Shown piece by piece: positions 1 through 64,000 of a stretch of DNA of 64,000 nucleotides. The stretch spans positions 82,524,001-82,588,000 of the forward strand of contig NC_045696.1 of NCBI RefSeq assembly GCF_009834535.1. The letters are read 5' to 3'. The notes below the pieces were generated by a model. That model saw only the letters and a list, made by a program, of their open reading frames with translations. It did no database searches and was not told the DNA's origin. Both the position numbers and the translations under genes were made by a program. Source of the stretch: Camelus ferus. Lineage: Eukaryota. Numbering within the stretch: the stretch's first letter is position 1; every line of letters starts with the position of its first letter.

Positions 1-850
1 ATTATACTCTGCGGCCATCTATACCACTGCTTGGTCAAAACATGTTTTCACATCTTTCATATAATCCTTCTAGTAATACAAGAACATTTATGCTGCACCT
101 TTTATAAAGAACCACAGTGCTTACACAGGCCCATATATCTATGTAAATACCATAAGTTTGTCTTTAAAACAGCCTTGAAACAACTTGTAAATCCCCAGTA
201 GCATCTCAGAATTCTGAGGGTAGGAACTTTTTTTTCCCCACTAAAACCGGGATCACCTTTCAGGCAGCCCCTGTGAGTTGGGGCAGGCTACTGTTAGAGT
301 GCGGAGGATGCGAGGCAGAGGAGAGGTATGCTGGCCAGGCAGAACAACTAGCCAGTGCCAAGCCTTCTCTTAATGAGGCAGGACGGCTTGAAAAGTGACG
401 CCCTGAATGGCAGTCAGTGCTGTTGTCTTAGAACAAGGAGAGCGCAGGAGGAAGTGTGCCATCCTGTGCCACCGACTCTTGGCAGGAGAAGTTTGGGAGC
501 CCGTGTCCATGACAAGGGAACACATTGGAACCATCTGCAGAGTTGCAGACAAAGACAGGCATTGGGCTTTTGCAACAAGCAGAAGCTGGTGAACCAGCTC
601 AGTAGGGGCTTCCCGGAGGATGTAGAGAGCACAGAGAGGCATGTCCAGCTAGGGCAGGGTTACAGCAATATGGCAACGGCAATGGTGTTTCCCTCCAGAA
701 TTTCAGGAAACTGGTTGCTACCAAGATGTCAGGCAGATTTGATGGACATGATGTGAAGCAGAGCTATCATTTGTTTGTTGGTTTAATTTCCACAAGAATA
801 GGTCTCAATCAACCTCACTTTCTGGGGTTCATGGTCACTAAGTTCTAAAG

Positions 851-1016
851 CCTTGTTCCTCAAAGTGTGGTCCTTAGTCTGACTGCATCAGCATCCCCTG
901 GGAGTGTGTTAGAAATGCAGATTCTTAGGCCTCACCCCAGGCCTACTGAATCTGAATCGGCATTTAAACAAGATCCCCAATGAATTCTAATGCACCATAG
1001 AGTTTGTGGACTACTC
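851..1016 (+). mobile_element. MER5A/MER5A1 hAT-Charlie MITE
   Basis: Matches recalled consensus: ctcaaagtgtggtcc...gcatcagcatcccctgggagtgtgttagaaatgcagattc...cctactgaatc...aacaagatcccca. Confidence 0.85.
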
Positions 1017-1039
1017 CTCTGAAAGATGTAAGGGAGCAT

Positions 1040-1411
1040 ATTTGTTCACTTATTTTTCAATTCATATGATTAGTAAAAAATTTGTTGAGGATGTGTACTG
1101 GAAGGAGATGGTACCCTACATTCAAAAGACTCAACGGTTAATGATGGAGACAGACGTGTAAAAAAGAGGTCTGTGTGAAAGACATTGTGTTCAAAGCAGT
1201 GCGACTTGGAGAGAGGGGAGTGTGTCTAACTCTGCCCGAGGAATTCCTGTAGGCTTCATGGAGGTTAAATTTGAGTGTTGAGTCTATAGGGAGTGCAAAT
1301 ATGTCTGAGAGGAAGGAAAAGAGTCTTTCAGCCAGTAGAGGTATTATGTGAAAGCCTGAAAGAACATGGGTCATGGAGAAAATGATGAGAGATTTCAAGT
1401 TGCTGGAAACC

Positions 1412-1455
<44 letters not shown>

Positions 1456-2660
1456 TATGTGTATTATAGCACCTGAGTGTGAGGCTTGATGAAAATATAG
1501 CAGTGTTTTCTGCTTTATCCCCTGTGTCTAAAATAGTGCTCAATACATATTTTGTGGGATGAATGAGCGAAAAAAAAAAAAACAAGCCAGGAGAGGTAGG
1601 CAAAATCTGATTATGAAGCTAATAAATGTGGACTATATCTTAAAGGCACTGGAGACTTTTAAGCAGAGCAACGACATGACCATATTAAATCTGGGTGGCA
1701 GCAGAGCAAATGATCAGAGTAGGGGGAGATTGGAGGCAGGGGTCCAGGGAGGAGGCCACAGCAGTAATGCAGGAGAAGGATGATGAATGTCTGAACAAAA
1801 GTAGTGGCACTGGGTATGGAGAACAGGTCAAATTACAAGATGCTTAGAAGGCAGAATTGTGACAACTCTCTGATTGCTGTGAGGGTGAGGGAAATGGAGA
1901 GAAAAATCTCAGGGGTGTTTGTTTTCTAGTTTAGGTGACTTGTGAGAGAGGCAACAGCAGAAGGACTGGGGGAAGATGCTGAGTTTGTTTTGGAATGCAC
2001 CATTTTAGGTGCCTGTAGAACATCCAGGAGATAGCCAAGAGGTGGTTGGTAAATTAAGCCTGAAGATATGGCTTTGGGAGTTCTTGGACCTGCAGAGTAC
2101 AGGAAGAGGGAGAGTGTGCATGGGAAAGGCAGTGTGATAAGAATGGAGCCCTGGCATGCAAGTGTTTATGGGACACGCAGAGGAGCATTCAGCCGTGGAA
2201 GCGAAAAGAGCACAGTCAGAGGGAAATAGGAGGGCAACTTTAGAATCTCTGCCTTTTCCACCCTTCTGGCCCTCTGCTTTTTCTTCATAGCACTTGCATA
2301 GCTTAGTTGCCTACTTGTGATTACTGATTTGACTCTCACTGGGCTCAGTGTGAGAAGGGACCCTGTTCTAATCACAAGTTCAGGAGCTGAGTAGCTACTC
2401 ATTACATTTCTGCATAAAGGAAACAGGAGGGAATTGTCCATAGTGTCAAATGTCACAGCAATTTTTAGTAGGAGGAAATCTAAAAAAGGCCCATAAGATC
2501 ATCAGCTTTTGCTGGCGAACTTTGGCACTAACAGTTTTACTGGAGTGGTACTTGAAGACTCCAGACTTTAGTGGGCTGACAATTGAACTGGGGTGGAACT
2601 GGGGCAGACAGTGTAGACTAGTCTTTAAAGAAATCTGGCAGTGAAGGGAGAGGAGGAAAT
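1040..2660 (-). mobile_element. L2 LINE fragments (antisense), interrupted by a (TG)n and by short sense L2 3' ends at ~1500-1565 and ~2270-2420
   Basis: Typical antisense L2 motifs such as ggagacttttaagcagagcaacgacatga, ggaggccacagcagtaatgcaggagaag and gtgcctgtagaacatccaggag. Confidence 0.7.
1414..1454 (+). repeat. (GT)n microsatellite with (GC)n interruption
   Basis: Directly visible. Confidence 0.97.
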
Positions 2661-2851
2661 GAATGGAGGGGAGAAGCTAATTAATGACAGGAGAAGTCAA
2701 CCATTGACCAGAATGTTATTAGAACATAAAATGCCTTTTATGTGCAAGTCACTTGGTGTTTGGCATTGGAGACAAAGCAGTGAACAAGGCAGATATGGTC
2801 TCTAGATATAAAATGTTAACAGCACAATTAGTCAAATAATTATAAGCATGC

Positions 2852-2982
2852 TAAGAGATCTGGTATGTCAGCTGCAGGACAAGTACAAGGTGAGTGCCAG
2901 GTGAGAGTGTGATGGAGAGGGCAGAAACAGTTTGAGAGGTATAGAAGGTGAGCTCTGAAGGTTGGGGGTGGTGGAGAGCATT
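2852..2982 (+). repeat. Copy A of a 131-bp inverted duplication (partner 9859-9989)
   Basis: Reverse complement matches 9859-9989 at 128/131 positions, no indels. Confidence 0.97.
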
Positions 2983-3168
2983 CCCGGCAGACAGAACACT
3001 ATGTGCAAAGCTCTGAAGTCAGAAGCTGCCAAAGGAAGGAGCTGAAGGTGAGGGGGACAGGATCTGACTGGGGAGAGGGGACCAGGTTATGCAGGACCTT
3101 GAAGGTCTTACTGAGGACATGGGTCTCTGTTCTGAGAGCTCTGAGGAAAGTGGTATGATCTGACCTGT

Positions 3169-3322
3169 TTTTTTTTTTTCCTTTGTTTTATTTATTTATT
3201 TTGGCTTTTTTTGGGGGGGGGTAATTAGGTTTATTTATTTTTTAGTGGAGGTACTGGAGATTGAACCCAGGACCTCGTGCATGCTAAGCACACTCTCTAC
3301 CGCTGAGCTCGACCCTCCCCCC
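3169..3322 (-). mobile_element. Camelid tRNA-Ala-derived SINE (Vic-1 type), full length, with 14-bp TSD
   Basis: Minus strand reads GGGGGGAGGGTCGAGCTCAGCGGTAGAG...TTAGCATGCACGAGGTCCTGGGTTCAATCTCCAGTACCTCC (A box, AGC anticodon, B box), then AAATAAACCTAATTAC-C-run and an A-rich tail. TSD atgatctgacctgt at 3155-3168 and 3323-3336. Confidence 0.92.
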
Positions 3323-3804
3323 ATGATCTGACCTGTATTTAAGAGATCATCCTGGCTGCTGTACAGACAATGAATCTGGGGAGGAAACCCACTGGGGGCT
3401 CTTACAGTATCCAGAAGAGAATGTAAATTCTGAAATAATTGTCTAATTTACCAGACTTGTGTTTTCTCCATGGTGTAAATACATTTATAGAATATATTTG
3501 TCAGTGTCAAAGGAATAGCCATAGCTACTCTTTCCTAATTATAAAATATAAGCCCCATATTAATAGGAACTCTATTCTCTTGCTTGGGCCAAAAACTGAA
3601 GAAGGCTGTTTTGGTTGGATAGTGAGAGAAAACAGCATCTGAATTTAAATGCAACCAATTAATTAATTAATCACCACACCCACCAACAGTTAGTTGCTCA
3701 TCTGTTTGATATTGGATATAGAACTTCATCCACACTGAGAGAGAATCCTAGACTTGACAGCTCTGATTTCTTCTATTGTTCTATAGCTGAGTGAGCATGG
3801 GATC

Positions 3805-4020
3805 AGAGAGGGATCATGATTTGCTAAAAGTTGCACAGCCAGTTGATAGCAGAAGTTGTGATTCCAATCCAGATTGTGGTATATTTTAGTTTTTCTGAGG
3901 ATTTCAAAGATATTAAATATTACAACCTGTCACTTATGCAGATTGAGGGTGGAGAATTTATAGTACCTTGCCTTAACTTAGTTGTCAAGCCAGACATGAA
4001 TCCCATGTTTCTCCAACCTA
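3805..4020 (-). mobile_element. MIR fragments
   Basis: Core-like gatttgctaaaagttgcacagccagttgatagcaga and gtcaagccagacatgaatccca. Confidence 0.5.
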
Positions 4021-4303
4021 CTATTTATGAACAAAAAGGCTGGTGTGATGTTAGGGATTATTCATTGAACTAATGTGTCAGAGTGTTGAGAGAATTGGGG
4101 GTTGTCATAAAAATCTACACTTTGAGTCAAATCAGAAGAGATTAAGTCAATAATTAGACAAGGTTGGAATACAGCAGTTAGAATAAATGAGAAACAAATT
4201 TGGCAGTAAGTGATTCATCTGAAGTTTTATTCAGCCGGAGGCAGTTACCACGATGAGTTAGGGACAGAGGAATTACTGAGTCTCAGTGGAGAATTGTCTG
4301 GAA

Positions 4304-4487
4304 TGGTGGTTCCCAGCCCTGGTTGCACAGTGAAATCATCTGGGGTGCCTTTAAACCCATACTGATGCCTAGACCCCACCTTCGACCAATTAAGTTGGAA
4401 TTCCTAGGGATGGGGCTCCAGGTATTATTATTTTAAAACAAAGCTCCCTAGATAATACAAATGTGCAGCCATAGTTGAGAACCTCTG
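4304..4487. mobile_element. MER5B hAT-Charlie MITE (palindromic)
   Basis: tggttcccagccctggttgcaca...aatgtgcagccatagttgagaacctctg, with inverted termini. Confidence 0.85.
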
Positions 4488-5354
4488 GTACACTTGTATA
4501 TGTACAGAGTTTGGGACAATTGTTCCAGAACCACAAAACCGATGGAAGTAGGTCTGTAGCAACCATGTCCTTAAATATTATTATTAGTCCTGTTAGCCAC
4601 GCCTTGGGCATCTTGACACTTGATTTTCCTCTTAATGTGAAAAAAGGCATTTGTGACAGGATTTGAATTTGGTAATTCCTTGTATAGGTTTTTAAAAAAA
4701 TGTTCCACTGAATATATTACATTAATATAGTTAAGGTGCTTATTTTGGGGGCCTGTTTTCTTGTCTTCTATATTAAACCAGGGCTAAAGGGATAAGTCTG
4801 GAAATTGTCCAGACCTGGAATAGACTAGTTCTCATCTGTCAATAATAGCATTTTGACTGGTCGTATGAGGGGAAACCTCACTTAGAAAAACCTCTTTTGT
4901 CAACAAAAACTACTTATGAGATTAGGGAGCCTCAGGTTGCATCTACTTATCTCCTTGAGCCCATCAGTTCGGGTCTGGGTATAATCAGAGGACATGTGTA
5001 CGGAGGGTCATTGTGAGGCAACAGTGTTTGCTTTTGACCTGTTCTAAAATAACCATCTGTAGGTGATGAAATGCAAAGAGAAACTCACTATTAAGGCATC
5101 TCTAACACTAATGCCAAAGTTAGAGGTGCAGGCAGGGTTCCCCAACATTCCTTAGAGGGAAATTTTAACTGCAGGCATATTTTCTGGATGGGCCCTGAAC
5201 TCATACAGTTATCCCAGAAGGTGATCCTTGGGGAAATAATTCTCCTGGTTAGGGTAATGTCTGAGTATTTGTTTTATATCTTTCATACTGACATCTCCAA
5301 AAGAATTTGCCTGAACTGTCCTGTACATCAGAATTGTAAGAGGTCAAAAGTTGG

Positions 5355-5545
5355 AAGATCTAGTGAAGAGAGTGTGAGTTTTGCAGTTACAAATATCTGC
5401 GTTAGACTTGTTTCACTTCTTCTAGTTGTGGGACCTTGGGTGCTAGCTTCAGCTTCTCAGAGCCTTGGTTTTCCCATCTATAAAATGGGATTTTTATACG
5501 ACAACAACAACAATAACAGCTTACTCTTAGAATTGTGAGATTTAA
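5355..5545 (+). mobile_element. MIR
   Basis: Core: gaccttggg...cttctcagagccttggttttcccatctataaaatggga. Confidence 0.8.
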
Positions 5546-6449
5546 AAATAACCTTAGAAATCGCAAAAGTAAGGCATATAGTCATCACTGAAATTTGTAG
5601 CTGCTGCTTCTATCCCTTAATTCACCATCCTCTAGGAAATTTCTAGTTTGGCTGATGTTAAAATTGGAAAGAGCTGAGGGCTTGAAGCATGAGGATGGGC
5701 AAGGATAACATTTCTGAGAGATTGGTTGGGAGTAGCTAATTAAGTACCATGAGCCTAGCTATGGATTTTTCCCTTTGAAGACTGTCCTGGTACCTTTATG
5801 GAAAAAAAAAAATCTGTATACATTTAATCCTTCTGCTACTCCCAGAACTCTAGCTCAACACATTTTTGGAAGAAGTCCTCACTATCTAGCTGGGAGTCAG
5901 GCATGGCTTTGTTGCAGAGTGTAAGGTCCAGCTTCAGAGTCTGCTTGTATTATTCAGGAGTTTTTCTAGATCCTTCTATTCAAAAAAGACAGTGGCAGGG
6001 TCCAAAGAAAGTCTTAGAAGAAGGAGCAAGTTGACATCTCCTCAGGTTATTAGTGGACAAAAGGCCATTAATGATCTTAAAGGCATATCAGAAGAAAAAA
6101 AAAAAAGAGACATTTAACAAAAACAAACAAATAAACAACTCCGAACCAGGTAACTCTTATGCCAGACATGGTACGAATCCTAAAATAAAATTGTTTTGTC
6201 TTTCCCTACTTTTGACCTGGCTTTCACTAGAGAGGGTTGGGGTTTGTCCTGCTGTCAGGAAACTGCAGTCTGGCTTTTCTTAGAAAATTCTAGAAAGAGG
6301 ACCAGAACAGTGCAAAAGCTTTATGCTGGATGAACCCGGACTCCTGTTGTGGTACCAGCAGGTAGGTAGTTCTGAACACATGGGCTATTATTAAGTGGAA
6401 TAACAGTGCATAGCATAAGGCCTGTACATAATGAGCACTGTATTACCAT

Positions 6450-6590
6450 TATATTGGACCTGTACCATGTACTGGGAGGTAGGCTCTATTTGACAGGCAT
6501 TATTTCTTTTAATTCTCACAGCAGTCCCATTGGATACTATTATTATGGGACCCAGAGAGGTTGAGTAACTTGCCCAAGATCACATAGGTA
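6450..6590 (-). mobile_element. MIR
   Basis: ttaattctcacagcagtccc...cccagagaggttgagtaacttgcccaagatcaca. Confidence 0.8.
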
Positions 6591-6602
6591 TAACTGTTCA
6601 AT

Positions 6603-6930
6603 GTTTATTCATTCTCCATTCATTTATTCAGTCAATACCTAATTCAGAGGACCTACTGCACGTCAGGTCTGTTAGGAGCTGGGATAAAGCAATGACCAAA
6701 GCAGACACAGTCACCCCCTCAGTGAGATTATAATCCAGATGGGATGGGCTACAAAGAAAGAAAAATGAGTTTATGTTAGGTGATGATGAATGCTACTGAG
6801 GAAAATAAAATAGGGAAGCGGGGAGGAGATGTCACAGGTATGGGCAGATACCTGTGCTGTTTCATGCAGGGGTAGGGGAAGGCCGTTATGAAGAGTGCTT
6901 TGCTCTGGAATGATGACTTTAGGATGGAGC
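6603..6930 (-). mobile_element. L2 3' end
   Basis: ttcattctccattcatttattcagtcaa...ggagctgggataaagcaatgaccaaagcagacacagtc. Confidence 0.75.
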
Positions 6931-7244
6931 TGAGGCCACAGTGGCACCCAGTTGCTTGAGAACAAGGACTGTGTATCTCTAGCTATGTTCTTTTTCACAT
7001 CTGTTTACCATGGAAATTTTCTATGTACTAAGAATTAAATACAGAACTAGAGTGAAATCTTTCTTGCTAATGGTACCAGAGCAGCCATCAGAATAGACAG
7101 GAATCTTGGGGCCATTTGGAGGAAATGTTTGAATTTGATCAAGGAATGAATGGATACTGAATGCATATTTCATCTGGATACTGGAATGAAAGGTTCACAT
7201 GTACCTTCGCATGTAACACCTGCATAAAGTGTGAGGTGGGGATA

Positions 7245-7902
7245 TGGTTGGGTATCAGTTCCAGTACAGGCAGATTTCCCTCACTCTCACCATCCCGAGG
7301 TAGCAGGCAGTTGAGGGTAGGAAGAAACTTCGCTCTATGAGGTTGGCCAAAGATCCAAGTCCCTTTATTCTGAGGCTCCTCCAACTCTTGGAATGCTGTC
7401 TCTGACTATGTTCACCAGCATCAAGTCCTACTTGAGGGAAGGAGGAAAGAGTAGGGGATGAGATTCCTTCTCTAGGACCAGGTTGAGAGGTTGTCTGCAT
7501 CACTTCCTCACACCTCCCGTTGGCCAGCACTTGGTCACACTGGGAGGTAGCAGATTAAGAGCACAAACTCTGGAATCAGACTGTCAGGATTCACATCCCA
7601 GCTCTGCCACCTGTGCAAGTTTCTTAACCTCTCAGTTTCAGCATCTGTAAATTGCAAATGATGAAACAGCATCTAGCTCACAGGATGAAGACTAAACATG
7701 TTCATTTGTCAAGCACCTAGAACAGTGCCTGGCAAACAGTAAGCACGGTATGTTTTATTTGTTATAGAAATAACTGGCCAAGCCCAGACTGCAGAGAAAA
7801 CTGAGTAATGCAGTTTCAAGCTGGACAGCCAGGTATCCTGTGTTAGATAAAACACAGCGGGGTTTTGTTACTAAAGTGAAGAAGTCAGGGGTGAATACAG
7901 AA
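7245..7902 (-). mobile_element. MLT1 (ERVL-MaLR) solo LTR, J/K/L-like, split by a MIR
   Basis: cccgttggccagcacttggtcaca | tggccaagcccagactgcagagaaaactgagtaatgcagt, then ggttttgttactaaag. Confidence 0.65.
7541..7774 (+). mobile_element. MIR (near full length) nested in MLT1
   Basis: gattaagagcacaaactctggaatcagactg...cccagctctgccac...cttaacctctcagtttcagcatctgtaaa...agaacagtgcctggcaaacagtaagcac. Confidence 0.9.
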
Positions 7903-8034
7903 TAGTATGATTATACAATTTTCATCTAAAATAGGATACTTTTGAGAGTGAAAGGATGCCACTGTTAGTAATTACACTGAGGCAACTGGCATAAACAGGA
8001 GTTGTCCTAGCAAACAGCTATGTCTGGGTGCCTA
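7903..8034 (-). mobile_element. MER94 hAT-Blackjack MITE
   Basis: Collinear with recalled reverse consensus: gatacttttgagagtgaaagg...taattacactgaggcaactggcataaac...gcaaac...ccta. Confidence 0.8.
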
Positions 8035-9858
8035 ATTCTGGGGGTTTAATTTAAATTTAAACAATGGCAATTCAAGAAGCTGAATTCTGTTTTCAGGAAT
8101 GAGTGGAGGAGCAGGTGGAGGGAGCATTAAGTATTTATCCCATTTAAATAACACCTCGAACTACCTGACTTCTTGGAAAGGTATATAGATTAACAACAAC
8201 AACAACAAATCTGGCTAAACGTGGCAACAGAAATGAATATAGACAAGGCATTCTTCCGCTGCGTGGGTGCCTTAGGGGAGGCAAAAAATGGAGAAAGTAC
8301 TCTGGGTGTTATCAGTTTCTGGTAGAAAAATAGTCTTGATTGGTTTGTGATTTGCTTTGGAGAGAAGACCTACATGTCAGTCTTCAACATCAAACATTTC
8401 TCAGGTGTGAGCATCTTTGTTTTTTCATGCCCACCTTTCAAAGTTATCTTCATTATTGGCAAATGGATTCTTAACAGGCTTCAAAAGCTCTACCTTTTGC
8501 CAAGTTATTTTGAAGTGTTCTTAGACTCTGAAGAAAAATTAGCCTTGCTCTGGGACTTTGAGAGAGAGGAGCCTTCACTAAGTAATAAATAACATGTCCA
8601 GGTTGGAAAGGGAGGTGACCACCTACAGCGTGAGTCACAGAGAATTCAAAAACCTCCGCGAGGAACCTACCCAGCCTGCATTTTCGTTTTTTTCTCTGAG
8701 AGAACTAATATGTCATAGCAGATAAGGGGAAACAAGTGAGAAATGAATATGAACTCCAGGTTCCTAACAGTATAAGAAAATGTAAAAAAAAAAAAAAATC
8801 AGCATTGGGTTGATAAGAGGAAAAATCATAGCCAACTGTAAAAATTCATCCTCTACCTTACACGCCCCCACCAAATAAACTGATGCATTTCAGCAAATGG
8901 TAAATAATGCTTAAAATGGCAGAAGCTAGAGTTGGGAAAATAAGAACCAGGTGTTGGGAAGAAGGAAAATCAAAAAGAGCATACATTTTCCATCAACAAT
9001 CTCCACCATAAATCGTAGCAATGCCACCATCACAACCTGGAGCCCGCAGGGAAGAGACTGTTGTAAAAATGATAAATCAGAACCACTACACACCAGGTCT
9101 TGATAAAACAAAGAAAGTTGATTCCAGGGTCTGATGTATATATATGTAATCACAGAGAAACAAAGCTTGATCAGGGAAGGGCCGAATGTGAGGAAATGCA
9201 AAGTTCAGAATCTGATGGCTGCTTAATATTCCAACCGAGCTGAACATCGGATAATATAGTGGAAATTGATGACTCAGTGGAATCCGGCTGCAGCAAAATA
9301 GAGATATATTACAAATTTCTGCACAAGAACAGAACAATATATATGCCAGTGCCTGTTCATCACGTTTTTATGTATTCCTCATATCTGGAAACAAAAGAGA
9401 ATATACTGTCTCTACCACCTTCATAAAACAGGGTTAACGCATTTTCTGGGGGTTTGTTGTTATACTCATTTCAGGATGCAAAGTCTGCCTCTCCCTTTAA
9501 GAAAAATGTTTTGGCGTAAAAATGAGAGATTGCTGGCGCATTTCTTAAATGATTGCCCTAACTGCACTCTTAAAAGATCCTTAGATTCTGCAAATTTGCA
9601 TGTGTGTGTGAGATATGGGGTAGAGTGACTGAGGTGCTGGCGATGCAGAAATCACACTGAGGGTGGCTGGATGTTTACTTGAACAGCCTCAATCAGACAG
9701 TAATACTGGATCTCATGAGCACTGATCTGGTTGCTCTCAGGGACTTTCAGGGACTATTTATAAGCAGCAAGATTTCTAGGAGTGGAGCTGGGAGATCTTT
9801 GGGTAGGAGTTTCTGAAGGTCTTAATGGAAGCACAGTAATCACAAGGCATTTTAGACA

Positions 9859-9989
9859 AATGCTCTCCACCACCCCCAACCTTCAGAGCTCACCTTCCAT
9901 ACCTCTCAAACTGTTTCTGCCCTCTCCATCACACTCTCACCTGGCACTCACCTTGTACTTGTCCTGCAGTTCACATACCAGATCTCTTA
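9859..9989 (-). repeat. Copy B of the 131-bp inverted duplication (partner 2852-2982)
   Basis: Reverse complement of 2852-2982 with 3 substitutions; flanks are unrelated to the donor flanks. Confidence 0.97.
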
Positions 9990-10201
9990 ACTCAGAGTCT
10001 TCAGATCCTAATGAGTCCATGACACTGAGTCCATCAAGGGGTCAGGATCACAGTCGTTTTTGGCCTTCTGTTTTCCTACCTGGCTTTGCTTGTGAGTTAG
10101 TGATTGACACCCAGGAGCTTGGCATGACCTTTCTAGGGTAAAGATGTTTATCCAGTGACCTCTACCGCCATGCCTACATGACACCTTGTCTGGCTTGAGA
10201 G

Positions 10202-10390
10202 CAGTGGTTCTCCAAGTGTGATCCCTGGACCTGGCAGCATCAGCATCAGCCTCACCTGGGGGAACTTGTTAGAAAGGCAGATTCTCAGGTTCCACCCCAG
10301 ATCTCCCGAATTTAAAAACTCGGAGGATGGGACAACTCAGCAGGCTGTGTTTTAACATGCTGTAGTGCACATTCGAGTTTAGAACACCAG
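10202..10390 (+). mobile_element. MER5A
   Basis: cagtggttctccaagtgtgatccctggacc...gaacttgttagaaaggcagattctc...ctgtgttttaaca. Confidence 0.9.
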
Positions 10391-10404
10391 TCTAGGTGAA
10401 GCGG

Positions 10405-10630
10405 GCTAACGATTGTTAAGGGCCTCTGTGAGTACTGAGCTAATCTTGTGGTATTGTCGTACCATCACACTTGAGTTTAGAGGTGATCATCCCCATTTTA
10501 AGGGTGAAAAAAAATGTAACTCAGAATTTCAGGAACTTGCTCAAGATCATGCAACCAGCTGAGTGGCCAAGTCAGAACTGTGAACCCAGATCCTTCTGAT
10601 CGAAAACTGATTCTTTCTGCTCTACCATGA
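10405..10630 (-). mobile_element. MIR
   Basis: atccccattttaagggtgaaa...aacttgctcaagatcatgca...gaacccagatc. Confidence 0.8.
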
Positions 10631-10788
10631 TGAGAGCTGTGGCTGCAGATCTGCTCCCACCTGGTACCAAAGGAATTCAATCGGTTCTTCAATGTCTTTA
10701 CTTCTCAAAAAGTAGATTAATACAACTGTTTGTTAGGTTGTATGGGCTTTGTTTTCATGTAATTCAAAACTTGTAATCTTTTACCTAG

Positions 10789-10836
10789 AATAGTCATAAC
10801 CATGAGCATTCATTAGCTCTCTTGCTGAAGGCCGAA
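10789..10836 (+). other. Candidate 48-nt internal exon
   Basis: atcttttacctag| acceptor and GAA|gtaagt donor; length divisible by 3 with one open frame (NSHNHEHSLALLLKAE); peptide not recognised. Confidence 0.2.
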
Positions 10837-10859
10837 GTAAGTAGAATGTGAGACGTGAC

Positions 10860-11070
10860 AGACATAGAATAATGGAGAGCATGTGTACCAGGAGTCAGGA
10901 GGCCTGGGTTCAAGTCTTGGTAGTTTAGTGGCCATATGGGTAAGTCACCTAATTTCTCTGAAGCTCAATATTTTCCCATCTTTAAAATGGAAGGTGTCAT
11001 GTAGACATGGCTCATGAGGTTAGGGGGAGGATAAAATGAAAGAAGGTAGAGGAAAATGTCTTGGAACTCC
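10860..11070 (+). mobile_element. MIR
   Basis: ggagtcaggaggcctgggttcaagtc...gggtaagtcacctaatttctctga...cccatctttaaaatgg. Confidence 0.85.
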
Positions 11071-11189
11071 AGAGTGTCCTTTAAATTTTGAGTCACACTA
11101 CTGGTTCCATGAAGCATAGGTAGCAGGTCTCACCTTTGTTCTCCATATCAATTTGTTTCTGCCCCTTTTATAACACATCATCTTGCAGT

Positions 11190-11330
11190 GTATTTAAAAT
11201 ACATCTCTATCTTACTCTCTACTGTGAGTTTTTTTGGGAGCAGGGACTGTGCCCTATTTATTCTTATTCTTCTCCCCAGTGCCCAGCACAGTGCCTGACA
11301 TCAAGCCTTCCCCACCAAATGTTTGCACAT
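11190..11330 (+). mobile_element. L2 3' end
   Basis: actgtgagtt...gagcagggactgtg...ccccagtgcccagcacagtgcctgaca. Confidence 0.8.
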
Positions 11331-13361
11331 AGGAAGACAGGATAAGGCAAGCCTCAGTCCTAGAGGAACTATGGTAAGTGGGCAAGTGGGATCTAGTTAT
11401 TTGCCCCAAGGCATGAGGCTGAGGCTTTGCTCCATTCTATTGGGTAAGGCTAGCGCTCAGTAACTAAACCAAAGGAAAAGTCACTGCAAATTAGGCCCTG
11501 CTAGCTACCAGCTTAGGACCCTTAAAATCCCTCCTTGCTTGTATGGAAAATTGTTCTCAGACCTGTAGGTCATCTGTACCAACTGTCCCTCAGTTCAGCT
11601 TCTATGGACCAAGTTTGCGATGATAAATGCGCTGAGATCTGAGTGTGGGAAGCCTTGGTAGTTATTATTGAGTTGGGGGAGGGTTGTTTCCAATGCGGAG
11701 ATACCACCAAGCTATTTTTATATAAGCAATTTGCTCTGGAAGGATAGGGAAGGTACTTCAATCAAATTTTAGATCAAAGATCAGAAGTGCCATTGTCCTG
11801 CTGATGTTCATGACTCAAAAGCCTTTTAAGAATTGTCTCTTGGGTTTTAACCAAGGTTTCATAGCTGTGTGGTGCCTAATGAAAGTCCTGGTGTGACAGT
11901 TTCTACTGGATCGTGAGCTTGTTAGACCCTGTTGCTTTGGTTCTCTGGCAGTTTCTTCCTTTGACCAGGACTAGGAGACCAGCTGCTGAAATGGTGTCTG
12001 GATAAGGAGGAAAGTCAACTAATTTTTTTTAAACCTTACTTTTTATTTTCATCCAATCACTTCATTTCCAGAAACTTCTTATTATATTCACCATGTTATA
12101 TATTCACCTATAGCAATTTGCATGGGAGAAAAAAGTAAGGTTTGGGTTTTTTAAAAAGTTATTTAAAAGTTATTTTTATTTTCTGAAAACTATTAAAAAG
12201 AGAGGCTAATAAAGATTATTGTTGTTTCAGACAAGTTTCAACAACAAATGTTAGAAATACCTTTGGAAATCATAGCATTCCCATTCCTGGATAATCTGTT
12301 TCTGTCCTTGTTTGCCTGCATATGTTTTAAGACTTTTCAGAGTGGTTGTTTCTATTTAAGGCACATCATCTGCAGAATTCTGAAATACAAACCAGTTCTT
12401 TGAAATTTTTGATAAAGCTCAGTTCTTAATAACAGGAGGGTTTCAAATGCCCCCATAGCCACTTGGCCATCTGTAAATAAATGAAGTTCAACGGGGAAAA
12501 TAGCATAAGGAAGCCGTTTTGGTTACTATTTCCATTTTGTTCATTCACGTAATCAGATTTCAAGATGACAAATATGGAAAGAGTGTGAGAACACTTTTAA
12601 AAAAATATTATATTTTGAAACTTGGATCTGAGTTCAAACACTCAACCTAAAGGAGACTTATGATTCGAATGTGAGTTATTTATTGTCTTTGTCAATTTCC
12701 AGAATTTAAATTTATGTTGGGATAAGGCAAATGCAAGGCTACATTTGAACAACAATGGGACACATTCTTCCTTTTGATTTACTTATTCTTCAAGCAGAGG
12801 CTCTTACAGTCTATGTGTGAGACTATGGGCCCTAGTCCTGGGTAGACATGGATATTAGAATCTCAGATTATTATTGTATCCTCATGTTCCCTTCTGGATG
12901 TACGCTTGATCACTGGGTCACATTTATACAACCTGAGATGGAAGTGATTCTGATTTACAGCTCAAATGTGGCTGACTAAGCCAAATGGTGAACATTTCAT
13001 TATTTCAGTTTTATGGGTTGTGTCTGAAGGGGTTTGGTTCAGAAAATGGACCACTGCTCAGAAGGAGTAAGTCTGTTCCCATGAGGCAACAGGTATTGAG
13101 TCAGCAAATTATGGTACGTCCAGCCCCAGAATACCAGACAAACCATATGTTGCAGCTGCCAGAGTCATCCTACCCCATAGGCATGCACACACTTAAATAC
13201 ACTCACCAAACATTCGTAGACGGACAGACAGACCATATGACGTGAGTTAGCCAAGTCTTACTACAGAAGAGAAAGGGGCCATGCCACATGGTAGAGTGAG
13301 GTTGTGACACAGAGTCCTGTGTTCTTTCCTTGTCTTCTTTTTCTCACCTGTCCTTTCCCAG

Positions 13362-13410
13362 TGCCAAGAGTAATACAGATTGCAAGTGAAGAGTGAGGAG
13401 AAAGCCCAGG
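13362..13410 (+). other. Candidate 49-nt non-coding exon
   Basis: ~38-nt polypyrimidine tract ending tttcccag| and AGG|gtgagt donor; stops in all three frames. Confidence 0.25.
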
Positions 13411-16140
13411 GTGAGTGTATGTGAGTCTGAGTGTGTGTGTCTTCCTCGACGGTGGGGCGCCCAGACCTTTATTCAATCTCTGGCACAATGCAGCCTCTGT
13501 AGAAAAGATATTAGGAACAAAAAACAAACTTGAAGATTCAGGAGCAGGCTGCCAGAATTATTAAGAAAAACATTCAGATGATGCCATTAAAAACATATGG
13601 GGATTCTATAAAGCCCTGAAAAGAAAATGTTTAATTATGCGCCGTATGCAAAAGCCATCACGTTGAGATTAATACTAAGGACTGAACTGCGTGGGGCGTA
13701 AGTAGTCCACAGTGATGCATCAATCTTTTTACTCCTTTAAAAATAATGTTTTTCTTTCGCTGATGACAAATACCTTTCAAACTGTTGAGATCATGCTGCT
13801 AGAGTGATACATGGAGTTTAATGAAGTCCAAAGTCACTAAGAAAAGTTTCCAAATTAAGTTCTCAAGGTCCTTGAGTTAGCTTTCTTTCCATTCCTTTTC
13901 TCCCCTATGTTCCCACTCACTTCCCACCCCCAGAGGAATCCCCCCTCCCTCTCTCCATCACACAAAGGTTGCCTATGCTGGTAGGGTGGTTAGAAATATC
14001 CCGTTTTGAGGTTTCCCATTTTAAGATGGTGTAATGATTCATTGCCCAACATTTAAGTGCTAAGAGTTACAGTGATTTTGATTTCCATTCTCAATAGCTC
14101 ACATTTGAAGCCTGAAGAAATACAGAGCTCTTGTCCTTTCTTGATACACATGGAGACTATTTTCTTTCATCTGAATCTGATATGTTTGAGGATTGCCTGT
14201 CATTGTCTTTAGGTCCTTGTAAATGGGTAGAGTCATTATTCTGTATGGCTTTGTATATGTAAGAGGAGGCCATCATGAGAAAAAAAAAATCAAACTTTGT
14301 AGCTAATAGGGCTTCCAAACAAGTATACTGGATGTGCCTTATGCAAATATAAGTCAAAATTGCAAAAAGTCATTGGGCTTTTGTTATCTGAGTACCGCTC
14401 TCACTCTTACGGAAGTTTAAATATTGAAAAGGCAGATCAGTAGCGTCTCAAAATTAAAAAAAAAAAAAGAATAGTGTACAGATGCAAAAAAAATGGAGTG
14501 AGTTATGAATTTATTTGAAAATCTTTGCTCATTTTAAGAAGGTCAGGTATATTTTGCTGGTACTAGTTCACCACCAGGAATTTTATGGACTTAAGCCCTT
14601 GGGATTTTGATCCCTATTTATTGGGCCAGGCTTCTTTAAGTAAACATGTGGCTTATGAATCAGTGGACAGATTTGTTGCTCACACTTGAAAGTGTCAAAA
14701 CGTTTTCTTAAACATCAATCAGGCTCACTGCAGTAAAAATATAAAACTCCTCCCACCCCTCATGTCTGTCATTTTCTATATTACATATATGATTGAAACT
14801 TAGAAATTACCCAGCCTGCAACAGTTTTTGGTAAAGGTGGCCGGCTGGCCCTAGGAACTTGACTGGCTTGTTCCAATTCCTGTTTGGAAACAGGGTCCCC
14901 CAGTGCCCAGCGCTGAGGCTTTTGGATTCAAGTACGTTGAACAGGCAGGTCGTATTTCAAATTCAGTCTTCTCCTAGATGATGGGGTCCTGCGTCAACCA
15001 TCGTTTCAGGGTTTTCCTCTCGTGGATTTGTTTTTGTGTGAGAAAACTGTACTTCCATTGGTTAATAGCCAGCCACTTTTCTACAAAGGGCCACCTGTTT
15101 CTGAGTTTACACAGGATATGTTGGATTTATGTAATACAATAGGATCAATTTAATTAGGCTTTTCCTTAAGTACAGTGCTACCTGGAATTACTTCACTACC
15201 TGATAACATGCTTGCTCTTTGGAGACCAAAAAACCCCACTAGTCCTGACTTAAGTTGGCTGTAAGGTATTCCATTACCCCAATTTCTCCTAATATTCATT
15301 AAAGGCTATATACTTTCGGTATGAAAAAATGGCCGTTCTGAACTCCCCATAGTCCCTGTTATTTACAATGTTTCAAAGCTTTAGAATTACTACAAAAGAT
15401 TTACTCATATAGCAGAGCATGTAAAATTTAAAATCAATAAAGTATATAAATTTTGCTTGTCTCCTTGAATTGATTCCCTACTTTAATAGCTCAATACTGT
15501 AATACTGTATACTTTTTTATTTCCAGTGTCATTACCCAGTAATAATCTCTGGACTTTTCTTGCCACAGCTCTGGGGCAGTTTGGAATTTCTGACAACAAT
15601 ATTCTTCACAGACAGTTGTCATAGGCGACTGTTACCCGCTGCATGGCTTCCAAAAATGAATAAGCACATGAGAAATATTAGTTTGGTCCTGTGATATTAG
15701 AAACTCAACTAATTTCTTTTGACACAGTAAATAGAGCTGAGCATTTGATTTTGTGGTAGAATAGAGAAAGATTTGAATTTGGAATGTCTTAGCAGTAGTT
15801 GATTCATCCCACAATATGTCTTTTTTTTTTTAAACAAGAAGTATGAGGTTCAGTTTTCTATAATTTTCTAACATAAAAGTTCTTCTGACCATAGCTTTAC
15901 TTGGAGTTAGGAAACAAGGCACATAGCTTCAAGGCAGCTAATGTTGGGAGGGTTAACTTGTACTGATGATACTCAATTTTTATTCCCTAAGTGTATTCAC
16001 AGGGATAAATTCTCCTTCATTCCAGAATTTGCCAGTATTTTGCAGAGTGATACACAGCTCTTCTTAATAGATTTAGAAGTAAAGATAGTCCTTGAAAAAT
16101 TAAAGCGTGGTAAGCAGTAAACAATTATTCCATCACTTAC

Positions 16141-16306
16141 TCTTAAATTCGCCAGAGTCGTTGTTTGCTTAAATCATGGTGGTTTCTGGGTCTCAGTGCT
16201 AAAAGGGTTGAGCTGACCTTGGTTTCTTGAAATGCAAAATGTCGTCAAATTCAAACACGTCGGTGAAATCTAAACTCCCTTTCATTTCTTAATGGCCACT
16301 CTCGGC
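16141..16306 (-). other. Candidate 166-nt non-coding exon (minus strand)
   Basis: Minus strand: ctgtctgtgttctttacag|G acceptor and AGA|gtaagt donor; 6 CpGs; stops in all frames. Confidence 0.3.
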
Positions 16307-16446
16307 CTGTAAAGAACACAGACAGATGATTGCTTACTTAGGCGTGAAAACAGAAAAGGGTGTCCATGCTTGCGCCAGGTACTTTTGGGGGCTAAAGCAA
16401 TGCTTTCCAGCCAGTCTCTTAAATTCTTCCTTCTCTGATGTTTGTT

Positions 16447-16615
16447 TAGTGTAGTGATTGACAGAGCCCCCTACGAAAAGCCAGAGGATCTTTTATTTGA
16501 ATCCCAGCTCTTCTACTTTGCTTTGTAACCTTGTGCAATTCTTTGCCTCAGTGTCTACACTCGTAAAGTCGGGGATTACGAGTTTGGTCCTACCTCACAG
16601 AGAAGCTGTAAAGTA
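16447..16615 (+). mobile_element. MIR
   Basis: tttgaatcccagctcttctact...accttgtgcaa...gcctcagtgtctacactcgtaaagtcgggga...cctacctcacag. Confidence 0.75.
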
Positions 16616-16739
16616 AGCTCAGTGCAGTCCACAGGACCCTGGACACATGAAGAAGCTCAGACTCCACATCCCCATATTCCCTTCCACCTGGGCTAATATT
16701 TAGCTCCAAGAGAAATGCCTCATTGATAGCTTTAGGGAT

Positions 16740-16865
16740 AGGATTGCCAAATAAAATCTAGAATGCCCAGTTAAATTTGAATTTCAGATAAATGGATTTG
16801 TTGTTTATTTGAGGTTCACATTTAACCGGAGCCCCTAAATTTTTATTTGCTAATCTGACAACTCT
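16740..16865. mobile_element. MER53 palindromic MITE, centre deleted
   Basis: aggattgccaaataaaatctagaatgcccagttaaatttgaatttcagataaa...atttttatttgctaatctgacaactct. Confidence 0.85.
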
Positions 16866-18336
16866 CCTGAAGAGTTCTGGCTGGAATACTTTCTTATACT
16901 GCATAGATTACAGCCTAAAGAAGCTAAAAAGTGGGTATACAGCCTTCATGCCTCCGAGTTAATGCCCCGGTACTTAGCCCATTGTGGCAAGTGGCCGGTC
17001 TTCTGTTCCCCAGATTTACAATACAAAACTTAGTCTCTCACCTGCAAAAGGGCAAAGTGAGCCTGGTTCTCCCCTATTTCTAGAGGAAGATTATCTCCCT
17101 TCAAAAAAATAATTACCTACAATGATGAGTTTTGGTGGTGAATTTCCTCTGGTATGCCATTGCTGTGCTCTGACATTTCTTGAGGATTATCTTTTCCCCT
17201 CTCCAGCAGAACCAGGTTGTGCAATCTGGAGAGGGACGAGGCCTCTCTTTAGAGGCAGTTCTCAGAACCCAGTACTAGGGTGTTTGTGTGGTCCAGGCCT
17301 GTCTGGAAGGGCAAATTGCTTTGTGATGCCCTTCCAATCAGTACATTCATCATCAAATTTGGTGTGGTAATTTTCTATAAAGAAAGATAAAATAGCTCAG
17401 CTAGGTTGAACTTAATTTCAATTTTTCTAAGTGGGTACCATTAAAAAATTATCTATAATATGATGTCATACTTATCTCCTGACATCTGGTATATTAGGAA
17501 ACTCTTGTGAGTTTAGCTAATCAGGGTTTTCTCCCTTTAAATCTTCAAGTGCTGGATCTGGCATGAAATACCGGTTCTTTTCAAGTGTGTAAAGGTGTGG
17601 GGTCATTTGTGTGCTTTAATTACTAAAACCGTGCACTCCTTCAGAGCACTACTTATAAAATGTGGCCAAATGCTAGGCAACTGTCACACACACACATCAG
17701 AAGAAGATTGAACCTACACTTTCTTTTTACATTTTTTTTTTTTGCCATAATGATTTATACCAATCACATCTATACTTTACTCTAATACCATATTTTTTTC
17801 TCCATATAGTCACATTTATATGATCATGTGTAATTGCTGAATGTCCAGGACTAAGATGCTTGGAGATCCTAGGGGGAACTGACTGACTTTTCTGGGTTAA
17901 TTTACCACCCATTGGCTACTGTACTTTGGAGGAGTAGGTTTGGCCTCATGGTAGGTGAATGTTCAGTCTATCATGATATCAGTAATGGGCTCAACATAGA
18001 CATAGAATTCTTATGAAGTTCACATACACTCCAGATGGCAATCTAGTGTCCTGCCTGACATGTGAAAGGTGGTGCCCCTACCTGCAGGTGACCCTTTGGA
18101 CCCTTAAAGAAAGAAACTAGAGCTTCTTAAGATCAGCAACTCTGATCCTACTCATCTTTGCATAGTTCATATTTGGAAAATATCTTTGAAAAAGTTTGCT
18201 ACAGGAAGCATAACAATGGAGCAACATGATTCAATTAGCTGTAATTGTAGCATCTGCTTGTCCTTCGACATGGAAATGCTATGACTTTTACTTACATGCC
18301 TTTTCTAATACAAAGATATTAAAGTCCTATCTGGAG

Positions 18337-18516
18337 TAGCGTTTCCCAGACTTGAGTGTGCGTCCAAATCCTTGGAGTTCTTGCTAAAACACAGATGCCT
18401 GGGTCTCACCTAGAGTTTCTGATTCAGTAGGTCTGGGAAAGGGCCTTGAGAATTTGCATTTCTAACAAGCTCCTAGTGATGCCGATGCTACCCTGGTCTG
18501 AACCACACATCCCAGA
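18337..18516 (-). mobile_element. MER5A
   Basis: agagtttctgattcagtaggtctggga...gagaatttgcatttctaacaagctcctagtgatgccgatgct. Confidence 0.9.
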
Positions 18517-19069
18517 GTATTAATCTCCACTCATCTGAAGACAATAGGGGAGCTGGAGATGTGTGAGAACATTTTGGGAGACCAACTTAATTACATGAAA
18601 AAGGACTTATGAGTCTCCCTTCCAGTGAAAAAGGTCATGCTCCTGGGCTCAGTCTGGTTTTCTTATCCTTGGAAATGGAGGTCAAAAAGGGAGCCGAAAA
18701 GTAGAGGCAGCCCTTCCTTTAGGACAAGAGATTATCATGTTCAGGTCTCAGTGAGCATTTCCTGAGTACTTCCCCAGGGGCAGGCATACAGAAATAAAGA
18801 CCTTTTCAGCTTGAGGAGTTCAAAGAGCTGTGTCTCAAAAGCTGTTGGGGAGCAGGTAAAGTACAAATTATGAAGATGAAATGAAACTGCTGTTTTTGGT
18901 CCACTCACCCCATCGACTCTGGAACCAGCCAACCTGTACCTCTGAGACTTATCCAACTCTGGCTGTGGCTTCTGGTCCCTTGTCTCATCCTTCCAGCTCC
19001 AACTACCTTTTACACTCAACCCCATGGTCTCTGTGATTCTTACTGGTAACAGCAGTAATCAGTATTATC

Positions 19070-19300
19070 CCTCCCATTTATTGAGCTTCATCTATTGCCA
19101 TGGCATATGCACATGCTGTAATTGTCACAGCAATCTAAAAAGTTGGGTGATTTTATCCCTGCTGAACAGATTAGTAAACTGAGTCTCAGTGAGATTAAGT
19201 GAGTTGGTTGGAGTCACGCAGCTGGGGTGGGTGGTAGAGTTGGGATTTAAAGCTTATTTTGCTGGATATCTAAGCCACTAAATCACATATTCTTTCCACT
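19070..19300 (-). mobile_element. MIR
   Basis: catttattgagc...aaactgagtctcagtgagattaagtga...gtcacgcagct...ggtagagttgggattt. Confidence 0.85.
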
Positions 19301-19588
19301 TTTCTGCATAGCCAGTCTATTTTGTTTTAAATTAAGATTTTAAGTTTTTATAAAAATGGCTGGACAATTGGCCAACATGACCTTTTAGATAATGACCCAT
19401 GTTTCTATTTTAAAAAGTGGAAGAACTAAAATGAGGAACAAGAAAATTCTAGAACTTTTAGCAAATATAATGGCATTTTGTGTTTGGAAACATTATATAT
19501 TTACCAGAGAGAGTGCTTTTGTATTAATGACCTGGTTTGAGGCTCAAAACCCTTCAAGGTAAGATTCATGTTAACATTGTTAGATTGG

Positions 19589-19619
19589 CTTAATTACCTC
19601 CCCCTCCTAAAACAATACA
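19589..19619 (+). mobile_element. 31-bp 3' tail of a Vic-1-type SINE with perfect 16-bp TSD
   Basis: TSD aacattgttagattgg at 19573-19588 and 19620-19635; insert taattacc + C-run + A-rich tail resembles the tail of the SINE at 3169-3322. Confidence 0.75.
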
Positions 19620-19806
19620 AACATTGTTAGATTGGAAAGATGTAGCCCCACCACTTTTTATGAGGAAATTGAGGCTTAGAGAGGTAGTGGCTCAAAAAAG
19701 GGGTAGACTCAGGAGCATTTGAGACTCTGATCCCCCGTGCCTGTTTCACTGTACTGGAAGGCCAAAGAAGGAGGAGGTTGGGAAGGACAGGGTTGGGGAG
19801 ATGAGT

Positions 19807-20360
19807 ATGTTGGTCAGGATATTTGTGTTTGCAAAAGGCAGAAATCCAATTCCAGTTTACTTAAAAGAGAAAACAAAGGCAGAGGTTCTACTGGAGCAGG
19901 TAACTGAGGGATTGAGGGCAGGGGTTGAATCTTGGATTCAACAATGACATTGTGGCCTTAACTCTTTCCATCTCTCTCTTCCACTTTTCTCCATATTGGC
20001 TTTTGTTCTCAGGTTGTGTCTCTTCTTCTTGTGATTCCAGGAAGTTCCCAGCTGATAACAGGAAAAGCTCCTCTCTTTCCCACTGTTTCCCACAAATGTC
20101 CTGAATATAAACTTTGGCCTGGCTTGGGTCACATGCCCAACCTTGAACCAATTGCTGCAACCAGAGGATGAAATGATCCTATCAGCCAGGCCTGGGTCAT
20201 GTTTTCTATTTCTGAGGCTGGTGTGAGATAGGATGGAGCCAACCCCACCTGAGTACCAGGTCTGTGAGTGCGACAGGGGAGGTTGTTAAAGGAAAATAGC
20301 TGCTGTTGCCAGAAGGACAGAGAATGGAGGCTGAGCAGTCAAAAATCATAAGTGTCTGTT
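19807..20360 (-). mobile_element. MLT1K-like ERVL-MaLR solo LTR
   Basis: ttggtcaggatatttgtgtttgcaaaaggcagaaa...ggcttgggtcacatgcccaaccttgaaccaat...ccaggcctgggtcatg...gctgttgccagaagg. Confidence 0.8.
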
Positions 20361-20769
20361 TTAGAGAGCAGGAGAAAAAAGTAGGCAAAGTTGTCTCTGC
20401 AAACTTTTGCTTTTTAAAGTCCAAATAGCTTTGGGGTGTTTCTCGTCTAGTCCAGCAGGTGGTTGTTGGGGCAAGAACTCATTCTGGTTTCCCCGCCATT
20501 TTTCCTTACAATGGGCTCTTTCTGAAAGTGGCATCTCTGCCAAGAGCCAGGCAGTGAGTTCCCACTGGTTTTGTGTGGAACTACTTTGTGTTCTTGACGT
20601 TGTAGAGTAGTGATTTACCAGTTAGTTTGATTGTGACTACACATAGCTGTGCATTTACACACAATTTGGTTTCCATTCTGCCAATGGTTCCATGTGAAAG
20701 TTCATGTGGCTTCGACATGTGCCACATTCAGTGTCACAGGGGTTAAATGATAAATCAGTGGCACGGTAT

Positions 20770-20855
20770 CATTTCCCTCATTTGTAAAATGAAGGGCTGG
20801 ATGGGATACATTCTAAGATTTATCCAGAGTCTAACATAATATGATTTTATGATTT
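20770..20855 (+). mobile_element. MIR3 3' part
   Basis: tttccctcatttgtaaaatgaagggctgga...tctaacataatatgattttatgatt. Confidence 0.65.
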
Positions 20856-21439
20856 TAAGGTTCTGGCTAGATCATAGCAGTTGTTTTTAAAATTAGATGA
20901 ACATTTTTTTTAACCTTTCTTTTTAAGTGTGCCTCGATTCCACGCTGAGAGAAATGTTCCTATTTACATAAATGTTTAAAAATTAGTTGTAGAAAGGAAA
21001 CAAAAAAGTTAAGACTTTCTCAGTCTGGCTGTCAGGTTTAAGATGGAGCCATTCCTCTGGAGTTGCTGTGAGGATGTCTAGAAAATGCAAAGCTGGCAAA
21101 GGAAAAAAAAAAAATGAGGAGAGAGTAAAATATATAGTATAGTATCTGTATATCCGAGGCATTTAATTTATGGGGCCTGGTTGCCATTTCAGCGTGGTAA
21201 CCAGAGTCAATGATAAGTCCACTTGCCAGAATTAGAGGTTAGGTACAGAATCCTGGGAAAAACATATTTAAGCTTTATCTTAAAAAACATTCTCTTGAGA
21301 ATGCTTTTGGGTAACTAACATCTAATTGCTTCCCTCCCTCTACTCACCCACTGTCTCAGGAATCTAGGCTCCTTTGAATAAAATTGGAGGGCACCAGAAC
21401 TCTGTTTGTCATTTGTTTTCTTATATTTTTAATTAGATA

Positions 21440-21570
21440 GTTATGCATGACTTAATGTTCAGTGTCTTACTTCTCCCTAGGAATGTAAACTCCCTGAGGG
21501 CAAGGGCTATTTCTGTGTTTTGTTTTGTTTTTCCTTGTTGAATTACTGTACCTAGCACAGAGCTTGACTG
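21440..21570 (+). mobile_element. L2 3' end
   Basis: gaatgtaaactccctgagggcaagggctat...gtacctagcacagagc. Confidence 0.75.
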
Positions 21571-22089
21571 AATCCATGGATGGAAATCCTCCAGTGGCTC
21601 ACACTGGGCCCTCATTATTTTAAGGATGTCCTTATGAGAACCAGCTGCCATCAAATGTGGCTTAGGGATTCTCCTAGTGTAATGTTTTGAAAATAGAAGT
21701 AACCTTAGAGTTTTTGTCTAACAGATTATTGAAAAACTTTGAGGTTCAGAGAGTGTTTTAGGCTGATTTGAAGAGGTAGAGTCTATTCATATAAGCCCTA
21801 AAGGACACTCCCTCTACTGGATAACGGTCCTGCGACAAGCTAGCAGTATCTCCACACCACCCCCAACCTGCCCCTGCCAACCTCATCACTTAAAATGTCT
21901 GCATGCTTGGGCACATATTGAGTGAGTCTTCACAAAATTCAGATACAATCTGCCTAAAAGCAGTAGCAAAATGACCATGTTTGGAGAAATCCATTGTCTT
22001 ATAAATGAAACTAAAGGATCATGAACCCAACTATTGATAATTTCTAACTGAAATTCAACATCTGGGCAAGATTTCAGAGCTCTATTTCC

Positions 22090-22381
22090 TCCCCGAGCCA
22101 AATGGCTCATCTGGAAATAGTCGGCCCGAGATTTAAGAGGTGATAGTGGTCCCTTTACTCATTTAGTCCTTGGTCTCCCTGGAGCTTCCTGCCAGGGCAA
22201 TGATGAGTGATAACTGCTTAGGGGTTTTTGTAGTGTGGTCCATGGTATTTTAGGTGTTTGCTTTGACCACTAACTGATTTCATCTAGAACAATATCCATG
22301 ATGACAATTGGTGACTTTTAACTGACTTTGAGTTGATTGGTGACCTGAAGAGAAAGTTCCTATTGCCTATTCCATGAAACA
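22090..22381 (-). mobile_element. LF-SINE (LFSINE_Vert) relic
   Basis: Five collinear minus-strand blocks match the recalled LF-SINE consensus: ggaataggcaatagga, tttctcttcaggtcac, tgaaatcagttagtggtc, ccacactacaaaaacc, gggagaccaaggactaaatgag. Confidence 0.7.
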
Positions 22382-22659
22382 TATAACTTCCTACCATCCA
22401 CATAGACTCTGTTCATTTCCCCACAGATTGCAGTATTTATTATTTGTTATTGCTTAGGTTTCAAAATAAATTTGGGTTATGATTTCAAATTCTTTAGCTG
22501 ATCAAAAGCAACTAGTGTCCAGATGTCCTCTGTGAGCCTGCCCTTAAAGAACTGATTTAAGGAAAATATTACTTCCCTAGGAAGATATTCTTATCTACCT
22601 GACTTTGGAAATACAGATAAAAATGTTGCACACCTTTATGGTAAACAGAATAGGATTTG

Positions 22660-22735
22660 CTAGTATGATGATTAAGAGTTTGGTTCTGGAATCAGACAAA
22701 CCTGGGCTGGATTCCTGGGCCTGCCACTTGTGGTT
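22660..22735 (+). mobile_element. MIR 5' fragment
   Basis: gattaagagtttggttctggaatcagacaaacctgggctggattcctgggcctgccactt. Confidence 0.7.
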
Positions 22736-23755
22736 CTAACACTGAGGGTGGGATCTTTAATGCCCAGAGTCTCTTGAGTCAAGAGAAGGCATGCGTAGCA
22801 CAGGGCTAAGGTTACATAGGAAATGGTCCATAGATGTTACCTTAAAAAGAAAAAGATGGATTTTTATTGATAAAAATGTACAGACAACTAAAAGATCTTG
22901 AAAAAGAGGTGGAAGGAATCAAGTATACTATTCACTGCTGTAAAAATTAGATATAATCTATGGAAAAGGAAAATAGAGTTGCATCTGAAACAAATTACCT
23001 TTTTAAAAAAATCATACTTCTTTAGCTTTTGTTGAGGGTCAGTTTAAGCAGTCTCACATAAAGAGTATATGTGTATTTTTTATAAAATAGTGGTAAAAAA
23101 TCTGATATTTATTCAGAGTTTCTTTAACAACCATCCCCAGAAGGCTTTTTTTTTATTGGATAATGAGAATTGTGTATAACCCATTTTTTTCTTTTCACCT
23201 TGTTTTTAAAGAAGCTGAACACCAAATTCAGTGTTCAAATGGTAGTAGCCATACTGGGGTATTTTTTTTTGTACTTCTCCCTGAATTTTGGACTTCTATT
23301 TTAATAATTTTAGTGTTGATATGTGTTTTTTCTTGAGATGCCTACAATTTGGGGGGAAGGAGAAAAATAAATTATTTAAGGAATGCCTCCCAGAGGTTGT
23401 CTATAATATTTCAGCCTTTTTTCCTCAAGCAAATACCAAAATTGGCATTTGAAAAATTCTTTGAACTCTTTCAGCAGAAAAGTGCTACGTTATGTTATTA
23501 TATTTATTTTCACAAGTACAAGTAAAGCTTGCAAGATATTCTTACAAAGAGGGTTCCCTCTGTGGTATTTGGTGGAATGAGAGACTTCTATGTTTGTTAC
23601 TTTGTGATATCTCAGTTTTTTCAAATTTAGGCTTAAATTATTAGGCCAATATAAATAAAAAAATTATCTAGAAATGATGCTAGTTTGAATATGGAAGAGA
23701 GTGTTTCTTTACTCAACCACATTCTCCTCTGGAGTATAAGCTTATGTAGGGATCC

Positions 23756-23930
23756 TGGAGGCAGCATGATGTGTTGGAAAAAAAAATCTCATGTTTTAGA
23801 GTCAGGCAAACTGAGGGTCATATTCAAACTTCACCACCTGCTAAATAGATTAGCCTTAATTTTTTCTTCTGTAAAATGGTGATAATAATATTTACTTTAT
23901 ATAGCTGTACTGAATATTTACTTTGCATCA
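23756..23930 (+). mobile_element. MIR
   Basis: ggaggcagcatgatgtgttggaaa...tagagtcaggcaaactg...ttctgtaaaatggtgataataata. Confidence 0.75.
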
Positions 23931-25125
23931 ATCAGTGATGACTGTTATTTGCCTAGGCTGCCGGCCCTATGGGGGTTGGCCAGCTCCCAGCTGCTCAGAA
24001 ACTTGTGTAGATATAATGGAGTGAGTGAGTTGGGATTGTCACAGGAGCATAAAATAATATTGTTCCTCAGGGTCTGGATGAGGGCAACATCCCCTTGCAG
24101 ATCGCCCTTTCTTTGTCCTCCCATGTTCTCTACCCTTACACAGAAGTGCTGCTGCTATGGTGGAATGAAAGGTGAGGTTGGATCTTTTGCGCAGAAGCTT
24201 TACTTGGAGCTCCCTCCATCCTGTAATTGTCAGGAAGCAACTGTTCTCCCAGTTGTAGGATGTGGGTGGAGCTGCAATGGACCACTCCATCCTCTTTTTC
24301 TAAGGCAGAATTATCCATTACTGTGTTTACTGGGATTAGAAAATTTTTTGTCTGCTTAGCAGAAAGGCAGAAAATTATATCGTGTATGTCTATTTATTTC
24401 CAGAGTTGAATCATATATTATGGAAAAGTTGATTTAAAAAAATACAGGTTCTCAGATATCTTGAAGGGGTTGATTTAAAGCATGATACATTGGAGGCACC
24501 TGGATAATGTTCAAGCTCCACTGCAGTCTCTCATTTATCTGCCCGTCGCATGTACATCACTGGGCGTGTGCTTGGTGCTGGGAGCTGAAAGGCTGAGGAA
24601 AGGAGAGTGTTGAAAGCACCTGGACCTCTCCCGTGCACAATACAGCTTTACAATCAAATCTACCATGGTTTTCAACTAAAAGTTATCTTGCTTTGGATTC
24701 AGATCCTGAGTGAAAGGAAAGATTTGATACTCAAGGCCTCAGTACTCAGTGTGGGCACAGTTGCTTCTCCAACCACCTTGGTTCCTTCTTTAATGGACAC
24801 TGAGAGGTCCTGTTTAATTTTGCACCCTTGAAGCCCCTGCTTCCACATGCTCCACACTCCTTGCACTCCAAACCTTTTAGCCCCTCGCCATGGCCCCCAC
24901 CATCCACCACCAAATAAGGCAGAATCAACTTGGCAAACTGAGTTATTGTGTAAAATGATTATCTTTTCTTTGACTCTCTGCTTAAGAGCCGTGGAATTTT
25001 TGGTTGTGTTAGTGTCTCTTTTTCACTTTGGAAAAGTTGCATCTTATGAAATCCTGTGGTAAGACTCCTTGCACTTGAATTTAACAGCTTATTGTGAATG
25101 TCCTAGAAATTTGGGAGTTCACTTA

Positions 25126-25471
25126 AGCACTGAACTTTTGCAAACCCCAAACTATAAAGGTATGTGCTGTATTACTGACATGATTTCCTTCTGACCCTCT
25201 CAACTCCTTTCCCTCTAAAATTAGATTTTCTTGTTTGGGTTAGTAAAGCATGTGGTTGCAGACCCTCGTAGAGCTATTGTGAAATATTGGGTCTGTATTT
25301 CCGGAGGCGTTAGCCACTGGCTGTAACCCAATTCTGATGGGAGAGGGAGCTATGCCTATGACTGACGTTACAAATGCAATGAAAGTAAAACAACCCTCTG
25401 AAAAAAGAGCAGGCAGTTATTTTTCAGTGGTGGGAAGAAGTTGCAGGTGTGCCTGGTGTTTTTAAAGCTCT
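25126..25471 (+). mobile_element. Possible AmnSINE1 (Deu-domain SINE) relic
   Basis: Collinear short matches to recalled consensus: agcactgaac, tgtgctgt, tgtggt..agaccc, ccgg..gcca, gtaa..attctg, tttcagtggtggg, gtttttaaagctct; overall identity is low. Confidence 0.4.
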
Positions 25472-26534
25472 CGTTATTGATCTTGTCTTAAGACTTACAA
25501 ATAGAACCATTAATGTGTCAGTGTTACCCGGATAACAGATGATTATTGTCCATCTTTAAACTGTACTTAGCACTAAAATGTATATGTAATGCACGCAAAA
25601 AGGCCAGCTTTATCACACTTCCTCAAGGTTTTACAGGAAAGAATTCATTCTTTCATTCATTTTCCCCTGGGCCTGCCTCCCTCCTCACTACCCTCATCCC
25701 ACATTTATTCCCTTTGCTAATTGATAGAAATTCCTACTGGACATTCCAGCCACTAGCTGGCAGACGTAACAAACACAACATTTACAGCTCTACAGTGGAA
25801 ATATCTTAGAATACAACTTTTTAACCTTCAGTAACTACCACTTTCAGAACTATGTAGCTCATCATAGTGAGTGAAGCAAGTTAAAGTTGTATAACACCCA
25901 GGGATTTTAGTTCAATTTCACTGTAACCTCAATTTTACTACCATAAGTCAAGTTTGTCATCAGAGAGCTCCATATTACACTTGATGGGCAGATTCATCTG
26001 CCTTCACTCTGTGAATGCGGTCGATGCTTGAGCAGCAAGGCAGTAATACATCTTTATTTAAGCCAAGTCTTGGATTCAGTCCCAAATGACATAATCTCCC
26101 ATAAGCTGGGGAATCTGGTCTAGACCACAGAATGTTATGGGGCGCACACCTGTTCAGAGAAGCGTAGTCAAAGGATAGTTAACGGCATTTCATTGTCATC
26201 TTGGGGGAACAGAGTAAGTCACACTTGGCAGGAGTTGGACCTGGGCCTAGAGCTACTTGACATTCTTATATACAAATTAGAATATTGGGTAGGATTGTTG
26301 CAAGGGGTCTGTGTTTTAAGTGAGACTGAAGCCCCAGTTTTTATACGGTGCTACTATCTGTGTCCAGCATAGGAGGGGTTAGATGGAGAAACTAAGGCAG
26401 AAGAACAAACTATGGTTTGTAGCCATTCAGATTCCTGGGGAAGGAGATGATTGTGAAGGAAGAAGTGAAAAAGAAGAGCTGGGGCTCTGTAGAGGAAAAA
26501 TTATCAAAGACTCAACGATTTCACCAAGTTTGTC

Positions 26535-26900
26535 TATTCTTTCACTGATTCTTTCATTTTTTGTTCATTTATTCATACATTGGATATTAATAAGTGCCTG
26601 CTATGTTTGAGATATTGTGGCAGGCATTTTGGACAAAGCAATTAACAAGACATGGTCATTGACTCTGGGGAAGTTAGGGAGGGCCAAGAAAGGACTCTCA
26701 AAGATCAAACTGTGGGATCAGGAGAATGGTGTTTCTTCTTTCCAGGATGGGAGGATTGGGAAGAGAACCCTGGAAATGATTTGTTCTTAGATGGACTGCC
26801 TTTGAGTAGAGGCCTCTCACAGAGATGAGGACGAAAACAGATAAAGAATTAGGACTAAGCCTTGAAAATTCAGAGTTACCCACTGGTGGCAAGAAATTGA
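26535..26900 (-). mobile_element. L2 fragments
   Basis: ttcatttattcatacattggatattaataagtgcctgctatg...ggacaaagcaattaacaagacatggtc. Confidence 0.7.
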
Positions 26901-27289
26901 AACTCTAGGGTCAGAAGATCTTCTTGGGAGAGAGACTAAGCAGTAGGTTTGGAAGTAAGTCTTGGTGGCATTGGGCGTGGGGGTAGTGGGGCAGTGTGGC
27001 TGATGGGGGAGGAGCTAGGGACCAAAGGAGGCCATTTCTGTGAAATGGTGTTGACCTAAATAACAGATTGTGACAAAGTTGCTAGAGATACACCAAAACT
27101 GACTTCTACAAGGTGTGCGTTTAGGACGCAAGCCTGTTGAACAGACTGCAGCTAACTGGACTCAGATAAGAAAATGATCTGGAGCTAACACAGTAGAAGT
27201 CTTGATAATGTGGAAGAACCAAGTGGGGCCCAAGCAGTTACAGAAATTATCTACTGAGTGCTTTTGTGGGCACTGCAGGAATTTCAAGA

Positions 27290-27430
27290 CTTAAAGGAGT
27301 GCATCCAGAGAAGAACATTTAAAATGATTGATGTGTTGGAACCTAATAGATGAAAAGAACATAAGTTCTTTAGATCTTAAGGAAAGAAAGCTGAAGGGGC
27401 AAAATGAATAAGTTATTAAACAGGTGTCTT
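27290..27430 (+). mobile_element. CR1/L3 3' ORF2 fragment
   Basis: ggagtgcatccagagaagaacatttaaaatgatt...gaaagaaagctgaagggg (LERVQRRA..KM-type region). Confidence 0.55.
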
Positions 27431-27461
27431 GTAACTAGATGCCAGACTCCATAAGAATTCT

Positions 27462-27521
27462 AAAACAAAACAAAACAAAACAAAACAAAACAAAACAAAA
27501 CAAAACAATACAAAACAAAAC
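27462..27521 (+). repeat. (AAAAC)n microsatellite, ~12 units
   Basis: Directly visible. Confidence 0.97.
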
Positions 27522-27554
27522 CTGTGTTTACTTCCACAGAACCCCAGACTAGGT

Positions 27555-27680
27555 GTGGGAGATTTTGGTTCCAGCCTGGCCTTGCCACCAGTGTGCTGGG
27601 GGATCTTGTTATGTTAAATAATTCAACCCACTGTCTTCATATTTGCAAAATATAGAGATTGGCAGATGACTACTAAGGCC
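27555..27680 (+). mobile_element. MIR fragment
   Basis: ggttccagcctggccttgccacc...tcttcatatttgcaaaatatagagattgg. Confidence 0.55.
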
Positions 27681-29103
27681 AAAATCTAAACAATAAAAAA
27701 AGATAGGTTATACTATTAATTACTGTTGTAACCTACTGAAATTCAAATATACCCAAGTTCCATTGTTTTGAATCAAGTCTCCTGTGATACTTACAAATAT
27801 AGCACAGAAAATGAATCTAAAGAGTACTTTGCTTAAGAAAAAAATCTGCTCCTTGACTCTAACATAAAAACATTTCAAAAATAATGATTGAAAAAAAATC
27901 AGGTTATGGATACTAGTTAGAATTTGCTTGCTATCTTTGACACAGGTCTCTATTTTAACTGGGGTTCATTTTTTAATGCTTGAATTTGTTTTTCTTGAAT
28001 CAGTGGCACAGGGTGACTACCGCCTTCCTGCTGAAGGTTTTTCCCAACACCTTTGCCACGTCTGCCCTCAGGGGATTTCAGATAACAAGCAGCACCGAGT
28101 CAGCCCTCTAAATTTGGCCCTTCTCCCTGCCACAGTGCTTAGCAGATTGGGTGAAAATGTGTCCGCAGAGATTAGATATTCCAGTGACCACAGTGCTTTT
28201 TTCTGCCCTGAAAGCTATCTCCCGAATCAGCCCTCTACCTCTGGTTTATCGGGAGGAGAGTACAGACAGATAACATCCTTGCGATGTGACCCTGACCTTT
28301 GTCAACCTTTGTTAAGGCTTCATCTGAAGTCAGGCTTAATGTTTGTAAACAGGATGTAATTAAGGCTGGGAACTGACAGGGTCTGACATTAAGACAATGC
28401 AGAGCTGGCAGGGAATGGTCTGTCAGATGTCAGCTCACATTGTGTTCTAAGTGCCTTCATAATAATTAGTGTCCTCTGTCTGAAGGAAGTTCACTCAACT
28501 TGGATTAATCTGTCACAGCGTGGAGGCCATCCTTGGGAGGGCAAGTGTTTCCTCTGATAAACCTTAGAACAAGTATGAGAAAAAAAGCTAAGAGGCTCAA
28601 AAGAAAACTGTGAAAGTCAAGACTGCTGGTGACAGGTGCTGCCTGAAAATTAGAAACAGGAAGTAGGAAAAAAAAAAGCTCCCCCTCCACATCCCAATCG
28701 CCAAGTGAACGTAAGGGTTCTCTGATCAGAAGTGGCTACAGACATCCCGGGCCTGCTGGTTTGGATACCGTGAACAGACACAGGAAGATGAGTGTTCAGA
28801 AAAGCCTGAGCATAAACATATTGTTTGGCTTTTGCCCTTAACTAGCATAATGCGCTGGCAGGAGGTTGCCTACACCCTATAAGAGGATTTACACTTAACA
28901 TGAAATTGATCCAAAGAGGCTGAATTCACCTTCTGTTATTAGAAGACATTTGCTGAGTGTCTTCTGGTAGCTGGTATGGTACAAAGTGAGTCAAGGGATG
29001 TTGTACCCATCTTCTTGACTAGGCATGTGAGCCCCATGCTGACAGACTGCTATCCATAGCCTTTTAAGTCTACTTGGACTCATCCTGCATCTCAAAAGTT
29101 GTC

Positions 29104-29680
29104 ACTGAAAACAAGGACTCAAGCAGCTACTTGTACACCAGTGTTCATAGTAGCATTATTAGCAATAGCGAAAAAGGTGGAACCAACTTAAAAGCCCATC
29201 AGCAGATGAATGGACAAACAAAATGTGGTCTGTCTATACAGTGGAATATTATTCAACCTTAAAAATGAATGAAATATGAACACATGCTATAACATGGGTG
29301 AACCTTGAAAACATTATGCTAGGTGGAATAAGCCAGACATCAAAGGACAAATAAGGTATATGATTCCACTTATATGAGGTACCTAGAATAGGCAAATGCA
29401 CAGAGACAGAGAGAGAAGAGTGGTTACCAGGAGCTGGGGGGGAGAAGCAAATGAGGAGTTGTTGTTTAATGGGTATAGAGTTTCAGTTTGGGGTGATGAA
29501 AAATCCTGGAGATGAATGGTAGTGATGGTTGCACATGTGAATATATTTAATTGCACACTTAAAAATGTCCACTTATATGTTGTGTAATGTATACTTAAAA
29601 TGTTTACTTACCATTAAATTGTACATATAAGAATGGTTAAAGTGGTAAATTTTATCCTATGTATTTTACCACAAAACTGA
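29104..29680 (+). mobile_element. L1MB (L1MB3/4-like) 3' end
   Basis: tgttcatagtagcattatt...gatgaatggacaaacaaaatgtgg...gaaccttgaaaacattatgcta...gattccacttatatgaggtacctagaatagg...gggtatagagtttcagtttgggg. Confidence 0.9.
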
Positions 29681-30847
29681 AAAGAAGTAGTTATAGAAAA
29701 ATAGACTTTTTAAGCTGGATGGTCTTCAGAGTTTCTCTGCTTCAATCATCACATCAGATAAATGACAGGATCCATCCAGGGGCAAGCCGGGAGCTGGTAG
29801 TAGAGCCTGCTCCTGACAAACGGGTCATTCACTTTCTAATACTAAATTCTAGTCTTATATAGGTGACCCTGTGCTACTCAGCCTTTGGGGGAAAATGAAG
29901 CCCTGAGGTATATTAGTAGCAGTTCTCTTTGGCATTTTTCTAAGTGTAGAATTTGGTAACTACTTGTACTTATTTTGTGACTTTTAAAGGCCTCTATTTT
30001 CAACAGACTCTCCTAAGTCTCTTTCAACTCCACCACTTGATACTTCCATGCTTGTGTACAGGCAGGATGACTGGAGGTTCAAGGTTATTTTGTGACTAAA
30101 GACAAGACTAATATCTGTCACCTAAAGCACTGAATTTTTCATTGGCTTCAGTAATAGTTTTAAAAATTTCCTAATTCTTGGTGAGAAATAAAAGGAGCCA
30201 CATTATGGTTCCCAGTAGATGAAGGACCAGAAATGACTATTATGTCAATGAGGCAACAACTTTTGAGTGTGTATTACAGGAAAAATTAATCTCATTATTT
30301 TTCTAGTTGCATGGCTCTCTTACATTAGAAGACAATGTTGCTCATATGAATAGTTTCCCCTTAGGTTTAATCTGAAATAAGGGCACCAAACTTATTTATA
30401 GGATTAATCGGTGTGGTAAGGGATGTCAGGAGAAATGTGTATGTGTATGTGTATGTGTGCGCATTCTTTTTTGGTTCATTAACATCCTGAGGAAAATTTT
30501 CAGGAACTTAAACTTCAGAAAATAACTCTCTGTCTTCTTTTTTTGCCCTCTCTTTTCTCTATTAAAATGAATCTACTATCAAATTCTTTTTTGAGTCATT
30601 CATTGATTCACTGTTCCCTACCCCACCGCATGCCAGATTTGACTATAGTTAAAAGGATTAATGGCATGCATGTAGTGATGAAGTGTAGGGGTGGGAGAGG
30701 ATGGGGAATACTAAACAAAGCAATTCTGGGATTGGTTTTTCCAGATTCTCCTGCCATACTTGAAAGTGTACAGAAGACTGCAATGGGGAGGGACCCTTCT
30801 TGACTAGCATGCTTCTCATTTTGCCAGTGTCCAACATTCCTCAGGAA

Positions 30848-31045
30848 CGGCTATCATTTACTGAACACCTACTATGTTCAAAATATAATTTCATTTATTT
30901 TTGGCAACAGTTCCTTTAAAGAGTTATTTTCTCCATGGATTGAATTGAGATTGGAGAGGCCAAATAACTGACCCATGGTAACTCATTAAGAAACAATAGA
31001 GTTGGGATTTAAACTAATTCTGGACTCTACTCTTTCCATGATTGT
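30848..31045 (-). mobile_element. MIR
   Basis: gctatcatttactgaacacctactatg...gagattggagaggcaaataactgacccatggtaac...gagttgggatttaaac. Confidence 0.75.
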
Positions 31046-31257
31046 AGGCCATTGATTTTGGATATAAATGAAGAGGCATTTAAAGAAAATGTGGTAAAAC
31101 TTCTCTTTTCCTTCCCTCCTTCTTCTCTCTGAAAGCAGACACCTCAATGCAGGAAAGTTAAATTAGGACTCAGCTGATGAATTCTCTACGAGGGAGTCCT
31201 GTATGACTTTAAGTAGATTGGCATGGAGGCAAGTAGGGGTACCAGTCTCCATCAGCC

Positions 31258-31265
31258 TGACGTCA
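31258..31265. promoter_or_regulatory. Full palindromic CRE (TGACGTCA)
   Basis: ctgacgtcag in non-repeat sequence; motif match only. Confidence 0.3.
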
Positions 31266-34200
31266 GCAGTGTTTCCAAAGAAAAGATAAGGACTATCAAG
31301 TTAAGCTAACAATAGGTTAATTTTTCATTACCCTGGATTAAACCACCCATTTATTTGTAGGCTGTATCTTGAAGACTATGATTAGTTTAGGAGAAAGAGA
31401 AGTTTGCGTTAGCACTGGCAAAGGAACAGATCTTTTCAGAAGCACCATCTGAGCCCAAGTGATAAACCATTTTCTACAGGACTAGAGCTAACACTTATCC
31501 AATGCATACGGTAGATATTTGACCAATAGTTTGTATCACTGGCATTGTGATTGAGACACATTTTTGATGTAATCCAGATAACAAAGAGATGTGTTTCTCA
31601 TGATTGGTGAAGACAGCGGTTATTTCCTTCTTGATGAAAGACTAGACTTAAACATAGCTTGAGACCCATGAGGGACAGTTAAGTGAAAGCACATGCAAAT
31701 TTTAAAAGCAAACGGCTTTCTAACTACCACAACCTAGAAGAAGAGGGAGAAGAAAAGAGGCACGGGGGGCGGGCACACACACTGTTCACAATTGGAGAAA
31801 TACGAGCCAAACTGGGACCAAGTAACCCCACTTAACCTAGGGACCCTTCTTAACTAAATGTAGTGCTATTCTTCCAGGGAGTACCCCCCCCCCAACCCCC
31901 GCAAGGAGAACTGTCATTGGTGGCTCTGAGATGAAAGAGGAAAAGACAGAGAAGCATCTTACAGAATTAACTTTGATGCCCTAAATACATTTTCTGGGGC
32001 ATGTACATATATAACCCCTGGAAGAAAAAAACAAAGCAGAGCATATAAGGCTTTTTTAAGATAGGTAAATCATTTTCTTTTTAAATGAAATTCAGTTTGA
32101 CTGCATGAAATATGAACAGTAATTAAATGCACAGTCTGTGGGCCTTCCATACTTTAAAGCGCTCTCTTAAAAAGAAAAAAAGAGTACTCACCTCAGACAG
32201 GCCAATTACCCAAGAATGATGAAGTCAAGAGGAAAGTCGCTAAATTTCTTTACTTGAGTGATCACAACCCCAGCCCGTGATTAGTCCCCACGGCACCAGC
32301 GGGGATGTGGCAGGGACACTCACATTGGAAGACTTCAAATAGTCATTTCCTTGGTTAAAATAAAATCTGACTGCACTAAATAGACAGTTTTTAATCTCAA
32401 TTGGACATCTGAAGATTTCTCAAGCTGTTGTTGGCTGCGGCAGAAACAAATTTTTCTGCTTTGTTGATTAAACCACTGGTCTCCACCATTGCTTATCGGC
32501 CTGCAACGAGCTGTTCTTTTTAATTAAAAGTGAGCCACCACGAGAGAGCAATTAACAGCTAGTAATTACTGTGCTCTTCAGAACGGCAACGTTTTGCCTT
32601 TCATTCCAATTATATAATGGACAAGTGGCTTTTTGATCTTCAAATTAGTGAGCTCTTGTCCTCCTTGTTTGGAGGCAGAATTGGCAGGTTAATGATGGCC
32701 TGTGGGGGCACTCTTTCCTCTGACTGATGGGAGGAGAGAAACGCTGGGAAAGAAGGCAGAGAGAGGCTTTAAACACCGGCAGTTCCACCTTCATAATCAA
32801 GATGGAGAAAGAGCCCTGATTTTCAGAAGGTTTTGATGAAGAGGAAAGATAAGCTTACATGGAGCCTCTAAAGAGCATCATGGGCTTCCTGTCTTTCTCT
32901 CCTCCAGCAAAAGGTGGCCATGTTTTAAAACATGGGAAAGTGGTTTTAGACTGTGATGCTTTGGTATGCCTTTGATAAGGGCATGGAATAGTACATGTTG
33001 GTGAAAAATAGTTGCTCTAGGGCTAGGGAAAGATTTTGATTTTATTTAAGCTTGTTTTGCTTCTTTGATTATCCCAAGGTATCTTATCCTTGGATACAAT
33101 AGGATCTTATCTTACTTGATAATTTATTACCAGATCTGGTAGAAACATTGAAGTTATAAATAGAGGAAGTTGGACGTTTTTGATTTCCTGTATCTTATCT
33201 CTGCTTTTCATTTAACAGCATAGAGGGAGTTCTATTGCAGAACACTCATGGACCAATTGCTCCCCATACCCTTCCCCTTTGGGCATAGCTTCCCTTTTGG
33301 ACCAGTTATTAGTTGCGGATACAAAATTGCAGGTGCAATCGGCCAGCTATTCTTCCACGTCTTACTTTTATGCTCCTGTTTAGAGTGTGATAATTATGGC
33401 AGTCTTGTAGCCACAGGTCACTATATGGGGGCATTCCTTTAGACAGTGTAAGTACTAATAGCATGAAACCCTTGATTTCTAGATACATAAGACTACAGCC
33501 CAGCCTTAAGAGGCAGAACTGACAAACTTCTGCCTCATCATTCACTTGCCATCGCCATTGTTGGTAGAATCTTGCAAATCTTATTTAGGGAGCCAGGTTG
33601 GTTGGTGATGAGGATCATTTTGTTGCATATAGACTGAAAACAAATGATGAAACATGAAAGAAATTTGAGTTTGTGAGTGTGGAATCTGGTTTATGAGCTC
33701 TTTTCAATGCTGTTCCATGAAAATAGCATGCAATAGAATTATAGCATGTGCACGTAACAGCCACAACTCAATCTCTCAAGATTTCTGAAAAGACTTTTTT
33801 TTTGTGAGGAATTATAGCAATTAATCAAATAGGAAAAATAAGTACATTCATGTTTATTTAAATTGCACTACAGGACATCTTCATTAAGCACTTTACCGAC
33901 AGAATTCTTAATTGTTTGATTTTAGCATTTTCATAGGGATAGAGCCCCACATGAAGTGAGGATTGTCTAGCAAGGTTGAATCTACTCCCACCAAACACCA
34001 AGTCTGGTCAATCCCTCCATTAGGTCATGAAGTCATTCAATGAAAAAAAATAAGTTTTTTAAGAACTGTTCTCACTTCTTCCCAGAAAAGGACATTGTTG
34101 AGCCATCTTGAGCAGGGTGTGCCTTTTGATCTATTTTCAGAGATGGTAAGCCTAAGTCTGTTAGTAACTTGTGGGATTCAATTTTAGGATGGCTAGACAT

Positions 34201-34670
34201 GAGTAGAAGTTCAATATATAGCTTTAGACAGACTTTTACATATTGAAACAATTGGTACTATTACAAGAACGATATTCACCACCATGCCTCATTAGCACTG
34301 CGGCCTATGTTACGGCACTACTGGATGATGTTTTGAAATCACACACTTCTTCTTGCCAATACAAACACCATATACTTTGTCCATGAACTAAAGTTTTGGA
34401 TCCAGATGGAAAAAATAAGCTTAGGTGTGTCTTTTTTTTCTTAACTGTTAAAGATTTTAAAGACATAGTCCACATAACAACCATTTTGCCTTCTCAATTG
34501 GGTTATGCAGTAACTGTGAAGGGTGGGATATTGAGTTTGAGATGCACATCCGTTAAAATGGAAATTTTGATTGACATAAGTTAAACTTTTTGGAGATAAA
34601 TGTAGCAGGAGGGCAAAGAAATCTAGGAGAGAAAGTGGAGGTCCCTTTTCCTTTGTAAATCTGAAAACAG

Positions 34671-35135
34671 TTTAAGAGATCTCTGGGATAACTTTAAGTG
34701 TGCCAGCATTCACATTATAGGGGTCCCAGAAGGAGACAAGAAAGAAGGGATCAAAAATGTATTTGAAGAAATTATGTCTGAAAACACCTGAAGAAGGAAA
34801 CAGAAAGCTAGGCACAGGAAGCACAGAGGGTCCCAAACAAGATGAACCCAAACAGAGCCACACCAAGACATATCATAATTAAAATGGCAAAAGTTAAAGA
34901 TACATAGAGAATTCTAAAGGCAGCAAGAGAAGAATGAAGAGTCATATACAAGTGAATCTTTGGCATGATATATTCAGTGTGCTGAAAGGGGGAAACTGCA
35001 ACCTAGGATACTCTACCCAGCAAGATTATCATTTAGAATAGAAGGAGAGACAAAGAACTTCTCAGACAAGTAAAAACTAAAAGAGTTCATCAGTAATAAA
35101 CCTGCCCTAAAAGAAACGTTAAAGGGTCTTCTCTA
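34671..35135 (+). pseudogene. L1 ORF1p C-terminal remnant
   Basis: Translates to L1 ORF1 motifs (IIGVPEG, PRHIIIKM, ILYPARLSF) with stops and deletions. Confidence 0.85.
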
Positions 35136-35587
35136 AGTGGAAAAGAAGTAAGAATCTATAGGAAAGAAAAAAAATCCCACTAGGAAAGGCAAGTATACAG
35201 TAAGAACTGAGGATCAATCATTTAAATAAGCCAGTACAAAGATTAAAAGACAAAATTTATAAAAGCAAGTATAACTACAATAAACAGGGATAACCATGAA
35301 GATGTAAAATTTGACATCAAAAACACAAAATTTTGGGAAGGAGAGTAAATCTTTCAGCATATGTTTGAATTTAAATGACTACCAGTTTGAAAAAAGATAT
35401 AATTATAGATCAACATATATGAACCCAATGGTAACCACAAATCAAAAACCTACAATAGACACACAAAAACTGAAAGAAAGGAATACAAGCATAATACTAA
35501 AGAAAATCATTAAACCACAAGGGAAGAAACTAACAGAAGAAATGAACAGAAAAGAATTACAAAAACAACTGGAAAACAAGTAATAAA

Positions 35588-38390
35588 ATGACAATAAATA
35601 CATACCTATAAATAGTTACTTTAAATGTCAATGGACTAAATGCTCCAATCAAAAGACATAGGGTAGCTGTTTGGATAAAAAAATGCAAGATCCTTCTATA
35701 TGCTGTCTACAAGAGACTTCAGAGCTAAAGACACACAGACTGAAATAAGGGATGGGGAAAGACATTTCATGCAAATGGAAATGACAAGAAAACAAGGAGA
35801 GCAATACTCATAAAAGACAAGATAGACTTTAAAACAAAGGCTATATTTAAAATAACACAAGAAACCAAAGGCTATAACAACAACAACAACAAAAAAGAAG
35901 GACATTATATAATGATAAAAATATCAGTGCAACAAGAAGATGCTATACTCGTTAACACATACGCACCCAATACAGGAGCACCTAAATATATGAAGCAAAT
36001 ACTAACAGACATAAAGGGAGAAACTAGCAATAATATAATAATAATAGAGGACTTTAACACCCCACTTACATCACTGGACAAATCATCCAGACAGAAAATA
36101 AGGCAAAGTGGTTTTAAATGATGCAATAGGCTAGTTGGACTTAATAGATATCTATAGGACATTAAATCCAAAAACAGCAGAATACACATTCTTTTCAAGA
36201 ACACACATTCTTTTCAAGAACACATAGAATGTTCTCCAGAATAAATTAGATGCTAGGCCACAAAACAAGTCTCAACAAATTTAAGAGGATAGAAATTATA
36301 TCAAGCATTTTTTTCCTGACCACAACAGTATGAAAATAGAAATCAATTATAGAATGAAAAATGGAAAAAGAACAAACATGTGGAGTCTGAACAACATGCT
36401 ACTAAAAAGCTAATGGGTCAGTGAAGAAATAAAGAAGAAATCAGAAAATACCTTGAAAATGTAAAAAGAATTAAGAGTAACATATGATTTTTTTAATTAA
36501 AAAAAAAAAAATACCTTGAGACAAATGAAAATGGAAACACAACACTCTGTAATATATGGGATGCAGCAAAAGCAGTTCTAAGAGGGAGGCTCATAGAGAC
36601 ACAGACCTTCCTCAAGAAACAAGAAATATCTCAAATAAACCACCTAATCAACCACCTAAAGGAGTTAGAAGGAGAAGAACAAACAAATCCTAAAGTCAGC
36701 AGAAGAAACGGTCAATGAAACTAAGAGCTAGTTTTTTGAAAAACAAACAACAATTGATAAAATAGTATTGGAAATCCTAGGCACAGCAATCAGTCAAGAA
36801 AAAGAAATAAAGTGCATTGGAGTTGGAAGGGAAGAAGTAAAACTGTCACTATTTGCAAATGACATGACACTCCACCAAAAACTATTAGAACTAACGAATA
36901 CAGCAAAGTTGCAGGATACAGGATTATTATACAGAAATCTTTTGCTTTTCTATACTTTGATAATGAACTATCAGAAAGAGAAAGTAAAACAATCCATTTA
37001 AAGTAGCATCAAATAAAACAAAATACCTAGGAAAGTATAACTAAGGAGGTGAATGACTCATATTCTGAAAATTATAAAACATTGACTAAGGAATCTGAAG
37101 ATGATACAATGAAACAGAAAGATTTCCTGTGCACTTGGATTGGAAGAATTAATATTGTTAAAAGGGCCATACTACCCAAAGCAACCTACAGATTTAATGC
37201 AATCCCTGTCAAAATACCCATGACATTTTTTCATAGAACTAGAGCAAATAATCTTAAAATTCATGTGGAAGCATACCCTGAATTGCCAAACCAATCTTGA
37301 GAAAAAAGAAAAAAGCTGGAGAGGTATCACCCTCCTAGACTTCAGGTTATACTACAAAGCTACAGTAATTAAAACAGCATGGCACTGACACAAAAACAGA
37401 CACATAGATCAATGGAATAGAATAGAGAGCCCTGAAATAAGCCCACACACCTATGGTCAATTAATCTATGACAAAGGAGGCAAAAATATACAATGGGGAA
37501 AGGACAATTTCTTCAATAAGTGGTTCTAGGAAAACTGAACAACTACATGTGAAACAGTGATATTAGAACATTTTCTTATGCCAAATACAAAATAAACTCA
37601 GAATGGATTAAAGACCTAAATATAAGACCTGAAATCATAAAACTCCTAGACGAGAAGATAGGCAGAACACTTTTTGACATAAATTGTAGCCATATTGTTT
37701 TTTGGATTTATCTCCTAAGGCAAAAGAAATAAGTTCAAAAATAAACAAATAGGACTTAATTAAACTTTAAAGCTTTTTCATAGCAAAGGAAACCATTGAC
37801 AAAGTGAAAAGAGAAATCTACAGAATAGGAGAAAATATTTGCAAATGATATGACAGACAAAGTGATAATATCCAAAATATATAAACAGCTCATACAACTC
37901 GATTAAAAAAACCATAAACAACCCAATCAAAAATGGGCAGAAGACATACATAGACATTTTTCCAAAGAAGACATACAGATGGCTAACAGGCACAAAAAAG
38001 ATGCTCAACATTGTGAATTATTAGAGAAGTGCAAATCAGAACAACAATGAGATATCACCTTATAACTGTCAAAATTGCTATCATCAAAAAGTCTACAAAC
38101 AACAAATGTTGGTGAGGATGTGCAGAAAAGGGAATCCTTGTACACTGTTGGTGGGAATGTAAATTGGTGCAGCCACTATGGAAAATCATATGGAGAGTCT
38201 CCCCAAATTAAAAATAGAACTACCATATGATCTAGCAATTCCACTCTTGGGTATATATCTGGGGAAAATTAAAACACTAATTCAAAAAGGTACATGCACC
38301 TCAATGTTTATAGTAGCACTATTTACAACAGACAAGATACAGAAGTGAACCAAGTGTTTCTTAACAGACAAATGGATAAAGAAGATGTAG
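35588..38390 (+). pseudogene. L1 ORF2p (endonuclease/RT) remnant, dead
   Basis: TLNVNGLNAPIKRHR, NTYAPNTGAP..DFNTPL (EN), KLSLFANDM (FADD motif mutated), WIGRINIVK..LPKA.YRFNAIP; frameshifts and a large deletion at ~36761. Confidence 0.92.
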
Positions 38391-38865
38391 TTTATGTACA
38401 ATGGAATATTACTCAGCCATAAAAAAGAACAAAATCCTGCCATTTGCAGCAATGTGGATGGACCTAGAGAATATTATGTTTAATGAAATAAGTCAAACAC
38501 AGAAAGACAAATACTCCATGATATCACTTATGTGTGGAATCTAAAAAAATAAAACAAATGAATGTATATAGCAAAACCAGAATAAACTCTCAGATCTAGA
38601 AAATAAACTAGTGGTTATCAGTGGAGAGAGGGAAGGGCAAGATAGGGGTATGAGATTAAGAGAAATAAACTACTCTAAAAAATAGATAAGCAACAAGGAT
38701 ATATTGTCTAGCACAGGAAATTATAGCCATTATCTTATAATAAATTTTATGGAGTATATTCTATAAAAATACTGAGTCACTATGCTGTACACCTGAAAAT
38801 AATATAATATTGTAAATCAATAATATTGCAATACAAAAAGTGTTGCATGATCGTCTTTATCTTTG

Positions 38866-39520
38866 TGGCAGAGTGGCAAGAACACTGGATTAGGAGTCAT
38901 GAGGTCACCACTCTCTTGCTTATTGAGCAACCTGGGGAAATCACCATTTCTGCATTTCAGATGCTTCATGTGTAAAAGGGTATTTCAGGATTCCCTGGTT
39001 GCAAGCAACAGAAACTGGCTCTGACTAACTTAAGCAAAAGAAAATTTATTGGAATGGTTTGGGGAGTACTCAGAACTGAAGGAGGGCTGGAAAAGTAGGC
39101 TTGGAAATGGGGGAGTAGTCACAGTACCTACAGAGGGTTGGAGAATTTGAATAGGTCTTGTAGCAGGAAGAGTATGATCTGGATTCTCCTGCTGAAATGA
39201 AAACCTCTAAATATTTCTAGTATCTTTGTTCCTCTGCTCAAGATTCATATTCACAGGAAAGTCCCCTAAAATGCCAACTTCTAGGAAGGGGATGGACTTT
39301 GGAATTCAGTTTCATGTCTGCTCTGTCGATATAAGGTAAATCCTCAGAGGGAAATCAAAGCACTCTAGAAAGAAAAGTAGATCCTGGGCTGTAAGAAAAT
39401 AACAGATGTCAACCAAAGATTATAAATGATGCTACTTTTCCTATAATTTGTGAATATTACATATGTGACATATGTGATGATGCTCAGTAAAGTCTAATGT
39501 ACTGGGTAGTATTGTTATTG
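38866..39520 (+). mobile_element. MIR split by an MLT1 LTR (MIR parts ~38866-38980 and ~39418-39520)
   Basis: agaacactggattaggagtca...gcttcatgtgtaaaaggg | ...gctacttttcctataatttgtgaatatt. Confidence 0.55.
38980..39416 (-). mobile_element. MLT1 (L/N-like) solo LTR
   Basis: tcaggattccctggttgcaagcaacagaaactggctctgactaacttaagcaaaagaaaatttattgga. Confidence 0.75.
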
Positions 39521-39997
39521 TGTAGTGTTATTGTGTTAGTGATATAGACCTTGAATTCGTAAGCGACTAACCCAGCAATCATATTATGTAGTTACTTCTG
39601 GTCAACATTATATCCTTAAGCATAACTTTACATGATAAAAAAAAAAAAGCTTCAGTATAATTACGGAAACCAGTCTTTCTAATTAAAATCTTGAATTCAT
39701 CCTCTATTTGAGGATCAGAGAAATACCAGGTAACCTTAATGAGTTATAAGGTATCCATCAAAATTAGTAAATTCTTTGTTAGATTTTAAACAATGAAAGT
39801 TGGTAAATGACCAGTTTGGTCATTAAAAACCTTGTCAGTGGCATAAATGGGAATGTTTTTATGTTATTAACAGTAGACTTACTTCCTGAACCAGAGTCAG
39901 TAATAGGAATTTATAGAAATGGCACTTAACGTTTTTTATTTGCAAGGCCCAAATGAGTATTCCAGAGTTGGCAAAAACATGGCCTTTAATAAGAGAC

Positions 39998-40238
39998 TTT
40001 TCTTTCTTTATTTCCCTTCCTTTCTTCCTTCCTTTCCCTTCCTTTCTTCCTTCCTTCCCTTCTTTCTTTCTCTCACTCTTTCTCTCATTTCTTTCTTTCT
40101 CGCATTTTTCTTTCTTTCTCTCATTTCTTTCTTTCTTTCTTTCTCCTTTCTTTCTTTCTCCTCTTTCTTTCTTTCTTTCTTCTTCCTTCCTTCCTTCCTT
40201 CCTTCCTTCCTTCCTTCCTTCCTTCCTTCCTTCTTTCT

Positions 40239-40298
<60 letters not shown>

Positions 40299-40309
40299 TC
40301 ATCTTTCTT
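39998..40309 (+). repeat. Compound (TTTC)n/(TTCC)n polypyrimidine tract, ~310 bp
   Basis: Directly visible; source of the K/E/R-rich and F/L/S-rich ORFs. Confidence 0.97.
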
Positions 40310-41119
40310 AGTGAGGATAAAAATATTAAGTACAACATCACTGTAATTTGAGTGTAAATGCTTGCAGTGATTTTATTAGGAAATTCAGTAGCCATGTTTT
40401 TCACTTAAAAAAAAATTAGACATCTCTTTTCTGGTCCTTGGTCCTAGTGGTATAATAAAATGAAAATGAGATACAGGAAATGGGAAGGCTGTAGTGTTCT
40501 TTACATTATATAGGGTCATGCAGAATGGAATGATTACTATTCTTGACTCAACTAAGGCATGTATGTTCAAACTCTAAGCAAACCTTCAGATTACTCAGTT
40601 ACTATTGGAAATTTGAGAATAACATTTCTGAATAAGTGTTTTTATAGAATCAAGAGGGGCCTAATTGTGTAGATACCGTAGCATATGCCTTAAAAGAAAG
40701 AAAAGTTAGTTATATTCTTGAGGATTTGATGGACACATTCGTTGATTTCAGAAGAGTCTGGAAAATGACTAAATTTAATTTCTGTTCCAGTTAAGAATAA
40801 ATTGATTTTCCTTGGACTATTAGAACTTTTCTTTAGTCCCACTAGGACTTGACTATTTTAACAAATGTTTTATGTGTGAGTGGAAGAGATTAGTTTATAT
40901 AACCAGATTTAGCCTTGGTTTTTCTAATAAGCAACGTGTTGTATAATCTCACGTTATGCTACATGTTGACTTTTGGTTAGGTGAATAATTAAACCTAGTA
41001 TCCACTCAATTCAAACTACTTGTGTATTGGATGAATTACATAGGATCTTAGAAGGTTTTTAAAAAAGTATATAATTGCTTATTAATTGAATCTTTATCAA
41101 GATGAATTCAGGTGGAAAT

Positions 41120-41350
41120 CTTAAATTTTTAAAACATTTATTTTGCCTGATGATAAAGCAATATAAAGTAATATGTACTGATTATGGAGACTATTAGGAA
41201 GTTTGGAAAAGAAAATGTCATCCACTATCATGTCACTCAGAAACAAATACTGTTATTATTTTGAAATGTTCAAAATTCTAATTTTGAGTTGTTTTTTCTC
41301 TAAATGTATTTACATTTTAAATATAGTTTTGTTTAATTGTTTAAACATGA
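41120..41350 (-). mobile_element. Old L1 (L1ME-like) 3' fragment
   Basis: ataaagtaatatgtactgattatggaga...tccactatcatgtcactcagaaacaaatactgttattatttt. Confidence 0.45.
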
Positions 41351-41929
41351 ACAGCTTTCATCTGTATTCATTATTCAGAAGCTGAATAATTAACAAATGG
41401 CTGAAATTTTTAAAAGGACGATTAGAAAAAAGCCATCATACTTAGAGAAGGTAGAGGCATGCACCTATTATATTGCCTGATACACTGTTATCAGGGAACA
41501 CACAGCCAAGTGTTATCATTGACTTTTATCATGTGGTGCTTTATCTAGTTTTATTTTACTTCCAGTGATGTCTAACAGTTTCCTTTTGGTAGGCTTTTAT
41601 GATCGAATAAGTAGGTTTTCCTAATATTTTCATTCAGTTATTTTAAGCCTCATTTCCTTATCCTACTGTCAAGTTATTAAACATTATTTTAAAAACTATA
41701 AAGTGTGAGTGATTGAATACAGTGCTGTCTGATTTCAAAATTTTGCACTGTTCCCTTTACTGACAGTAGAGTCAAGTCTATAGTTTTGAGATGATTTTGT
41801 CTCTTCTGAAGATAGCGAATGGGCCTAGAAAATCATAGGGGAGAGAACCTTGGAAAAACTCTATATTTTTATTCCTGTTTTTCCTCTACTGGCTACCCTA
41901 TGCTTAATACACTTTATACTTTTTTATTT

Positions 41930-42700
41930 TTCTAAAAAGTTATAGCATTGCTAACATCCTCCCGTGGAAGATAAGGAGTTTTGTACTTTTTTAGAACATC
42001 CTTCTGATCTCTCAAGTCTTAGCCATCAATTCCCATCTCTCTCTTGATTTTCTAGACTTTTAGTTTTGGTTTCCTTTAAGATGTGTCAGTATGTCTTGCT
42101 GACTTAATTGTTCACTATTGTTTCTTGTGTCTCATTCTTTCTTTTCTTCCCCCCTAGGATGGGTGTTTTATTTGTTTGTTTTGTTTTGTTTGATTCTGAA
42201 AAACTTTAAGCCGTGATCTCTTCAAATATTGCCTCTCTGCTGTTTTCTTTTTCTGCTGTACATGTATACATGTAAATATATAGATAGATATATTCATATA
42301 TATATTCTGACATCTCCTAACTTCTCTTTATTTCAATCTCTTCATCTCTATGTTTTGTGAGATTATCAGTTGCATCATTGAGTTCACTAATTTTCTCTTC
42401 AGCATTATCTAGTTTACTCTTTAGCCTATATATTGGACTTTATAATCTCATATTTTTCCATTTCAAGATTTCCAACAGAAAAATAGCTATTGTTCTGTTT
42501 CATAACCTGATTTTATTTCATGGATACTAATCCTCCTTTTCCTCTTTGAAAACTTTAAGCCTTGTTGTTTAAAAGTCCTGATTGTTTCTTTACTTCTATT
42601 TCTCCATATAAGTTGTCCCTTCTATTAGGCTTCTTGTCTTTTTCAGTGCTGATTTTCTTTTGAGAATTAATTTTTTAAAATTGCTCATCCTGCATGGGGA
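41930..42700 (-). mobile_element. Old L1/HAL1 ORF1-region fragment
   Basis: ttctgaaaaactttaagccgtgatctcttcaaatattgcctct, gagttcactaattttctcttcagc. Confidence 0.6.
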
Positions 42701-43592
42701 TCCCCTTTAACACATTCCTCGCTATATGGAAATTCACAGTTGTCTCAGCTGCACCAGGTCTTGTGATAGTGTGAATAAAGTGATCTTACCCTCTGTTCAG
42801 AGGCTGGGAATCTCTGGCTTCAGTTGGGTGCTCAGTTCATGTGTGAAGCATGTTCAGGCCCTTTCCTATACGAGCACTGAAACATAATCCTTACCATTTA
42901 TTTTTGGCCATAATCCAGACAAAGACCCTCTACTGTTGTAGATTTCCTTTTTTTTAATGGTCCATGGAAAACTTTCTTGCTTTTGAACAGGATTGTGCTT
43001 TCAAATATTTCAAAAATAGTTATCTGTTACTTCTCATATTTGAATAGGAACAATTTTGGCATGTGTTTACACTGCCGTTTTCATCTGTTATCTTTTCATG
43101 GGATTTACAGATACATTTTATTTTGGATAAACATTTTCCATGAAGGTAAAATATGTTTTTATGGAATCTTCTTTCTTAATTCAGGATATGATATGTTCAC
43201 ATTACACGGAACTGAAATAGAGAAATAATTGAGATCATAAGGACAAATTGTGTATTTCGTCACCCTGAACTTAAAACCTCCTTAGATTGAATATTCATGA
43301 AGAAGATTCAATAGGGAGAACATTCATAATATCTTAAGGAATAGAAGTAAAGGGCATATTCAGTTGAAACCTGAAAGAGTCTTTTAAAATCTAGAGAAAA
43401 GAAGATGTGAAATAGGGACTCCTCTTTATCAACTGATTTACCAGTCATGATTCAAACATTTCAGAGGCCACGAACAGAATACATGGGGAACCTTGGCTTA
43501 AGACAGAAAACTCAACAAAACAAAACCTCTCTTTTGGACTTTATTCAGTAAATAACAAGTAAGTTGCTAAACCTGCATGTGCAACTTTCCTG

Positions 43593-43910
43593 TTCATTCA
43601 CTCAACAAACACATTGGCCTCATGTGAGTTGAAGTTGAACTTTATTTAGACATAATGGGGAGCCATTGGAATGTCTAAAATGTGAAGAGATACAATCAGA
43701 ATCATGCTTTAGGATGTTTAATTTGGCAGAAGTATGCAAGATGAATTGTAACTGAAAATTTGGAGAACTAGTTAGCGGGCTATTGCAAAAGAAACATTGG
43801 AAGTAAATAATAAGAACCTGAACTAGATTGTGGCAAAGGAATAGAAAGAATAACATAGCAAGGAAAGAGTCAGCGGGACTTGGTTACTGACTGTATGTGG
43901 GAAATAGGGA
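43593..43910 (-). mobile_element. L2
   Basis: ttcattcactcaacaaacac, aatggggagccattggaa, gagaactagttagcgggctattgca. Confidence 0.75.
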
Positions 43911-44749
43911 GGCAGATATGAGTTAGGGGATAGGGGGATCAATGCTGCCGTGAAGGAAACTGCACAATCAGACTGCAAGGCATTAAGGAAATAAAGATTC
44001 TGTTCATTTAAATATGATGTGAATTTATGGACTCTTTTTTAGGGGCGATCAGTGGCTGTGAGAAGCAGAGAAATCATGGAACAGTTTTAATGGATAGATG
44101 GCTAAAATCTTAAAGTTTATGCATGATTGACCATGTTTTACAGAATAGAATCTATTTTATGTGGATCCCAAAGAAAAATTTTCAGTTGTCGTCAGTTGCC
44201 TGTAAATATTTATTGTTCATGACTATATGTTTAGAAAATAGAATCAAGAAAAAGTCATTGTTTTCCTCCTGTCACATGATTTGGATTTTCCACTGCAGTT
44301 CAACTGAAAGTCAGACTGGGATTTTAGGAATGAACCAAGACATGGAAACACTTAGGTCCAGCCATGTTCCGGGGGAGGCTTTACGATGGAGATAGAATCA
44401 AATACTGAATGAAAGAATTTGGAGTCATTGCAGGGTTATCTCCAGCCCGAGGGGAAATGACCAGTCAGGAAGGGCACCTGGCATGAGAAGCTGGGGTGGC
44501 AGCTTGCCGATAACCCTGGGAAGAGCTGCACTCTCTTTAAGGAAGTCACAGAATCAGCTTCCTGCAAAAACACGTTAATTTGACCATTCACTTGCTCTCA
44601 AATGAGGTATGGATAATGGTGACCCTAAAAAAAAATAAGGCAGTTTTAGCGAATTTGAGAAAATCCCTCTTTTAGGTTACAAACACCACAAATGTTTTAT
44701 AACTGAAGCCCTCAGCCAGGGGATAATAATAATTTCCATATGCACGTCT

Positions 44750-44880
44750 GGTTCTAACATGGGAATATATTTCCAAAGATGGGTGTGGTGTCTCTCTTCC
44801 AGGGAATGTTTAAGGCTCATAGAGGCAACTGCTTATCTGCTGAATTCCAGTTGACTCCTGTTAGACTCTGCAGATCCCTG
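44750..44880 (+). mobile_element. CR1/L3 3' terminal fragment
   Basis: gtggtgtctctcttccagggaatgtttaagg...caactgcttatctg resembles the CR1 3' end. Confidence 0.4.
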
Positions 44881-45084
44881 ACATGTTTTCAGTGGTGATT
44901 GATCTGCCATTGGCCACGACGGCATTTTCTTTGTTTTCTACTTTTCCCATGAGCACTGTGCTTTATCTTGTTTGAAGAGGCACCCGTATAAAAATTGCAT
45001 ATTCAGAGGAACAGACTTTCATGTTCCCTTTCCTTTCGATGCTCATGACTTGCACCTGTAGTCAACTCCTTTTCTGGTGGTGTC

Positions 45085-45220
45085 TTTGTACCTACTATGT
45101 GCCAGGTGCTGTTTCCATCAAATGCTCACGTCACTTCTATGATGTAATTCTGTTATCGTCTCAGAGGCTCAAAGAGGAGTCCCACCTTGCTGAAAATTCA
45201 CCACTTATAAGTGGCCAGCC
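45085..45220 (-). mobile_element. MIR
   Basis: gtacctactatgtgccaggtgctgt...gaggctcaaagaggagtcccaccttgc. Confidence 0.65.
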
Positions 45221-45809
45221 ACCAGTCACTGTCACTGTGCCACGCTGCTTCCCATAAGTACAGCTTGGCTACTGACTTTGATACTGAAGAGATTCTGCTA
45301 ATGGTTGGTTCAGAGTTCTGACTGTGAAAGCAGTATTCAAGCTACCAACACAGTCAAAATGGGGCCCCTTAGCCTCTTTTGGAAAAGCCGTGGGGAAAAT
45401 GAACATTGACGATACAATGGCCCTACCACAGCCTCTCCATCTGCCACAGGGACTTCTTTCCTAGCAGCACTTCCCTGTGATTAAAAAGCTATTTCCACTC
45501 AAGAAACCACCGACCTTTTGAAAAATGTAGTCCCTTCTCTCTGTTCCCTAAAGGAAGCAGACATCAGGTGGCACTAAAAAGGCATCCATATAAAATGCAG
45601 ACTCCACCTGTGACTTCTAATATTTTAGTGTAGTATGTTGAGAAACAATTGCAAAGGAATAAAGACTTAACAGTATCATGTTAGCACTGAAATTTCCCTC
45701 ACAATTGAACTATCTGCTCCTTCATCCCTGCCTGCCCCCCAAATACATTTATAGTCTGTTGTGATGAGATTCTACCTTTTCCACCACCCAGGCTTATCAA
45801 AGCTATAAA

Positions 45810-46085
45810 CTGGTCACATAATTCACAGAAGCTTAAAGATACGTGGAGAACTTGGATAGGGTCCAGGGGAGAGCAATGAAAATGATTAACGGGTTGGAAA
45901 ACAGCGCTGATGAAAAAAGATGAATGGAATCAGGATTACTGGTATTGAGGTTTAGAGGTGACTTAATAACTGTCCTCAACTGTATAAAGGACTTTTAAGA
46001 GAAGCCTGGTGGCCAAGTGTCTTCCAAATCCATCTCATAAAAGGAAAAAAGCGACTAAACAGCAAGGATTTAACCTGGATGTGAG
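45810..46085 (+). mobile_element. CR1/L3 RT C-terminal fragment
   Basis: Translates VENLDRVQGRAMKMINGLENSADEKR*MESGL, similar to CR1 LERVQRRATKMIRGLE..YEERLKELGL; then agaggtgacttaata. Confidence 0.8.
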
Positions 46086-46250
46086 TTTCAAAGAGGATTC
46101 ATCCTCACTATGGCCACTTATTGACTCTCTTCCATTCCTTCTATCATTATTATTGATTTTTCATCATTATTGATTTCTAATGAGAAGGTTGAATGTGAAT
46201 GGCATCATAGGTAGAATAATTTATATAAAAAAGCTTTCTTCCCAGGAAGG

Positions 46251-46340
46251 CAGTGGTTCTCAATCGGAAGTTTGAGGTAGGAAGAGCCATCAGAATCACC
46301 ACATGGGGAACCTTTACAAAATACAGATGCTCTAGGATCC
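46251..46340 (+). mobile_element. MER5-family fragment
   Basis: cagtggttctcaa...catcagaatcacc...aaaatacagatgc. Confidence 0.55.

Positions 46341-64000: not shown

What the first reader, a model, noticed from the sequence alone, without database searches (positions are those of the whole stretch)
22090..22381. Probable LF-SINE relic: a candidate exapted ancient retroposon
Seen: the minus strand carries five blocks in consensus order and roughly consensus spacing. They are ggaataggcaatagga (recalled consensus ggattggtaatggga), tttctcttcaggtcac (tttcacctctaggtcac), tgaaatcagttagtggtc at 22265-22282 (tgaaatgagttggtggtc), ccacactacaaaaacc at 22223-22238 (ccacatcacaaaacc) and gggagaccaaggactaaatgag at 22158-22179 (gagaggccaaggactgaatggg). 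Established: LF-SINE was active in early lobe-finned fish and tetrapods. Recognisable mammalian copies are rare and often under purifying selection, as in the ISL1 enhancer and the PCBP2 exon. Inference: this copy may be a functional enhancer or exon. The consensus is recalled from memory.
Basis: partly seen in the sequence, partly recalled or inferred. Interest (0 to 1): 0.7.

Follow-up and report, generated by a model that had tools for sequence, protein, structure and literature searches.

The report
Decayed LF-SINE retroposon relic, function untested
This 300-base stretch of non-coding mammalian DNA is a worn-down copy of LF-SINE, a very old jumping element with a few thousand known relics per mammalian genome; some relics serve as gene switches, but nothing yet shows that this one does.

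Summary
The five blocks are present at the stated places on the minus strand. A metagenome scan with block 3 returned 39 loci; two (L031, L032) look like vertebrate DNA. With the seed masked, L031's best match in the whole window is this element: 16.9 bits, against 0 of 628 window tiles and 0 of 638 reversed tiles; 133 of 216 aligned bases are identical. Published tiling probes for TUC338, the human PCBP2 LF-SINE, fall in order along L031, and five fall in order along the window copy (compared by eye). LF-SINE identity is therefore about 93% likely, although Dfam was not available and single-sequence nhmmer and Rfam uc_338 gave no significant hit. The copy is dead as a retroposon: no A/B box or tail was found. 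Exaptation is untested: no ortholog, conservation or chromatin data. An enhancer-like role (0.46) and a neutral relic (0.42) are nearly tied; a PCBP2-like exon is unlikely. Humans carry 2,367 annotated copies, so this is an ordinary member of a known family.

The parts
22085..22384 (-). Degraded LF-SINE (LFSINE_Vert-type) copy, about 300 nt; 3' end and tail not recognisable
   Evidence: Best match of L031:1380-1700 in the window, 133/216 identical over 22314-22085; seed-masked forward score 16.9 bits, 0/628 and 0/638 null tiles reach it; 5' end from a 45-nt local alignment
22340..22384 (-). Remnant of the tRNA-derived head (blocks 1-2); Pol III A/B boxes decayed
   Evidence: Collinear with L031 1384-1428, 14 bits, not significant alone; no A-box at <=1 mismatch on the minus strand and no B-box in the head; ARAGORN finds 0 genes in the window
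22283..22339 (-). Diverged linker, about 15 nt shorter than in L031; holds two Sox-type ACAAT words on the + strand (22288-22293, 22304-22308)
   Evidence: 52 of 215 window tiles have as many ACAAT words, so this is ordinary
22265..22282 (-). Block 3, best-kept core word (used as search seed)
   Evidence: 16/18 to L031 1501-1518 and 17/18 to L032; 22288-22270 matches TUC338 probe 17 at 14/20 (by eye)
22223..22238 (-). Block 4
   Evidence: Collinear with L031 1546-1562; 7/9 to the 3' half of TUC338 probe 15 (by eye)
22134..22179 (-). Block 5 and following segment
   Evidence: Collinear with L031 1600-1646; TUC338 probe 12 at 22173-22154 11/20 and probe 11 at 22153-22134 11/20, both ungapped (by eye)
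22085..22133 (-). 3' body segment, the part that in PCBP2 is read antisense as an exon (that orientation is recalled; the TUC338 primers agree)
   Evidence: 22107-22088 matches a TUC338 cloning primer at 14/19 with one gap (by eye); alignment to L031 ends at 22085
22098..22139 (+). Weak antisense candidate exon (42 nt), analogous in position to the PCBP2 exon; not supported
   Evidence: Donor at 22140 scores 2.0 and acceptor at 22098 scores 2.1 (a GAG acceptor) on my approximate matrices, both below the cut-off of 3 used for exon candidates; no host gene found

Best explanation
A retrotranspositionally dead LF-SINE copy that inserted in an early tetrapod or amniote ancestor and has survived as distal non-coding DNA under partial constraint, most plausibly as a modest enhancer component. 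Well supported: it is an LF-SINE family copy (about 0.93). Seen in the sequence: no A/B box or tail is recognisable, so it cannot mobilise. Inferred, not shown: it decayed more slowly than neutral DNA and supplies transcription-factor sites (Sox-type words, an E-box) to a neural or developmental enhancer, as described for other copies.
For: Identity: homology to L031 outside the seed; TUC338 probes 18 to 11 plus one primer in order on L031, 9-16 of 20 each, steps of 19-26 nt; five in order on the window. Constraint, family level only: annotated human copies have mean K2P 37.8, like the much younger MIR (35.7) and L2 (38.0), and are 4.55-fold enriched for Sox2 binding in neural progenitors (PMC13063735 Table S3). 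The oldest SINEs including LFSINE_Vert are enriched in DNase peaks (PMC6904449). One copy is a tested Isl1 enhancer. This copy is about 300 nt against a human mean of 121 nt (286,587/2,367). No coding exon candidate was found in the window.
Against: No locus-level evidence of constraint or activity. Only 50 of 2,367 human copies (2.1%) were Sox2-bound in progenitors. A preprint finds 401 borderline LF-SINE matches on one human chromosome, so survival alone does not imply function. The copy has a net 15-nt loss and no uc_338 hit. It has no TAAT word (0, against a tile mean of 3.6), and Sox and E-box counts are ordinary. Flanks of L031 and L032 are not orthologous to the window. Unanchored alignment and single-sequence nhmmer (E 0.02-0.1 with the seed, no hit with it masked) were not significant.
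Confidence: 0.46

Rival explanations
1. A true LF-SINE relic that now evolves neutrally. It is recognisable because it sits in the slow tail of many decayed copies, or was constrained only early on.
For: About 100-fold more relics at the detection edge are proposed in human. It is only 62% identical to another copy over the aligned part, with indels. Motif content is ordinary, there is no RNA structure (z -0.16), and 97.9% of human copies were not Sox2-bound in progenitors.
Against: An element older than amniotes that still aligns over about 300 nt, 2.5 times the mean annotated length, is hard to keep at neutral rates (inference). Family-level enrichments point to function in a good share of copies.
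Confidence: 0.42
2. An antisense cassette or poison exon, as in PCBP2, inside an unannotated + strand transcript.
For: A GT donor at 22140 lies where the PCBP2 exon ends (position inferred from the TUC338 primers and recall). The candidate exon is 42 nt with one open frame. 19 LF-SINE exons are known. Three RNA runs of 2 studies hold 85-94% of the words.
Against: Donor (2.0) and GAG acceptor (2.1) are weak. No host coding exon was found: 0 of 11 exon candidates hit Pfam.
Confidence: 0.05
3. Not LF-SINE: chance similarity, or a different ancient SINE (AmnSINE1, MIR/CORE).
For: No curated-library hit (Rfam uc_338 absent at E<=10); nhmmer not significant; L032 seed-masked is only marginal (8 of 150 random tiles); two unrelated control loci reached z about 5 (2 of 150).
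Against: L031 is the only 1 of 39 same-seed queries to beat all 150 random tiles (z 10.3). The published TUC338 oligos fall in order. uc_338 also missed L031 and was reported to miss SINE profiles of mouse, platypus and chicken. Standard alignment is known to under-score real LFSINE_Vert relics. The AmnSINE1 consensus shows none of the blocks by eye.
Confidence: 0.07

Closest known systems
LF-SINE / LFSINE_Vert (tRNA-derived SINE of lobe-finned fish and tetrapods)
   Same: Same blocks, same order and similar spacing as an independent copy (L031) and as the TUC338 oligos; divergence and length fall within the range of annotated human copies (21-42% divergence, 42-405 nt among the Sox2-bound rows seen).
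   Different: Pol III boxes, 3' end and tail are not recognisable; about 15 nt lost between blocks 2 and 3.
uc.338 / TUC338 / PCBP2 LF-SINE exon
   Same: Homologous by five published oligos in order; a GT lies at the analogous donor position.
   Different: Far from ultraconserved by sequence: no Rfam uc_338 hit, weak splice sites and no host gene seen.
ISL1 LF-SINE enhancer (Bejerano et al. 2006, seen only through reviews)
   Same: Same family, non-coding setting.
   Different: That copy is conserved in mammals, chicken and frog and was tested in transgenic mice; neither is shown here.
AmnSINE1 (5S/Deu SINE with exapted enhancers)
   Same: Ancient SINE relic, similar human copy number (2,710) and Sox2 enrichment.
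   Different: The consensus shares none of the five blocks by eye.

Membership tests
LF-SINE (LFSINE_Vert) | Significant match to the family profile (Dfam/Repbase) | not testable with these tools
   No Dfam or Repbase library is held, and no full consensus was found in the papers read.
LF-SINE (LFSINE_Vert) | Collinear homology to other copies of the family at non-orthologous loci | tested here: met
   L031 seed-masked 16.9 bits, 0/628 and 0/638 null tiles; downstream extension 1/4000; flanks unrelated. L032 is weaker (42/4000; 8/150).
LF-SINE (LFSINE_Vert) | Homology to a published LF-SINE copy (uc.338/TUC338) | tested here: met
LF-SINE (LFSINE_Vert) | Rfam uc_338 (RF02271) match | tested here: not met
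   No hit at E<=10 on the window or at E<=1 on L031; the family is in the library (180 positions, gathering 120 bits). The model describes one ultraconserved copy, so it does not define the family.
SINE (SINEBase definition) | tRNA-derived head with internal Pol III promoter | tested here: inconclusive
   Head remnant collinear with L031 but not significant alone; A/B boxes not found in the window copy's head, and L031 shows only one 1-mismatch B-box-like word; no ARAGORN gene. Expected for a decayed copy.
SINE (SINEBase definition) | 3' tail and target-site duplication | tested here: not met
   No A-run of 4 or more and no AATAAA in the 285 nt past 22085. No target-site duplication was noticed by eye; none was searched by script. 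Loss is expected at this age.
SINE (SINEBase definition) | Short (<700 bp), non-coding, dispersed repeat | tested here: met
   About 300 nt, stops in all three + frames examined, related copies at two unrelated loci. Copy number in this genome not testable.
Exapted LF-SINE enhancer (ISL1 type) | Purifying selection and syntenic orthologs in distant tetrapods | not testable with these tools
   No vertebrate genomes are held; the run search returned only near-identical DNA holders; no per-base read layout was obtained.
Exapted LF-SINE enhancer (ISL1 type) | Open chromatin, factor binding or reporter activity | not testable with these tools
   Only motif counts were possible, and they are ordinary.
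LF-SINE-derived exon (PCBP2 type) | Usable antisense splice sites inside a host gene | tested here: not met
   Weak donor and acceptor; 0 of 11 exon candidates in the window hit Pfam. Spliced reads not examined.
AmnSINE1 | 5S-derived head and Deu domain similarity | tested here: not met
   By-eye comparison with the human and chicken consensus in PMC2315648 supplement 1.

The most novel reading that the evidence does not exclude
This copy is an amniote-old, selected neural or developmental enhancer whose Sox-type sites arose after insertion in the shortened linker, acting with other conserved-looking blocks of this gene-poor window; or, less likely, it is a new PCBP2-like antisense exon.
Probability: 0.22. 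Interest if true: 0.4.

Novelty: new member of a known kind. Interest (0 to 1): 0.17.

Why it matters
If functional, it would add one more case to a short list of tested LF-SINE exaptations (ISL1 enhancer, PCBP2 exon) and offer a test of whether factor sites evolve separately in each copy, as suggested for Lhx2. It would not be a new kind of system. If neutral, it is one of thousands of relics that standard repeat annotation already reports.

Tried and rejected
Rfam on the window (only a tRNA-like SINE), on 21800-22700 (8 chance-level hits, none uc_338) and on L031/L032 (2 chance hits). No own genome is held, and the L031/L032 records are not searchable. Motif scans: viral 0 loci and 6 loci, prokaryote genomes 4 loci; these 10 loci were not aligned and are treated as chance. 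37 of 39 metagenome loci were judged chance. L031 against plasmids: no match. Unanchored local alignment missed L031 (z 0.1 and 0.3), and nhmmer/blastn with single sequences were not significant. L031 or L032 as orthologs of the window: rejected, flanks score at null level. Branch-length estimate (window 0.20, L031 0.43, L032 0.30): rejected as unreliable, because random global alignments already reach 53% identity. Gumbel p-values are too optimistic in the tail, so only ranks are used. A second relic at 201-600: chance level (12.7-14.2 bits against reversed-null maxima 12.1-13.5; not supported by L032 or the element). L031 antisense peptide against PDB: 0 hits. RNA fold: z -0.16. Paper searches for the printed core motif found 0 papers. 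Earlier scan notes: nothing relevant.

Full report
Setting. The window is non-coding mammalian DNA: GC 31-45%, CpG observed/expected 0.18, with L1 pieces and MIR/L2/MER-type relics (names recalled). A young tRNA-derived SINE with a 14-nt target-site duplication lies at 3155-3336. It looks like camelid Vic-1 (identification recalled; SINEBase lists vic-1 as a simple SINE of camels). No whole genome is held. A crude splice-site scan gave 11 exon candidates, and 0 of 11 hit Pfam, so no host gene is identified.

Observation. A degenerate block-3 motif gave 39 metagenome loci. Two, L031 and L032, have low CpG (0.32 and 0.22) and read like vertebrate DNA; no taxonomic test was run. The other 37 loci behave as chance matches and served as controls.

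Homology outside the seed. The first tests were negative: unanchored local alignment gave z 0.1 and 0.3 for L031, and single-sequence nhmmer gave E 0.02-0.1 with the seed and nothing with it masked. This is expected for two copies that each drifted far from the ancestor; standard alignment gave E 22 to a real LFSINE_Vert relic in one paper. With a transition-aware matrix, the best match of L031:1380-1700 among 636 tiles is 22314-22085 on the minus strand, 133 of 216 identical; seed-masked it still ranks first but only just (28.2 against 27.7). Anchored extension downstream of the seed scored 17.9 bits, reached by 1 of 4000 random anchors; upstream was not significant (391 of 4000); L032 downstream was reached by 42 of 4000. 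A pair-HMM summing over alignments gave 16.9 bits seed-masked, against a maximum of 12.7 in 628 window tiles and 13.5 in 638 reversed tiles. Of 39 same-seed queries, only L031 beat all 150 random tiles (z 10.3); two unrelated near-duplicate loci reached z about 5, and L032 z 2.2. The flanks of L031 and L032 do not align to the window: these are dispersed copies, not orthologs.

Naming the family. [quoted passage not shown] A published table of probes tiling TUC338, the human PCBP2 copy, gave a direct anchor (PMC5993207 supplement; compared by eye). Probes 18, 17, 16, 15, 14, 13, 12, 11 and one cloning primer fall in order on L031 at 1471, 1495, 1516, 1538, 1557, 1583, 1606, 1627 and 1658, with the first 9 bases exact for probe 18 and 16, 14, 12, 14, 12, 11, 10 and 14 of 20 for the rest. 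On the window, probe 17 (14/20), half of probe 15 (7/9), probes 12 and 11 (11/20 each, ungapped, 20 nt apart) and another primer (14/19) fall in order; probes 16, 14 and 13 match poorly. The AmnSINE1 consensus shows none of the blocks. I put LF-SINE identity at about 0.93. A Dfam scan was not possible.

Anatomy. The copy runs about 22384 to 22085: a head remnant, a linker about 15 nt shorter than in L031, the core blocks 3-5 and part of the 3' body. A/B boxes were not found in the head, ARAGORN finds no tRNA, and there is no A-rich tail, so it is inferred to be dead as a retroposon. It does not fold better than shuffles.

Function. Nothing at the locus level shows function. DNA runs of two coded organisms hold all sampled words, some possibly the source itself; three RNA runs of 2 studies hold 85-94%. 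No per-base layout was obtained, so conservation, transcription and splicing stay open. The element has two Sox-type words and two E-box words, counts matched by 52 and 71 of 215 tiles, and no TAAT. The donor analogous to the PCBP2 exon end is weak. The case for exaptation is family-level. Human copies have a mean K2P of 37.8, like the younger MIR and L2, which suggests that annotated copies are the slow ones (inference). They are 4.55-fold enriched for Sox2 binding in neural progenitors, although only 50 of 2,367 are bound, and the oldest SINEs are enriched in open chromatin. This copy is 2.5 times the mean length. Against that, a preprint reports 401 borderline matches on human chromosome 22, so survival does not prove selection. 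I give an enhancer-like, partly constrained relic 0.46, a neutral relic 0.42, an exon 0.05 and a wrong family 0.07.

Novelty. LF-SINE relics and their exaptation have been known since 2006, and standard repeat annotation would probably flag this copy. It is a new member of a known kind, interest 0.17. I could not check whether this locus is described in print, because its human ortholog is unknown.

Papers seen. Passages only: 10.1101/2025.03.14.643233, PMC4255032 (5 supplements searched without a hit), 10.1101/349290 (irrelevant), PMC11444175, PMC4233971, PMC3649676, PMC10257727, PMC5753468, PMC9148063, PMC7838692, PMC3531059 (no supplements readable), PMC6904449. PMC2315648: passages and supplement 1; one picture-only file was not readable. 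PMC13063735: passages, section 7, 43 of 55 LFSINE rows and the start of Table S3. PMC5993207: supplement passages. Bejerano et al. 2006 was not seen directly. bioRxiv supplements and figures were not visible and may hold a full consensus alignment.

Noticed in passing
window 3155-3336 (-): Young tRNA-derived simple SINE (Rfam tRNA hit 3246-3317) with a perfect 14-nt target-site duplication at 3155-3168 and 3323-3336; resembles camelid Vic-1 (recalled), suggesting a camelid genome.
   Followed up: partly
L031 1380-1700 (+); L032 about 1549-1360 (-): Vertebrate-like DNA in the metagenome collection carrying two further LF-SINE copies; L031 is clear, L032 is more decayed.
   Followed up: yes
window 62340-62780, 47240-47560, 32400-32700, 28300-28520, 25240-25600: Repeat-free blocks rich in homeobox-like words that look like conserved non-coding elements, by eye only.
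   Followed up: no
window 32191 (-) and 13362-13410 (+): A consensus-quality donor on the minus strand at 32191, and a 49-nt exon-like stretch with a long pyrimidine tract and strong donor but stops in all three frames; possibly non-coding exons.
   Followed up: no
window 25830-26060 (+): Possible second ancient tRNA-head SINE relic (B-box-like word near 25910); impression by eye, family not identified.
   Followed up: no
window 326-480 (+): Second-best match to L031 (29 bits local); at the level of the reversed-sequence null and not supported by L032.
   Followed up: yes
window about 34720-38840 (+) and about 49450-53700 (-): Internally deleted L1 (weak endonuclease Pfam hit at 35744-36118) and older antisense L1 debris (by eye and AT skew).
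   Followed up: partly
window 25422-25434 (+): 13-nt exact match to the 3' part of the AmnSINE1 consensus; about one such match is expected by chance.
   Followed up: no
window 39999-40309: Long compound (TTTC)/(TTCC) microsatellite, 77.5 copies.
   Followed up: no
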